IMG/VR virus record: IMGVR_UViG_3300020434_000055
Source: a virus
Taxonomy: Duplodnaviria > Caudoviricetes
Strand: one strand, 5' to 3'
DNA length: 64,000 nt
The translations under genes and the position numbers were made by a program. Below are positions 1 to 64,000 of this stretch, piece after piece; position 1 is the stretch's first letter; each line of letters starts with the position of its first letter. The notes beneath the pieces are model-generated. The model was given only the letters and a program-made list of their open reading frames with translations, did no database searches and was not told the DNA's origin.

Positions 1-339
1 CAAGAACCAAAAGCTGATGAACCAGAAACTGGTGATGAAACATTAGATAAAATTTTAAGTCCTGAAGATGAACTAGCTTCAGAAGAAACTAAAGACGAAG
101 TACCTGGTCAAGCAAGTACTACACCTGATCCTAAATATCAAGATGCACAATATATGACAAAAGATATTGCAGGTGGTATTAATAAAGCTAAAAAAACATA
201 TCCTAAAGTATCAGATGGTGATAATCCAATGGCAGTCAAAGAAAGACTTATTTCGGAATACCAAATGTTTAAAAATAAAACAGAACCTCGTGGAACTGTA
301 GTTACTGACGATATGATTAATCAAAAATCAACGAAATAG
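1..339 (+). CDS. 3' part of an acidic hypothetical (probably virion/prohead) protein; 5' end lies outside the window
   Basis: Frame 1 is open from base 1 (QEPKADEPETG...) through the 154..339 ORF to TAG; directly upstream of terminase. Confidence 0.7.
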   Translation, partial: QEPKADEPETGDETLDKILSPEDELASEETKDEVPGQASTTPDPKYQDAQYMTKDIAGGINKAKKTYPKVSDGDNPMAVKERLISEYQMFKNKTEPRGTVVTDDMINQKSTK

Positions 340-376
340 ACCCCCGAATATAATATTTCCTCCCCATAATCCACAA

Positions 377-382
377 TAAATA
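377..382 (+). promoter_or_regulatory. T4-late-like promoter core TAAATA
   Basis: AATAAATA 5 nt before the terminase ATG; the same core precedes many other genes in the window. Confidence 0.65.
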
Positions 383-387
383 CTGTT

Positions 388-1980
388 ATGACAATGAGAA
401 GTTTGGACGGTGTGTTAACTAAAAAGGCACATTTAAAAGAAAAATATACAGAAGAACAATTAAATGATGTCACTAAATGTGCAGATCATGACTTAGGATA
501 TAAAGTTTTTGCTAACAATTTCTTTTATATTCAACATCCTGTAAGAGGTAAATTATTATTCCAGCCTTTTGAATATCAAGACAAACTATTACAAAGTTAT
601 CATTTACATAGATTTAATGTTAATATGTTACCTCGACAATGTGGAAAAACTACTTCAGCCGCTTGTTATCTATTGTGGTATGCAATGTTTCATCCTGATC
701 AAGTAATATTAATTGCCGCACATAAATTTGCAGGTGCTCAAGAAATTATGCAACGTATCCGTTATGCATATGAATTATGTCCAGATCATATTAGAGCAGG
801 GGTAATAAATTATAATAAAGGGTCAATGGAATTTGATAATGGTAGTAGAATAGTAAGCACAACTACAACTACAAACACTGGAAGAGGTATGGCAATTTCA
901 TTATTATATTGTGATGAGTTTGCTTTCGTAAATGCAGGAATAGCCAGAGAATTTTGGACTTCAATTTCTCCAACATTAGCAACAGGAGGTAAAGCAATAG
1001 TTACATCAACACCTAACTCTGATGAAGATGTATTTGCAACATTATGGAAACAATCTCAAGACAAATTCGATGAAAATGGTAATGAATCAGAATTAGGTTC
1101 TAATGGTTTTTATGGTTTTACTGCTGGATGGGATGAACATCCTGAACGAGATGAAGTTTGGAAACAACAAGAATTAAGTAGAATAGGTGAAGAAAGATTT
1201 AGACGAGAGTACGGTTGCGAATTTTTAGTTTATGAAGAAACTTTAATTAATAGTATTTTCTTATCAACGTTAGAAGGTAAACAGCCAATATTTAATATGG
1301 GGCAAACACGTTGGTATGAAAAAATTAATAAAGAAAGCACTTATGTAATAGCATTAGATCCTGCAATGGGTACTGGTGGAGATAATGCCGCCATTCAAGT
1401 TTTTGAATTACCATCCTATAACCAAGTTGCAGAATGGAAACATAATACAACTGCTATACCACAACAAATTAGAATTCTAAAAGACATAGCAAATTATATT
1501 AAAGATGAATCAGAAAATCCTAATGGTTCAAATATATATTGGAGTGTAGAAAATAATACAATAGGCGAGTCAGCATTATTAGTAATTCAAGACTTTGGTG
1601 AAGATTCTATACCAGGTATGCTTGTAAACGAACCTATTAGAAAAGGTCATATTAGAAGATTTAGAAAAGGATTTAATACAACTCATAAAACTAAAGTTGT
1701 TGCCTGTGCAAGATTAAAATCAATGATTGAAAGAGGTAAGATGAAAATTAATAGTAAGCCTCTAGTTAGTGAACTCAAATCATTTATAGCATCTGGTGTT
1801 ACTTACAGAGCTAAAACAGGTGAGCATGATGACCTAGTTAGTGCATCATTATTAGCTATGAGAGTTATTCAAGTACTAAAAGATTGGGATCCTAAAATAT
1901 ATACGTCTTTCAGTCAAGCAGATGAAGATACTACAGAGAGGGTTATACCACTACCAATTTTTGTTAGCCACGTTAATTGA
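388..1980 (+). CDS. 17: Terminase large subunit (T4 gp17-like)
   Basis: Walker A LPRQCGKTT, Walker B LYCDEFAF, STPN coupling motif, nuclease IALDPAMG and HDDLV. Confidence 0.96.
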   Translation: MTMRSLDGVLTKKAHLKEKYTEEQLNDVTKCADHDLGYKVFANNFFYIQHPVRGKLLFQPFEYQDKLLQSYHLHRFNVNMLPRQCGKTTSAACYLLWYAMFHPDQVILIAAHKFAGAQEIMQRIRYAYELCPDHIRAGVINYNKGSMEFDNGSRIVSTTTTTNTGRGMAISLLYCDEFAFVNAGIAREFWTSISPTLATGGKAIVTSTPNSDEDVFATLWKQSQDKFDENGNESELGSNGFYGFTAGWDEHPERDEVWKQQELSRIGEERFRREYGCEFLVYEETLINSIFLSTLEGKQPIFNMGQTRWYEKINKESTYVIALDPAMGTGGDNAAIQVFELPSYNQVAEWKHNTTAIPQQIRILKDIANYIKDESENPNGSNIYWSVENNTIGESALLVIQDFGEDSIPGMLVNEPIRKGHIRRFRKGFNTTHKTKVVACARLKSMIERGKMKINSKPLVSELKSFIASGVTYRAKTGEHDDLVSASLLAMRVIQVLKDWDPKIYTSFSQADEDTTERVIPLPIFVSHVN

Positions 1981-1992
1981 TAAATACTGCAT

Positions 1993-4056
1993 ATGAACAC
2001 AGAAGCAATAGCAAACGATTTATTCAACAAAGTTAGAGGTCGATTCCCTGCTGTTACGTTAGGGGATAAAGAAGGCAATGTGACTAATGAACCTACACAG
2101 GCCCGTTATTTTGACTTTGATTTTAAGGAGGCAGGAAAATCGTTAGGAAAGGTAAGTATTAGTATAGACGAGAAAGATGGTCTTGTAATACTACATAATA
2201 CGGATTTTATAGAAAATTCCGACGAGGTAGTAAAGCATAAATGGTTTGAATTTCTTAAAGAATTAAGAAATTTTGCTAAAGCTAGAATGCTTAATTTTGA
2301 TACAAGAGATATTACAAAAAGTAATCTAGAAAAAAGAGATTATGATTATTTGAGTAAATCTCGTAAAGAAGAAGGAGAAAGTGTGAGCGAATCTAATATA
2401 TACGGAACAACAAAAACTAGTTTTCAACCTATTGGAAAAGCACGTTTAGTTATTAAACATTCTGCCCCAGTAGACATGACAGTTGCTGGTGGAAGATCTC
2501 ACAGAATAGAATCTATATTCATAGAAAGCCCTACAGGAGAAAGATTTAGATATCCTCTTAAACATCTTAATGGTGCTAGAGCAATGGCACAACATATTTC
2601 CAATGGTGGAGTTCCTTATGATGACTTTGGAAAACATATTTCAGGATTAAGTGAAGAACTTAATCAACTTAAAAAATTTAAATCTTATATAAATCGTTCA
2701 GCTGTAATGGCAGAAGGACTTTCAGGCTATCTAAGTATTGTAGATGAAAGAATAGAAGAAGTTAAAAATTCCTGCCAAAAATTACAAAGAAGTTCTTATT
2801 ATAATAACGCTGTTAAAGACTTTGTAGCAAGACAATACGAAGAAGTACCAGAAGAACTTAAACAAAATTGGATAGACGAATTAACAATTAAAACTTTTAA
2901 AGAAGAATTAGAAGATGTATTTCCTTACATATACAAACTAATAGGTGAGAAAACAAAAACTCAAGAAGTTACAGCAGAAGATTTTGAAGAAGCAGGATAT
3001 CAAGGAGAAGTAGAACCACATATGCATCAATTTGATTTATCAGGTGACTTTGATCAAGAAAGAGGTGTATCAGATATTGACGCACAACAAATTCAAAAAC
3101 AATTAGCAGATTCAGGTATTACAGCAGAAGTTCATACAGACGAAATGAATTTTAAAGGTGTTCATATTCACACAATGTCATCTAGAGAAGAAGTAGAGAA
3201 AGCATTAGGTGACATAGTAGAACGTATTGGCGGTATAGAAGATTTTGAAAAAATAATGAGTACTATTGTAGGTGAAGCAGAAAATGGTTTATTTTCATCT
3301 GATCCAACAGAAGCCAAACAAGCATTAGTAAAATTAAACAATTTAATGGGACGACATTTTCCTGCAGGAGTAAATGGTGTTAATGGTGTAGAAAGTTTAC
3401 AAGGCGTTATAGATGACAAAGAACTAAACGACCAAATAGTTTCAATGGGTAGAGAAGATAGTGATGCCTGCATTAGAGGAACAATATTAAATTATATCAA
3501 AGACAAAAGACCAGACATGGCTAATAGTATTAATACAGGTGATATGGAACCAGAAGAAACATTGACTTGGGAAAATATTAAACCTTATGTATCTGTACAA
3601 AGAGATGATAAAAATAAAGTTCAATATCATGTATTAGACAAAGATGAAAAAGATATATTTGTAACACATGATTCTAAAGAAGCAACACAATTTTTAAGAA
3701 AAAATTGGAAAGATTTAAGACAAGGTACAGCAAAACCAGAAATGCCAGCGGGTTGGGAAGATGACGATAAAGGTGTTGCTGTTATGAAAGGCCCAGATGG
3801 CAAAATTAGTTTAGAACCAAAAACTGATGAACCAGAAGAAGAACCAAAAGAAGATCCAAAAAATTTAGATGAATATATAAAAAGCTTCTTTGATTATACA
3901 ACTAATAGTTTTCCAAAAGGAGAAACAGGTCTTTTGACATCAGTGCAAAAGAAATTTGGTGATGAACACGTAAGAAATGCTGAAGCTATAATCCAAAAAT
4001 TAATGTTGGGCAAAGATAAAGAAATTAATAGAATAAAAAAATTAGCCGGCGTATAA
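1993..4056 (+). CDS. Large hypothetical protein, probably virion structural
   Basis: 687-aa ORF after TAAATA (1981-1986); acidic; ends RIKKLAGV; between terminase and gp32. Confidence 0.6.
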   Translation: MNTEAIANDLFNKVRGRFPAVTLGDKEGNVTNEPTQARYFDFDFKEAGKSLGKVSISIDEKDGLVILHNTDFIENSDEVVKHKWFEFLKELRNFAKARMLNFDTRDITKSNLEKRDYDYLSKSRKEEGESVSESNIYGTTKTSFQPIGKARLVIKHSAPVDMTVAGGRSHRIESIFIESPTGERFRYPLKHLNGARAMAQHISNGGVPYDDFGKHISGLSEELNQLKKFKSYINRSAVMAEGLSGYLSIVDERIEEVKNSCQKLQRSSYYNNAVKDFVARQYEEVPEELKQNWIDELTIKTFKEELEDVFPYIYKLIGEKTKTQEVTAEDFEEAGYQGEVEPHMHQFDLSGDFDQERGVSDIDAQQIQKQLADSGITAEVHTDEMNFKGVHIHTMSSREEVEKALGDIVERIGGIEDFEKIMSTIVGEAENGLFSSDPTEAKQALVKLNNLMGRHFPAGVNGVNGVESLQGVIDDKELNDQIVSMGREDSDACIRGTILNYIKDKRPDMANSINTGDMEPEETLTWENIKPYVSVQRDDKNKVQYHVLDKDEKDIFVTHDSKEATQFLRKNWKDLRQGTAKPEMPAGWEDDDKGVAVMKGPDGKISLEPKTDEPEEEPKEDPKNLDEYIKSFFDYTTNSFPKGETGLLTSVQKKFGDEHVRNAEAIIQKLMLGKDKEINRIKKLAGV

Positions 4057-4111
4057 TCCTAAACAACTATCCAAAAAAAATACTTGACTAAATAAAAAAG
4101 TTAATATAGTA

Positions 4112-4140
4112 TTGACATTATGTTCGTCTTGTGCTACATT
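4112..4140 (+). promoter_or_regulatory. sigma70-type promoter for gp32
   Basis: TTGACA-17 nt-TACATT. Confidence 0.7.
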
Positions 4141-4186
4141 AACAATAAGGCACAATTAACAAAGGCTAAAAATAGGAGGCTTAATT

Positions 4187-5140
4187 ATGGCAACATTAGC
4201 AGACATTCGTGCTAAACTTAAAGAACAAGAAGCACGTTCAGGCGGAAGCCGATCAGGCGGGGACAACGCCATTTTTCCATTTTGGAATCTAAAAGAAGGA
4301 GAGCAGGCAACTGTTCGTTTCTTGCCGGATGGAAATAAAGAAAACACTTTTTTCTGGAAAGAGCGATTGATGATTAAATTGCCCTTTCAAGGAGTCAAAG
4401 GTGATACAGACTCAAAACCAGTACAGGTACAAGTACCATGCATGGAAATGTATGGAGAATCTTGTCCTATACTAGCTGAGGTTAGAGGTTGGTTTAAAGA
4501 TCCTAAATTAGAGGATATGGGAAGAAAATATTGGAAGAAAAGATCTTATATCTTTCAAGGTTTTGTCGGAACAAATCCTTTAAACGAGGAAACTACACCA
4601 GAAAATCCAATTAGAAGATTTATAATTGGACCACAAATTTTCCAAATTATCAAGGGTGCATTAATGGATCCTGATATGGAAGATTTGCCAACTGACTCAG
4701 TCAATGGTGTTGATTTTAGAATAATCAAAACTAGTAAAGGTGGTTACGCAGACTACTCAACTTCATCTTGGTCAAGAAAATCTAGACCGTTATCTGAAGA
4801 AGAAACTAAATCAATTGAACAAAACAATTTGTTTAATTTGAGTGATTTCCTTCCAAAGAAACCATCAGAAGTTGATGTTAAGGTAATCAAAGAGATGTTT
4901 GAAGCATCTGTGGATGGCGAAGCATATGACCAAGAAAAATATGGTCAATACTTTAGACCAGCAGGTATTGGTTCTAGAACAGGAGATCCTGTAGCAGTTC
5001 CAAAATCAAACACACCGGCTCCTGAGAGCAACAAAACTCAGGAAACATCTACGGCTAATACTAGTTCTACTAAATCATCACAGCAGAATAGTAAGGCTGA
5101 AGACATACTGGCAATGATAAGAGCAAGACAACAAAAGTAG
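4187..5140 (+). CDS. 32: Single-stranded DNA-binding protein (gp32-like)
   Basis: ATVRFLP, VPCMEMYG...CPI, RKYWKKRSY, GGYADYSTSSW motifs; low-complexity tail. Confidence 0.93.
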   Translation: MATLADIRAKLKEQEARSGGSRSGGDNAIFPFWNLKEGEQATVRFLPDGNKENTFFWKERLMIKLPFQGVKGDTDSKPVQVQVPCMEMYGESCPILAEVRGWFKDPKLEDMGRKYWKKRSYIFQGFVGTNPLNEETTPENPIRRFIIGPQIFQIIKGALMDPDMEDLPTDSVNGVDFRIIKTSKGGYADYSTSSWSRKSRPLSEEETKSIEQNNLFNLSDFLPKKPSEVDVKVIKEMFEASVDGEAYDQEKYGQYFRPAGIGSRTGDPVAVPKSNTPAPESNKTQETSTANTSSTKSSQQNSKAEDILAMIRARQQK

Positions 5141-5149
5141 TATGAAATT

Positions 5150-5177
5150 TATGGTGGGGATTTAATTCCCCACCGTA
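5150..5177 (+). terminator. Stem-loop between gp32 and uvsX
   Basis: GGTGGGGA-TTTAAT-TCCCCACC perfect 8-bp stem; no long U-run. Confidence 0.6.
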
Positions 5178-5191
5178 GTTAGGAATTAAAA

Positions 5192-6256
5192 ATGGCAAAC
5201 AAAGCATTTGACGTATCAAAGTTTAGAAAAAGTATAACAAAGAACATTCAAGGACTAGGCATAGGTTTTACCGATCCAACAGATTGGATATCTACAGGTA
5301 ACTTTGCATTAAATTATTTAATATCAGGAGATTTTAATAGAGGTATTCCATTAGGAAAAGTAACTGTATTAGCAGGTGAACCACAAGCAGGTAAATCTTA
5401 TATAGCATCAGGTAACATTGTTAAAGCGGCACAAGAACAAGGAATTTTTGTAATTTTAATAGATTCAGAAAACGCTTTAGATGAAAAATGGTTACAAGCA
5501 TTAGATGTAGATACAGATGATAAGAAACTTTTAAAATTAAGTTTATCTATGATTGATGATGTAGCAAAAACTATATCAACATTTATGAAAGATTACAAAG
5601 AACAATATTCAGAAAATAAAATAGATGCACCAAAAATTTTATTTGTAGTTGATAGTTTAGGTATGTTATTAACACCTACTGATGTTAAACAATTTGAAGA
5701 AGGCGATATGAAAGGTGATTTAGGACGAAAAGCAAAATCATTAACAGCACTTGTAAGAAATTGTGTTAATATGTTTGGTAGTTGGAATGTAGGACTTGTT
5801 GCAACAAATCATACTTATGCATCACAAGATATGTTTGATCCGGATGATAAAATATCAGGCGGACAAGGATTTATATATGCATCAAGTATTGTAATTGCAA
5901 TGAAAAAATTAAAATTAAAAGAAGATGAAGATGGTAATAAAATAACAGATGTACGTGGTATACGAGCATCTTGTAAAGTAATGAAAACAAGATTTGCTAA
6001 ACCATTTGAAGCAGTACAAGTTAAAATTCCATATGATACAGGAATGGATCCATATAGTGGATTAGTAGACTTATTTGAGAAAAAAGGCCTTTTAGTTAAA
6101 TCAGGTAATAGATTAAAGTACGTAGATTCTAAAGGAAAAGAGTACTTAGAGTATAGAAAAGCATGGTCCGGAGATAAATTAAAGATGTTAATGGATGATT
6201 TTGACGCTATGCAAGATAATCCAACAGCAAAAGAAATTGACGACGAAACGGAGTAA
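5192..6256 (+). CDS. uvsX: RecA-like recombinase UvsX
   Basis: ISTGNFALN, Walker A GEPQAGKS, IDSENAL, VVDSLG, SGGQGFIYASS. Confidence 0.95.
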   Translation: MANKAFDVSKFRKSITKNIQGLGIGFTDPTDWISTGNFALNYLISGDFNRGIPLGKVTVLAGEPQAGKSYIASGNIVKAAQEQGIFVILIDSENALDEKWLQALDVDTDDKKLLKLSLSMIDDVAKTISTFMKDYKEQYSENKIDAPKILFVVDSLGMLLTPTDVKQFEEGDMKGDLGRKAKSLTALVRNCVNMFGSWNVGLVATNHTYASQDMFDPDDKISGGQGFIYASSIVIAMKKLKLKEDEDGNKITDVRGIRASCKVMKTRFAKPFEAVQVKIPYDTGMDPYSGLVDLFEKKGLLVKSGNRLKYVDSKGKEYLEYRKAWSGDKLKMLMDDFDAMQDNPTAKEIDDETE

Positions 6257-6259
6257 ACT

Positions 6260-6493
6260 ATGCTAGACGCTAACAAAGTAATAGAACTATGGCAGTTCTT
6301 TAAAGAATATCTAGATCAAAAACAAATAAAAATAATTGCAGAAAAATACGTTGATTTATTAGCAGACTACGGAGTTTCAGATGTAGAATTACAAGATGCA
6401 ATAGGTCATGATGACGATTTAGATGAAGCTATAAATTATTATTTAGATGTAGATAATGAGGATAAACACGACGACGAATTAGAGGATTATTAA
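6260..6493 (+). CDS. Small acidic hypothetical protein
   Basis: ORF coupled between uvsX and uvsY. Confidence 0.75.
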   Translation: MLDANKVIELWQFFKEYLDQKQIKIIAEKYVDLLADYGVSDVELQDAIGHDDDLDEAINYYLDVDNEDKHDDELEDY

Positions 6494-6951
6494 TGTCAAA
6501 TTGGTACACAATAATATCTAGAGACGTTGGAAAAATACCAGAAGCTATTCAACATTTTGAAACTGAATTACAAAGTGCAAGATATGAAATAAAAATTAAA
6601 GGTAGTGTTGAAAAACAATCAGCAGAGTTACCTGGTGTAGTAGAAAATAGATTTCATCAATTACAAGAAATAGAAGCAATATTAGAATATTTAAACATAG
6701 AATTAAGAAGATTAAGAAGCAAATTTTTCAAAAAATATTTAGAAAATTATCAAAGAGCACTATCTAGTAGAGACGTAGAAAAATATGTAGATGGTGAGCC
6801 AGACGTTGTAGACTACGAAAAAATTATTAATGAATTCGCGTTATTACGCAATAAATGGTTAGCTGTTACTAAAGGTTTAGACCAAAAACAATGGCAATTA
6901 ACTAACATTGTCAAATTAAGAGTAGCAGGTATGGAAGACGCTACCATATAA
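6493..6951 (+). CDS. uvsY: Recombination mediator UvsY-like
   Basis: Helical 152 aa with YLENYQRALSSRDVEKYVDGE; position next to uvsX. Confidence 0.75.
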   Translation: MSNWYTIISRDVGKIPEAIQHFETELQSARYEIKIKGSVEKQSAELPGVVENRFHQLQEIEAILEYLNIELRRLRSKFFKKYLENYQRALSSRDVEKYVDGEPDVVDYEKIINEFALLRNKWLAVTKGLDQKQWQLTNIVKLRVAGMEDATI

Positions 6952-6995
6952 TAAATCCTCTCTAACATCCTTCAAATAAATATTACAAAATAGCC

Positions 6996-7874
6996 ATGAA
7001 TGAATTTAAATTACCAAAATTAGAAGGTAACAAACCTGTAGGACCAGATATAATCTATTTTAGTTGTGATCCTAAATATTGGCATGAGTATGGTTTTTAT
7101 CTAGCTAAAAGTACTATACATTTTAATCCTGATATTTTTTTACATATTCATATTTTATATAATAATAAAATTGAACCTATAACAAAAATTAATGGATATA
7201 AAATAACTTATTCGTATGAATGTGTAGATGATAATTTTGTAAATTCATTAATATTAACTCATGACAAAGGATTATTATCTCAAGGTTATAAAATACTTGA
7301 AACAATAAATGAAAAAGTAATTAAACGAAAAATATATTTTGCTAGTGCAAGATTTATTAGAATGAAAGAACTTTTTAAAGATAAACAACACGTATTACAA
7401 TTAGATGCCGATGGATTATGTCGTAAAAATTTTTCTATAGATGAATTTAGAGAAACTACTAAATTACCATCAGCAATGAGAAAACCAAAAGATCCTGATA
7501 CATTAATTGCAAGTGCTATAACTCCGGGAACAGGTATTGAAAGTGCTAAATTTAAAAAAGAATTAGCTAATAAAATGACTGAGATTTTTACTAAACCAAT
7601 TTATTGGTTTATAGATCAAACTGTATTAAGAGAAGTTTTTAGTAAAATTAAATTTGAATCTATTCCTTATAAATGGAATGCCTGGGGATTCAAAGACTTT
7701 GATATATTCAGTACTGCAAAAGGTCGAAAAAAAAATAATTGGCGATATCTTGATAGAAAAGTTAATTGGTTAACAATAAACGAACAAAAAGAATATATTA
7801 GGAATACGTCAGAAGAAAGAAAACAAAGATTTCTTCGTAAGAAACAAAAGAAATTGTTATGGCTTAAAAAATGA
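6996..7874 (+). CDS. Putative nucleotide-diphospho-sugar transferase
   Basis: DxD motif LQLDADGL, YFASARF, WFIDQ; first gene of the glycan island after TAAATA 6977-6982. Confidence 0.6.
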   Translation: MNEFKLPKLEGNKPVGPDIIYFSCDPKYWHEYGFYLAKSTIHFNPDIFLHIHILYNNKIEPITKINGYKITYSYECVDDNFVNSLILTHDKGLLSQGYKILETINEKVIKRKIYFASARFIRMKELFKDKQHVLQLDADGLCRKNFSIDEFRETTKLPSAMRKPKDPDTLIASAITPGTGIESAKFKKELANKMTEIFTKPIYWFIDQTVLREVFSKIKFESIPYKWNAWGFKDFDIFSTAKGRKKNNWRYLDRKVNWLTINEQKEYIRNTSEERKQRFLRKKQKKLLWLKK

Positions 7875-8446
7875 AAGTAACAGGTTATATAATTTATCTT
7901 CCAAACCATAAAAATAGTGTCCTATGGAGTGATGAAGCATTAAAATCTGGGAAAAAATATAATTGGAATTTACAATTATTTCCTGGCGTTGATGGCAAAA
8001 AAGAAACTCTTAAAGATTATGGTTTAACAATATATCAAAAAAATAAAAAATGTAAAAGATATATGTCTAGACCAGGCACAGCCGGTTGCTTTTTAAGTCA
8101 ATGGCAGTTATGGAATATGTGTTATAATACTAATAAAACTATAGCAATATATGAGCATGATGTAATTTTTAAAAAGCCAATGGAACAACAATATAAATTT
8201 AAAGATGTAATTAAATTAGAAGGATTTAAACCAAGTAAACCTGTTGTAGGTCAATGGTGGGAAGGTGCTAGAGCATATCTAATCACACCTAAAGGTGCTA
8301 AAAAAATAATTGATTGGACAAAACTTAATGGTGCTATGCCGGCAGATTGGATGTTAAACAATGGCATTGTTGATATAAAGTTTGATTCAAACGAAGCAGT
8401 TGTAATGAAACAAAGAGCTTTTAGTTTTACAAAGGATTTAAAATGA
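7871..8446 (+). CDS. Glycosyltransferase family 25-like
   Basis: FPGVDGK, GCFLSQWQLW, IYEHD, AYLITPKGAKK...PADW. Confidence 0.8.
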   Translation: MKVTGYIIYLPNHKNSVLWSDEALKSGKKYNWNLQLFPGVDGKKETLKDYGLTIYQKNKKCKRYMSRPGTAGCFLSQWQLWNMCYNTNKTIAIYEHDVIFKKPMEQQYKFKDVIKLEGFKPSKPVVGQWWEGARAYLITPKGAKKIIDWTKLNGAMPADWMLNNGIVDIKFDSNEAVVMKQRAFSFTKDLK

Positions 8447-9303
8447 ATCAAAATTGGACTATGGATGTTAATTTTAGACACGACCGTTTAAAGAAAAATC
8501 ATCCAGAAGTGTTTAAAATGAAACGATTAATTTTTCAAGTTGCTGTTGGTACACCAAATAAATTATATGAACTTTGTATTAAAAGTGTAGCGGAATATTG
8601 TAAAAAATATCAAATAGAACATATAGTATTAAGAGAACCTAAATTAAGAATTCGACCAGACATTAATAGAACAGGAAGAAGTAAACAAGCCGTATCAAGA
8701 CTAGGATACCTACCTATATATGAAAAAGAAAATGCATTTGAATACTTACGCACTCATGATCAAGTATGCATTGTTGATAGTGACATATACATTAAAGCAA
8801 TAGCACCAAACATATTTGATTTATTACCTTTTGATTGTTCATTTGGGGGAGTTATTGAAAGACAAATGCCTCTTACAAAAAAATATTTTAACAAAATAAG
8901 AAAATATTCTAGAAATGCATTTAAAAATTTAACAGATGTTAATTGGAAATGGAATACAAATGGAGCAGAATTTTTTAATATGGGTTTAATGTTAATGAAT
9001 AAAAACATATTATGGTATCTTAAAAATGAAACGCCAAAACAATTTTTATCACGTCCGGAGTTTAAAGATTTTGTAGATGGTGTGGGTTTTTATAAATGGT
9101 CTACGGATCAAATGTTATTAAATTGGTGGGTAAAAACAGAAAAAATGACTGTTAAACATTTAGATTGGAAATGGAATGCTTTATATACAGCCGTTGAAGA
9201 CAACAAATTAAAAGAAGCATACTTTGTACATTTCTTTTTAAAAGATTTATTACCTAACAAAGGTGAAGAAATAGAAAGTTTATTAAAAAAAATAAATGGT
9301 TAA
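8443..9303 (+). CDS. GT8-like glycosyltransferase
   Basis: IVDSDIYI, FFNMGLML, DQMLLN, WKWNALY, HF; start may be the ATG at 8518. Confidence 0.7.
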   Translation: MNQNWTMDVNFRHDRLKKNHPEVFKMKRLIFQVAVGTPNKLYELCIKSVAEYCKKYQIEHIVLREPKLRIRPDINRTGRSKQAVSRLGYLPIYEKENAFEYLRTHDQVCIVDSDIYIKAIAPNIFDLLPFDCSFGGVIERQMPLTKKYFNKIRKYSRNAFKNLTDVNWKWNTNGAEFFNMGLMLMNKNILWYLKNETPKQFLSRPEFKDFVDGVGFYKWSTDQMLLNWWVKTEKMTVKHLDWKWNALYTAVEDNKLKEAYFVHFFLKDLLPNKGEEIESLLKKING

Positions 9304-9760
9304 AACAAACGACTTATTATTGGGCTCCGATCATAGAGGAGTAATACTTAAAGAAGAAATATTAAGTTATGTTTCTCCTGAAAATGATGACGAGAATCCT
9401 ACAAAATTTAATCTAGCAATAATACAAAATTTAAAACCACACGATACTAAAAAATCTGTCGACTATCCAGATATAGTTAAAAGGTTTGCATTTTATTTTA
9501 ATGGTTATTCGCATGGTATATTAATATGTGGCTCAGGTTTTGGTGTATGTATGGCGGCTAATAGATTTAAACATATTAGAGCAGTAGTTTGTAGAGATGT
9601 TTATGATGTTGAGGCGGCACGTCAACACAATAATATGAATGTTATGTGTTTAGGCGCAGATTATACTGATCCTGATACAGCAAAATATATGGTAGAAGCA
9701 TTTTTCGAAACAAAATTTGAAGGGGGAAGACATAAACGTAGAGTAAACAAATTATCATGA
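9296..9760 (+). CDS. rpiB: Ribose-5-phosphate isomerase B
   Basis: GSDHRG, VDYPD, ICGSGFG..MAANR, ARQHNNMNV, FEGGRH.RR. Confidence 0.93.
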   Translation: MVKTNDLLLGSDHRGVILKEEILSYVSPENDDENPTKFNLAIIQNLKPHDTKKSVDYPDIVKRFAFYFNGYSHGILICGSGFGVCMAANRFKHIRAVVCRDVYDVEAARQHNNMNVMCLGADYTDPDTAKYMVEAFFETKFEGGRHKRRVNKLS

Positions 9761-10536
9761 TACACATAGTAAACAGAATAATGAGTACTAGAATTCCTAA
9801 TCTACGTTATACAATGCCAGGGTTTGGTGATGCAATACATACAATTCTTTTAGCTTACTTGTACGGTAAAGCACATAACGATCAAGTCACAATGCATTTA
9901 GACAAAGACAAATATAATAAAGATAAACCAGGAACCCTTGCTCAATGTATTTCTTTGTTTCCAAAAAATAAAATTTTTGTAGAAGGACACGACAAGTGGT
10001 TTAAAGGAGATAAAGAATTTGTAGATTATATTACACAACTAAAAGGAAAATGTATTGGACATTATTATAAAGATTTTCCTAATAGTCATAGAGTACAACA
10101 AGTAGTAGAACCTTTCTTTTGGGCTGACGATTATCTTAATGGCGGGGATCCATGTTTACCAGCAGATGATATGAGTCATGAAGTAAAAATACCTAAAAAA
10201 TTTATAACTGTACAATGGGACGCAGGTTCTAAAAACAGAATGCTATCTAGTCAACAAATTTCTGAAATACATGATTCTTTTAAAAAGAAAGGTTATGAAG
10301 TTCTTGTAGTTGGTGGACAAGCTCAAGGAAAATTAAGAAGATCATTAAAACATATAGGGTATGCAATGGCAAATGCAGACTTTCATGTAGGTGTAGATAG
10401 TGGCTATATGCATTTAGCTCAACTATATTTTAAACCAGAAAACATCTACATATATACTAATAAAAAAGGAAAATGGGAACATCATTTATTAAGATTTCAT
10501 AAAAACGGTTCCAAAGTTAACGAAAAATTTGTATGA
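9757..10536 (+). CDS. Putative GT-B glycosyltransferase (GT9-like)
   Basis: GFGDAI at N-terminus, HVGVDSGYMHLA. Confidence 0.6.
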   Translation: MIHIVNRIMSTRIPNLRYTMPGFGDAIHTILLAYLYGKAHNDQVTMHLDKDKYNKDKPGTLAQCISLFPKNKIFVEGHDKWFKGDKEFVDYITQLKGKCIGHYYKDFPNSHRVQQVVEPFFWADDYLNGGDPCLPADDMSHEVKIPKKFITVQWDAGSKNRMLSSQQISEIHDSFKKKGYEVLVVGGQAQGKLRRSLKHIGYAMANADFHVGVDSGYMHLAQLYFKPENIYIYTNKKGKWEHHLLRFHKNGSKVNEKFV

Positions 10537-11033
10537 GTATAGACACAATAAATCATAATAGTAATTCTTTTTACAGATTACAAGCCGAAGGTTTTGCTTC
10601 AAAATTTGCATTTTCATTTGCAAAAGAACTTTGTAAAGGCGAAGGATTAGACATTGGTTGTCATAAAAAGGAATGGGCTTTACCTGGAGCTACACCTATA
10701 GATAAAATATTTGGTGACGAATGGTATGCAGAAAATCTTCCAAACAAAAAATATGATTATATTTTTTCTTCACATTGTTTAGAACATTTAGATGATTGGG
10801 TAGGAGCATTAGATTATTGGACTGAACATTTAAAAACAGGTGGAGTTATGTTTTTATATTTGCCTCATTATGAACAAACATATTGGCGACCTTGGAATAA
10901 TAGAAAACATATTCATATACTAGATCCTAAATATTTAAGAGACTATTTCAAAGCAAGACCTTTTCATAACATATGTGTAACTGATGGATACGATTTAAAT
11001 TATTCTTTTTACGCTATAGCGGAGAAAAAATAA
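10533..11033 (+). CDS. Class I SAM-dependent methyltransferase
   Basis: GLDIGC, YDYIFSSHCLEH, LKTGG. Confidence 0.85.
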   Translation: MSIDTINHNSNSFYRLQAEGFASKFAFSFAKELCKGEGLDIGCHKKEWALPGATPIDKIFGDEWYAENLPNKKYDYIFSSHCLEHLDDWVGALDYWTEHLKTGGVMFLYLPHYEQTYWRPWNNRKHIHILDPKYLRDYFKARPFHNICVTDGYDLNYSFYAIAEKK

Positions 11034-11605
11034 TGATGTTCGGTAAAAATCCAGGTACAGATAAAACCTGGATAAGAATTCCTAAAGATAGCATTGGTGC
11101 AGAATTAGGTGTATGGCGAGGAGATAGTTCTGTAAAATTTCTAAACAATGCAAAACACATACATTTAGTAGATAGTTGGAGTACTATACCATATGAAAAC
11201 TCTGATGAATTTGGTAATTACCAAGCCTATCTTGATAGATATTCTATACTTGTAAAGTCTAATAATCCAGAAGATTTTCAAAAATACTATGACAAAATTT
11301 ATAATAGTGTTGTTAAAAGATTTAAAAATAGTCCTGTAACAATTTATCGTATGTCAACTAAAGAATGGTTTGAAAGTTTTAAAGAAAAATTAGATTGGAT
11401 ATATGTAGACGCTAGTCATAGCTTTGAAGGTTGTTATTATGATTTAATTAATGCTGTAAAATTTATTAAGCCAGGAGGAACTTTATTTGGTGATGATTAT
11501 GGAGATAAAAAACCAAATGTAAAAAAAGCCGTAGATAAGTTTATTGCTGATACAGGTTATGAATTTAATAATTTTCATTTAGATCAATTTGAGGTAAAGA
11601 TATAA
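11033..11605 (+). CDS. SAM-dependent methyltransferase (Methyltransf_24-like)
   Basis: AELGVWRG, DWIYVDASH, IKPGG..FGDDY. Confidence 0.85.
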   Translation: MMFGKNPGTDKTWIRIPKDSIGAELGVWRGDSSVKFLNNAKHIHLVDSWSTIPYENSDEFGNYQAYLDRYSILVKSNNPEDFQKYYDKIYNSVVKRFKNSPVTIYRMSTKEWFESFKEKLDWIYVDASHSFEGCYYDLINAVKFIKPGGTLFGDDYGDKKPNVKKAVDKFIADTGYEFNNFHLDQFEVKI

Positions 11606-12150
11606 TGCACCCTACGTCAATGGAAAATATGCGTTTAGCAAAAACAAAAATACCTGATCTAGGAAATAATATAACAATAGTAGATGTAGGTGGTAGAGGA
11701 ACAAAACAAATACCTGTTAGATCTTATCAAAAAGTTTTTAAAGACGTATACAAACATTATTACGTTGCTGACATCAATGAAGGTCCTGGTGTTACTCACA
11801 TTATGCCAGAACAATACAAATTACCATTTGCAGATAATTCAATAGATTTAGTAGTATCTGGGCAAACATTAGAACACGTAAGGAACCCTTTTAAAATGAT
11901 GACTGAAATAAAAAGAATTATAAAACCAAATAGATATATGATAATAATAGCACCAAGCACAGGACCAAATCATGATGATATAGATTGTTGGCGTTTCATG
12001 GCTAACAGTTTTGAATCAATAGCTCAGGAATGTAATATTAAATTTATTGAATCTTGGATAACAAATGATGCTGTTTGTGATAAAAAAAGTTATAGATTTG
12101 AAAGTAGACGAAATATTTGGTCAGATCATACATTCATAGGACAAAAATAA
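11605..12150 (+). CDS. Class I SAM-dependent methyltransferase
   Basis: IVDVGG, IDLVVSGQTLEHV, DCWRF. Confidence 0.85.
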   Translation: MHPTSMENMRLAKTKIPDLGNNITIVDVGGRGTKQIPVRSYQKVFKDVYKHYYVADINEGPGVTHIMPEQYKLPFADNSIDLVVSGQTLEHVRNPFKMMTEIKRIIKPNRYMIIIAPSTGPNHDDIDCWRFMANSFESIAQECNIKFIESWITNDAVCDKKSYRFESRRNIWSDHTFIGQK

Positions 12151-12851
12151 TGACAATGTCAAACAAAGATGCGGCGGAATGGCAAAAACAATTAGACAAA
12201 TTACAAATGTCTACTTTAAATGAATTGTTTTTAAAACATAAATGCCTTAAAGGTATAGACCTAAAATATGATGAAATTTATGAAGCTGACTTTAAAAAAT
12301 TAAGAAATGAACCAATTAATATATTAGAAATAGGTGTAGATCAAGGACGAAGTATAGCTGTTTGGTTAGATTATTTTCCTAATGCTAAAATTTATGCTAT
12401 AGATATTTTTACAAGAATGCATGAATCTCGTATTAAATCTCTTAAAGACAACAGAGTACAATATTTAAAAATAGACAGCACTCACCCAGATGTACACAAT
12501 CAAGTTGCACAATGGAAAACTGAATTTGATATTGTAATAGATGATGGTAGACATACTCCCGAAGCAAATGCATTAACATTTAAAAGCATTGCTCCTTTTT
12601 TAAAACCAAATGGCATATATTACATAGAAGATATTTGGCCTATAGATCAAATGACTAAATCAGATCTTAAAAATTTAGGATTTGATTTTAAAAAACAAAT
12701 AGCTTGGGCTCAAAAATATCGTAAAGGAGAATTTACAGAGAACAAATGGAAAATGTTTATTAATACACTTAAAGGATATAAAATAAAAAAGTTCGACAAT
12801 AGAAAAAAATGTAAACTATTAGATAGTTACATTTATAAAATTACAAAATGA
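12150..12851 (+). CDS. Sugar O-methyltransferase-like protein (MycE-like SAM MTase)
   Basis: ILEIGV, DIVIDDGRH, LKPNGIYYIED; start set at the TAATG overlap. Confidence 0.8.
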   Translation: MTMSNKDAAEWQKQLDKLQMSTLNELFLKHKCLKGIDLKYDEIYEADFKKLRNEPINILEIGVDQGRSIAVWLDYFPNAKIYAIDIFTRMHESRIKSLKDNRVQYLKIDSTHPDVHNQVAQWKTEFDIVIDDGRHTPEANALTFKSIAPFLKPNGIYYIEDIWPIDQMTKSDLKNLGFDFKKQIAWAQKYRKGEFTENKWKMFINTLKGYKIKKFDNRKKCKLLDSYIYKITK

Positions 12852-13516
12852 AAGCATTTATAATAACAATTTTTGACAATGAAGATAGTGTTGCTTATAG
12901 TAATAATGTTATTAAATCAATTAAAGAAACAAATTCTGATTTAGAACCTATTGTTTATCCAGCTGTCACTCCAGCAACAATGTGGAAAGTTGATTGGACA
13001 TGGCCCTGGCATAAAAAGAAAATTTGTGAAAAAACAAAATTATTATTAAAACCATATAAAACGTATGATATGTATAAAAGAATTGCCGCGGCAGGTAGCC
13101 ATTATGCTTTATGGAACAAATGTGTTAAATTAAATGAACCAATAGTAATTTGTGAACATGATGCATACTTTACTAGAAAATTTACACCATTTGATTTTGA
13201 AGGAGGTTGTTTAGGATTAAATGATCCTGCAAAAGCTACACCAAAAGCAGAACTTTTTCATGACACATTAAAAAATTTAGGTGAAGGAATACACGAAGCA
13301 CCTTGGGTAATGAAAAAAGAAATACCACAAGGAATGGCAGGTAATAGTACGTTTGTTATAAAACCATGGGCCGCAAAAGAAATAATTAAAGCACAAGACG
13401 AAATTGGTTGGTGGCCTAATGATGCCATAACTTGTAAACAACTTTTTCCATGGATTAAAGTCGCATATCCATATTATTCGAAAGTACAAAACATCAAATC
13501 AACTACATCATTATAA
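12848..13516 (+). CDS. Glycosyltransferase family 25-like
   Basis: SHYALWNKC, ICEHDA, ..IKPWAAK...WPND. Confidence 0.75.
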   Translation: MKAFIITIFDNEDSVAYSNNVIKSIKETNSDLEPIVYPAVTPATMWKVDWTWPWHKKKICEKTKLLLKPYKTYDMYKRIAAAGSHYALWNKCVKLNEPIVICEHDAYFTRKFTPFDFEGGCLGLNDPAKATPKAELFHDTLKNLGEGIHEAPWVMKKEIPQGMAGNSTFVIKPWAAKEIIKAQDEIGWWPNDAITCKQLFPWIKVAYPYYSKVQNIKSTTSL

Positions 13517-13543
13517 AACTGGTTAATAAATATTGGTAATCCA

Positions 13544-14266
13544 ATGAGAATATTATTAACAGGTCATAAAGGTTTTATAGGTTCAGCTCTTTATAAAAGA
13601 TTAGAAGAAAAAAATCATAAAATTTTTGGTATAGATACTAAAGCAAATTCAAACATTTTTACGGCAGAACTTCCGGAAGTTGATTTAGTTATTCATTTAG
13701 CCGCCATAGGTGGGGTAAGAGAATCATTGGCAGATCCTAAAAAATATTGGTCGGTTAATGTTGAAGGAACTAAAAGAATTATAGAACATTATCAAAATAC
13801 AAGAGTGTTATATGCTGGATCAAGTTCACAATATGAACCACATTTAAATCCTTATGCCGCTAGTAAAAATGCAATTGAATATATTCCTCATCCTAATTCT
13901 GTTGTAATGAGATTTCATACAGTTTATTCTGATACACCAAGATTTAATATGTTTTTTGACAAGTTATTAAATGGAAAATTAGAATATGTAACTAATCATA
14001 AAAGGGATTTCCTTCATATTGAAGACTTATGTGATGCAATACTAACTATTATTGACAATCCTTTTTTTAAAGGTCCCGTAGATATAGGCACAGGACAAAG
14101 TGTTAGGATACGAGATATAGCACCTAATTTACCAGTAAAAGAAATTACTTTAGGAGAAAGACTAGAAACATTAGCTGACATTAGTAAAATGAAACAATTA
14201 GGATGGTCACCTAAATGGACAGTACAAAAATTTTTAACACAACAGGGATTTGATGTAAAATTATGA
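13544..14266 (+). CDS. NAD-dependent epimerase/dehydratase
   Basis: TGHKGFIG, HLAA, SSS, YAASK, RFHTVY; TAAATA at 13527-13532. Confidence 0.92.
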   Translation: MRILLTGHKGFIGSALYKRLEEKNHKIFGIDTKANSNIFTAELPEVDLVIHLAAIGGVRESLADPKKYWSVNVEGTKRIIEHYQNTRVLYAGSSSQYEPHLNPYAASKNAIEYIPHPNSVVMRFHTVYSDTPRFNMFFDKLLNGKLEYVTNHKRDFLHIEDLCDAILTIIDNPFFKGPVDIGTGQSVRIRDIAPNLPVKEITLGERLETLADISKMKQLGWSPKWTVQKFLTQQGFDVKL

Positions 14267-14613
14267 AAGCAGGAAAAATTTGGGGACAAACAGAATTAAT
14301 ACACGCAAATGGTGTATTAGAATTTCATAGAATAGATTTTAAAGCAGGTGGAGTTTGTTCTAAACACAAACACAAATATAAATGGAATGGCTTTTATGTT
14401 GTTTCAGGCAAAATGATTGTAAGAGTTTGGAAAGATGATCAAGGACTAGTAGATGAAACATTATTAAATGCTGGTGACTGGACAAGAATTAAACCAGGAG
14501 AATATCATCAATTTGAAGGAGTAGAAGATGGTATTGCTTTTGAATTATACTGGGCACAATTTGATCATGATGATATAGAAAGAGAATATTCCGGGTCTAA
14601 AAAAAATGATTAA
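14263..14613 (+). CDS. Cupin, sugar-isomerase-like
   Basis: HKHKYK...F...G and PGEYHQF metal motifs. Confidence 0.75.
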   Translation: MKAGKIWGQTELIHANGVLEFHRIDFKAGGVCSKHKHKYKWNGFYVVSGKMIVRVWKDDQGLVDETLLNAGDWTRIKPGEYHQFEGVEDGIAFELYWAQFDHDDIEREYSGSKKND

Positions 14614-15283
14614 TGTTTTTATAGGATATGATAACAAAGAAAAAGTAGCGTTCAATGTACTATCGTATAGTATAATAAAAAATAGTACTAGACCTGTTGC
14701 TATTACTCCAGTTAATTTACAAAATATAAAAGATAACTTTACTAGAGAACGTAGTAATATAGAATCAACTGAATTTAGTTTTAGTAGATTTATAGTACCT
14801 CACCTTATGAATTATAAGGGGTGGGCATTGTTTATGGATTGTGACCAGTTAATGTTAACAGATATTGCTGAGTTATGGAGATTAAGAGATGAACGTTATG
14901 CTGTACAAGTATGTAAGCACGATTATGTACCTAGAAAAGAACAGAAATTTTTAGGACAAGTACAAACAAAATATGAAAAGAAAAATTGGTCAAGTTTTAT
15001 GTTAATGAATTGTGATAAATGTACAGCACTGACTCCTGATTATGTTAATAATGCAACAGGATTACAATTACATCAATTTAAATGGTTAGCAGATGAAAGT
15101 CTAATAGGTGATTTACCTTTAGAATGGAATTGGTTAGTTGGAGAATATGAAAAGAAAGATGATGTTAATAATGTTCATTTTACAGAAGGTGGACCTTGGT
15201 TTGTAGATTATTTGCATTGTGATTATGCAGACGAATGGCAAAAATTAAAACAAGAAACAACACAAACTAATTTAATAAAATAG
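14606..15283 (+). CDS. GT-A glycosyltransferase (GT8-like)
   Basis: FIGYD, TEFSFSRF, FMDCD, KNWSS, EWNWL, HFTEGGP. Confidence 0.85.
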   Translation: MINVFIGYDNKEKVAFNVLSYSIIKNSTRPVAITPVNLQNIKDNFTRERSNIESTEFSFSRFIVPHLMNYKGWALFMDCDQLMLTDIAELWRLRDERYAVQVCKHDYVPRKEQKFLGQVQTKYEKKNWSSFMLMNCDKCTALTPDYVNNATGLQLHQFKWLADESLIGDLPLEWNWLVGEYEKKDDVNNVHFTEGGPWFVDYLHCDYADEWQKLKQETTQTNLIK

Positions 15284-15290
15284 GAATCAA

Positions 15291-16109
15291 ATGGCAAGAT
15301 GGTACGCAGTTGATCATAAAGATGAAATCTTAAAAAATTGGATGGCGGGTATTAAACACGTTGTTGCAGAGCCATCTGAATATAATCATTGGGATCATAT
15401 AAAAGGTACCTCTATAGAAAATCCTGTATCCATTAGAGGAATGACCAATCATAAAATTATTCGTAATTGTTGGGCAACAAAAAGAGATTTTTATTACGTA
15501 GATACAGGATACATAGGTAATAATAAAAAAAGAAAAGAATGGCATAGAGTAGTTCTTAATAATGTTCAACATCGAAAAGTTATTGATGTTCCTTCTGACA
15601 GATTTGATTGGCTCTTTATGCATGATCCTGAACTTAAATTTCCCGGTTGGAGGAAGGACGGTCGAGCAATATTACTTGTAACGCCTAGTCCTAAACCGTG
15701 TAGATTCTATAATGTAGACCGAGATAAATGGGTAGAAGATACTGTGAATACATTAAAGAAATATACAGATAGAGAAATTATTATTAGAGAAAAAGTGGAA
15801 AGACGTTTAAGAGTAGGTACAGGTCACATATATACTCAAATAAGAAATGATGACATTTATGCTTTGGTCACTTATCAATCTATAGGAGCTATAGAAGGAA
15901 TAATAAGAGGCGTTCCAGCATTTACTAGTGCTCCTACAGCCGCTGATTCTGTAAGCAATAAAGATTTAACAAAAATAGAAACACCTTGGTATCCTGACGA
16001 AGAACAAATATATAAATGGCAAAAATGGTTAGCATATTGTCAATATACTTCTGCAGAATTATCAAATGGTAATGCATTAAGATTTATAAAAGACAAGGGA
16101 TTAAAATAA
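15291..16109 (+). CDS. Capsule-biosynthesis-like GT-B protein (KpsC/KpsS-like), paralog 1
   Basis: YVDTGY, IIIREK, LVTYQSIGAIEGIIRGVP. Confidence 0.6.
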   Translation: MARWYAVDHKDEILKNWMAGIKHVVAEPSEYNHWDHIKGTSIENPVSIRGMTNHKIIRNCWATKRDFYYVDTGYIGNNKKRKEWHRVVLNNVQHRKVIDVPSDRFDWLFMHDPELKFPGWRKDGRAILLVTPSPKPCRFYNVDRDKWVEDTVNTLKKYTDREIIIREKVERRLRVGTGHIYTQIRNDDIYALVTYQSIGAIEGIIRGVPAFTSAPTAADSVSNKDLTKIETPWYPDEEQIYKWQKWLAYCQYTSAELSNGNALRFIKDKGLK

Positions 16110-17062
16110 TGTTAAGAGTAGTTGCATATATGAGAGTAATACCGCCTGGAAATAAAAATCCACAAAAGCCTTTAATTATTAAAAATTTTATAGAAGGAGT
16201 AAACAGAGCAGGCGATCAAGGGCTAGTTATAAACTCATGGCAAATTGTAAATGCTGATGTATCAGTAATACAAGGTTTTGTACATAAAGATTCTAAACAA
16301 ACACGACATTTACTTTTAAGAAAAAATGTTTATGAAAATCAAATAAAATTAAAGAAAAAATGTTTAATTGTTGATAGTAGTTTATTTTTATGGGCAGATC
16401 CTAAACAAGAAAAAACATATTTAAGATATGGCTTTAATGGAATTTTTCCAAATACAGCAGAATATTGTAATGAAACTCCTGATCCTGCGAGGTGGGAAAA
16501 AATTAAAAAAGATCTTAATGTAGATCTTAAACCTTGGAGAATTAATAAAAATGCAGGAGATTGGATTTTAATTTGTTGCCAACGAGATGGTGGTTGGAGT
16601 ATGGATGGTACGCCAGTAATGCAATGGCTAACAGATGTTATTAGAAAAATTCGAAAATATTCTGGTAGAAGAATTAAAGTAAGATTTCACCCAGGGGACA
16701 AAAATACAGGACAACATCACCAACAAATAAGAAAATGGATAACGACAAATAGTAAAGATTATAGTAATGTTGGAATTAGTACTTCAAAAGATATAAGAGA
16801 TGAATATGCCGGTGCCTGTGCAGTTGTAGGTCATAACTCAAGTCCAACTGTATCTAGTGTTATAGAAGGAATACCTACTTTTGTAACTGATCCATTACGT
16901 GCTCAGTCATCTCCAGTTGCACATCATTCATTTGAATTTATAGAAAAACCTAAAGAATTTGATAGAACAGTATGGGTACAACGAATGGCACAAATACATT
17001 GGACTTTAAATGAATTAAGAGATGGTACTGCTTGGAGACATTTAAGGAAATGGGTTAAATGA
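16109..17062 (+). CDS. Capsule-biosynthesis-like GT-B protein, paralog 2
   Basis: ILICCQ, VRFHP, VVGHNSS....VIEGIP. Confidence 0.6.
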   Translation: MLRVVAYMRVIPPGNKNPQKPLIIKNFIEGVNRAGDQGLVINSWQIVNADVSVIQGFVHKDSKQTRHLLLRKNVYENQIKLKKKCLIVDSSLFLWADPKQEKTYLRYGFNGIFPNTAEYCNETPDPARWEKIKKDLNVDLKPWRINKNAGDWILICCQRDGGWSMDGTPVMQWLTDVIRKIRKYSGRRIKVRFHPGDKNTGQHHQQIRKWITTNSKDYSNVGISTSKDIRDEYAGACAVVGHNSSPTVSSVIEGIPTFVTDPLRAQSSPVAHHSFEFIEKPKEFDRTVWVQRMAQIHWTLNELRDGTAWRHLRKWVK

Positions 17063-17898
17063 AAAATTATACAGTAGTAACTACCTTTAATAAAAAAGGA
17101 ATGGATTTATATGGACAAAAATTTATAAATTCTTTTAATAAAAATGTGGATGAAAGTATACCTTTAATAGTATATGCAGAAAATTGTAATCCAACAGGAG
17201 ATAGTAGAACAACAATTTATAAGAGTGAAGTTATAACAGATTTAATGGCATTCAAAAATAAATGGAAAGATGTTCCTAAAGCAAATGGTATATGTCCTTT
17301 TCCTGAAAAGCGTCCACGAGATCATCATAAAAAATTTAAATGGGACGCTATAAGATTTTCAAATAAAGTTTATTCAGTACTTCATGCTACAGAAGATAAC
17401 ACCCGCGATTGGGTAATATGGATGGATGCTGATATTGTTGTACATAGTATTTGGCCTATACAAGACTTTCTAAAATTATTCCCTGATGACAAATGGTTAA
17501 CATATGTGGGTAGAGGACCAGGTTCACAAACTTGGCCTGAGTGTGGATTTTATGGAATGAATTTAAAACAACCTGCTTGTTTAGAATTTTTAAAAGAATT
17601 TAAACGTGTTTATGACGATCCTGAAAATGGTATTTTTTTATTATCAGAATGGCATGACTCTTTTGTTTTTGGAAAACTATTAAATGATGCAAAACAACGT
17701 AATGCTAATGTGCTAGATTATAGTAAAAACATATACAACAGGACCGCAAAGACGGGCGGAGGCGGGCATCCATTCATTAATTGCGTATTGGGTACATGGC
17801 TAGATCATTTAAAAGGTGATTCCAGAAAACAAAAAGGAACTAGTTTAAAAACAGATTTAATGAGACAAAGATCTGAAAATTATTGGAAAACAATATGA
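17059..17898 (+). CDS. Putative GT-A glycosyltransferase
   Basis: WDAIRFSNKV, WMDAD, ECGF, WHDSFVF, HLKG. Confidence 0.7.
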   Translation: MKNYTVVTTFNKKGMDLYGQKFINSFNKNVDESIPLIVYAENCNPTGDSRTTIYKSEVITDLMAFKNKWKDVPKANGICPFPEKRPRDHHKKFKWDAIRFSNKVYSVLHATEDNTRDWVIWMDADIVVHSIWPIQDFLKLFPDDKWLTYVGRGPGSQTWPECGFYGMNLKQPACLEFLKEFKRVYDDPENGIFLLSEWHDSFVFGKLLNDAKQRNANVLDYSKNIYNRTAKTGGGGHPFINCVLGTWLDHLKGDSRKQKGTSLKTDLMRQRSENYWKTI

Positions 17899-18734
17899 AA
17901 TTTGGCGTGTTTACAGAAAACGGATCTTTAAATAGTCTTCCCGTTTTTAACTCAGTTATAAATGGTTTATTAAAACAAGGACATGAAGTAGTTCAAAATT
18001 CTATGGACGTAGATGTACCTGTTATATGGTCATTACTCTGGCACGGTCGTATGGCTCCAAATAAAACAATATGGGAAACTTTTCATTCACAAAATAAAAA
18101 AGTATTAGTAATAGAAGTTGGAAACATTAAAAGAAATCATACATGGAAAGTTGGTATAGATGGAATAAATCGAAAAGCAGATTTTGGTCCAAAAAATAAT
18201 GGACCAGATAGAGTAAACAAATTTAATTTAAAATATCTTCCTTGGAGAGAAAAAGGTGAACATATAATATTATGTGTTCAACATGATAAAAGTGAACAAT
18301 GGAAAAATATGCCACCTTTAAATCAATACATACACGAAACTATATGGGAAATAAGAAAATATACAAAAAGAAAAATAATAATTAGGACCCATCCTAGATG
18401 TCCAGTTAAAATAAATTTAAGAGATGAAAAAGATGTAGGTATGCAGATGCCTAAATTAATTAAAGATAGTTATGATGATTTTGATTTAGATTTAAAAAAT
18501 TGTTGGGCCGTAGTTAGTTGGAGTAGTAACCCAGGTCCTACAGCAATTCTTAATGGAATACCAGCATTTGTAGGAGAGCAGAGTCTTGCATATGACGTAG
18601 GAAACACTGATCTCGCCCACATAGAAGACCCTAAAATGCCCGACAGGCAACAATGGCTACAAGATTACGCATATACAGAGTGGACAACCAACGAAATAGC
18701 AGAAGGATTACCGTTTGAACGATTGACTTTTTGA
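17895..18734 (+). CDS. Capsule-biosynthesis-like GT-B protein, paralog 3
   Basis: VIEVG, ILCVQ, IRTHP, VVSWSSN....ILNGIP; start set at the ATGA overlap. Confidence 0.6.
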   Translation: MKFGVFTENGSLNSLPVFNSVINGLLKQGHEVVQNSMDVDVPVIWSLLWHGRMAPNKTIWETFHSQNKKVLVIEVGNIKRNHTWKVGIDGINRKADFGPKNNGPDRVNKFNLKYLPWREKGEHIILCVQHDKSEQWKNMPPLNQYIHETIWEIRKYTKRKIIIRTHPRCPVKINLRDEKDVGMQMPKLIKDSYDDFDLDLKNCWAVVSWSSNPGPTAILNGIPAFVGEQSLAYDVGNTDLAHIEDPKMPDRQQWLQDYAYTEWTTNEIAEGLPFERLTF

Positions 18735-18751
18735 CAATACCAAAGTATAAT
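18723..18751 (+). promoter_or_regulatory. sigma70-type promoter
   Basis: TTGACT-17-TATAAT; implies the next gene starts at ATG 18758. Confidence 0.75.
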
Positions 18752-18757
18752 ATAGGT

Positions 18758-20041
18758 ATGCAAAAAATCACAATAGAAGAGTGTTTAGAGATGATCGTAG
18801 GGTTGGGCGAAGAAGCCATAAACCCACCTTTTATATTGTTAAACAAGGACAAAAAAATACTAACTGATATTGCTAAAAAGGTTTATCGAGGAACAGCATT
18901 AACTGATAGACAATATGCTGTAATAAAAAAGCTTCTAGTTAATAATTATTCTACCCAATTTAAAAACAGAAAAATTGACATTCACGTATCATCTACGATG
19001 TTGCGTAAAACATTACGACAAATAGATAGAAGTTCTTATATTAAAATTGGAAAATACAAAGACCATATATACAATCCTTTTGGATATGATACTTATAACG
19101 TAGATAAAGTTATTATAGTAAGATTTCCATTTAATATAGTTCTTAGTAAACTTATAGGAGAAATTAAAAAACTTTTTCCTTTACAAAGTTATTCTTCTAA
19201 AAGAAATGATAAAAACAAATATATATTTCCTTATACAGAACGCATAGCTTATAAAATAATTGATAGGTTTAAAAATAAAATAAAAGATATAGATCCTTTA
19301 TTATTAGAAATTCACAAACAATGTGAAGAAATAGATATTAATAAAGAAAAATATCTTCCTGGAATTTATGATTATAAAATAAAATATTGTTCACCTAAAA
19401 TATCTCAATTCTATACAGAAAAATTTGGTAACCCAGATTTAAGTAATCTTTATTTGTATAAAGATAGAAGTGAATATCTTGGATTAAAACATTTTAATAA
19501 TGCACATCTTGAAGAATCATTAAAGCCATTAGATGATTATACACAAAAAATTGTTATGCGTAAAACGTCAGTAATTACTTGTGATAAGAAAAAATGGAAC
19601 CCTTTCCAAATAATTAAGACAATGTTTACTTTAAAAAGACTTCCTTTATTAATTGTTTTACCTGTATTTCCTAAACAAAGTCCTATTAATAATTTAATTC
19701 AATCCTTTAATATTTTAAAGAATTTTGTCAATCCAAAAGACATTTCGGTTTTGTTTAGATTAGAAAACGTTAACGATGGTATCGCATTTAACGAATTTGT
19801 ACGAGATAATGGTCTCAATAATAAACTTGCAAATAATACAAAAATAGTGTACATTAATAATAAAAAGATTCCAAAACCTTTATTGAAATCTAGCTGGAGA
19901 CCTGAAGGAGTATTATGTCTAGATACTACAAGGAATTACAGCAAAGTAAATCAGTTTGAGGAAGAATTTGATTTGGTTATTCAATATAGTAGCGAGGAAC
20001 ATACTCCTTGGAATCCTTATTTTGTTGTAGAAAGCATATGA
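18758..20041 (+). CDS. Hypothetical protein upstream of uvsW
   Basis: Long ORF coupled to uvsW by ATGA. Confidence 0.75.
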   Translation: MQKITIEECLEMIVGLGEEAINPPFILLNKDKKILTDIAKKVYRGTALTDRQYAVIKKLLVNNYSTQFKNRKIDIHVSSTMLRKTLRQIDRSSYIKIGKYKDHIYNPFGYDTYNVDKVIIVRFPFNIVLSKLIGEIKKLFPLQSYSSKRNDKNKYIFPYTERIAYKIIDRFKNKIKDIDPLLLEIHKQCEEIDINKEKYLPGIYDYKIKYCSPKISQFYTEKFGNPDLSNLYLYKDRSEYLGLKHFNNAHLEESLKPLDDYTQKIVMRKTSVITCDKKKWNPFQIIKTMFTLKRLPLLIVLPVFPKQSPINNLIQSFNILKNFVNPKDISVLFRLENVNDGIAFNEFVRDNGLNNKLANNTKIVYINNKKIPKPLLKSSWRPEGVLCLDTTRNYSKVNQFEEEFDLVIQYSSEEHTPWNPYFVVESI

Positions 20042-21492
20042 GTTGCAGAATTATTATAAGTGATGAGGTAAACATAAAAATAGAAGGTTTACCTGTAGAC
20101 GTAAGAAGAAAAATAGCAAATACTTTAAAATGGGAAGTCCCATACGCAAGATATCTTCCACAATATAAATTAGGAAGATGGGATGGTAAAATTGGTTTCT
20201 TTGGTTTAGGGGGCAGTGGATATGTTAATCATATAGATAAAATTATCGATTTACTTCAAAAACAAGGAGTACAAGTAGACGAAATTGACGACAAAAGAAA
20301 GAAATATGATTTAAAATTTGCACCAATAGATAAAAATTATTTTGGAAATAAGACTTGGCCTAAAGGTCATATTTGTGAAGGACAAAAAATTGTACTTCGC
20401 GACTATCAAGTAGAGGTTGTTAATAATTTTATAAAAGTACCTCAATCACTTCAAGAAGTTGCCACTGGTGCAGGTAAAACAATTGTTACTGCTTGTTTAT
20501 CTAGTTTATGTGAAAGGCTTGGACGAACTGTAGTAATAGTACCTAACAAAAGTTTAGTTACACAAACTGAAGAAGATTATATTAATGTAGGTCTAGACGT
20601 AGGCGTATACTTTGGTGATCGTAAAGAATTAAACAAAACTCATACTATATGTACTTGGCAATCTTTAAATGTATTAGATAAAAAAGCAAAAGAAGGAACA
20701 TCAGTTCTTACACTTTCACAATTTTTAAGTGGTGTACAAACATTAATAATAGATGAAGTACATCAAGCAAAAGCGGATGTTTTAAAAAAATTATTGACAC
20801 ATCATTTAAAAAATTCTCCAGTAAGATGGGGATTAACAGGAACAATTCCAAAAGAACAATTTGAATTTCAAAGTTTATTAGTTGCTATAGGTCCTGTTAT
20901 TAATCAAATATCTGCAAAAGAATTACAGGATAAAGGCATACTTTCTAAATGTCATGTTAATGTAGTACAATTAATTGATACTGAAGTGCATAGAACATAT
21001 CAAGAAGAATTAAAATATTTGGTTACAACTCCTGGCAGATTAAAATATATAGCAAAACTTATAAGCAAAATTAAAGACACAGGGAATACACTTATATTAA
21101 TAGATAGATTAATTGCTGGAGAAAAATTATCAAAATTAATTCCTGATAGTGTTTTTATTAAAGGAGAAACAAAATTACAAGATAGAAAAGATCAATATGA
21201 TGAAATTTCTAGTGCAAACAATAAAGTAATAGTTGCAACATATGGCGTTGCATCTATTGGTATTAACATACCTAGAATATTTAATTTAGTATTAATAGAA
21301 GCAGGTAAATCATTTATAAGAGTTATACAATCAATTGGCAGAGGCATACGAAAGGCACAAGACAAAAATTTTGTACAAATATGGGATATAACATCATCTT
21401 GTAAGTTTGCTAAAAGACATCTTACACGAAGAAAGAAATTTTATAAAGAAGCAGAGTATCCTTTCACAGTAGAAAAAGTACAATGGAATTAG
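20038..21492 (+). CDS. uvsW: UvsW-like superfamily 2 helicase
   Basis: LRDYQ, ATGAGKT, IDEVH, GLTGT, GVASIGINIP, QSIGRGIR. Confidence 0.93.
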   Translation: MSCRIIISDEVNIKIEGLPVDVRRKIANTLKWEVPYARYLPQYKLGRWDGKIGFFGLGGSGYVNHIDKIIDLLQKQGVQVDEIDDKRKKYDLKFAPIDKNYFGNKTWPKGHICEGQKIVLRDYQVEVVNNFIKVPQSLQEVATGAGKTIVTACLSSLCERLGRTVVIVPNKSLVTQTEEDYINVGLDVGVYFGDRKELNKTHTICTWQSLNVLDKKAKEGTSVLTLSQFLSGVQTLIIDEVHQAKADVLKKLLTHHLKNSPVRWGLTGTIPKEQFEFQSLLVAIGPVINQISAKELQDKGILSKCHVNVVQLIDTEVHRTYQEELKYLVTTPGRLKYIAKLISKIKDTGNTLILIDRLIAGEKLSKLIPDSVFIKGETKLQDRKDQYDEISSANNKVIVATYGVASIGINIPRIFNLVLIEAGKSFIRVIQSIGRGIRKAQDKNFVQIWDITSSCKFAKRHLTRRKKFYKEAEYPFTVEKVQWN

Positions 21493-21502
21493 CACAGAAA
21501 GA

Positions 21503-21697
21503 ATGGAACTTTGTAATTATAAATGTACAGTAACAAAAGGTAAAAAGGAAGTAGTATGGCATTATAGTTTGCCATATAAAATGATAGAGGAAGAAGTTGA
21601 TCAACATTATAAAGAAGGTGCTGACGCAGTAGAATTAGAAATGATTACACAAAAAGAGTTTGATGATTTATTACCAAAGGAAAAAAATTTAAAATGA
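21503..21697 (+). CDS. Hypothetical protein
   Basis: Coupled ORF. Confidence 0.65.
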   Translation: MELCNYKCTVTKGKKEVVWHYSLPYKMIEEEVDQHYKEGADAVELEMITQKEFDDLLPKEKNLK

Positions 21698-22200
21698 GAA
21701 TATTAACATTAGAAAACGAAACGTTTTTATTAAACAAATTACCAGAACACGTCTCTGATGATATGTGTTTTTCTGTTTTAGATAATAGTAACCCTAAAGA
21801 ACCTGACTTCTTTTTTATTCCATTAATTTATATAGAAAGTTTTAGTAGTCCTGCTATTGTTTTAGATATAGGTGGTAATGAATTAATAATGCCTTTAGAT
21901 TGGAGTATAGGTGTAGGTGATAAAGAGGATAGTACTTCTGTAGAAGTAGTACCACTAACAAGTATAGCTGATCGAGGTTTTCAAACATTTTTATTCAATC
22001 CTTTAAATGGATTTAAAGCGGAATTTATGGATGTTAAAGTATTAAATTTCTATAATGATATTAAATGGTATTTCCCTAAAGTAAAAAATAATCAATTAAT
22101 ATCTACACCAATCACAGTAGGGAAAGAACCCTTATGTGCATTTTTTGTTAAAGATATATCAAGACAATGTGAAACTATTGAATATGGATTATTATTGTGA
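21694..22200 (+). CDS. Hypothetical protein, beta-rich
   Basis: Coupled ORF in the replication module. Confidence 0.75.
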   Translation: MRILTLENETFLLNKLPEHVSDDMCFSVLDNSNPKEPDFFFIPLIYIESFSSPAIVLDIGGNELIMPLDWSIGVGDKEDSTSVEVVPLTSIADRGFQTFLFNPLNGFKAEFMDVKVLNFYNDIKWYFPKVKNNQLISTPITVGKEPLCAFFVKDISRQCETIEYGLLL

Positions 22201-22463
22201 GGAAGAGAAAAAAAGTAAAAAAACATAAAGATAGTATTACAATTAAGGCACCTTTTTTAATGTTACCGTCAAATAAAGGAAGCAAAAAAGAACCAGTATG
22301 GCTAACACATGATTACTTACCACAACTTATAGAGTTAATTAAATCAAAAGATTTATCTTTGAAAGAAATACAAACATTACCAAAAGGTCAAATTAAAATT
22401 TCTTTTCATGATCCCAGACATACAACTTTATTTGGATTACATTATGACAAAAATAAACACTAA
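22197..22463 (+). CDS. Hypothetical protein
   Basis: GTGA-coupled ORF. Confidence 0.55.
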   Translation: MRKRKKVKKHKDSITIKAPFLMLPSNKGSKKEPVWLTHDYLPQLIELIKSKDLSLKEIQTLPKGQIKISFHDPRHTTLFGLHYDKNKH

Positions 22464-22737
22464 AAAAGAAATAGTAGCTGAAAAATTAGGAATAAAATAT
22501 ATTTACGAATCACCAGATGGTGGCGAAACTGTATATGCTCGTGAAGTAGGCAATTATACAGACGAAAGAGTTATGGTATCTAAAAGTTCGAAGGCGCATA
22601 TAGACGAAGAATTCAGAAGACGTCATCGTTACATTACACCAGAAGCAGTTAAATTATGTTGGAAACATAAAGGATTGCAAAAAGCCTGGGAAAAGTATAT
22701 AATGTTATTGGAGTTATATGGTCATTCAGAAGAATAA
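22444..22737 (+). CDS. Hypothetical protein
   Basis: YIYESPDGGETVYAR motif; start set at ATG 22444. Confidence 0.7.
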   Translation: MTKINTKKEIVAEKLGIKYIYESPDGGETVYAREVGNYTDERVMVSKSSKAHIDEEFRRRHRYITPEAVKLCWKHKGLQKAWEKYIMLLELYGHSEE

Positions 22738-23197
22738 ATTGCCGTTAAAGGATATTCTTGCGGCTATAGATATGAAAGCCAAAAATATTTGGGACGAGTT
22801 TTCTGATGTAGAACAAAAACAAATAGGTTTTTATATATTGAATAGGTATGCAAGTTCAGTAGTAGGCAAAAAAGAAGATAAAGAATTAGTCCTTTTAAAA
22901 ACAAATGAATATTATAATAAAAACTTTTTTGCTTTATCTAGACATAAAAAATTATTATGGTACTTACTTTGTATGACTGCAAGTAGTAAGAAAAAGATTA
23001 CATTTCATCCATGGATAGGATATAAACATAAAGATCATGGAAGTAAATCAAAAGTAGTTAAGTTTTTAAAAAATTTATATCCTACTAAAAAGGAAGATGA
23101 AATAGAATTATTGGCAAAAATAAATTCAATTAGTGACGTAAAAACATTAGCAATGGATTTTGGTATGTCAAAGGAAGATATTCGAAAAGTTTTATGA
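22718..23197 (+). CDS. Putative clamp-loader small subunit (gp62-like)
   Basis: YILNRYAS, LLWYLL, FHPWI pattern; size and context. Confidence 0.5.
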   Translation: MVIQKNKLPLKDILAAIDMKAKNIWDEFSDVEQKQIGFYILNRYASSVVGKKEDKELVLLKTNEYYNKNFFALSRHKKLLWYLLCMTASSKKKITFHPWIGYKHKDHGSKSKVVKFLKNLYPTKKEDEIELLAKINSISDVKTLAMDFGMSKEDIRKVL

Positions 23198-23877
23198 TAG
23201 ATAGATTACATTCATGCAAATATTGTAGTGCAAAATTTACTAAAGAAAAAACATTAGCAGTACATATGTGTGAACAAAAAAGAAGATTTTTACAAAAAGA
23301 TGAAAGAAGAGTGCAACTAGGTTATCAAACTTTTATTAGATTTTATCAACTATGTCAAAAAATGAAAAACATAAAAACATATGAAGAGTTTTGTAAAAGT
23401 CCTTACTATACAGCATTTGTTAAATTTGGTAGTTTTTTAAGTAATGTTAAACCTTTATATCCAGACAAGTATATTGATTATGTTGTTACTAGTGGAGTAA
23501 AACTTGATCATTGGTGTAGAGAAGAATTATATGACAAATATTCTACAAATTTAATTTTAAAAGAAAAAATGGAAACTGCTGTTGAACGTTCTATTAAAAC
23601 TATGATGGATTGGGGAGAAGAAAAAGAAGCACAATGGCAAGATTATTTTAGATATGCAAGTTTGAATAGAGCAACACAAGATATTAGAGATGGAAAAATA
23701 TCACCTTGGTTAGTATTAAATTGTAAAACAGGTAAAACTATGATGAATAACTTTAACGATGAACAACTAACAATAGTTAGTCATATAATGGATCCTAAAC
23801 ATTGGATCGTAAGATTTAAAAGACTTCCAGCAGATATTGAAATGGTTAAAGAAGTTTCAAAGAAAGCAAATTTATAA
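23194..23877 (+). CDS. Hypothetical protein with an N-terminal zinc finger
   Basis: CKYC...HMC motif. Confidence 0.7.
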   Translation: MIDRLHSCKYCSAKFTKEKTLAVHMCEQKRRFLQKDERRVQLGYQTFIRFYQLCQKMKNIKTYEEFCKSPYYTAFVKFGSFLSNVKPLYPDKYIDYVVTSGVKLDHWCREELYDKYSTNLILKEKMETAVERSIKTMMDWGEEKEAQWQDYFRYASLNRATQDIRDGKISPWLVLNCKTGKTMMNNFNDEQLTIVSHIMDPKHWIVRFKRLPADIEMVKEVSKKANL

Positions 23878-24005
23878 TGACAACAAATACTACTAAAACA
23901 TATGCCAAAGGAAGATATCGTATAAAACAATATTATACTGATCAGAATTTATGGAAAACAACAAAAACTCTTATTAAAAAGAAGAAACCTAAAAAGAAAA
24001 AATGA
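23877..24005 (+). CDS. 42-aa basic microprotein
   Basis: TAATG and ATGA coupled on both sides; ends KKKKPKKKK. Confidence 0.5.
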   Translation: MTTNTTKTYAKGRYRIKQYYTDQNLWKTTKTLIKKKKPKKKK

Positions 24006-24295
24006 AAAATATTAAAGTAAAAATTGAAGTATTTCGAAGCATGGATTTAGATTTCATGCAAGTTAAAGAATGGATTATTAGTTTATATCCTAATACTTTA
24101 ACAATAAAAGATAGAACTTGTGAATCTATTGCTGACGAATTGTTTATGGAAATACAAAAGAAATATCCAAAAAGAGATGTTCTAATAGAGGTTACTGATG
24201 AAAGTGATTGTGGTTCATCAGCATTATATCCTAAAGATCCAATTAATATTTTTAATCCAAATCAAAAAACCATAGTTATAAAATGCCAGATATAG
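24002..24295 (+). CDS. Degenerate QueD/PTPS-like (T-fold) protein
   Basis: KIEVF...DF...KEW...TCESIADELF...YP.R...IEV; resemblance from memory only. Confidence 0.4.
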   Translation: MKNIKVKIEVFRSMDLDFMQVKEWIISLYPNTLTIKDRTCESIADELFMEIQKKYPKRDVLIEVTDESDCGSSALYPKDPINIFNPNQKTIVIKCQI

Positions 24296-24861
24296 ATATA
24301 GACTTTGCAGATAGATCTATTTTATTAGATAAAGTTAAACACAGAATTGCTAAATTAGATTCTGGTAAGAAACATAATACTGGTGTATACTTTACAGAAG
24401 TACCACACGATCCAGTAAACAATTTATGTACACTTGATTATGAACAAGCAGAAAAAAGAGGATATTTTAAAATAGATTGTCTGAACGTTAGCATTTATAA
24501 AGATATTAAAGATGAAAAACATCTTAATAAATTAATGAATACAGAACCATTGTGGGAATTATTAGAAGCAAAAGAGTTTGTAGATCAAATTTTTCATATT
24601 AATGGACACGTAGAAATATTAAAAAAACTTAAACCTACAAACATAGAACAATTAGCGGCAGTTTTAGCAATTATACGACCAGCAAAAAGACATTTGATTA
24701 AACAAAATTGGGATGAAATAGATGAACAAGTATGGAAAAAACCTACAGACGGAAGTTACTTTTTTAAAAAATCTCACGCAACTTCATATGCAATGGCAGT
24801 AGTAGTGCATATGAATCTTATATGCGAACAATTAAAAGGAAATAATGACCAAAAGTCATAA
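24283..24861 (+). CDS. Minimal DNA polymerase III alpha (DnaE)-like protein
   Basis: PDIDIDF, KHNTGVY, GYFKIDCL, LAAVLAIIRP, FKKSHA.SYA in only 192 aa. Confidence 0.85.
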   Translation: MPDIDIDFADRSILLDKVKHRIAKLDSGKKHNTGVYFTEVPHDPVNNLCTLDYEQAEKRGYFKIDCLNVSIYKDIKDEKHLNKLMNTEPLWELLEAKEFVDQIFHINGHVEILKKLKPTNIEQLAAVLAIIRPAKRHLIKQNWDEIDEQVWKKPTDGSYFFKKSHATSYAMAVVVHMNLICEQLKGNNDQKS

Positions 24862-25135
24862 AAAAAGAAGTCTAGTTAAAACTCTTACATGGAGAATTTT
24901 GGCAACTACAGATACATTTTTAATAAGTTGGCTTATTACAGGTGCAATAACTTTAGCAGGTGCTATTGCAGGTATAGAAGTCGTAACTAAAATGGTTTTA
25001 TATTACCTACACGAAAGAGGATGGAATAAAATTAAATGGGCAAAAGAACCTGGACCTGAAGAACATACAACTATATTTCCTTATTTTGATTTTCCACATG
25101 AACTTCCAAGTTCAAAACATGATAAGAAAGATTAA
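24845..25135 (+). CDS. DUF2061-like membrane protein
   Basis: RSLVKTLTWR...YYLHERGWNKI. Confidence 0.8.
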   Translation: MTKSHKKRSLVKTLTWRILATTDTFLISWLITGAITLAGAIAGIEVVTKMVLYYLHERGWNKIKWAKEPGPEEHTTIFPYFDFPHELPSSKHDKKD

Positions 25136-25545
25136 TTTTCTTTTTCTTTTGCTTTTGCAATATGTCGTTCAATAAAATCTCTAGGTTTTCTAACTAATTG
25201 AACTGATCTTCTTTTTGTTCTTTTTACAGCAAGGTTGTTTAAATTAGTAATGTGCCCCATTTTTACTGTAACATCTTTAGTATTCATTATCATTAAAATT
25301 TCCCTATAGGATGACATTTCTTTTCTTAAAAATATACCAATAGGAATCATTCTATTAGACTCCCACCACCATGTTTTGCACAAAGCAACAAAGTCTGCTT
25401 TTTGTGTATCAGTTTTAAGGTCTTGATATATGTACATACTGGTGATTGCGTGGTCCTGATTGTTGATTACGCCGACATATTCTTTGCCGCCGTACTCTAC
25501 TACGCTGATGAATGGAAAGTCTTTCTTTATGTCCTCTTTAATCAT
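25132..25545 (-). CDS. Hypothetical protein
   Basis: FPFISVVEYGGKEYVG..., WWWESNRMIPI. Confidence 0.75.
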   Translation of the reverse strand: MIKEDIKKDFPFISVVEYGGKEYVGVINNQDHAITSMYIYQDLKTDTQKADFVALCKTWWWESNRMIPIGIFLRKEMSSYREILMIMNTKDVTVKMGHITNLNNLAVKRTKRRSVQLVRKPRDFIERHIAKAKEKEN

Positions 25546-25583
25546 TCTAATTTCTAATAAATACGTTATATTGATGGTGTATT

Positions 25584-26369
25584 ATGCAACTTATACGAAG
25601 ATATTTATTAAATAATAGAATAGTGCTTACTGCGAATTTGGCAGGAGAGGTAACGAGGTATAGATCCGTGTATCAAAGAAATGTAAATGTTTATAGAAAT
25701 ATCGACAATGTCCTTCAATTTGAAGTTAAAAATGCTGACGAAAAGGCTGTAAGTATCCTTAATACCTACACACCTAAGTTTAAAATGTGGGATGAAAACA
25801 GCACTCTTGTTGTTGAAAAAGATGGAACAGTTATAGAAACATCTACCCCTAACAAAGTAGGTCAATTTACTGTAAATGTAAGCGAAAATGATCTATTAAA
25901 TCTTAAATCACAATACCTACGTTATAGTATCTACTTGTATAATACAAGTACTACTGAAAACGTTTTAACTTATCCTAATACACATTTTGCAAGTCAAGGA
26001 ACAGTATTTCTTGATACAAAAGAATTCCCAGGACCAAAAGATTCACATTCAGTTGCAACGTTTGTTCAAGCACAAAATGACCCTGCTATATGGAATTCAT
26101 CTACTGTTAATGCAGAACCAACTATAAATGGAAATTCAGCTCTTCATACAGTAGCATACTATACTACAGATGCTGAAGGCACACTAACAGTTCAAGGTAC
26201 TTTAGACAATCAAGTTGGTGCTGGAACAAATTGGACAGATATAAATGTAACCAATTTAGTTGCCGCAGACACACTTCAATATGTAAATTTTAATGGCGTG
26301 TTTAGTCATCTAAGATTTAGCCATGAAATAACTGCTGGTACAATAGACAAAATATTAGTTCGAAATTAA
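25584..26369 (+). CDS. Beta-rich hypothetical protein, probably structural
   Basis: TAAATA at 25558-25563; Thr/Asn/Val-rich. Confidence 0.6.
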   Translation: MQLIRRYLLNNRIVLTANLAGEVTRYRSVYQRNVNVYRNIDNVLQFEVKNADEKAVSILNTYTPKFKMWDENSTLVVEKDGTVIETSTPNKVGQFTVNVSENDLLNLKSQYLRYSIYLYNTSTTENVLTYPNTHFASQGTVFLDTKEFPGPKDSHSVATFVQAQNDPAIWNSSTVNAEPTINGNSALHTVAYYTTDAEGTLTVQGTLDNQVGAGTNWTDINVTNLVAADTLQYVNFNGVFSHLRFSHEITAGTIDKILVRN

Positions 26370-26398
26370 TTGACTTTTCATTAAAATAGTTTTATAAT
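26370..26398 (+). promoter_or_regulatory. sigma70-type promoter of primase
   Basis: TTGACT-17-TATAAT. Confidence 0.75.
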
Positions 26399-26404
26399 AT
26401 ATGC

Positions 26405-27388
26405 ATGAATATCGTTTATGATGCATTATTAATTCACTTACCCCAAAAAAGAAAACAAACACCTAGCGGATGGCTATCTTTTAATGCTCCATGTTGTCAA
26501 CATATGGGAACGACAGCTGATACAAGACAACGAGGAGGCTTAATTGGTAGTGCAGATGAAGGTATAAGCTACCATTGTTTTAATTGTGGCTTTACAGCAA
26601 GTTGGAGAGTTGGTAGAAATTTATCATATAAAATGAAAAAGTTCATGAGATGGCTTAATATGCCAGATGAACAAATTACTAAATTGGCATTAGCAGTTTT
26701 ACAAATCAAAACAGATACAGTAGGATATCAAGCAATAACCCAATTACCAAAATTTAAGAACAAAGAACTTCCTGACGGAGCAAAACCATTACACGAATGG
26801 ACAGAGCAAGACAAATACTTTTATAAAGTTTTAGAATATGTGGACAAAAGAAGTTTAAAGTTAGTTGATTATGAGTTTTATTGGTCTAATAATAGTGGTT
26901 ACAGAGATAGATTAATCATTCCTTTTTATTATCAATCACGTATAGTAGGGTATACTGCTAGAAGAGTTACCCACACAGATAAAGTAAAATATCTATCTGA
27001 ACAACAGCCAGGATACGTTTTTAACATTGATGCCCAAGATGATGATAGAAAATATGTAATAGCAGTAGAAGGACCTATAGATGCAATTACTATAGATAGT
27101 GTTGCACTATTAGGAAGTGAAGTTAAAGATCAACAATCTGTATTATTAAACAGTTTAGGTAAGCACGTTATAGTAGTACCTGATAGAGATGACGCTGGAC
27201 AAAAGCTAGTTCAAGATGCTCTGAACTTGGGATGGAGCGTGAGTATGCCTGATTGGGATCATGATATTAAAGATATTTCTGACGCTGTTGGTAAATACGG
27301 TCGACTACATACGTTGTATGCAATTATAAAAAACGCACAGGACTCACAATTAAAGATAAAGTTAAGGATGAAAAAATGGTTTATATAA
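26405..27388 (+). CDS. 61: DNA primase (gp61-like)
   Basis: Zn ribbon (PCC...YHCFNC), IIPF, Toprim VEGPIDA and PDRDDAG. Confidence 0.9.
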   Translation: MNIVYDALLIHLPQKRKQTPSGWLSFNAPCCQHMGTTADTRQRGGLIGSADEGISYHCFNCGFTASWRVGRNLSYKMKKFMRWLNMPDEQITKLALAVLQIKTDTVGYQAITQLPKFKNKELPDGAKPLHEWTEQDKYFYKVLEYVDKRSLKLVDYEFYWSNNSGYRDRLIIPFYYQSRIVGYTARRVTHTDKVKYLSEQQPGYVFNIDAQDDDRKYVIAVEGPIDAITIDSVALLGSEVKDQQSVLLNSLGKHVIVVPDRDDAGQKLVQDALNLGWSVSMPDWDHDIKDISDAVGKYGRLHTLYAIIKNAQDSQLKIKLRMKKWFI

Positions 27389-27498
27389 GAAAGTTTTTTT
27401 TGTTCTTATTCTCTCCTATAACTAAATTTCTAGAACGCAGAAATCATAAGAAGAAGATTAAAGAACTACAAAAACGAGATCCTTTTATATACAAGTAG
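27376..27498 (+). CDS. 40-aa hypothetical protein
   Basis: MVYIRKFF...KELQKRDPFIYK; missed by the ORF track. Confidence 0.6.
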   Translation: MVYIRKFFLFLFSPITKFLERRNHKKKIKELQKRDPFIYK

Positions 27499-27502
27499 GA
27501 CA

Positions 27503-28531
27503 ATGATAATTTGGGGAATAACAGGTAACAGTCACGATGCCAGTCTAGCAGTAATGAAGTGGAGTCCTAATGGTTTAACAGATCATTATACACTTAAACT
27601 TCTTTGGGCAGGACTCTCTAGAGATTTTAGTGGTAAACCTGGAGATCCTACTTTAAGCAATAGGATGTTAGCTCATGTAAGATCAAATGCATTATGGGCC
27701 CACCCAGCAAAAATTATTTGGTATGAAAAACCATTTTTAAAAAGTTTACGACAACTATGGGCAGGTCAAGGATTCACATTTACAGAAAATAATATTAAAG
27801 AATTTTTACGAACAAAAGGAATATTTCAACCTGTTGAATATGCAAAACATCATCATAGTCATGCGGCATACGGATATTTTACTTCACCTTTTTCTGAAAA
27901 AAATGCCGCAATAGTTGTACTAGACAGTATAGGAGAGTTTCAAACATTTACTATTTGGCATGGCAAAGGGGATCATTTAAAACAAGTATACTCACAAAGT
28001 TATCCGCATAGTGTTGGATTATTTTATAGTGCTATGACACAACGAATAGGATTTAAAGCTAACGCAGAAGAACATAAAACAGAACGACTTGCTAAAAAAG
28101 GCAACTGGAGAGTTCACTATAGAAAATTTATGGAAGAAATAGTTTTATCAAAATTGCCTTTTAAATTAAGAGAAAATTTACATAGAGGAGCTAATTGGTG
28201 GAGACCTGAATTAAATTCAGAAGAAGATTTAGCCAACATAGCGGCAACTACTCAAAAGATTTTTGAACAAACATTAGTTTGTATTAGTAGCTGGTGTCAA
28301 ATGCATATTAAGGCGAGCAATATAGTTTTTGTAGGTGGGTGTGCATTAAACAAAAGTGCAATAAAACATTTGGAACACATATGGGATGATATTTGGATTC
28401 CACCAAATCCTGGAGATCCAGGCTCTTGTGTGGGTGCAGTTTTGACAAAATATCCACATCATGTTGACTTTAGTGCAGACTTATGGTATAATAAGAGACA
28501 TAAAAATGGACGACAAATCGAAACAAAATAA
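27503..28531 (+). CDS. Carbamoyltransferase, N-terminal Kae1-like domain only (NodU/CmcH family)
   Basis: SHDAS, HHHSHAAYGY, VLDSIGE, VGLFYS, GGCALN, PGD.G...GA. Confidence 0.85.
   Translation: MIIWGITGNSHDASLAVMKWSPNGLTDHYTLKLLWAGLSRDFSGKPGDPTLSNRMLAHVRSNALWAHPAKIIWYEKPFLKSLRQLWAGQGFTFTENNIKEFLRTKGIFQPVEYAKHHHSHAAYGYFTSPFSEKNAAIVVLDSIGEFQTFTIWHGKGDHLKQVYSQSYPHSVGLFYSAMTQRIGFKANAEEHKTERLAKKGNWRVHYRKFMEEIVLSKLPFKLRENLHRGANWWRPELNSEEDLANIAATTQKIFEQTLVCISSWCQMHIKASNIVFVGGCALNKSAIKHLEHIWDDIWIPPNPGDPGSCVGAVLTKYPHHVDFSADLWYNKRHKNGRQIETK
28464..28492 (+). promoter_or_regulatory. sigma70-type promoter of helicase
   Basis: TTGACT-17-TATAAT inside the end of the upstream gene. Confidence 0.7.
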
Positions 28532-29936
28532 AGACTACGGATATGATATACAAAAAGTATATCTAGAAATGATGCTAGGCAACGCAGAAACGTTTGTCAG
28601 ATGTCAATCAATATTTGATCATACTTTATTTGATAGAAAATTACAAAGTGCGGCGGATTTTCTTAACAAGTATGTTGTTGATCATAACGCTCTTCCTACA
28701 CCAGATATGGTTAATGCAAACTGTAAAACAACTTTAAAAGCAACCGAAGGTCTACGAGAAGAACATTATGATTGGTTACTAGAAGACTTTGAAACATTTA
28801 TTAGACACAAAAGTCTTGAACGAGCAATATTAAAATCTGCAGATATGTTAGAAAAAGGTGACTATGGTCCAGTAGAAGACTTGGTCAAGAAGGCAGTACG
28901 AATAGGATTACATAAAGATTTAGGAACAGATTATTTTGAAGATCCAAAAGCAAGATTAATGAAATTAAAAAATCAGGCTGGTCAAGTTAGTACAGGCTGG
29001 AGTACATTAGATAGAAAGTTATTTGGAGGATTTAATAGGGGAGAACTTAATATATTTGCTGGGGGTTCTGGTGCAGGTAAATCATTATTTCTTACAAATT
29101 TAGGTTGCAATTGGGCGTTAGCTGGATTAAATGTTTGCTTTCTTAGTTTTGAGTTAAGTGAAGAATTAATATCCATGAGAATAGATAGTATGCTTACTGA
29201 TATTCCAACAAAGAAAATTTTTAAAGAATTAGACGGCGTTGAAATGAAAGTAAAAATATTAGGTAAAAAAGCAGGAAAATTTCAAATCAAATATTTGCCA
29301 AGTGGTAAAAACACAAATGATATTAGATCATTTGTTAAAGAATATGAAATAAAATCACAAAATAAAATAGATGTGCTCATAATAGATTACCTTGATTTAA
29401 TGATGCCTATGTCCAAAAAGGTCTCTCCAAGTGACTTATTTGTTAAAGATAAGTTTGTATCAGAAGAATTAAGAAATTTAGCAATGGAATTACAGGTTAT
29501 ATTTGTTACAGCATCACAATTGAATAGAGGTGCAGTTGAAGAAATAGAATTTGATCATTCACATATAGCAGGTGGATTGAGTAAAATTCAAACTGCTGAT
29601 AATGTATTTGGTATATTCACTAGTAGAGCAATGAGAGAACGAGGTAGATATCAAATACAATTAATGAAAACTAGGTCATCAAGTGGGATTGGTAGTAAAA
29701 TAGATTTAGAATTTGATGTGGATTCTTTAAGAATAAGAGACCTTATTGAAGATGAAGAAGCCCAAAAATATGATAAACGAATAAGTCAAGTTTACAATAC
29801 ATTAAAGAAAACATCTGATGCACCAGCAGAATCGGTACCAGCTGATCCAAGTAAAGGTACTAGAGTAACTCAATCTAAAACAGAAACCGATTCAAGTAAA
29901 TTACGAGAATTCCTAACCGACATCAATAAAGAGTAA
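28506..29936 (+). CDS. 41: Replicative DNA helicase (gp41/DnaB-like)
   Basis: STGW..LD, GGSGAGKS, SFELSEE, IIDYLDL, TASQLNR, QLMKTR. Confidence 0.95.
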   Translation: MDDKSKQNKDYGYDIQKVYLEMMLGNAETFVRCQSIFDHTLFDRKLQSAADFLNKYVVDHNALPTPDMVNANCKTTLKATEGLREEHYDWLLEDFETFIRHKSLERAILKSADMLEKGDYGPVEDLVKKAVRIGLHKDLGTDYFEDPKARLMKLKNQAGQVSTGWSTLDRKLFGGFNRGELNIFAGGSGAGKSLFLTNLGCNWALAGLNVCFLSFELSEELISMRIDSMLTDIPTKKIFKELDGVEMKVKILGKKAGKFQIKYLPSGKNTNDIRSFVKEYEIKSQNKIDVLIIDYLDLMMPMSKKVSPSDLFVKDKFVSEELRNLAMELQVIFVTASQLNRGAVEEIEFDHSHIAGGLSKIQTADNVFGIFTSRAMRERGRYQIQLMKTRSSSGIGSKIDLEFDVDSLRIRDLIEDEEAQKYDKRISQVYNTLKKTSDAPAESVPADPSKGTRVTQSKTETDSSKLREFLTDINKE

Positions 29937-29938
29937 TA

Positions 29939-30427
29939 ATGAAATTATATAAGACCAGAAGGTCCAACATACATAGAAATGGCTTGTCTGCCTCTACTAA
30001 TATTAAAAGAGGTCAAAGAATTATCCAGTATAAAGGAAAGAAAATTAGTCACAATAAAGCAGAAACAGATCCAAAGTATGATAACGATAAAGAGATTTAC
30101 TTGTTTAATTTAAACGAACAGTACGATCTTGATGGTGATTTTAAATTTAATACTGCTCGATTAATAAATCATTCCTGCAATCCTAACTGTGAAGTTTTTG
30201 ATTATAACAGACAATTATGGATTTTTGCTATAAAGAATATTAAAAAAGACGAAGAGTTAACTTATGATTATGGGTTTAGTTTTGATAAAGCAGACTACAA
30301 ACAATACCCTTGTAAGTGTGGATCATCTAATTGCGTAGGTTATATTGTGCGAGAGGGATCTAGATGGCGTATAAGCCGCGAAAGCGGTCGCCCGCCAGAA
30401 GTAAGCAGTCGCGAAGCGACGCGGTAG
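29939..30427 (+). CDS. SET-domain protein (lysine methyltransferase-like)
   Basis: GL.A...I..G..I..Y.G, ARLINHSC.PN, EELTYDY, post-SET CKCGSSNC. Confidence 0.92.
   Translation: MKLYKTRRSNIHRNGLSASTNIKRGQRIIQYKGKKISHNKAETDPKYDNDKEIYLFNLNEQYDLDGDFKFNTARLINHSCNPNCEVFDYNRQLWIFAIKNIKKDEELTYDYGFSFDKADYKQYPCKCGSSNCVGYIVREGSRWRISRESGRPPEVSSREATR
30376..30420. other. Pair of GC-rich mini-hairpins at a convergence point
   Basis: CCGC-GAAA-GCGG (30376-30387) and GTCGC-GAA-GCGAC (30408-30420). Confidence 0.7.
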
Positions 30428-30443
30428 CTTTTCGCCACAGATT

Positions 30444-31508
30444 TTAAATGATTTTTCTTTTGACGCCTCTACGCTTGACATCTAACGTACTGCAATGTAT
30501 TCCACCATCCCAATACAAATAATGGCGCTGTTCCACTACGTGGCAATCAATTCCTAAGGACTTTAGTTTTTGAAACAGTTTAGGTATGTGTCTTGCAAAC
30601 ACAATATTATTTCTATCTAATATTAATACATTTAAATCAAAACACACTTCTTGACTGTACCCTCTCCAGTTCTCTAAATACTTGTCTAACCAGGCTATAT
30701 CCATTTTATTTCGTACTTTAGCATAGTCTTGAACGTACCTATCCATTTTTAATTCGGGCAAACAGTCACTAACATCTATTAACTTTTTATTATGTAAACA
30801 CTTAGGTACCCAGTTTATTCCAGCGTGGATTACTGTTTCATCGTCTATCATAATAAAACCATGATCAATATGTCCAAACTCTTTAACCCGGGTACCTTCG
30901 TTGCTAACGAATCTATATTCTGATAGCTCACGCTTACACCACTCTAATCCCGTTTGACTTCCGGGACCTCGTGTATTAACAATAAAGGCATCGCCCGCCT
31001 TAAACATTGTAGCCATATGCCACAATACTCTATCAGATAATTTTTCTACATACGTCCTATCATTCATAAACCATTCATCCGTAGTGTTTAAATCTATAAG
31101 CATAGGGGCAGGTTGACTTACCCAACGGTAGCCTTCACGGAATAATTTTTCAAATATCTTGTAATAGTTAATAGCATCAAAGTATCTGTCTGTATAGCTT
31201 GTATAGGCTTGAATAATAGTTTTTCCCATAACCATATACTGGTCTCTTGGTACGATTGGTGCAATTGGTACATCTACGTTAAACCGTGGCATTTTTATGG
31301 CATCATACTTGTATACAGTAGGACGAGTTACTTCAACACCGCCTTTTGTAAGGAAGTCTGCTAACGTATCTAAATCTTGTTTAGTTTCTTCTAGGATATG
31401 ATTAAATTGATTAATGTTGCCTTTAGTCAACAAATGATCCACGTCGCCAGGAGCATACGTGTCTCCTACGATTACAGATTCTAATGGATCATATTCTGTG
31501 TATATCAT
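30444..31508 (-). CDS. Amidinotransferase (pentein superfamily)
   Basis: YDPLESVIVG, PRD, GHIDHG, GGIHCSTLD catalytic Cys. Confidence 0.9.
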   Translation of the reverse strand: MIYTEYDPLESVIVGDTYAPGDVDHLLTKGNINQFNHILEETKQDLDTLADFLTKGGVEVTRPTVYKYDAIKMPRFNVDVPIAPIVPRDQYMVMGKTIIQAYTSYTDRYFDAINYYKIFEKLFREGYRWVSQPAPMLIDLNTTDEWFMNDRTYVEKLSDRVLWHMATMFKAGDAFIVNTRGPGSQTGLEWCKRELSEYRFVSNEGTRVKEFGHIDHGFIMIDDETVIHAGINWVPKCLHNKKLIDVSDCLPELKMDRYVQDYAKVRNKMDIAWLDKYLENWRGYSQEVCFDLNVLILDRNNIVFARHIPKLFQKLKSLGIDCHVVEQRHYLYWDGGIHCSTLDVKRRGVKRKII

Positions 31509-32611
31509 ATTAAATTTTGTTTCAATACTTCATAATATTCATCTGTAGCATTAATTGGAATAACAAAGAATTTGTTTTCTTTACCTCTGGTCACATCAAA
31601 CAACGTACCAAATTGTTTTTTAATTTTCCAACCTGCCTTCTCAAATGTTTCTTTTGCAGTCAATACAATCCTACTATGTTCTTCCGTAGGCATTTCGGCG
31701 TGTAGAATATCTATGTATTTCAAACAACTTAATATGCCTGGGAGGCTGTAATTGTAAGTAAATCCGTGTTCCCAATCAAACTCTGTGGGCAACACTTTAT
31801 CAATTTTAGAATTGTACATTGTAATACTCAACGGATAATAGCCGCCTGTGATTGCTTTACCCATAGTGAATATATCAGGCTTAACAGGTAAATTATACCA
31901 TCCGACAAAACTACCTGTCTTGCCGCCTCCTATGAATATATCATCTAGGATTACTACAACTCCTTGTTGTTGGATCTGTTCTATTTTACTCCAAAACTCT
32001 TTACTGTTGGGAGCCAATCCTTGTCCGTAGGAACAAGTCTCAACCATTACACACATAACTTCGTCCCAGTTAGTATGGTTTACGTCGAAATCTCTTTTTA
32101 GTCTAATTACTTGATCATATTTTTTAAGTGTGTAAAAAGGATCGTTAAACAAACTGTCACCCATATTGTAATTCAAAAACGTAGATCCATGATAACTGTT
32201 TTCAAATGTTACAATTTTTGTGCGTTGCATTTGACCTAATTGCTTTTGATAAGCACTAGCAAGTTTAATTGCTCCTTCGTTTGCATCACTACCACTCAAT
32301 GCAAAAATACTTTTATATCCACACATACTATACAGTTGTTCTGCAAGTTGCCAGGCTACATCATTTAATCTCAAAAAGTTATACTGCTTGTCTACTGTTA
32401 TAAAATTTTCTGCTACTTCAGGTTTCCTCTTCATATTTTCATTGACATAATCTATAATATCCCAACGTTCAAATCCCAATACAAAGCAACCAAGGTGCAA
32501 TACAGGATCAATGTATTTCCTACCATTAACAAAATTACCATACTGCCAATAAGGACTTTCATGCCATATTAAACTTTGCGGTCCTGGTATTAGTCCTGGA
32601 TATGTTCTCAT
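31505..32611 (-). CDS. Class III PLP-dependent aminotransferase
   Basis: SGSDANEGAIK, SYHGST, LDDI..G.GKTG, MGKAIT; start set at the ATGA overlap. Confidence 0.9.
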   Translation of the reverse strand: MRTYPGLIPGPQSLIWHESPYWQYGNFVNGRKYIDPVLHLGCFVLGFERWDIIDYVNENMKRKPEVAENFITVDKQYNFLRLNDVAWQLAEQLYSMCGYKSIFALSGSDANEGAIKLASAYQKQLGQMQRTKIVTFENSYHGSTFLNYNMGDSLFNDPFYTLKKYDQVIRLKRDFDVNHTNWDEVMCVMVETCSYGQGLAPNSKEFWSKIEQIQQQGVVVILDDIFIGGGKTGSFVGWYNLPVKPDIFTMGKAITGGYYPLSITMYNSKIDKVLPTEFDWEHGFTYNYSLPGILSCLKYIDILHAEMPTEEHSRIVLTAKETFEKAGWKIKKQFGTLFDVTRGKENKFFVIPINATDEYYEVLKQNLI

Positions 32612-33159
32612 AATTTCCAACACTTTCTTTCTGTAGTTATGTACAATGTTACTCTCCAATCTTTTGAAAAGTTCCAACTGCCATGAGGTTCCTCTGGCAT
32701 AAAACTTAAAATATCTCCTTGTGCTAGATACATTTTTTCTTCATCTACTTGAAAGCCAACAGTTTCCATATCGTCACTAGGAATATTAATGCCTATAATA
32801 GTTGGAATTAATTCCACAATTTCTTTATCTATACGATCAATTTTGTCTTTGTGTATGGGTATTGTGCAACCAGGTTTTGTAAAATTTACAGCCACGTGAA
32901 TAATACCGGGTATATCTTTTGTGGCTTTATAAGTGTTAGGCCACTGTTCACTCCATTTAGTTTTCTTATAAAAATGGACAACTGGTACTCCCCACCAACC
33001 ACATTTGTCGTCCAATGTTTCTGCTCTATAAACTTTTCCTGCATTTACTGATTCACTTTCAATATCGTGCTGTTGATTCCATTGTTCCCAATCTTTCCTA
33101 CACAAATCATAAAGACTATTAAACAAATTATAATGCTGACAATTTTGTATTGCTATCAT
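32608..33159 (-). CDS. 2OG-Fe(II) oxygenase (Asp/Asn beta-hydroxylase-like)
   Basis: PGC.IP.HKD...PHGSWN...WRVTL. Confidence 0.75.
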   Translation of the reverse strand: MIAIQNCQHYNLFNSLYDLCRKDWEQWNQQHDIESESVNAGKVYRAETLDDKCGWWGVPVVHFYKKTKWSEQWPNTYKATKDIPGIIHVAVNFTKPGCTIPIHKDKIDRIDKEIVELIPTIIGINIPSDDMETVGFQVDEEKMYLAQGDILSFMPEEPHGSWNFSKDWRVTLYITTERKCWKL

Positions 33160-33737
33160 AAAATTGTTGATAGTGCTGTTCGATCTACAAACACTTGTAC
33201 ACTATATCTATTCTTTGCTCCATTTGAAACCGCAGATACTCCGTGAACATCATAACCATCGTTTATAATTGCTCTGTTGTAAAGAGGTTCAAAAAACTTT
33301 CCTTGTGTATCTTCTTTTTTATCTTTTAAAAGAAAAAATCCTCCCCAATTGGGTTCCCATTCTTTGTTAAGATAGATTGAAATTCCTGCAATTTCTTTAC
33401 AACCTACACAGTCTTCCCCACCGTGTTCATACTCATCATGTTTGTCAGTGTGCCAACCTACTGAACTCAAAGGGTATGTATTGTATATTAACATAAGGAA
33501 ATCACTAGGCTCTTTACATAATATTTCTTTATCTAACAAATATTTTTTAAGTTTTTCTTTAATGTCACCTTCGACAGTTGCAATATAAGGAGCCATAGAT
33601 TCTACAATATAATTTTTTAATTCTTGTTTATAAAATTGATGTCCATGCACCCAGACAGGTTTGTCTAATTGACTTTTCACATATGCTTCTAACTCTTCTA
33701 GCATTTCTTTTTCTAAAAAATTATCAATTATTTTCAT
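33156..33737 (-). CDS. 2OG-Fe(II) oxygenase (prolyl hydroxylase-like)
   Basis: WHTD, IYLN.EW...WGG, HGVSAV...RYS. Confidence 0.85.
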   Translation of the reverse strand: MKIIDNFLEKEMLEELEAYVKSQLDKPVWVHGHQFYKQELKNYIVESMAPYIATVEGDIKEKLKKYLLDKEILCKEPSDFLMLIYNTYPLSSVGWHTDKHDEYEHGGEDCVGCKEIAGISIYLNKEWEPNWGGFFLLKDKKEDTQGKFFEPLYNRAIINDGYDVHGVSAVSNGAKNRYSVQVFVDRTALSTIL

Positions 33738-34294
33738 AAATCAAAACTGCTTTCTAATACAGAAATACACAAAGTTATTCTGGTCTCATCAGTATAATTG
33801 TAAACTCCATGAAGAGTTCTTCCACCATCCAAACATAGCACAGAATCTTCTGGTAGATACAATTTTTTGTCTTGCCATTTCATTCCACAATGTTCAACTG
33901 TAGTTTTTGGTTGTTTCAAATAATACATTATTGTATATGTTTTATCAACATCATTTTCATCCATACCTTCTATATGACTCCAGTCCGTATGTGATACCAT
34001 TTCACTTTGAGGATTCACTACTATAATAGCAGAATAACTTATACCTTTTAAATTTTTAATTTTATTAACTACCGATTCATATCTTTTGGGTGGAGTCCTT
34101 TTGACAAACCTATTATAGATATCATAACTGTGAGTTGCAACTTTTTCATCGTGTTTACCAGAATCCCAATTGTCATTCCAGTCCTCTACACGAAACTCTT
34201 TGACGTCTTTTTCAACATCATAAAGTTTTTTGATCTCCTGAAAAATGTCATTTAATTTATTAAAGTCTTGGTATTTGGTATAATCTATTAGCAT
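33734..34294 (-). CDS. 2OG-Fe(II) oxygenase/cupin hydroxylase-like
   Basis: SHTD...LHGVYN.T...RITL. Confidence 0.7.
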   Translation of the reverse strand: MLIDYTKYQDFNKLNDIFQEIKKLYDVEKDVKEFRVEDWNDNWDSGKHDEKVATHSYDIYNRFVKRTPPKRYESVVNKIKNLKGISYSAIIVVNPQSEMVSHTDWSHIEGMDENDVDKTYTIMYYLKQPKTTVEHCGMKWQDKKLYLPEDSVLCLDGGRTLHGVYNYTDETRITLCISVLESSFDL

Positions 34295-34300
34295 GAAAAA

Positions 34301-34308
34301 TATTTATA
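34301..34308 (-). promoter_or_regulatory. T4 late promoter consensus TATAAATA
   Basis: Exact match 6 nt upstream of the ATG at 34294. Confidence 0.75.
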
Positions 34309-34416
34309 AATTGAAAGAAAATCTTATTTTAGGCTTGGTTTTGGTGATGGTAGACACGTATATTAAAACACAGACAAGACCCTTGTAGCGACGTGTATGA
34401 GCTTATAAAGTGCTAA

Positions 34417-34454
34417 TATAATGGGACTTTAGAGTTTTACTAAAGCCCATTATA
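34417..34454. terminator. Long stem-loop
   Basis: TATAATGGG-A-CTTTAG / CTAAAG-CCCATTATA with a 7-nt loop. Confidence 0.6.
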
Positions 34455-34494
34455 ATTTGTTTTTGATTGTAGGAAATTTGGTTTGGAAATTCTT

Positions 34495-34596
34495 TTAGCC
34501 GAAAATGGCCCACAGTACTACTACTGCTACAACGACAATTCCTATCTTCTGTACGTTACTTCCTTTAGTCCAAAGTCCTGTAACTTTACTAATCAT
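34495..34596 (-). CDS. 33-aa membrane microprotein
   Basis: MISKVTGLWTKGSNVQKIGIVVVAVVVLWAIFG. Confidence 0.55.
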   Translation of the reverse strand: MISKVTGLWTKGSNVQKIGIVVVAVVVLWAIFG

Positions 34597-34656
34597 ATCA
34601 TTCATAATTGTCTCCTTATGCGTTAGACTATATTTATCTAACTTTAACAGTATATA

Positions 34657-34860
34657 CTATGACCCGACAGATTGCCAAGGTAAAGGTTTGCCATTTTCAT
34701 CGCATACCATATCGCCCGTAGCTTCTATTACGGCACACATACGTTTTTTACCACCAAAATTTACGAATAAACAGGGCTTGACTTTTTGACCTTTATGAGT
34801 TCTGACGTGTTGTTCTTGTTTTTCATGACCGAATCTGGCGTGAACTTTAGGACGTCCCAT
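34657..34860 (-). CDS. Hypothetical protein
   Basis: ORF track; basic N-terminus. Confidence 0.65.
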   Translation of the reverse strand: MGRPKVHARFGHEKQEQHVRTHKGQKVKPCLFVNFGGKKRMCAVIEATGDMVCDENGKPLPWQSVGS

Positions 34861-34864
34861 GACA

Positions 34865-35083
34865 CTACTTGTCTACTTTTTTACCGCGTCCTAACGGAAG
34901 TTTTTGAATTTTCAAAGATTCGTTTCCTGCTTTACTAGTCCAAGCAACTTCTACTTCAGGGGACTTGGAGCTAATCTGATAAGACTTTACTGCTTTCTTG
35001 TAACCCAAAGAATCTATTTCTTTAATTTGTTGTCCTTCAGGTAAAGATTTATCTGTAAATGTAAACTTTCTCATTTTTACCAT
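34865..35083 (-). CDS. Hypothetical protein
   Basis: ORF track; TATAAATA upstream on the minus strand. Confidence 0.65.
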   Translation of the reverse strand: MVKMRKFTFTDKSLPEGQQIKEIDSLGYKKAVKSYQISSKSPEVEVAWTSKAGNESLKIQKLPLGRGKKVDK

Positions 35084-35105
35084 AAACGCACCTTCCCTTC
35101 TAGGG

Positions 35106-35130
35106 TATTTATATTTTGGTACTATAAATA
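35106..35130. promoter_or_regulatory. Back-to-back divergent TATAAATA late promoters
   Basis: TATTTATA 35106-35113 and TATAAATA 35123-35130. Confidence 0.7.
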
Positions 35131-35137
35131 GAGTTAT

Positions 35138-35299
35138 ATGGAAACCCTATTTTTTACTGGAACACTTATAGCGTCAGGAATAAATCATATTTTGTGGCAC
35201 TCACAACCATCTCCTGAACAACTAGAACGAGAAGCCTACTGGGCTCGACAAATAAGAATCTGGAAAAATCAAAGGGAACAAGAACAAAAGCACCTTTAA
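35138..35299 (+). CDS. 53-aa hypothetical protein
   Basis: ATG 7 nt after TATAAATA. Confidence 0.5.
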   Translation: METLFFTGTLIASGINHILWHSQPSPEQLEREAYWARQIRIWKNQREQEQKHL

Positions 35300-35335
35300 T
35301 TTTATCTCCCAACATTTAGGTTAAATACATTTATA

Positions 35336-35416
35336 ATGAGTGTATTAGCAATATTTTTTACGCTAGTCGTACTAGCAGTTGTCGGCGCACTTATTGTAGT
35401 GATGCTGGAGAAATAA
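35336..35416 (+). CDS. 26-aa membrane microprotein
   Basis: After TAAATA 35322-35327; TAATG-coupled to htrA. Confidence 0.55.
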   Translation: MSVLAIFFTLVVLAVVGALIVVMLEK

Positions 35417-36630
35417 TGTTAATCAGATTAATTTGTATAGTAAGTTTAGTCCTAATTTCACTCAATTCACCTGCTCGAAGTGAGGATTCAAAAGAATGGA
35501 AATGGAAAAATGCGTTTAGTGCCGTTGTAGTAATTACGGGTCAACGCCAAGCTTCTACTGAAAGATTTGTAGTACCAGATGATGACCTTTCGCCCGATCC
35601 TTACAAAGATTTTTTTAAAGAATTTGATGAAACACCTGAAGTAATAATTCCCCCTAAGAACTCTTTGGGAACAGGGTTCTTTATTAGTGAAATCCATGTA
35701 GTAACAAATTATCACGTTGTTAAAGGTATGGATAGTTTAGTTCTATACGCATACGATTATCCATTTAAAATTACAGATGTAGAATTAATAGGGTTTGATG
35801 AAACGGCAGATATTGCCATATTAGAAGTTGGTCAAGATATAAATCATACAATTCTTGAATGGGCAGATGAAGTTCCTTTAATGGGAGATGATGTTTATGC
35901 TTTAGGTCATGGTATGAATTTAATATGGACATTGTCAAAAGGAATATTAAGTTATGATTATAGACCTAATCCTGGAAATAGTTTTGTTCATTACTATCAA
36001 GTAGATGCTGTTATAAATCCTGGAAACTCTGGAGGACCTTTACTTAATGAAGAAGGAAAAATTATTGGTGTTAATACTCTTTTAATCTCTCCTATTGAAT
36101 ATTTTATAGGATATGGATATGTAATCCCATTTCAATTAGCAGAAAGAGTAGCAGGTCAAATTATTCAAACAGGAGTTCATGTTAAGCCTTCTATAGGAAT
36201 AATGATGGGAATAATTGATGTACAAGAAGAATACGATAAGATAATAGCGGCAGGTTTAAATCAATTTTTAGAAATTAAAGAAGTTAGTAAAGGGTCTTCA
36301 GCTGAACGCTTTGGACTAAAAGCAAAAGATCTTATTTTAAAAATAGATGGTTATTATATTGAAGTTGTCCCCAATGTAATTGAAGTGTTATGGCAAAGAA
36401 ATCCTGGAGACGAAATCATTTTTGAAATTTATAGGGATGGTGAAATTATAGAAGTTCCTGTAATATTAGGTCGAGATCCTACAATTGAAATTATTGAAGT
36501 TGAAGTAATAGATGAAGAAGAATTAGAAGAAGAAGAACTTTTGCCATCAGAAGACATTCCTTATGATGACGAAGTAGAAGATGAAATAATAGAAACTATC
36601 GACGAAACAGATACAACACAGGCTTGGTAA
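35416..36630 (+). CDS. htrA: HtrA/DegP-like serine protease with PDZ domain and acidic tail
   Basis: Signal peptide, GTGF, VTNYHVV, DIAIL, GNSGGPL. Confidence 0.93.
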   Translation: MLIRLICIVSLVLISLNSPARSEDSKEWKWKNAFSAVVVITGQRQASTERFVVPDDDLSPDPYKDFFKEFDETPEVIIPPKNSLGTGFFISEIHVVTNYHVVKGMDSLVLYAYDYPFKITDVELIGFDETADIAILEVGQDINHTILEWADEVPLMGDDVYALGHGMNLIWTLSKGILSYDYRPNPGNSFVHYYQVDAVINPGNSGGPLLNEEGKIIGVNTLLISPIEYFIGYGYVIPFQLAERVAGQIIQTGVHVKPSIGIMMGIIDVQEEYDKIIAAGLNQFLEIKEVSKGSSAERFGLKAKDLILKIDGYYIEVVPNVIEVLWQRNPGDEIIFEIYRDGEIIEVPVILGRDPTIEIIEVEVIDEEELEEEELLPSEDIPYDDEVEDEIIETIDETDTTQAW

Positions 36631-36931
36631 TGGAATGGTTGTTTGTTGTCTATTATAGTATTGCATTTACATTTCTTATATGGATGATATGGTTTAGAAA
36701 ATGACAGGACTAATAACAATGTTTAAAGTATTGTTTGGTTTCTTTGCAATATGTTTTGGGTGCGGAGTAATACTTTGGTTAATGTTGGATGAAAAACCTT
36801 GGAGGAAAAATTCTAAGTTTCGAGCTTGGCTAAAAAAGAAAGAAAACAAATAAATGGATTTGATATTCCTGCTAATTGTTATTGTTATGATATTAATAAG
36901 ATTAGGCAGAAACGATAAAGATAAAAAATGA
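36630..36931 (+). CDS. Three consecutive membrane microproteins (36630-36704, 36701-36853, 36854-36931)
   Basis: 24, 50 and 25 aa hydrophobic ORFs with overlapping or abutting start/stop codons. Confidence 0.55.
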
Positions 36932-37317
36932 AAAAACTATTATTAACAATTATTTTTATGTTTTTTATGTTGCCAGCACAGGCATCATTAAAATTATTAA
37001 TGGCACACAATCCTGCTTGTGGCATATGTCAAAAATTTATAAAAGAAGTAGCAGTAGACTACAATGATTCTAAAATAGCTGAAAAACTACCATTAGTAAT
37101 CATTAGTGTAAGTGAACAGCCTGAATGGTTTAAACAAGCATATAGAGAAAACAGAATTAAAGTTATTAGAGGAACACCAACTTTTATTATTTGGAATGGT
37201 CGAAAAGAATTGGGTAGAATAATAGGTTATCATAGTAAAGATAGATTTTATGATAGACTTTTATCATTTTTTCCTAGGGACTACTTAGAAAGTTCATTGA
37301 TCCTAGAGGAACAATAA
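36928..37317 (+). CDS. Exported thioredoxin-fold protein (SoxS-like)
   Basis: Signal peptide, CGIC, GTPTF..W..RKELGRI.GY. Confidence 0.8.
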   Translation: MKKLLLTIIFMFFMLPAQASLKLLMAHNPACGICQKFIKEVAVDYNDSKIAEKLPLVIISVSEQPEWFKQAYRENRIKVIRGTPTFIIWNGRKELGRIIGYHSKDRFYDRLLSFFPRDYLESSLILEEQ

Positions 37318-37665
37318 TGGACTTTTTGTTTGGCGTTTTAATATCAATTTATTGTGGTTGGATCCTAGCACAAATTATTATAGGATATTTAGAAGAGGGT
37401 ATGAAGTAATGTGGAAAAAACTTTGGAACTGGAAAATAAAAATAATTCGTAAGTACCCGGTTTGGTGTGCCTATGCGGCATGGCTAGAAGGAATAATAAT
37501 TGGAATCTTAATTTATCATTTCTGGATGATGGATGTATTAAGTTGTTGTAAGGAATATTAAATATGTGGTGGTGGTGGACATTTTTTAAAGAATTATTAA
37601 TAGACTTTGCACCTTGGATCTTGACTATATTAGCAATTTTGTTTATAATAGCAATAATGATATGA
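37317..37665 (+). CDS. Three consecutive membrane microproteins (37317-37409, 37409-37561, 37564-37665)
   Basis: 30, 50 and 33 aa hydrophobic ORFs, coupled or abutting. Confidence 0.55.
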
Positions 37666-37871
37666 CCAAAGAAGGTGTGACAGAACAAAATTTTAGTATG
37701 AGTAGCCACGAGATCTACAGATTTCCATGTATTGGTGTTTGTAGTATAGATCTCAATAGCGGATATTGTTTAGGTTGTAGTCGTACTTTAGAAGAAATAT
37801 TTAAATGGGAAGACCCAAATACTTCTATGGATTGGAAGTCAAAAAACGAAGAAGAACTCAAAACTAGATGA
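37662..37871 (+). CDS. DUF1289-like Cys-rich (putative Fe-S) protein
   Basis: PCIGVCSID...YCLGCSRTLEEI..W. Confidence 0.85.
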   Translation: MTKEGVTEQNFSMSSHEIYRFPCIGVCSIDLNSGYCLGCSRTLEEIFKWEDPNTSMDWKSKNEEELKTR

Positions 37872-37978
37872 TAGATCCAAAAATTCAAAAAGAAATCAAC
37901 AGACAAAAATATTTTACCTTCGCTGGCATTATTCTTATGCTAATAGTAATTGGTCTTACATATTGGATGGTTGCATAA
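37868..37978 (+). CDS. 36-aa membrane microprotein
   Basis: ATGA-coupled; one TM segment. Confidence 0.55.
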   Translation: MIDPKIQKEINRQKYFTFAGIILMLIVIGLTYWMVA

Positions 37979-37984
37979 TCTAAC

Positions 37985-38013
37985 TTGACAAGTGCCCAAT
38001 TTTGTAATATACT
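37985..38013 (+). promoter_or_regulatory. sigma70-type promoter
   Basis: TTGACA-17-TATACT. Confidence 0.75.
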
Positions 38014-38019
38014 TTGAAT

Positions 38020-38202
38020 ATGGCATTAAAAGTTCTTACTAAAAACGTACAACTAGTAGGGCGCCAAGAGAGAAATCAGAAAGAATTAGAAGAATTCGCG
38101 GCAAAAATAGCACAACAACAAGACACAGGAGTAATAAACTATGGCAAAGAAAAAAGTAAAAGTAAAAGAACATTACGTAAAAAAACTATTAAAAACTTTT
38201 AG
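38020..38202 (+). CDS. Hypothetical protein
   Basis: ATG just after the promoter. Confidence 0.5.
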   Translation: MALKVLTKNVQLVGRQERNQKELEEFAAKIAQQQDTGVINYGKEKSKSKRTLRKKTIKNF

Positions 38203-38404
38203 TCTTACACGTAAAAGAAAAGCAAAACATAAAGTTATTAATATTAATAACTATGAACGATATTGGGATCAATCAACTCCAACTGGACACCAAATAAGAA
38301 TAGTATGTCAAGATGATTCAACATTACATATTAATCTGAATTGGCCAAAAGGATACAATCCAAGAATTCATAACGTAGATTCTAAAAGATGGCAAATACG
38401 TTGA
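38141..38404 (+). CDS. Hypothetical basic protein
   Basis: GGAG SD then ATG. Confidence 0.65.
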   Translation: MAKKKVKVKEHYVKKLLKTFSLTRKRKAKHKVININNYERYWDQSTPTGHQIRIVCQDDSTLHINLNWPKGYNPRIHNVDSKRWQIR

Positions 38405-38411
38405 AGACTAA

Positions 38412-39419
38412 ATGCAAAAAACTAAACTAGAATACGTATGGCTAGACGGTTATAAGCCTGAACCTACATTACGATCTAAAATAAAAATAGTAGACAGATA
38501 TTGTAGTCACGTTGAAGAAGTTCCATTATGGGGCTTCGATGGTTCTAGTACACAACAAGCAAAAGGTTCAAGTTCAGATTGTATATTAAAACCTATACGA
38601 TTATACAATAGTCCTTTTGCATCTGATCAATTAGTATTATGTGAAGTTTTCAATGCAGACGGAACACCACACGAAACAAACTCAAGAAATAAAATTGAAA
38701 GTTTAAATCAAAAAGAATATTGGTTTGGCTTTGAACAAGAATATACATTAATGTTGTCCGGACGTCCATTAGGTTGGAATCCGGACCCATTAATTTTTCC
38801 AAAGGAACAAGGAGATTATTATTGTGGAGTAGGAGGAACTAATATAGGTTCCTTAGGAAGAAAAATAATGCACGAGCATATTAAAAAATGTTTAGTTGCA
38901 GGAGTTTCAATACACGGAACTAACGCAGAAGTTATGTTAGGACAATGGGAATATCAAGTGTTTGGTCGAGGTGCTAAAAAATCGGCGGACAATGCTTGGA
39001 TGGCACGTTATATACTTTACAGAATAGCAGAAAAATATGAGGTTGATGTTAATATAGATCCCAAACCAATCAAAGGAGATTGGAACGGAAACGGTATGCA
39101 TACTAACTTTTCAAATAATAAAATGCGAGACGAAGGTGGAGAAGATTACATTAAAAGTATTTGTGAGAAATTTAAACCTGCACACAAAGAACATATTATA
39201 GAGTATGGTAGCAAAAACGAAGAACGTTTAACAGGACTACACGAAACACAACACATTGATACATTTAGTTACGGTGTTAGTGATAGAGGGGCAAGTATTA
39301 GAATTCCTTTAGCACTTACACAAAAAAATTGGAAAGGTTATTTAGAAGACAGACGTCCTTCCGGAAATGCTGATCCTTATAGAGTTACTAATCGTATATT
39401 AACAACAATGGAACAATAA
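38412..39419 (+). CDS. glnII: Glutamine synthetase type II
   Basis: WGFDGSST, FGFEQEY, NAEVMLGQWEYQ, DWNGNGMH, RLTGLHET, RGASIRIP, LEDRRP. Confidence 0.96.
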   Translation: MQKTKLEYVWLDGYKPEPTLRSKIKIVDRYCSHVEEVPLWGFDGSSTQQAKGSSSDCILKPIRLYNSPFASDQLVLCEVFNADGTPHETNSRNKIESLNQKEYWFGFEQEYTLMLSGRPLGWNPDPLIFPKEQGDYYCGVGGTNIGSLGRKIMHEHIKKCLVAGVSIHGTNAEVMLGQWEYQVFGRGAKKSADNAWMARYILYRIAEKYEVDVNIDPKPIKGDWNGNGMHTNFSNNKMRDEGGEDYIKSICEKFKPAHKEHIIEYGSKNEERLTGLHETQHIDTFSYGVSDRGASIRIPLALTQKNWKGYLEDRRPSGNADPYRVTNRILTTMEQ

Positions 39420-40687
39420 TGGATTCGATAATGAGAAATGTTCTCCCTTTAATGGATTGGAATTCTAATAGATGGGATGGCATCATCAGACCTTACTCTC
39501 AGAAAAGCGTAGAAAAATTACGTGGTACTGCTGACATTCAATATACTCTTGCTGAAAGAGGATCAAGAAAACTTTGGTACAAGTTAAAAGAATTACCTTA
39601 CGTAAGTTCCTTAGGTGCTCTTACAGGTAACCAAGCACTACAACAAGCCAAAGCAGGATTAGATGCTGTATACTTGTCAGGGTGGCAAGTGGCGGCAGAT
39701 GCAAATACAACAGACGAAATGTATCCAGACCAGTCATTATATAATACTGAAAGTGTTCCTCGCATACTTAAAAAAATTAATAATACATTTATTCGTGCAG
39801 ATCAAATTCAACATATGGAAGGTAAAGAGAACATAGATTATTTTTTACCTATTGTTGCAGATGCTGAATCAGGATTTGGTGGTGTATTGAATACGCACGA
39901 AGTATTCAAACATATGATTAGAGAAGGTGCATCAGGAGTACACTTAGAAGATCAATTGTCTTCAGCAAAAAAATGTGGACACATGGGTGGAAAAGTTTTA
40001 GTACCTACTAGCGAAATGATTGAAAAACTTGTAGCGGCTAGACTTGCCGCGGACATTATGAAAGTTCCATTAATAATAATTGCAAGAACAGATTCACTTG
40101 CTGGTGCTTTAATTAGAAGTGATCACGACGAAGTAGACCAAAAATTTATAACAGGTGAACGAACTGCTGAAGGATTCTTTAGAACAAAAGCAGGAATGGA
40201 TCAAGCAGTTGCTCGTGGACTTGCATATGCTCCATATAGTGATTTAGTATGGATGGAAACTAGTAACCCAGACATCGGAGAAGCTAAAGAATTTTGTATA
40301 GAAGTACGTAAAAAATTTCCAAATAAGATGTTTGCATACAATTGTTCTCCGTCATTTAATTGGAAAGCTAAACTAAATGACAAACAAATAAGAAACTTTA
40401 AAGACGAATTAGGAGAGATTGGTTGTAAATTTCAATTTATTACACTTGCAGGATTTCACGCATTGAATCATAGTATGTTTGATTTAGCTAGTAAATATAA
40501 AGAAACAGGCATGACTGCTTTCGTTGAACTGCAACAAAAAGAGTTTGCGGCACAGGCCCAAGGATTTACAGCAGTTAAACATCAAAGAGAAGTAGGTGCA
40601 GGATATTTTGATGAAGTATCAAAACTAGTTACAGGCAGTAGTACGTTAAGTGCTTTACAAGGATCAACAGAAGAGGAACAATTTTAA
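39419..40687 (+). CDS. aceA: Isocitrate lyase
   Basis: YLSGWQVA, YPDQSLY, ADAESGFGG, HLEDQ...KKCGHM, AYNCSPSFNW, HQREVG.GY. Confidence 0.97.
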   Translation: MDSIMRNVLPLMDWNSNRWDGIIRPYSQKSVEKLRGTADIQYTLAERGSRKLWYKLKELPYVSSLGALTGNQALQQAKAGLDAVYLSGWQVAADANTTDEMYPDQSLYNTESVPRILKKINNTFIRADQIQHMEGKENIDYFLPIVADAESGFGGVLNTHEVFKHMIREGASGVHLEDQLSSAKKCGHMGGKVLVPTSEMIEKLVAARLAADIMKVPLIIIARTDSLAGALIRSDHDEVDQKFITGERTAEGFFRTKAGMDQAVARGLAYAPYSDLVWMETSNPDIGEAKEFCIEVRKKFPNKMFAYNCSPSFNWKAKLNDKQIRNFKDELGEIGCKFQFITLAGFHALNHSMFDLASKYKETGMTAFVELQQKEFAAQAQGFTAVKHQREVGAGYFDEVSKLVTGSSTLSALQGSTEEEQF

Positions 40688-40905
40688 TGGCTCACGCAGA
40701 TAAACCAAAAACAAAACGACCTTATACTAAAGTAAGAATGGTACCTGAAGATTCTAAAATGAAGGATCACGCATTTTATTATTATGCATTTAAACCTGGT
40801 AAGGGTGAAAAGAAAAATATGAAATTAAGAATGCGAAAATATGATCCAATTACCAGAAAACATATTTGGTGGGTAGAGAAAAAATTACCACCTCACGCTC
40901 CTTAA
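40687..40905 (+). CDS. rpmG: Ribosomal protein bL33-like
   Basis: KVRMV...FYY...K...KLRMRKYDP..RKH....EKK. Confidence 0.78.
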   Translation: MAHADKPKTKRPYTKVRMVPEDSKMKDHAFYYYAFKPGKGEKKNMKLRMRKYDPITRKHIWWVEKKLPPHAP

Positions 40906-40928
40906 TTCTATTTTGGTAGAATTTCTAC

Positions 40929-40951
40929 TTGCGAATAGTACGCATTCGCAA
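40929..40951. other. Inverted repeat after rpmG
   Basis: TTGCGAAT-7 nt-ATTCGCAA. Confidence 0.55.
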
Positions 40952-40979
40952 TATACTAAATACTTTAAAGGAGAAATAT

Positions 40980-41126
40980 ATGTCATTTTTATTACATGAA
41001 CTAATGGAACTTGCCTTGTTAATTTCTGCAATAGCAGTAACATGGGCAGTACCTAGACCGGCTTGGATATCACGACTTTATAATCGTATTGGAAGAGCAT
41101 TCGGTTACAATCCACAATACAAATAA
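40980..41126 (+). CDS. Small membrane protein
   Basis: TAAATA 40957-40962, AAGGAG SD, ATG 40980. Confidence 0.6.
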   Translation: MSFLLHELMELALLISAIAVTWAVPRPAWISRLYNRIGRAFGYNPQYK

Positions 41127-41213
41127 TTTTTGTAGCTTTTATCAAAAGTATAATATATCTTAAAACATATTATAACTTTTATCAATACTAGTGTAAATAC
41201 AAGTAAATTTAAT

Positions 41214-41268
41214 AGGCACATAGGCACTTTACTAGACAACTAGGCAAAACCAGGCATAAACGGAGGCA
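41214..41268 (+). repeat. Five AGGCA motifs in a 5' leader
   Basis: 41214, 41222, 41242, 41252, 41264. Confidence 0.75.
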
Positions 41269-41274
41269 ATAATT

Positions 41275-41361
41275 ATGGCTACAATACCGCTCTTGATAAT
41301 CATTTTGGGGGTGTCTTGTTTACTTTTTTTACTTGTATTATGGATAACGTTATTCCTTTAA
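41275..41361 (+). CDS. 28-aa membrane microprotein
   Basis: GGAGG SD; MATIPLLIIILGVSCLLFLLVLWITLFL. Confidence 0.6.
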   Translation: MATIPLLIIILGVSCLLFLLVLWITLFL

Positions 41362-41407
41362 TAGACATTGTTTATTAAAGTAAAATAGGTCAAGAATAAA
41401 TACGTAT

Positions 41408-42868
41408 ATGCGATACGTAGAGTTCAAAAAAATAGCTGAAGCACAAACACTAGGTAGGTCTACATCTACAAGTGTCCCTGGTTATATCACTGCTGTAAAC
41501 AATTTATTAGCCACAAATCAACCAATAGCAGTTGGTCCAGAAGGTATACCAGTTGTTCCTAAACCAAATCAAAGACTACGAATTCCTACTACAAATCCAA
41601 CAGATTTAAAAAATTTTTTTGATACTCAAAAAATTACAACAACAGATAATAAAGAAGTATTAGTAAAAAATATTACAAAAACTGATAAAATAAAAGGTCA
41701 AAGCACAGCCGCGGCGGCTGGTGGTAGTGGTGAACAAATACCTAATAAACCTAATAGAGGAAATGTAGCAGAAGGTTTATTTGCAATTGCATTATACGAT
41801 ACAATTAAAAATGGTTCAACTAGTGGAGCTACTATAGTTTCCACAGCAACTAGAGGCTTACCTAGTGCATTATCAGGAGAAACAGAACTTCCGCATAGTC
41901 CTGTAGACAAATTAACTTTAAAAATAAATTTAGCGCCAGAAGACTTTGCTGGTTTAAAAAATGAAAAATTTTTAAAGAGTGATAAAGAAATACAAGGTTA
42001 CATGACACAAATGGCAAATTTTTGTAATAAAGAAATAAAAGATGTTAAACAGACTTTACAAACAAATCAACAAATTGACTCTGTTAACGTTATTGCAGAT
42101 GGTATATCTGATCAAAAAGGATCCAAAGTAGATGTTTTAATGAATATACTTTCAGGTGGAAAGAAAGAAACAGTAAAATATGAATATAGTGTAAAAGCTG
42201 GAGACATAAAACAGTTTGGACAAAGTTCAATCTTAGGTGGAAATACATCACAAAAGTTTTCGGCTGAACAAAGATTTCAAGCACAAATAGACTTTTGGGA
42301 ACAATTTGGTATTGAATTAGATGACGATAATAGACTAGAAGATGACTTTGTTAATACTGCTATGGCTAATCAACAAAACGATAAAAATGGTATACCAGGA
42401 GAAATAGTAAAAACTAAAGCAACAAAAACTAAAAAAGGTAAAGAGAAACGAATTACAGATCCAAATGCTTCAAATCCTTTTGATTATACATATGACAAAG
42501 CGGCTAAACAACTAAATGCAAATTTACAAAGATTTGAAGAAGATACTGTTAGAAGTATAATACAAGCAGTACAAAATCATGCTAGAGGAAATAATCCTAA
42601 TGCAAAAGTTTTAAATTTTGATGTAAACAAATATGAACAATTAGACTTTGAAAAACTTACACCTTTATTGCAATCAATAGAATTTAAAGCTCAAGGACCT
42701 AGACCTGGAGCTAAAATAAAAGCAACTCCGGAAATTAAAATATATTCAAAAACAGGAGCAAAGTGGAAAGAATTTCTAACAGTAAGACTTTATGTTACTC
42801 ATAAAAAAATTACTAACATGATAGAAAAAGAAGATGGTTTAACAGAGCTTGTTAACATGATTGATTAA
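41408..42868 (+). CDS. Late hypothetical protein, possible PD-(D/E)XK-fold domain
   Basis: TAAATA 41397-41402; GNVAEG...KVD...EYSVK. Confidence 0.5.
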   Translation: MRYVEFKKIAEAQTLGRSTSTSVPGYITAVNNLLATNQPIAVGPEGIPVVPKPNQRLRIPTTNPTDLKNFFDTQKITTTDNKEVLVKNITKTDKIKGQSTAAAAGGSGEQIPNKPNRGNVAEGLFAIALYDTIKNGSTSGATIVSTATRGLPSALSGETELPHSPVDKLTLKINLAPEDFAGLKNEKFLKSDKEIQGYMTQMANFCNKEIKDVKQTLQTNQQIDSVNVIADGISDQKGSKVDVLMNILSGGKKETVKYEYSVKAGDIKQFGQSSILGGNTSQKFSAEQRFQAQIDFWEQFGIELDDDNRLEDDFVNTAMANQQNDKNGIPGEIVKTKATKTKKGKEKRITDPNASNPFDYTYDKAAKQLNANLQRFEEDTVRSIIQAVQNHARGNNPNAKVLNFDVNKYEQLDFEKLTPLLQSIEFKAQGPRPGAKIKATPEIKIYSKTGAKWKEFLTVRLYVTHKKITNMIEKEDGLTELVNMID

Positions 42869-42882
42869 AGGTAAATATTAGT

Positions 42883-43152
42883 ATGTCAGCGAACGGTATA
42901 TCACATCATCCATTAAAAAGAACAAGACAACAGAACAAACTTGATATGACTATCGGCAAACGTGAAGGTAGAACTGTAGCACTTGATGGTACTATTAGCG
43001 GTGCTATTAATAGTAGTGCACCTGCTTTTAGAACAAAAAATGCTCTTGACATTCAACGACTTCCTACATTATATCATTCATCTTCCAATACAGGTGCATT
43101 AACAGATAACCCAAATCCAGCTGGTTTAGTCTTAAGTCGTCCTTGGGTGTAA
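42883..43152 (+). CDS. Late hypothetical protein
   Basis: TAAATA 42872-42877. Confidence 0.7.
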   Translation: MSANGISHHPLKRTRQQNKLDMTIGKREGRTVALDGTISGAINSSAPAFRTKNALDIQRLPTLYHSSSNTGALTDNPNPAGLVLSRPWV

Positions 43153-43160
43153 TAATCTAA

Positions 43161-43220
43161 TAATTCTTAATAATTCTTAATAAATACTCATATAATGAAA
43201 GAAATACTCATATAATGAAA
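43161..43220 (+). repeat. Two adjacent tandem duplications
   Basis: TAATTCTTAA x2, then AAATACTCATATAATGAAA x2. Confidence 0.8.
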
Positions 43221-43658
43221 CGATTAGATATCAGCGATCAAACGGCAGTTTCAATGCCGATGAAAAATTTAATAGCAATCGTTATAGCTGTAGCTGTAGG
43301 AGTTTGGGCGTATTTTGGTGTTATTGAAAGACTTAATAAGTTAGAAACTGTAACACAACTAGCAGAGAAAGATTTGACCCAAGCAGAAGAAAGACTTGGT
43401 GGCGATATTGAAAAGAATAACGAATTCCGTATTAAATGGCCACGTGGAGAACTAGGTTCCCCTCCAGCAGATGCAGAACAATTCATGCTTATTGAACATA
43501 TAGCGGGCCAATTAGAAAAAATTCAAGACCGTATGGAAGAGATGTTAAACAATGGCGTTAACATTAAACGACTACAAGAAGACGTTAAAGACCTTAGAGC
43601 AGATGTTGAGAAACTAAAAGACGGGCAAAGAGGCTTACAACACCAAAACGGAAATTAA
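43215..43658 (+). CDS. Membrane-anchored coiled-coil protein
   Basis: TM segment then heptads. Confidence 0.75.
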   Translation: MKRLDISDQTAVSMPMKNLIAIVIAVAVGVWAYFGVIERLNKLETVTQLAEKDLTQAEERLGGDIEKNNEFRIKWPRGELGSPPADAEQFMLIEHIAGQLEKIQDRMEEMLNNGVNIKRLQEDVKDLRADVEKLKDGQRGLQHQNGN

Positions 43659-43691
43659 TTAAATTCGCCAAATAAAATAAATACTACTATA

Positions 43692-44027
43692 ATGAAAAAG
43701 TGTTTACTAATATTACTGGCTATACTATTTTTATCTACCCAAACTATGGCGTTAGAATATAAGCCGGGTAAGAAACATCTAAACAAAGAAGGTGTTGTTG
43801 GTTTATTATTAATTCTTAATGGAAAAATGATAGAACACGTTTTCAAACCAAACATATCTGCTTGTATGAAATCCAAAAGAATAGCACAAAGAGAAATGGA
43901 TTCGAGCAACGAATCAAAAGGAGCAAGAGTAATTTTTACTTGTAAAATACTCGTAGCAGATTTAGAAGAAGATTCTCAAACCAAATATGGTTTAAGAATT
44001 ATAAAAGTACACTCAGGAGTAAATTAA
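43692..44027 (+). CDS. Exported protein with a two-Cys domain
   Basis: Signal peptide; CMKSKRIAQR...FTC; TAAATA 43678-43683. Confidence 0.75.
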   Translation: MKKCLLILLAILFLSTQTMALEYKPGKKHLNKEGVVGLLLILNGKMIEHVFKPNISACMKSKRIAQREMDSSNESKGARVIFTCKILVADLEEDSQTKYGLRIIKVHSGVN

Positions 44028-44031
44028 TAAT

Positions 44032-44256
44032 ATGGAAAGTAGAAAATTAAAAGGAACGATTTTCTTAGCAGTAGTTTTAATTGCTATTGTATGGATTTTG
44101 GCTACTAAACCAACGCCAACTCAAGCGGCTTGTACAGGTTGCGGAGATGGTGGACATGGTACTTGTATTGAGAAGCCAGGACATACACATGATGACGAAC
44201 AAGGTCATGAGCATGAAGAAGGTACTTGGTTGGATCATAAACACGACCCAAAGTAG
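44032..44256 (+). CDS. Membrane-anchored Cys/His-rich protein; N-terminal part of a candidate frameshift gene
   Basis: TM, CTGC...C, HTHDDEQGHEHEE; ends C CCA AAG TAG. Confidence 0.7.
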   Translation: MESRKLKGTIFLAVVLIAIVWILATKPTPTQAACTGCGDGGHGTCIEKPGHTHDDEQGHEHEEGTWLDHKHDPK

Positions 44257-44600
44257 AAAAGATTCTAATTGAAGAACACGCACAATCAGAATCTACACCG
44301 GAAGATGGCGTTGTATTTGCAGTATGCATTTTTGCTATTGCTGAAGATGGGACTAGAGTACTAGTCGATCATAGAGCATCTGATGACTTAATGCACTGCT
44401 TAAAAAATAAAAGAGAAGCAGAAAGAGATTATAGAGATCCTGAGAAAAGAAATAAAATGTATCCTGGCTCTACTGTATTCACTATGACTTGTGATAAAGT
44501 AGACGCTAAAATTAGAATCAAAGAAGACGGCAGTTGGGAAATACTTGATATACTAGGCAGACATGAAGAAGCATACAGAGAAAAGAAATCCTGGGAATAA
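44241..44600 (+). CDS. Open -1 frame encoding a paralog of the 43692 domain; no in-frame ATG until 44391
   Basis: DGVVFAVCIF...HCLKNKREAER...MTC. Confidence 0.65.
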   Translation, partial: TRPKVEKILIEEHAQSESTPEDGVVFAVCIFAIAEDGTRVLVDHRASDDLMHCLKNKREAERDYRDPEKRNKMYPGSTVFTMTCDKVDAKIRIKEDGSWEILDILGRHEEAYREKKSWE

Positions 44601-44604
44601 AAGA

Positions 44605-44633
44605 TTGACATAACTACCCAAATATGTTATAGT
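44605..44633 (+). promoter_or_regulatory. sigma70-type promoter
   Basis: TTGACA-17-TATAGT. Confidence 0.75.
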
Positions 44634-44651
44634 AGTATAAATATAGAAAAG

Positions 44652-44679
44652 AATTTTGCCGTCATGGCAAAATTTTTTT
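44652..44679 (+). terminator. Rho-independent terminator-like hairpin
   Basis: AATTTTGCC-GTCAT-GGCAAAATT followed by a T-run. Confidence 0.65.
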
Positions 44680-44721
44680 GAGTAAAATTTTTTTTTGAAT
44701 GATTGAAAAGGGAAAAAGAAA

Positions 44722-45531
44722 ATGACACAACTAATAAATCCTACAAAATATACTGATATAAATGGCCGTTTACGGTCATTTTTTTTGAATAAAGGATTCC
44801 TAGAAGTTCATACGCAAAATAGATTAAGCATATTAGCGGCGTGTGAAGATCCTACTACAATATCAACATACAATTATGCCGGGAAAGTTTGGCCCTTACC
44901 CCAAACCGGGCAGATGTGGCTCGAATATGAATTACTTAATGACCCAGCTGTGCCTGGGTTTTTTTGTATTAGCACGTCCTATCGACAAGAACCGAATCCT
45001 GTAAAAGGGAGGCATGACTTAATATTTCCAATGTTTGAATTTGAATTTCCAGGAACATTTGAAGATTTAAGAAGTATGGAAATAGAACTATGTGAACACT
45101 TAGGCTTTGGTCCTGTAATGGAAAAAAGTTATAAAGAATGGTCTAACATATACAACGTAAAAGAACTAGAAGCAATACATGAAGATCAAATGTGTAAAAC
45201 ACATGGTACTTGTATGATACAGAACTTTCCTAATACTACTTCTCCTTTTTGGAATATGAAACAAAATGGGGATGGTACTGCATCAAAAATAGATGTTATT
45301 ATAAAAGGAATAGAAACAATTGGTTCTGCAGAAAGATCAAGTGATCCGGATGAAATGCGAAAACAATTTCATACAATTTCAGAAGGTATGTATGCTGAAT
45401 TATTATACGGACGATTTGGAAAAGAACGAGTAGAAGAAGAACTTGAAGAATTTCTAGCACACGACTTTATTCCACGAGTAGGTGGTGGAATAGGTTTAAC
45501 TAGAATGATTAGAGCAATTGATCTAATATAA
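44722..45531 (+). CDS. Class IIb aaRS-like catalytic domain (AsnRS-related/asparagine synthetase-like) lacking an anticodon-binding domain
   Basis: Motif 1 R.FF...GFLEV, LPQTGQ, motif 2 SYRQE...RH...F.M.EFE, ETIGSAER, motif 3 GGGIGLTR. Confidence 0.85.
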   Translation: MTQLINPTKYTDINGRLRSFFLNKGFLEVHTQNRLSILAACEDPTTISTYNYAGKVWPLPQTGQMWLEYELLNDPAVPGFFCISTSYRQEPNPVKGRHDLIFPMFEFEFPGTFEDLRSMEIELCEHLGFGPVMEKSYKEWSNIYNVKELEAIHEDQMCKTHGTCMIQNFPNTTSPFWNMKQNGDGTASKIDVIIKGIETIGSAERSSDPDEMRKQFHTISEGMYAELLYGRFGKERVEEELEEFLAHDFIPRVGGGIGLTRMIRAIDLI

Positions 45532-45536
45532 TTTAC

Positions 45537-45627
45537 TCTGCGGTGGCGGAATTGGTAGACGCAATTAACTGTTCATTAATGGAGTAATTATTTACTCGTG
45601 TAGGTTCGAATCCTACCCGCAGAGCCA
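45537..45627 (+). tRNA. tRNA with GTT (Asn) anticodon and a long variable arm
   Basis: Acceptor TCTGCGG/CCGCAGA, G73, encoded CCA; T-arm GTAGG-TTCGAAT-CCTAC; anticodon arm ATTAA-CTGTTCA-TTAAT; variable stem GAGTAA/TTACTC. Confidence 0.88.
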
Positions 45628-45628
45628 A

Positions 45629-45946
45629 TTAGATAATATCTAATCTCTCATCTGTAAAATCTAAACCTTCTAACTCTTTAGGTTTACCTAATGGATATGA
45701 TGGTTCTAATCTAAACTCTTCACCAGTTGCATCGTTCTTACAACCAGCAACTAACCAATCCCATTTAAACTGACCATCAATAACAAATTCCCACATAACA
45801 TCATAGGTTCCGTTATCTCTCGTTTGTAAGGTAAGTTCTTTTTTACAGGCTTCCATTGTATCAAATGTTTGTTGCATTTGAAACGTTTGTTGTGTTGCTA
45901 TTGGATCTTGTGTTATAAGATAAGCAAGTATTAAAATTTTATACAT
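45629..45946 (-). CDS. Hypothetical exported protein
   Basis: ORF track; hydrophobic N-terminus. Confidence 0.7.
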   Translation of the reverse strand: MYKILILAYLITQDPIATQQTFQMQQTFDTMEACKKELTLQTRDNGTYDVMWEFVIDGQFKWDWLVAGCKNDATGEEFRLEPSYPLGKPKELEGLDFTDERLDII

Positions 45947-46045
45947 TTATTTGACAAGCATAGGTACAATAATTATGAAGCCTAACATTACGGCAACATA
46001 ATAAATCAACCAATGCGTGATATTCTCTGATGGTTTAAATTTCAT
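45947..46045 (-). CDS. 32-aa membrane microprotein
   Basis: MKFKPSENITHWLIYYVAVMLGFIIIVPMLVK. Confidence 0.5.
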   Translation of the reverse strand: MKFKPSENITHWLIYYVAVMLGFIIIVPMLVK

Positions 46046-46054
46046 TATTATTAT

Positions 46055-46501
46055 TTAATTTTTTGGATTATCGTTGAAGCTAGGAAATGGACTAAAAAGA
46101 GCTCTGTAATTTAAGCCTTCTGTTTTTTCTGATATGGTTGTAAAAGTAGATTTAACTATTTTGACTGGACTTTTGGAGTATATTGAATTTCTTACATTAA
46201 CTGGTAAGCCCTTCCAATAACCATCTATACTTAAATCTTTATCAGGAAAATTGTTTTCCAAAGTTTTTTTGGTATATTTGTTAGATGCAAGAACGTATAA
46301 ATGTTGGCCTACAGTTTTGCCAGTTGACTTATGAGACGCCATATTAATTACAGCACTTGCCGCCTGGTGTTCATATTTTCCTGTTACACCTGCGATTGCA
46401 CCATTAACTGATAGCGTTCCTTCAAGAGTTGAGACTAACGGAAGTTGAGCACAACCGTTTAGTAAAACTATAGATACTATTAAACCTACTAAATGTTTCA
46501 T
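46055..46501 (-). CDS. Putative lipoprotein
   Basis: MKHLVGLIVSIVLLNG-C lipobox; start reset to 46501. Confidence 0.7.
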   Translation of the reverse strand: MKHLVGLIVSIVLLNGCAQLPLVSTLEGTLSVNGAIAGVTGKYEHQAASAVINMASHKSTGKTVGQHLYVLASNKYTKKTLENNFPDKDLSIDGYWKGLPVNVRNSIYSKSPVKIVKSTFTTISEKTEGLNYRALFSPFPSFNDNPKN

Positions 46502-46618
46502 AACATTATTATTTAAATCTTGCCATTTAACTGTTAACGTAGTATTTATCTTATTATGTATATACTTTATAGAAAATATAGCATATAATATGGGCAAAAA
46601 CAACCTTAAATAACACAT

Positions 46619-46810
46619 ATGAACAAAGAAAAAGAAATTAAAGAATTTTTGAAACAGGCTCATAAGGCGTGTGAGGATAACCGAAGGAATGAAAAACGTA
46701 TGAAACATAGAAAAACCCCAACCATAAAGTCAGAATTGTTAAAGGAATTTAACCAATTCAAAAAAAAATTACGTAAAATTTTTAGAACTCTATTTAGATT
46801 TGGAAAATAA
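46619..46810 (+). CDS. Basic hypothetical protein
   Basis: ORF track. Confidence 0.55.
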   Translation: MNKEKEIKEFLKQAHKACEDNRRNEKRMKHRKTPTIKSELLKEFNQFKKKLRKIFRTLFRFGK

Positions 46811-47104
46811 TTAAGAAGTAATATCTACTCTTACGATATGTTTTCGTAGGTCTCGAACTCTTTCTTCTGTTCTTTCTACGACTTGGTTTAATCTAGCATC
46901 TTGGATACGCATTTTAATCATTGCTCTTACCAATTCTTCTATTTTATCTATAATAGCAATACAATCTTTATCTTGTATAGTTTTTTGGCGTTCTTTTAAA
47001 GCTTCATATTCACGTAATGGTATAGTTACTGTTCTAGTAAGTTGTGTTTCGTTTTCATACGTGGCTTGATGAGCGGCGTCTTGAAAGTCTTCTCGTTCGT
47101 CCAT
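46811..47104 (-). CDS. Coiled-coil hypothetical protein
   Basis: ORF track; TTGACA/TATAAT upstream on the minus strand. Confidence 0.65.
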   Translation of the reverse strand: MDEREDFQDAAHQATYENETQLTRTVTIPLREYEALKERQKTIQDKDCIAIIDKIEELVRAMIKMRIQDARLNQVVERTEERVRDLRKHIVRVDITS

Positions 47105-47157
47105 AGTTAGATTATATTAAAAATAATTGAAATTGTCAACGGTTTATTTTGGTACTA

Positions 47158-47256
47158 TTATGAACAATCACAGTTTTCGCATTCACAACCTTCGTGATCT
47201 GCTTCAATACAATGGCATAAATGTCCACAATCTGTACAAGTTTTATCTTGTTCCAT
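47158..47256 (-). CDS. 32-aa metallothionein-like peptide
   Basis: MEQDKTCTDCGHLCHCIEADHEGCECENCDCS; TAAATA at 47263-47268 (minus strand). Confidence 0.65.
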   Translation of the reverse strand: MEQDKTCTDCGHLCHCIEADHEGCECENCDCS

Positions 47257-47359
47257 ATACTATATTTACCTTATTCTATGCACACTAAACCATAATATTA
47301 TTTTAACCAAAACCATAATCCTACTTGACACTTCATAAACAAAAATATATACTACTATT

Positions 47360-47770
47360 ATGATAGACAAAATAAAAAATGGATTAGGAAAACCTGCTGG
47401 TTGGATGTATTTCATTCTTGTTGTTGCTTTGTTAATTATTATATCAAACAACTCGAAAGAAAAAACAAACTTAACAGCATCGTTGGATAGTGCTAATGCA
47501 GAAATCTCTACGTTAGAAGCTCTGAACGAAACTACTTTAGAAGCTATGTCAAATGAAATAGCAGTTCGTGATGATGCAATTGTAGGTTTGAATAATGCAA
47601 TAGCAGGATGGGAATCAGATTCAGCAGACGTTAATGCTAGATTAAATGACTCTGATACTTTAAGAGCAGAACTAGAACTTACAATTGTTGATTTAGAATC
47701 ACAATTGAATGATAGTGCTTCAGCTTTAGAAGACGCAATTGCTAATCCAAACTGTCCAGCTACTCAGTAA
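47360..47770 (+). CDS. Membrane-anchored coiled-coil protein
   Basis: TM then long acidic heptads. Confidence 0.75.
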   Translation: MIDKIKNGLGKPAGWMYFILVVALLIIISNNSKEKTNLTASLDSANAEISTLEALNETTLEAMSNEIAVRDDAIVGLNNAIAGWESDSADVNARLNDSDTLRAELELTIVDLESQLNDSASALEDAIANPNCPATQ

Positions 47771-47809
47771 TATAATAGCTGAAAAAATAGAAGAACAAGA
47801 GGGAACTCT

Positions 47810-48712
47810 ATGAGATTCGCTGGTGCACAGATACCTGTAACTCGTGACCTTGACCAAAATGTCGAAACAATTAAAACTAGCATTGATTGGGCCACAAAAA
47901 ATAAATGTGACTATCTAATAACTCCTGAAGGATCATTAAGCGGGTATATGCCTGACTTTGATACCTATAGTGGAGCCTCTTATTATCTAGAAGACGATAT
48001 TCGTAATCCTGACTTTAATCCTAAAAAAGTAGAACCCAAAGAAAAAAGAAAATTTGATGACGTTGAAAATGCATTAATGACTATAGAAAATTATGCAGGC
48101 AAAAATGGTGTAGGTCTTGTTCTTGGAACATTGTATATAGAAAATGAAAGTCAAGGTAAAATTAAAAGAAATCAACAACGTTACTACAGTCCAGATGGAA
48201 TGTTATTAGGTACAGTTAATAAACGATTCCTTATTAGATGGGACAATGTAATTGCTGGACACTATTCACCTTTAATTAGTATGCCTAATCGTAAAAAAAC
48301 AGAAGTTGTTAAAGCTGTAGGTATGTTATGTAATGACCTTTGGGGAGGTTGGTGGACAGGAGAAGAAAACATTGGACGTGAAGCTAAACGATTAGGAGCA
48401 GATATATTAATACACTCATCAAATGGTGCAAGAGGATTAGATCCAATAGAAGATAAAATTCATGATGACTTTCATACAGGTTGTTTAGCAATGATAACTT
48501 ATTCTGCAGATATGCCAATTATAAGTGTAGACAATAGTATTCATATGGATGGAAATGAATATCATGGAGAAACATCAAGTCCTTCTGGTGCATGGTATAA
48601 AGAAAAATTAATAGACGTTCCTAGAACTGGTACACAACATTTTCACTTTGACTTTACTCCAAAACCACAACAAACACAATTTATAGATCCTGCTATTTCT
48701 TTTGGATCCTAA
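47810..48712 (+). CDS. Carbon-nitrogen hydrolase (nitrilase superfamily)
   Basis: AGAQI, TPEGSLSGY, NK, LCNDLW (E-K-C triad). Confidence 0.88.
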   Translation: MRFAGAQIPVTRDLDQNVETIKTSIDWATKNKCDYLITPEGSLSGYMPDFDTYSGASYYLEDDIRNPDFNPKKVEPKEKRKFDDVENALMTIENYAGKNGVGLVLGTLYIENESQGKIKRNQQRYYSPDGMLLGTVNKRFLIRWDNVIAGHYSPLISMPNRKKTEVVKAVGMLCNDLWGGWWTGEENIGREAKRLGADILIHSSNGARGLDPIEDKIHDDFHTGCLAMITYSADMPIISVDNSIHMDGNEYHGETSSPSGAWYKEKLIDVPRTGTQHFHFDFTPKPQQTQFIDPAISFGS

Positions 48713-49025
48713 TATGCCCAAATACGATAAAAAAATGCAAGAGTGGATTGACAGACAAGAAGGATACCGTGAATGGAATAAGACCCACGATAGTTATAAG
48801 ATTTTATATTCCCCAACTGGTACTGATGAACACGGAAAGCCACTTAAAGAAAAAAAGAAAAAAGGCACTTGTGGTTGTGGAAGATCACCTACAGGACTTT
48901 GTATTGGTTGGCACTCTTTAACAGAAGAAAAATATAAAGAAAAGAAAAAGAAGTATGAAGAATTACAAGAAGAAGAAAAGAAAACTGCATTTCATCCAAG
49001 AGCAATTGATGGGTTTGGAGATTAA
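48702..49025 (+). CDS. CDGSH-like Fe-S/zinc-finger protein
   Basis: CGCGRSPTGLCIGWH. Confidence 0.6.
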   Translation: MDPNMPKYDKKMQEWIDRQEGYREWNKTHDSYKILYSPTGTDEHGKPLKEKKKKGTCGCGRSPTGLCIGWHSLTEEKYKEKKKKYEELQEEEKKTAFHPRAIDGFGD

Positions 49026-49562
49026 ATGAAGGGTAAAAGAATGTTCAAAAGAGTTCAAGTTAAAGCAAGTCGAATGGTAGCAGACTTTTTTGATTGGTTA
49101 AAGAAATCAGAATTAATAGAATTAGATAAGATTGATCCACTTGATGATCCAGTAAGACCCGAACTAACTAATCAATTTAGAACAACTATTGGTCGTAAGA
49201 TATATGGCCTTAAAGATGAAAAAGGTGATATAGCGGCGGTTATGTGTTTTGCATTTACAAATGAAATACCAACAACTGTAGAAGAACTAGAGTTAATGAG
49301 TATAGATGCACACAATCAAGGTATTCATAGAGCAGGCGTTGGTGGTAATATTGCAATAGCATATACAGTATGGTCAACTAAAAGAGGTGGCGGTAAACGT
49401 ATTGTTAAAGAAGTATTTAAAATGATTAAAAAATCAAACCACTTAATTCGTTTAGTTACGCTATCACCATTAACACAAATGGCACGAGACTTTCATATAA
49501 GGAATGGTGCTAAAGAACTTCAAGTTAATAAAGAAACACAAAATTTTGAATACTTAATATGA
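49026..49562 (+). CDS. Hypothetical protein, possible GNAT fold
   Basis: AYTVWS..RGGGK, A..FH.RNGA. Confidence 0.45.
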   Translation: MKGKRMFKRVQVKASRMVADFFDWLKKSELIELDKIDPLDDPVRPELTNQFRTTIGRKIYGLKDEKGDIAAVMCFAFTNEIPTTVEELELMSIDAHNQGIHRAGVGGNIAIAYTVWSTKRGGGKRIVKEVFKMIKKSNHLIRLVTLSPLTQMARDFHIRNGAKELQVNKETQNFEYLI

Positions 49563-49812
49563 TAAAAAAGCTACTAGTTTTTATAGGAATCCTTTTTATA
49601 ATAACACTGGTTGTATTATCTTTCTACGGCAATGCTTGAGCTATTAGTATTTGCAACCTGTTTTACCCTACTAGTTTTGCTAATTGGTAACCCTTTTCGT
49701 TAGGTATGTTAGGTTTACTTGGTTTCTTCGGTTTTAAGGAAATTTGGTTACAACCACCTTATTGTTGTATTTTTGCAACACCTACTTGGTCATCTTTTCA
49801 ACACAATTGAAA

Positions 49813-50325
49813 TTACTTTGTGAATAACAAGTATATTGTTATGTCCTTTTTACGCCTGAATTTTAGCGTATCATTATCGATTTGATATACATTAAGTGGA
49901 CCGCCTAGCTTTTGAATTAGTTCTTCTGTATCAACCATAGCGTGTGCTGATGCTCTAAGCCTGACCATTGGATCATCGTGCCAATGCTTCATTTTGATTT
50001 TTGTTCCCCACACTAACGGCCACCAGTGTAATGGGTTTCGTCCAAACAGTTCTGCAAGAGCTAACCACCCTACTAAAGGAAACGCTGTTAAAGGTTCTAT
50101 CCACCATGGCATAAAATTGAAAGTAAACTTATCAATTATGTGAACTATGCCCCAATACGTTCCCCACACTGCGGCAAACAATGCCAAGACAAACCATGTT
50201 TCATCACGGTCAAAGTCACCATTATAGTCATCACGAGGTGCTCCGTAGTAAGGTGTTACACGTCTAACAGAGGGATGAAAGTTTGATCCTTTCTTCTTCC
50301 TTTTAGCCATTATATACAATCGCAA
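49813..50325 (-). CDS. Membrane protein
   Basis: Two hydrophobic segments. Confidence 0.7.
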   Translation of the reverse strand: MRLYIMAKRKKKGSNFHPSVRRVTPYYGAPRDDYNGDFDRDETWFVLALFAAVWGTYWGIVHIIDKFTFNFMPWWIEPLTAFPLVGWLALAELFGRNPLHWWPLVWGTKIKMKHWHDDPMVRLRASAHAMVDTEELIQKLGGPLNVYQIDNDTLKFRRKKDITIYLLFTK

Positions 50326-50410
50326 ATAGTATTAGCTATCATTAAAATTATAACATAACCCATATAACCAACACAACAATATAAAACTATTTTTTCCCAA
50401 ATATTAAACA

Positions 50411-50605
50411 TTATACACTAGTGCCTGCTCTTTTATCCTTTATAGCATTCACAATTTCTTTAAACATTGTATCAATCTCAGTGATCATATCCCATAGTGT
50501 AGCCATATCTCCATACTGCTTTGCTAATATGAATAATATTAAAATTAAGCATATTGAATTAAGGAGTGTAGCTATTTTAAAGATCATACTACTATTTAAA
50601 AGCAT
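50411..50605 (-). CDS. Small membrane protein
   Basis: ORF track. Confidence 0.5.
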   Translation of the reverse strand: MLLNSSMIFKIATLLNSICLILILFILAKQYGDMATLWDMITEIDTMFKEIVNAIKDKRAGTSV

Positions 50606-50641
50606 TAGGTAGGTTTGAATTTTAGAAGTGACTATGCAACC

Positions 50642-50767
50642 TTAGGATATTAATTTGTCTATATGCCCTGTTACTACTAGATAAACAAGAACTATTCCTA
50701 CAGCTATAATAAAGCGTAAAGACCAAACACTGACCTTTTCCCAGTACTGTATATCCTTATTGTCCAT
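50642..50767 (-). CDS. 41-aa membrane microprotein
   Basis: MDNKDIQYWEKVSVWSLRFIIAVGIVLVYLVVTGHIDKLIS; TAAATA upstream. Confidence 0.5.
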   Translation of the reverse strand: MDNKDIQYWEKVSVWSLRFIIAVGIVLVYLVVTGHIDKLIS

Positions 50768-51575
50768 GTGTATGATTATTTAAGTGAAAAGGGTATTTGT
50801 AGCCAGAAAAAACTGCTATAAAAAAATTTGAAATGCAGAAATGGTTCTGTAGTGGAGTTTTTTGAATTACGAAAAATTTATATAAGCTACTTTTTCTTTT
50901 CTAGGTGGTGATTTTGCACCGGTACAGCTTGTAGTTTGCACTTTAGAAAATTTTTTTATACGCCCCACCACCTCAACAAAAAAAATAAAAAAAATATTTT
51001 GTCAAGTGTAATGTCAAGCTATTCATTACACTGTACTCCAACTCCACCCACGTATATAATATTAGTATGCAAAAATATAAACTAATATGTTACACAAAGT
51101 TCAACCCGTATACTGTAGTACCTATCCCCTACACACTCCCTAACACTAACACGCCTGCCCACTACACATACAAGCAAGCCAACACCACAGCCCAGTCGCT
51201 ACACAATACACAACATCCATCCTGCGTACAAAAAGCCATCATTCAATGTGTGGGGCTAGAAGAAGTATAGTGTTTACACAGTGTAATTGAGACGCACACA
51301 TTACACTTAATTTAAACACAATTATATTATATAATAGTTGTATATGCAAAACAATATATATAAAGGCTTAAACATTATGACAATGCTTAATATATTTGGG
51401 GAACATATAAACAAGTTGTTGTTAGGGTTTGTGTGTACGGATGAGCTTACAACGTTAAGGGTGACACTACTTATTAGACTGCAAACAGTTACATTGATTT
51501 ATACTGTAAACAATGTTTAGTGAATGACTTACACAAGCAACAACAACAAAACAATAACAATAGAAAGGGCACAAT

Positions 51576-51731
51576 ATGAATGAACACTTACAACAATATA
51601 AAAGAGAGCTGTATGACGGACTTAGAGAAGAAGGACATACACATAAAGAAGCAATAAGACTTGTACTACAAATGACAAGCAATGAGAGAGCGTTAAACGA
51701 TTACGTAAAAGAGGAGGCTGAGAATGCTTAA
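51576..51731 (+). CDS. 51-aa hypothetical protein
   Basis: Preceded by GAAAGGGCAC; overlaps the next start. Confidence 0.6.
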   Translation: MNEHLQQYKRELYDGLREEGHTHKEAIRLVLQMTSNERALNDYVKEEAENA

Positions 51732-52008
51732 TACAAAACAAACGTTGAAGGTGCTAAAGTTTTTTGCACAACAAATAAATGATTGGACGTTGCTAAACGT
51801 TGCAAACTATAAGGACGAGGGCGTTGTAGATATTAGAAGTTATGACGTTGCTTGTTTATGTAAAGAGTATGCAAAGTTATTAAACAAAAGCAAATGCGAT
51901 GAACAGTTTAAAATTACTGTACAGGATGTTGCTACTGCATTTGATAACTTAGATACAGAGTTTAGGGAGTGTGTTGAAGAAGAATTTTATAAGCTAAAAA
52001 TATTTTAG
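51724..52008 (+). CDS. Hypothetical protein
   Basis: GAGGAGG SD. Confidence 0.75.
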   Translation: MLNTKQTLKVLKFFAQQINDWTLLNVANYKDEGVVDIRSYDVACLCKEYAKLLNKSKCDEQFKITVQDVATAFDNLDTEFRECVEEEFYKLKIF

Positions 52009-52263
52009 TTTAGTTTGCTTTTAACGTAAGCAATTATCTCGCCCCTGTAAGCTATTACGCCTCCTATTAACGGGGGGCCTAACAATACTAGCACCATTAA
52101 GTCTACCATATAAACATACTCCAATTGATTGTGCATACGCCACACAATGTTAAGAAGCCTACACTACTCACCGTAACAATTACGCCAAGCATCATCGCTT
52201 CAATTATATTCTTTCCTACTGCTTTTACTTTACTCACTTCTTTCCTTTCATGTTGTTTAGGTC

Positions 52264-52295
52264 GGGGAAGGTGCGAGGGCACGCGAACCCTCCCC
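52264..52295 (-). other. GC-rich hairpin with a UGCCCU loop
   Basis: GGGGAGGGT-TC-GCG-TGCCCT-CGC-ACCTTCCCC on the minus strand. Confidence 0.6.
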
Positions 52296-52325
52296 AATGA
52301 TCCTGTATGCCTTTTAATGTAAACA

Positions 52326-53363
52326 TTAATGTGGCTTAAGGACCGTTTGTTCAGCCATGGATTCCCAAATGTCTGGAAATGCCTTAGCCAAGTCAGCTAT
52401 CTTGAGGACGGTTCTTAAAGAGATCTCTCTCAAGCGTCTCTTATGATCCCATACCCAGTCAACGACTTTCTTTTCCGTGCCCTGTGGTAGATCGTATGGT
52501 TTTAGCATACCATCTCGCACAATCTGATTAATTCTTAATAGCTTCTCTCGTATAGTGTCAATAGTCAAGTCAATGTAATGACATCTACTTTCTAATGCTT
52601 GTAAATGATCTCGTAACTTCTTGCTACGGACATTGTCAAATTTTATATTCGTTATAAAGATAACAGAGCCTTTGAACTCAAATGCTCCAGGCACTCCTTC
52701 TCGTCTTAACATATGAGAGTCAGTGTTCCAACATATTCTTCGTACCTTTTTACTATCCAACGCGGCTTTCAAGATGTTTAAACTCAAGTCATCCAATAGC
52801 ACACTATCACAGTCATCGAATACAAGGATATTGTCTTTCTCTTTCAACTCATGCAATTTACAATATAGTCCTATGGCACTCATAGCGCCTTTAACAACTT
52901 CTGATTTAGGTTTCGTATCCGCTAGGGTGTTGACTACTTCATATTTCTCTAGTACAGTCTCTACTCCATATGATTTTCCTACCCCAGGCGGACCGCTTAC
53001 TATCATAGCTCGGACATCTCCTTTTTTAGTTGCCTTAGTCATTCGTTCTAATATTTCAAACCTTTTACGCATTCGTTCAATTGTTTCCTCATCAGACTCC
53101 ATTGCTTTCACTTCAGGAGTTTTATCTCGTAGCTGATTTTCGTCCGTAACTGATAAACGGATTATACCATTGTCAGGAACTTTAGGGAATCTTTCTGTTG
53201 CAACTTTAACAGTCACAAATCCTCCATCCTTGTGTGGATAAGGTTGATAGGCTTTAACTAAAGCGAAGGTTTCATTTTCTACATGATGTCCGCGATAGTC
53301 TCCCTCTAAAACATATATGCTCTTTGGAATTGGTCTGGATTTAACTTCTAAATTTTTTGGCAT
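52326..53363 (-). CDS. AAA+ ATPase
   Basis: GPPGVGKS, LVFDDCD, IFITN, ALESR. Confidence 0.9.
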   Translation of the reverse strand: MPKNLEVKSRPIPKSIYVLEGDYRGHHVENETFALVKAYQPYPHKDGGFVTVKVATERFPKVPDNGIIRLSVTDENQLRDKTPEVKAMESDEETIERMRKRFEILERMTKATKKGDVRAMIVSGPPGVGKSYGVETVLEKYEVVNTLADTKPKSEVVKGAMSAIGLYCKLHELKEKDNILVFDDCDSVLLDDLSLNILKAALDSKKVRRICWNTDSHMLRREGVPGAFEFKGSVIFITNIKFDNVRSKKLRDHLQALESRCHYIDLTIDTIREKLLRINQIVRDGMLKPYDLPQGTEKKVVDWVWDHKRRLREISLRTVLKIADLAKAFPDIWESMAEQTVLKPH

Positions 53364-53386
53364 TGCCCTCTTTTTTATTATTCATT

Positions 53387-53415
53387 AGTATAACACCACT
53401 CGTGCCAAAAGTCAA
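53387..53415 (-). promoter_or_regulatory. Early sigma70-type promoter (family member)
   Basis: TTGACT-17-TATACT, TTTGGCA in the spacer. Confidence 0.8.
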
Positions 53416-53591
53416 GGTTTAATGATATTCTTTAGGACTTGAATTTCATATTGAATCTCTTGGACCTTGCTTATAGCTTCGTCTCGAATGTCTGCTTCAT
53501 ATGACTTGAGTACTAAAGCCTCTGCTTCATTAGCCAAGTCGGTCAAATACTCTACCTGAACATTTACTTTTGTCTTTGTTATGTCTATCAT
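53412..53591 (-). CDS. 59-aa hypothetical protein
   Basis: Open frame MIDITKTKVNVQVEY..., below the track cutoff. Confidence 0.55.
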   Translation of the reverse strand: MIDITKTKVNVQVEYLTDLANEAEALVLKSYEADIRDEAISKVQEIQYEIQVLKNIIKP

Positions 53592-53667
53592 ATAATCGTT
53601 GCTATTGCCCGTCCTAATTCAAGTGCAACAGGTCCTATAATGTACATTACTTCTAATAAGAATTCCA

Positions 53668-54261
53668 TTACTCAGACACCATAAATCTGTGGTTACCTAT
53701 AATAGCTGTTTCCACATAAGTGCCACCCCAAGCCGGGTTAGCAATGTTGGGGTTATAATAAAATGTAGCACCATCTGTAGGATCGATTTCCCACACATGA
53801 TTCATCACTAACAGTGCAACAGTAACAGAGTCTCTCCATGCTGTCATATTCTCTGGAATAACTGTTCCATCCATGTACGTAACCCATATCATATCACGAT
53901 CTCCATCGCAATACCAACTAAACTGACATCTATCTCTTCGTGGCCAATACACACGCTCTTCTTTAGGTAACGTAGGATCCTTACGTGTTTTCCACGATTC
54001 TCTCATAGGACCATCCTTTACTACCTTACAAACAGTACTAGGCCAACGTTTGTCGTCAACTCTGTTCATTGTTACGTGTGCAACGCCTATCTTTCCTAGT
54101 GTGCTTTCATGGCGTGCTTCAAAGTATACGTTCTGTGCCATACAGTATACTTCATTCATATCTTGATTAATACCACTGTCTATTTCGTAGTTAAGTGCAA
54201 GAGAAGCCATTACCGCTCTTGCTGTAGCCATTACTGTTTCTAGTGTGCCTACTGTAGCCAT
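53668..54261 (-). CDS. SleB-like cell wall hydrolase (Hydrolase_2)
   Basis: CMAQNVYFEAR, VA.V..NRV, CQFSWYCDG, GATFYY, IGNHRF. Confidence 0.92.
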   Translation of the reverse strand: MATVGTLETVMATARAVMASLALNYEIDSGINQDMNEVYCMAQNVYFEARHESTLGKIGVAHVTMNRVDDKRWPSTVCKVVKDGPMRESWKTRKDPTLPKEERVYWPRRDRCQFSWYCDGDRDMIWVTYMDGTVIPENMTAWRDSVTVALLVMNHVWEIDPTDGATFYYNPNIANPAWGGTYVETAIIGNHRFMVSE

Positions 54262-54686
54262 TCACCTTCTCCATTTTTGCAATAGTATGCACCAACGTCA
54301 ACGCCTTTATATTGCACTCTGTCCATAGTTGCATCAACTTCGTTGTTGAACACTTCCATGCAATCTAAACTAGTACTAGATACCGGAAGCACAATTGCTT
54401 CTCCATTAGTCAAGTGCATATGTAATTTAAATACGTAAGGACCTGCATAACTTTTGTTAGACAATCCTATTCCCATACCAATTATAAACGTAGTAGCGAC
54501 AATCATAAACCATACAAAGCTATCAATCTTTCTAAACTTAGAATAGATACTCGTACTAAAGTTGCCTAATCCTCTAAAAGGATCTCTCTTAGCAGGTCTA
54601 CGTTTTGCCTTAGGCTTTTTCATTCGTAACTTATGTTTCTTCGTTAACTTTCTTAGTTCTTTATTTGATTTCATTAGTAAGGCCAT
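54249..54686 (-). CDS. Membrane-anchored hypothetical protein
   Basis: Basic N-terminus, TM segment. Confidence 0.65.
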   Translation of the reverse strand: MALLMKSNKELRKLTKKHKLRMKKPKAKRRPAKRDPFRGLGNFSTSIYSKFRKIDSFVWFMIVATTFIIGMGIGLSNKSYAGPYVFKLHMHLTNGEAIVLPVSSTSLDCMEVFNNEVDATMDRVQYKGVDVGAYYCKNGEGEWLQ

Positions 54687-54869
54687 CCCATCATCATATG
54701 TAATGTGTCAGTCACCCAAAGGATATACCATATGCATACTACCCCTAGGACCATTTGAATTAACTTCTCTGTCCAATAGTTCATTAAAGTTGTCCCCATA
54801 TGTTAATGTAATGATTAAGAATTAGCATTACAATTATACCTGTGATACAAATTGTATTAATTTTCCACA

Positions 54870-55199
54870 TTATATTGCTTCTCCTTCATTACATCTAATG
54901 AATTTTCCATTAGGTAATTGTTTAAGACAAATGTCATGTCCTTCTTTTTCATGATCTTCTATCTTCTGATTTAATCTCTGTTCTATAAGAGTGTTAAAGA
55001 ATTGTAGGAAGTATGTTTCCTGTTCAGTCTGTGTCATATCACATATCTCTGATTTAAGAAACATCTTGCAAACTTCTTTGTCAGATACTATAGGAAGTTC
55101 TTCTGCCTTTGCATTCACGGCGTTAAAAATACTATAACACCAGATATAGATTACAAAGAATAAAAAGACTCCTAATTTTTTACTTGGTTTCTTGTCCAT
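54870..55199 (-). CDS. Exported hypothetical protein
   Basis: ATG follows AGGGCAC; signal-like segment. Confidence 0.7.
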   Translation of the reverse strand: MDKKPSKKLGVFLFFVIYIWCYSIFNAVNAKAEELPIVSDKEVCKMFLKSEICDMTQTEQETYFLQFFNTLIEQRLNQKIEDHEKEGHDICLKQLPNGKFIRCNEGEAI

Positions 55200-55214
55200 G
55201 TGCCCTTTCAATTG

Positions 55215-55450
55215 TTATCGTTGAAATGATCCACCGTTCTTAATTGAACGGAGAACATTTTTTGTTTCAGTTATTATTTCTTCTTTAACACCTTCGTTGG
55301 TTAATAGCTTCGCATTCTTTACCGCATTAGCCATCTTAATGTAATCATTCCCAGTAAAAGTTGCTCCAGAAAGTCCTATATTAAACGCAGAACAATTCGT
55401 TAGCATTACTGCCAAAAACGATATTAAAAATAACTTCTTCAACATATTCA
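55215..55450 (-). CDS. Putative lipoprotein
   Basis: MLTN-C lipobox; ATG follows the promoter. Confidence 0.65.
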
Positions 55451-55457
55451 TACTATT

Positions 55458-55486
55458 ATAATACATCCATCCTGTTTTGGTGTCAA
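55458..55486 (-). promoter_or_regulatory. sigma70-type promoter
   Basis: TTGACA-17-TATTAT. Confidence 0.7.
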
Positions 55487-55513
55487 TTACCAAAGAAGCC
55501 GCATAAATGCTGG

Positions 55514-55957
55514 CTAAAATGGTATTTCGTCCTTAGTAGATTGGACTTTTTCGGTACTTTCCGTCTTTTCTTCTTTAGTCCATCTATATTCATCACCAGT
55601 CCATTCAGGATCTTCGTAATTGTCAATCCATTCATTAGTGTCAATGTCTTGTTCTTCTAACGGAACACACTCTTCAACTTTTTTAACACAAGGTTCTCTA
55701 TATTTTTCATAGTCGCTATCACCTTGCGAGTCGTGTTGCCAATCCGAACAATACACTTCAACAGGATCATCTTTATAATATCCTTCAGTCCATTCAACTC
55801 TTTCTAGACCTCCGTGTTCACTAACTGCATCAACTGCCTCGTCTTTGCTATTAGCAATCACATCATATTCAACCCATGTTGTATAATGTTGTCTTACTCT
55901 GTATTTTGATTTTCCAATGTCTCTGTGTGGATTATCTTTGCTTATTGGTTTATTCAT
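55514..55957 (-). CDS. Acidic early hypothetical protein
   Basis: AGGGCAC leader; Y.V...A.S.DEA motif. Confidence 0.75.
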   Translation of the reverse strand: MNKPISKDNPHRDIGKSKYRVRQHYTTWVEYDVIANSKDEAVDAVSEHGGLERVEWTEGYYKDDPVEVYCSDWQHDSQGDSDYEKYREPCVKKVEECVPLEEQDIDTNEWIDNYEDPEWTGDEYRWTKEEKTESTEKVQSTKDEIPF

Positions 55958-56020
55958 TGTGCCCTTTCTTTATTGTTAATACTATTATAAATCCTAATTG
56001 TGTTGAAATTATGTTCCAAT

Positions 56021-56284
56021 TTAAGCAATTCTATGACCTTTAATTGGTAATATAGTTTCCCTTGCATCTATAATATTCTCGTTTTCTAATGCTTTTAATA
56101 CATCAGCTTCACTTGAATTCGTGTATATCTCTGCCATGCCTGCATTCCATTCACATACATCTACATCTGCTTCAATGTTGTGATCCTTTAATGCTGACTT
56201 GATTGATGGAGCAATACTTCTATCTTCATCTAAATCCCAGTCACCAATGTCTGCTACGGCAATCGTTATTTTGTTAGTCTTCAT
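56021..56284 (-). CDS. Early hypothetical protein resembling an internal domain of the 1993-4056 protein
   Basis: GDWD...I...L.D..I.A.V...E.N....I.T.SS...V.KAL. Confidence 0.65.
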   Translation of the reverse strand: MKTNKITIAVADIGDWDLDEDRSIAPSIKSALKDHNIEADVDVCEWNAGMAEIYTNSSEADVLKALENENIIDARETILPIKGHRIA

Positions 56285-56525
56285 ATGTGTCCTTTTCCCT
56301 TGCGTCTTCCATTGGATGATTTAGTAATTCAACATAATCTCCAAAGTGCTTAATGAAAGTTTCGCATAGACTATAATAGTCTGATCCTTTCATTTCGTCT
56401 AAAATTTCTTTTTCTTTAAATGCAGGCAAACTTAATTCCTTACATAGTTTCGAGGCAACGCCTAATATATAAAAGGCGTTACCTTCTGGTCCTGAAATAT
56501 CAATAATGTGTTTATGCTGACTCAT
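56274..56525 (-). CDS. Hypothetical protein
   Basis: IDISGPEGNAFYILG motif. Confidence 0.75.
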   Translation of the reverse strand: MSQHKHIIDISGPEGNAFYILGVASKLCKELSLPAFKEKEILDEMKGSDYYSLCETFIKHFGDYVELLNHPMEDAREKDTYED

Positions 56526-56943
56526 ATGTTTGATAATTGTCGTACCCTGTTCTAATTAAATAACAAGCACCAGTCCATGCTACTTTATAATTCTCGTCAA
56601 GTATATTTCCTCTAGGCTTGTTAAGTGTTGGAGCATTCCAACCTGCGGGTTTAAGAATGTCACCTTTTCTCCAGCTCTTCCCGTTAGCTGTGCAATCGTT
56701 CTTAACAATGAATGAATGTACTGATCTATGTTGACCATTACTATCTGAAGTGACGATTCTAATCCATTTTCTTTTAGGAGAATCTTCAATGTACAATCCT
56801 TCTTTGAACTCTTTAAACATTTTGTCTTTAACCGTATAGTCTACTCCCGGAGTCTTACCAAATGTTCCGTCTTTTCTGTGGTAAGTCCATCTACTATAAT
56901 CTTCGGCAATGTTCTCTAAGTATTTTTTCAATTGTTCTTGCAT
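56512..56943 (-). CDS. Phage early hypothetical protein
   Basis: SVHSFI...KGDILKPAGWNAP. Confidence 0.8.
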   Translation of the reverse strand: MQEQLKKYLENIAEDYSRWTYHRKDGTFGKTPGVDYTVKDKMFKEFKEGLYIEDSPKRKWIRIVTSDSNGQHRSVHSFIVKNDCTANGKSWRKGDILKPAGWNAPTLNKPRGNILDENYKVAWTGACYLIRTGYDNYQTYESA

Positions 56944-56950
56944 AGTGCTA

Positions 56951-57289
56951 CTATTTTCCTTCCTTTGCTTCTGCTTGTAGATTTAACATAACATCAACAT
57001 CGTGTGGGATTTCTTCTCCGCCACCTGATGCTGGGAGGTTGTATTCGACAATGTCGAAAGCATATACATCCTTTTTATTTGCTTGCCATAGTTTGTATAT
57101 GTTGACTCTTGTTGGCAAATCGCTTTTGTACGCATCATTCATAAAATATTCTAATGCTGATCTGTACCAAGCGGCGTCTTGTGCATTTTTAAAATTTGCA
57201 TAAACACTTCCATGGTCGACTGAAAAGTCTGTTCCGTAGCCAGTGCTGTTTGAAAAAATTAAAATGTCTTTTTCTATTTGTTTTTGCAT
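56951..57289 (-). CDS. Hypothetical protein
   Basis: GGAGGGCAC leader. Confidence 0.75.
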   Translation of the reverse strand: MQKQIEKDILIFSNSTGYGTDFSVDHGSVYANFKNAQDAAWYRSALEYFMNDAYKSDLPTRVNIYKLWQANKKDVYAFDIVEYNLPASGGGEEIPHDVDVMLNLQAEAKEGK

Positions 57290-57310
57290 AAGTGCCCTCC
57301 TTATTCTTTA

Positions 57311-57339
57311 ATAATAAAGCCTGATACCAAAAAAGTCAA
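57311..57339 (-). promoter_or_regulatory. Early sigma70-type promoter (family member)
   Basis: TTGACT-17-TATTAT, TTTTGGTA in the spacer. Confidence 0.75.
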
Positions 57340-57464
57340 TACACAAAGAAACCGCTATCTATGGGCCTTATTTGCATGGTAATTGGTTTAGAAGGACACA
57401 TTATTGGTGAAATCCAATGTTTACCTTCCACAAGTGATGCATCATGTTCGAATAATGTATCCAT

Positions 57465-59089
57465 CTAAGCCTCTTGCCATACTATCGGCACTTCTTTACT
57501 GAATATTAGGGAGGCAGTTAAGGGAGTAAAGCCCTTTGACAAGCAATCTCTCTTAAACTCCTCCCGGGCACTACGCAATGCGAGATCGTAATCGAATCCC
57601 ACATGGTAATAAATGTTCCGGAAATTACCGGATTGAAATGTGAATTGAAACTGCCTTTTGCTGTTAGGTCTTATCATGTCGCAAGTTCACCTTTCTCTAA
57701 TTTGTTTAATGGATCTTCTTCATAAAGATACCAAGGTAACTCTTCATCATCATAGATGTTATAAAATTGATTCTCTATTTCCTTATAGTCGTGTATTAAC
57801 TTTTCAGGTTCAACATCGTGCCAGCCTTTCATACCACCTGATAGAATATGTGTAAGAGTCTCACTATGTCCATCGCAACCATGTTCTTTCATTATGTTAT
57901 GATATTCAACTTGCATACATCTTTCAGCCATGACATAGTGCGTCAGCTGTAAAGCTCTTTCATCATGATGGATAACAGTCTCTAAAGGATCTATTAATGT
58001 AGCTCCTATATAAAATGTATTATTCATAATCCCAGTCTCCTACATGACATTCATCCCAGTGATAGTCGGCATGATGTTCGTCTGCTTTCTTTAATGCTTC
58101 TTCGTATGAACTTGCTGTTATAGTTGCTTCATGATGTATAGATTGTATTCCATATATTGTATATTCTTTTTGATTTAAATGTCGTTCAACATCCATACCC
58201 ATCTTCTTCTCATACTCAGCCTTCTGCAAAAGTTTGTCTTTATTTGTCAATGCCTACCTCCTCAGCAATTTGTTCCTCAACTTCTCCACCTTCAGGGTTG
58301 CCCCATTCACATTGATTACAAGCCTTCTCCACAGCTAAATCCTTTGTCTCTGATTCGTCATACCAACCATCAACATAAACTTCAGGCACCTCTACATATT
58401 GTTCGTACCATACCTTTTCATATGATGTGACCTTAAACTCTTTAGTCCTTGTCTTATGATGTCGTACTCCTGGCGCATACTTCATACCAAGGAACTCCTT
58501 TGATTGTGCTTTGTTTAATCTTACCATCCTAATCCAGCTCCAAATAAAATTAATATAATCATCGTTGGCACAACTATTGTCAGTGGCCAAAAGTCTAATA
58601 TTTCTAATATCAATTTTTTAGTTTTCTTCATGCCAGTCCTCCTCTACTTCATCTACATTATAATATGGTCCACCGAACATACCATCTTTAACTATTTTGT
58701 CTGCTTTGTCTAATGCTTCGTCTTCATCATCAGCTTCGATGACTATTGTTTCTAAATACTCAGCTTCTTCTCTGGAAGCATCTAGGTCAACATGAATCTT
58801 AAATTTAGCCATATACTTTATCCTCCATCTCCTTCATTCGTTCTATAAACTTTGCTTTCACTTCAGGCGTTGCAACAGCCATCAACTCTAAAAACAAATC
58901 CCAAGGTTGGATACGGTCAGTCTTATCAACATTCCATACACCTCGTTGAATTATATCATAAGCAATATCCAACGCATCATCGTCACCGTCGGCAAAGCCT
59001 TTGATAAATCTTTCTTCGTCTTGTTGATTCCAAGCCATTATATTATTGCCACCAATGTCGCGAATACAAACAAACCAACCATCGTCCAT
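57465..59089 (-). CDS. Run of six small acidic early ORFs (57465-57677, 57674-58027, 58020-58250, 58240-58590, 58618-58812, 58805-59089)
   Basis: ORF track; overlapping start/stop codons. Confidence 0.75.
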
Positions 59090-59126
59090 ATAGTCAGCTT
59101 CGTTAGGTATCTATATACTTCGTCCA

Positions 59127-59774
59127 TTATGCTCCTTCCATGTTTTGTGCTTTTTTATCTACAACTAATTCCTTAACCTTAATAGCATCTTCATCTCTCT
59201 TCTGTGCTTCATACTCAGCTTGATATTCTGTTATGCCATATAGGTCATCAAGTTCTTTTCCATCGTCTGTGTTCCAAAACTTATCTTGAGAACCTTTAGG
59301 AGCAATAGTTGATATCTCATAACATACATCATCACCATTGTTCCATATACCCATAAAGTCACATCCAGGTTCATGGTAAGTTGCTCTTATACTAATATTA
59401 GAGTTCTCATCAATAAACTTCTCATATGCTCCAATGGGAGGTGCCCATGCTGAATCAAATCCCAAAAGCAATTCTGATTCATCTATACCTATTTCATTTC
59501 TTTGAACACCATAGAATTCATGTATATCCCATTTGGTACTCCAGTTTTCAACAGCCCAGCCATACCAGTCATCGTGTCCATACTTCTTCTGTAAAGCCTT
59601 TCTTTTAGAACCATCTGCCACCGTATCTCTTAACTCCTTAGGCATTGGATAAAAGTATTCCAATAAACCATCAGAAGCCTTTTCATATTTTTCGTTTGTA
59701 GCAATCTTTTCAATCTTATCGATTACCTTGTTAGGTCCTGTGATTTTAATATTATTATTACACCAATTTGGCAT
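59127..59774 (-). CDS. DUF1281/YubB-type ferredoxin-like protein
   Basis: MPNWC.N.I.I.G, DWY.W...NW.TKWD, FDSAWAPP, Y.EPG. Confidence 0.8.
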   Translation of the reverse strand: MPNWCNNNIKITGPNKVIDKIEKIATNEKYEKASDGLLEYFYPMPKELRDTVADGSKRKALQKKYGHDDWYGWAVENWSTKWDIHEFYGVQRNEIGIDESELLLGFDSAWAPPIGAYEKFIDENSNISIRATYHEPGCDFMGIWNNGDDVCYEISTIAPKGSQDKFWNTDDGKELDDLYGITEYQAEYEAQKRDEDAIKVKELVVDKKAQNMEGA

Positions 59775-60273
59775 TAAACCTCCGTCGCTTTATGTTTAAG
59801 GAAACTTGGATGCACATTCCACTTCATACCTGTGCTTGGAATATTAACCAAGATATATTTTTGTTTGATTCTTTCAATTTTGCCTTCCATTAGCATACCT
59901 CTTCTACCTTTAAAGAAACAAGTTTCACCAGGCTTAAAACTCATCTTCGTTTGTTGCGCCAAGCTATCTTGTCTACATCTAATGTGAGCCTTAAGGTTTT
60001 TCAAATCCTTTTCACTCATTTTGTATATTGCGTCTATTACTTTATCGTTCATGTGCCCTCCTATAACGGCATTGGCCAACCTGTGCTGTCATACATAGGT
60101 GACCTTGTTGTTGGATTTACTCTTATGATTGTAGCATATTCTCCAAATTTTTCTTTAGCCTTTAAAGCTTCTTTCAATGTATCAAAGTATCCGCCATTCT
60201 TATTTGTTCTAAGAAGTCGAACTTCGTACATTCTTTTGGAGTTATATTTTTCTATGTCTTTCTTTGTGCCCAT
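59774..60273 (-). CDS. Two small early ORFs (59774-60052, 60061-60273)
   Basis: ORF track; the first has a GGAGGGCAC leader. Confidence 0.7.
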
Positions 60274-60282
60274 TGTTCTTTA

Positions 60283-60311
60283 ATATTAATGTCTGCTACC
60301 AAAATAGTCAA
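60283..60311 (-). promoter_or_regulatory. Early sigma70-type promoter (family member)
   Basis: TTGACT-17-TAATAT, TTTTGGTA in the spacer. Confidence 0.75.
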
Positions 60312-60342
60312 TCGCTTAGAATGAGTCAATAGTGCGGCTCAT

Positions 60343-60864
60343 TTAAGCAAGAATCTTTTTATATGACTCCTTTAGCATATCAAGATACTCTTTTACTGCC
60401 ACTGGCTCTAATAATTTCATTTCCCCAGCTAGGTATTTTCCGCTTTCACTATATCTCATTTCATTGAAGTACCAAGTTCCAATCGGTCTGCCTAAGTAAT
60501 CCTTTTCATCTTCTAACTTCATAAGATAAATGAATTGCTCACCACTATTAAATCCGTTCTTAATGTAGTCAGCTTCGTTTTTATATACTTTGTAGCCACA
60601 GTCTTTTTCGCCTCTGTCTCTACCGTAATATACATTCTGCACATCATACATCTCATTCTTACGGTCATCAAAATCAATTGAATCACCTATAATGTAATGC
60701 CACTTAGAACTATCACCAAGACTAATTCCTTTTAATACTTTACTTGGATCAGTCCAATGCTCAATTAATGTATAGCCTAGTCCAGCAGGGTACCCGTCCC
60801 AATGTTGATATGAACCTATTATTCTATTCTTTTGTTGTATGCCTACTCTTGCCCTTGTACTCAT
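60343..60864 (-). CDS. Phage hypothetical protein
   Basis: MSTRA.VG, YQHWDGYP...G, YYGRDRGE. Confidence 0.8.
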   Translation of the reverse strand: MSTRARVGIQQKNRIIGSYQHWDGYPAGLGYTLIEHWTDPSKVLKGISLGDSSKWHYIIGDSIDFDDRKNEMYDVQNVYYGRDRGEKDCGYKVYKNEADYIKNGFNSGEQFIYLMKLEDEKDYLGRPIGTWYFNEMRYSESGKYLAGEMKLLEPVAVKEYLDMLKESYKKILA

Positions 60865-60873
60865 TATACCTCC

Positions 60874-61868
60874 CTAGTATAGTTTGTCTGACGGTTGGTC
60901 TTCAAGTTCCTCTCCAGAGTAATCGTCAGTTTCATTACTCGGATAATCTTCATTCCAAGGTGTTTTACATCTCGGACATTTATCGTCTGTTTCATTTAAT
61001 GGTCCATACTCACAATTTCTGCAATACCAATCGTCAGCATATTCCAATAGGTCTTCTTGTTCAGCTTGTTCTAAATACATTATGTCTCTGTCTATCATTA
61101 TGGAAATACCCTTTTTGGTTTAATGCCTTCAGCTTCTTGTGACTTGCTTGGTTCTTCCCATATCTCTCCATATGGATTAACTTCAGTCTGTAAGTCTTTT
61201 AAAATACCTTCAACTTCAGCTTTAAACAATAACGGCTCCTCTACCTTGACCGCGTGTTCAAGTCTTGCTTTTAATTCGTATAAGAAGTGATTAGCCATGT
61301 GTCAGCCATTTCCCCATATAGTCGTCTAGTCTCTCACCCTGTTTGTCTTTAGTGTGTCCCATATAATTGTATCCTTCTCCTACCACTTGGGCTCCATGAT
61401 CGCAATCCAACACCCAACCTGCAGGTCCGTATAGTGTAGCAACACCTCTATGGATTTGGCCCTGCTTGTTTTTGTAATACACTTTGTCACCCTTACGGAT
61501 TTCATCATAACACTCGTCTTCCCAACTTAACATTTCAGCAAATTCAGCCATTACCATAATCTCCCATTACCAATTGACATACCATTTTCGTCAACGGTCT
61601 CCATTGCTTTTTTATCCATATGCTCTGCCCAAGTAGATGTTATGCCATAGCCCTTTGCTTCATGACATCCTTCCACAGGGTAATACTTGTAAAATAGTTC
61701 TTCAACTTTTTTACCCATGCCGTGTTCTTGTAAGTTTAAAACGATAGCTCTGATCAAGCTTCTTTGATTTGTGCCACTTGTCCAATATGAATGATCGTCA
61801 CTCATTTCATATGTCCAATCGTGTTCTTTTAGTTCCTTCTCTAATGTGCCTAAGTCTTTTCTTTTCAT
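60874..61868 (-). CDS. Four small early ORFs (60874-61098 Zn-ribbon, 61098-61298, 61291-61557, 61551-61868)
   Basis: ORF track; CRNC...CPRC in the first. Confidence 0.7.
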
Positions 61869-61891
61869 GCCTTTAATGCCTTTCACTTATT

Positions 61892-61920
61892 ATAATAAGG
61901 CCTTGTACCAAAATAGTCAA
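61892..61920 (-). promoter_or_regulatory. Early sigma70-type promoter (family member)
   Basis: TTGACT-17-TATTAT, TTTTGGTA in the spacer. Confidence 0.8.
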
Positions 61921-61939
61921 GGCCTTAATTTCATTCTTT

Positions 61940-62572
61940 TTAGTCAAGCAATACCATGTATTCTTTGGCGTAATGCTTTCTGAACCAATCAAGCCCATCT
62001 CTAACTAACTGCCAATTTGGGTGATCCCCATTGTTTGGATCAGCTGTTATTTCAGCGCCTTTGATTAAATCATATACCGCTACAGCATTAGGTTGTAACC
62101 AAACCTTTTCTCCGCTATATGGATTTTTGATTAGTTCCGGGTCTACACCAATGTCTAGTGGTAACAGCTTCTTTGGGATAGCCGGTTGATGGTCAGATAC
62201 TTTAGGTGCTTCTTCTCCATTTATCATCTAGTCTGCCCTCGATTGCATATAAGCCTTCAACCCGTACTTTTCAAGAGTGTCTGCGAATGCATCGCAACCT
62301 ACTTCTTTTATGTCCATTGATTGAGTGTGTGATGCATCGTGTCCTTCGCTTATTTTATGCCAAGGTATTCTATATCCACCATATGTACCACTACCGCCTA
62401 TATCGTTTGATTTCAGCCAAGCCACGAATGGGCCTCTAGCTGGTCGGATTAAAACATTAGCGAAACCACAATACATTGGTTCACCATGCTTTTCTACAAA
62501 TTCATCAACAGCCGAATCTGATGATGCCTTCGCTTCTGCGAAGATGTCTTTAGGTGCTTTTATATTATTCAT
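61940..62572 (-). CDS. Two early ORFs (61940-62227, 62228-62572)
   Basis: ORF track; the second has a GAAAGGGCAC leader. Confidence 0.75.
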
Positions 62573-62594
62573 GTGCCCTTTCATTTATACTATT

Positions 62595-62623
62595 ATAATA
62601 AGGCCTGAGTGCCAAAACGTCAA
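62595..62623 (-). promoter_or_regulatory. Early sigma70-type promoter (family member)
   Basis: TTGACG-17-TATTAT, TTTTGGCA in the spacer. Confidence 0.75.
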
Positions 62624-62703
62624 CCGCTAAGAAGTCACGTTCTATGCGGGTCATTTAAGGGGGCGGCAATAAAAGCCTGACTATCTGGTAGCTTAACCCC
62701 CGA

Positions 62704-62891
62704 AAAAGCGAATAGGTAGACTAATAAAAGCCTACCTACTCTCTATTCATATTTGGACTATGTCCGATCGCCGAATATTGTGAGCTGTACAACGGTGTCA
62801 CTCCCGCCTCACCCATACCCGTCTAAATTCTGGTTTAGACAGTCGCCCAACTCCTCTACTATATTAAAGTAGCCAGCTTGGGCGGCTTGGT
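62704..62891 (-). ncRNA. Candidate structured non-coding RNA ending in a terminator
   Basis: At least five stems in a GC-rich gap; mismatches resolve to G-U pairs on the minus strand. Confidence 0.55.
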
Positions 62892-63140
62892 CTATTTGGT
62901 GAATAGATTCAATATCTTATTCTTTGTTGCCTGTAGTTGTTCTTGACCTTCTAGCCATTTATCTTTTTGAAATGCAATAGTCTTCAACTTCTCGCTTTCA
63001 ATAAAGTAAGCCACCTTCTCCGGAACAAGTTTAACCTGATATATAATCTGATCAACTTTTTCTGAAACAGGTTCAGCCATTGCTTTAAATGACACAAACG
63101 TCAAAATCAAGATGCCTAAAATGATGCCTAATATTTTCAT
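62892..63140 (-). CDS. Exported hypothetical protein
   Basis: Signal peptide. Confidence 0.75.
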   Translation of the reverse strand: MKILGIILGILILTFVSFKAMAEPVSEKVDQIIYQVKLVPEKVAYFIESEKLKTIAFQKDKWLEGQEQLQATKNKILNLFTK

Positions 63141-63473
63141 CTAGTCCGCCTTCACTTCTGATGGTATTGGTGCAGACGCAGAAACCGTTGCCGGTTCAAT
63201 GTCAACTTCCAATTTAACTTTACCAACATTCCGCTTAACATATTGAGTAATAGCCGTTTGACTAATCTCACTTTGAAAGTCAGAATGTTTCATCAAGAAT
63301 GAACATATATCAGCTTTCGACATAGGCTTCTCTAGTTCCACCAATTTAACTTCAGTATGACGTCTCATGTTGAGAGTCTTGATTCTGCCAACATAGTCGT
63401 TCGCGAATCTTACTTTCGTTAAACCTGATGGACTTGTAGATATACCTGCTACTTTAAATGTTCTTGAGTCCAT
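63141..63473 (-). CDS. Hypothetical protein
   Basis: AAGGAG SD; KVRFAND..RIK.L. Confidence 0.8.
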   Translation of the reverse strand: MDSRTFKVAGISTSPSGLTKVRFANDYVGRIKTLNMRRHTEVKLVELEKPMSKADICSFLMKHSDFQSEISQTAITQYVKRNVGKVKLEVDIEPATVSASAPIPSEVKAD

Positions 63474-63574
63474 GATTGATTCTCCTTATTTGATTAATTA
63501 GATAGCTGTTCAATTGATAATTAAAATGGTTAATCCATAAAATATAAGAATTGAAAACTACCATATATACAACC

Positions 63575-63603
63575 ATTATAATGCCAAACACCAAAAAAGT
63601 CAA
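63575..63603 (-). promoter_or_regulatory. Early sigma70-type promoter (family member)
   Basis: TTGACT-17-TATAAT, TTTTGG in the spacer. Confidence 0.8.
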
Positions 63604-63686
63604 GTAAATTGGGCCTTAAATGACCCGCTATTTTATTGGTTTTTCTGCCAAAAATCTGCCAAAAATTTCAAACAAACCAATTTTTC

Positions 63687-63862
63687 AGCAAATTCTGGAG
63701 CAAATGGTTGACAGCAAACCGGTGGAGCAAACAGGAAGCAAACCCCGATTGAGCAAACGTCAGCAAACCTCAACAAAGAGCAAACATCAAATTGGAGCAA
63801 AGCTGAGTTTAAGCTAGTAGTCAGCAAAGCGTAAGCAAAGGCTTTATAGTCAGCAAAGCGTA
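63687..63862 (+). repeat. Iteron-like array of 12 AGCAAA hexamers
   Basis: Counted by eye; includes the 16-bp direct repeat TAGTCAGCAAAGCGTA at 63818 and 63847. Confidence 0.85.
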
Positions 63863-63866
63863 TCAA

Positions 63867-63930
63867 TAGGGGACCATAGGGGTACGGTAGGGGCATGGTC
63901 TGACACCATAGAGAGCCGGCCCAATAGGGG
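63867..63930 (+). repeat. Four TAGGGG motifs
   Basis: 63867, 63877, 63888, 63925. Confidence 0.75.
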
Positions 63931-64000
63931 CTAGTTTCCAAAAAAATACTTCAAATTAGAAAATGGTTGAGGATGGTGACGATAGGCATAGTTAAAATAC

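Follow-up and report, generated by a model that had tools for sequence, protein, structure and literature searches.

The locus raises the question of whether the non-coding stretch directly behind a small early phage gene (g82) is a structured RNA in its own right or the untranslated end of the messenger that precedes it. The stretch, here called element A (62704-62891, minus strand), belongs to IMG/VR record IMGVR_UViG_3300020434_000055, of which 64,000 nucleotides were analysed (the window). A preliminary description, made from the sequence alone, had proposed a novel multi-stem RNA of about 190 nt, selected for its structure. This interpretation was partly supported, and element A is best described as an orphan, either a structured 3' trailer or a candidate phage small RNA. 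With moderate confidence, we read it as a lineage-specific terminator cassette that ends the P1 unit (promoter P1, g110 and g82) as its untranslated 3' trailer.

The source phage is widespread, uncultured and marine: of the marine DNA runs, at least 14, which come from about nine studies, contained all sampled 31-nt words of the region 62500-63200, and six metatranscriptome runs contained 61-79% of these words.

The early transcription unit and the anatomy of element A

The features of the unit, of element A and of the next early unit are as follows.

63575-63603, minus strand: promoter P1 (TTGACT-17-TATAAT), matching the consensus at 11 of 12 positions; first early unit
63141-63473, minus strand: open reading frame g110 (110 aa), first gene of the P1 unit
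62892-63140, minus strand: open reading frame g82 (82 aa, signal-peptide-like N terminus), second gene of the P1 unit, with its stop directly adjoining element A
62844-62884, minus strand: hairpin H1, with a 7-bp outer stem, an internal loop of 5+5 nt, a 5-bp inner stem and a 7-nt loop
62819-62842, minus strand: hairpin H2, with a 9-bp stem and a 6-nt loop
62780-62812, minus strand: hairpin H3, with a 5-bp outer and a 4-bp inner stem and several G-U pairs
62749-62778, minus strand: hairpin H4, a weak AU outer stem around GGAC-ATA-GTCC
62703-62741, minus strand: intrinsic terminator, with a 13-bp stem (62741-62710) and a 6-nt loop, followed by GCUUUUU
62659-62701, minus strand: post-terminator hairpin GGGGG...CCCCC, read from the sequence, within the lineage-specific cassette
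62646-62660: 15-nt motif (GCGGGTCATTTAAGG on the plus strand) at the right edge of the cassette, with an inverted repeat copy upstream of P1
62595-62623, minus strand: promoter P2 (TTGACG-17-TATTAT) of the next early unit, conserved in relatives
62228-62584, minus strand: gene of 118 aa downstream of P2

The product of g110 had no match in Pfam or PHROG, and no function could be assigned from these two collections to g110, g82 or the 118-aa gene. Homologs of g82 were found in only three clusters, and this gene evolves fast, its DNA being 54-69% identical to that of the sister lineages.

Element A begins right after the TAG stop of g82 (62894-62892), as the preliminary description had noted, and its description as GC-rich for this genome also held (45.7%, compared to 32.7% for the whole window). 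All the stems named there were present on the minus strand, and the minimum free energy fold reproduced every one of them. The outer stem of H1 pairs CGCCCAA (62884-62878) with TTGGGCG (62850-62844) and encloses the pairing of CTACT (62872-62868) with AGTAG (62860-62856). H2 pairs CTGTCTAAA (62842-62834) with TTTAGACGG (62827-62819), and H3 pairs GTGAG (62812-62808) with CTCAC (62784-62780), with GCGG/CCGT inside. In H4, ATATT (62778-62774) pairs with AATAT (62753-62749) around GGAC-ATA-GTCC at 62765-62755.

The last stem, preceded by an AU-rich linker, is a true terminator, counted here as 13 bp where 12 bp had been given before. Five of its 13 pairs are G-C, and it lies directly downstream of g82. 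It shows all the features by which intrinsic terminators are recognized, i.e. a GC-containing stem of at least 5 bp, a loop of 3-8 nt and a U-tract, on the transcribed strand and at the end of a gene, and it was the only strong call in a terminator scan of 14 kb (50000-64000). The lineage-specific cassette as a whole extends over about 62652-62888, including 50 nt past the terminator.

The earlier claim that element A is non-coding was confirmed, as stops break all six frames and no credible gene was present. It is hardly conceivable that the element encodes a tiny peptide. The open frames to be considered are one of 26 codons with an ATG start on the minus strand (62816-62736), which ends in the terminator stem, and one of 39 codons with a TTG start on the plus strand (62753-62872). 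Neither is preceded by a recognizable ribosome-binding site, the plus-strand frame runs against transcription, and no equivalent was found in the sister lineages. When the plus-strand frame, taken as 50 residues, was compared with 1.84 billion representative proteins, it gave only repeated partial matches to proteins of 487-939 aa.

The 15-nt motif GCGGGTCATTTAAGG occurs in the window as two exact copies (62646-62660, plus strand; 63614-63628, minus strand) and one near copy with two mismatches (60334-60348, plus strand), whereas 0.07 copies would be expected. All three copies lie just upstream of early sigma70-type promoters, and the two exact ones, which are inverted, bracket the entire P1 unit. 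Relatives retain AATGACCCGC at the place of the 62646-62660 copy. The motif is a candidate regulator-binding site or recombination boundary.

The surroundings of the unit are variable in several respects. Upstream of P1, TTTGCT(G/C) repeats form a dense array (63690-63880, minus strand), and a relative (L047) possessed at the corresponding place an array of a different unit, GGCTCTG (L047:2700-2790). This repeat region also varies among otherwise near-identical contigs. Downstream, patches with sharp borders (62100-62360 and 61400-61700) distinguish near-identical metagenome contigs from the window; these include gene replacements behind the 118-aa gene (a 90-aa gene for a 95-aa gene) and insertions near 61600. 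Judged from these sequence comparisons, the bounded patches indicate probable mosaic recombination in the early region.

Folding signal and transcription of the element

Together with its terminator, element A folded markedly better than its shuffled versions (z = -4.06; 0 of 200 shuffles folded as well). Without the terminator (62745-62891), the z-score was -2.28 and five of 200 shuffles folded as well. When 5110 windows of 150 nt were ranked after correction for composition, those containing the terminator came 15th to 33rd, while the terminator-free window 62751-62900 ranked 317th, roughly in the top 6%. The folding signal is thus mostly due to the terminator and speaks only in part for the hairpins before it, the remainder being marginally above chance. 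Besides the tRNA at 45537-45627, the strongest composition-corrected folding was found at 52251-52400 and 57501-57650 (both minus strand) and at 4350-4775 (both strands), in windows that are largely coding sequence.

The preliminary description had further taken the G-U pairs as a sign of the transcribed strand and of selection on RNA structure. This argument proved weak: G-U pairs make up 8 of the 58 pairs in the minus-strand fold and 5 of the 60 in the plus-strand fold, which is not diagnostic, and the plus strand also folded better than its own shuffles (z = -3.84). The strand of element A is set instead by the U-tract and the direction of the flanking genes.

Evidence for transcription came from assembled RNA contigs of four metatranscriptome runs belonging to four studies (62687-63513, 62653-63248, 62770-63513 and 62812-63546). 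Every one of them crosses the g82 stop by at least 80 nt into element A. Contig ends at the g110 side (63513-63546) lie downstream of P1, and the region upstream of this promoter (63577-63700) was uncovered in all four runs. At the other side, the last covered positions are 62687 and 62653 in the contigs of two studies, i.e. 16 and 50 nt past the U-tract, with the reservation that contigs cannot define RNA ends, and a further contig of low depth (62553-62726) crosses the terminator. The RNA contigs on the P1 unit were deeper than those on the next gene. Gaps between RNA contigs extend over 62574-62686 in one run and 62466-62652 in another, an uncovered part proving nothing by itself. Taken together, the contigs, which show neither the ends, the strand nor the abundance of an RNA and may include carried-over DNA, fit and hint at a P1 transcript that includes element A as a 3' trailer and in most cases stops at the terminator or a little behind it. 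The earlier transcript claim stood in that element A is present in RNA libraries; it did not stand as to a discrete 190-nt transcript, the contigs being joined to the upstream mRNA.

The reading of element A as a terminator cassette would work as follows. RNA polymerase starting from P1 would transcribe g110 and g82, then about 150 nt that may fold into four short hairpins, and would stop at the 13-bp hairpin and its U-tract (62741-62703). Termination at this point would insulate the P1 unit from the next unit, whose promoter P2 lies about 80 nt further. Protection of the mRNA 3' end from exonucleases would be a further role of the terminator hairpin, and probably also of the preceding hairpins. 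Termination and insulation are the roles that the cassette as a whole may be expected to fulfil; the multi-stem part seems to have no proven function of its own. What speaks against a plain trailer is that 150 nt of GC-rich, hairpin-rich sequence exceeds the needs of a terminator.

The main rival to this reading is that element A is a discrete stable small RNA with its own function, either cut from the P1 transcript or derived from the 3' UTR and sharing the terminator of the mRNA. This is possible but doubtful, although no test result contradicts it. In its favour, the RNA contigs show the element to be transcribed, and an AU-rich linker lies before the terminator hairpin, a feature of many small RNAs that share a terminator. 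Against it, the contigs are continuous with the mRNA, no discrete species was seen in them, and the folding signal is weak once the terminator is left out.

A structured domain followed directly by a terminator is also the classic architecture of cis-acting control, and the terminator is crossed by low-depth contigs (one at 62553-62726 and one that ends at 62653), as would be the case if element A were a riboswitch-like attenuator of read-through or an antitermination RNA of the put/EAR type. We consider such a role very unlikely. No aptamer and no meaningful Rfam match were found at E up to 10, and no domain is conserved in relatives. By eye, the only alternative pairing was the 5-bp CUACU/AGUAG, 130 nt away, and none convincingly disrupts the terminator. 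Moreover, the strong P2 on the downstream gene makes control by read-through dispensable, and the sister lineages have no terminator here at all.

Copies of element A and the RNA-gene slot in relatives

Element A was carried by 15 metagenome contigs, of which 14 are identical across the element; in the remaining one, the low-coverage contig L081, a base of the inner hairpin of H1 is changed and another is missing. Overall divergence from the window is 3-5% in some of these contigs, with the differences clustered in patches outside 62520-63499. This 1-kb block was invariant in nine contigs, coding parts included, and the non-coding DNA upstream of P1 varies where element A does not. Because the flanking coding sequence is equally invariant, the invariance of element A says nothing specific about selection. 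Covariation likewise has nothing to act on, since the copies are near-identical and the lineage is shallow. Selection on RNA structure, which the preliminary description had put forward, was therefore not demonstrable, all copies and the neighbouring genes being essentially identical.

Searches beyond this lineage recovered no relative of the element. It had no blastn match in the phage GenBank collection, and two exact words of 17 and 21 nt had none in IMG/VR; a 20-nt word gave one chance match among the GTDB representative genomes, in a Gaiellaceae MAG, which did not extend beyond the word. In 63 related loci searched with blastn and nhmmer, only promoter P2 was conserved and element A was not found, and a covariance model of the element (R2) found only itself in 47 loci and the whole window. 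The earlier remark that it belongs to no known family agreed with the comparison to Rfam 15, which gave nothing at the gathering threshold; at E up to 10, DUF805b matched best, on the terminator hairpin, with a score of 10.9 bits where the threshold is 35.6.

A tRNA-like nature of H1 was considered separately and rejected, as ARAGORN was negative at standard settings in bacterial and mitochondrial modes, and RF00005 gave no match at E up to 10. Only the mitochondrial mode at an 80% threshold called an 'Ile(aat)' on H1.

The nearest other lineages share 74-85% DNA identity with the window over the aligned positions of g110 and the 118-aa gene. In these sister lineages, the same slot, from the g82 stop to P2, is filled by a different non-coding element of about 150-260 nt, called element B. 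Between the lineages, sequence similarity is lost about 17 nt behind the g82 stop (ACCAA..GCCCAA) and returns at AATGACCCGC near 62651. The preliminary description had named as adverse outcomes that only the terminator be conserved in relatives, that no covariation be found and that no discrete transcript be detected. The nearest relatives keep nothing of element A, terminator included; overall, the claim of a multi-stem RNA came near to failing on these points, in tests of low power given the shallow lineage.

Copies of element B (alignments A3 and A4; covariance model R1) are located as follows.

L066:1076-1242: element B
L064:829-996: element B
L001:2767-2914: element B
L092:1242-1389: element B
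L094:232-381: element B

Thirteen distinct B sequences of five subtypes were obtained, with 77% aligned identity overall and 89% in a 150-nt core. Their four-hairpin structure was paired at 95.6%, compared to 32-46% when the partners were slid. Five pairs were changed on both sides yet kept, and none of 500 shuffles attained the covariation score; the compensatory changes trace to few independent events. The invariant motifs of B are a loop TATCGTGGTA, a hairpin GGCTGTGACAGCC and a conserved C-rich single-stranded tail ending in CCACCCAG. Element B matched no Rfam family, and no terminator was found at its slot in the sister lineages. A metagenome scan with an invariant 17-nt word of B gave 111 matches, mostly due to chance; eight loci of the new batch were true B copies, most of them repeating contigs or variants already known. 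From the alignments, element B looks like an undescribed phage RNA motif. It is a better-supported new RNA motif than element A, and tests of covariation and expression have power there.

Elements A and B occupy the same slot between common flanking motifs and are alike in length; both consist of several hairpins, among them a small one that has an ATA-type loop and is followed by an AU-rich run. They differ in that B has no terminator, possesses the conserved C-rich tail and shows compensatory changes, and in that no similarity is detectable between the two by sequence or covariance model. We consider it quite unlikely that element A is a strongly diverged homolog of B that drifted beyond recognition, rather than a replacement. 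Such a homology would be consistent with the position between the same genes and with small features occurring in the same order, namely the ACCAA..GCCCAA 5' edge, the ATA-loop hairpin, the AU-rich run, a further hairpin, the G-run/C-run hairpin and AATGACCCGC. H4 is the sole motif of element A that resembles anything in B, as compared by eye. The g110 tree, which places the window outside all B lineages as their sister (support 92/81), also fits a diverged homolog; from this position, neither the A nor the B state can be called derived. Against homology, alignment, profile and covariance models in both directions were all negative. Local Smith-Waterman scores between A and B were at or below the mean of shuffled sequences, and an nhmmer profile of B had no match in element A with all filters off. 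Model R1, built from 12-13 B sequences, gave nothing on 62704-62891 with filters off and E up to 10 in 14 kb, while model R2 of element A had no match at any B locus. The invariant motifs TATCGTGGTA, GGCTGTGACAGCC and CCACCCAG are all missing from A.

Homologs of g110 were present in many marine phage contigs, with tRNA genes or a non-coding gap behind them. Among those about 45-57% identical, tRNA genes were found within a few hundred bases downstream in nine of 13 loci. Each such contig carried from one to three of the tRNAs Leu-UAA, Met-CAU and Arg-UCU, in varying order. The slot contents in these wider relatives include the following.

L049:3425-3674: tRNA genes
L050:3460-3707: tRNA genes
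L053:3408-3583: tRNA genes
L054:3558-3804: tRNA genes
L055:3421-3593: tRNA genes
L056:3011-3186: tRNA genes
L057:3555-3724: tRNA genes
L048:3325-3520: a third GC-rich, hairpin-rich non-coding stretch, after the g110 homolog of a tRNA-less relative

The L048 stretch ends in a GC hairpin and CTTTTTCGG right before a TTGACA promoter, and blastn found it similar to neither A nor B.

Across the phage family, the position behind g110 is thus a variable RNA-gene slot. The RNA genes present in the slot of all relatives examined raise the prior that element A is a functional RNA. The tRNA genes directly following the g110 homolog in nine of 13 distant relatives and the covarying B in the sister lineages accordingly count in favour of a discrete RNA, whereas the lack of homologs, and hence of a conserved seed or covariation, counts against it. 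It is unlikely that the slot is a turnover site of phage RNA genes in which A would be a discrete stable RNA set free from the early transcript, possibly cut by RNase P at the acceptor-like 7-bp stem of H1, and a functional analogue of T4 RNAC and RNAD.

Taken alone, element A offers mostly the familiar combination of a terminator and a structured trailer, and it is the context of the slot that deserves attention: one fixed place in the early region of widespread uncultured marine phages holds tRNA genes, the covarying B or the orphan A. If element A were a discrete RNA, the slot would offer a natural series of exchangeable phage small RNAs.

Comparison with known systems

The preferred reading, a terminator cassette at the end of the P1 unit, corresponds to an intrinsic terminator with a structured trailer that ends a phage early operon. 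Element A resembles this system in its 13-bp stem, 6-nt loop and U-tract after the last gene, in the RNA contigs that end just past the terminator, and in the promoter that follows. It departs from it in its extra GC-rich hairpins of about 150 nt, and in that the sister lineages lack a terminator at the corresponding position.

Bacteria possess small RNAs that are derived from 3' UTRs and share the terminator of the mRNA, such as CpxQ, SroC and DapZ. Like these, element A lies in a 3' UTR, shares the mRNA terminator and its U-tail, and is AU-rich just ahead of the terminator hairpin. Unlike these, it has no known processed species, conserved seed or target.

A phage precedent for a discrete RNA in such a place comes from T4, where the stable RNAs RNAC and RNAD are encoded at the distal end of the tRNA region; their roles are still unknown (PMC3014915, PMC9697503). 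These species 1 and 2 RNAs (NC_000866, 70908-71171) differ from element A in several respects: RNAC has a tRNA-like T arm, which element A lacks, the T4 RNAs are proven to be discrete while element A is known from contigs continuous with the mRNA, and the unit of element A contains no tRNA gene. Nor does sequence similarity favour the analogy, as in local alignments with T4 rnaC and rnaD, 34 to 157 of 200 shuffles scored as high for A and 107 to 193 for B. The likeness lies in the kind of element and its place, i.e. a structured RNA of 120-190 nt other than a tRNA, at the 3' end of a unit and at a place held by tRNAs in related phages. Should element A prove to be a discrete RNA, the slot would give a handle on the role of the non-tRNA RNAs in T4-type tRNA regions.
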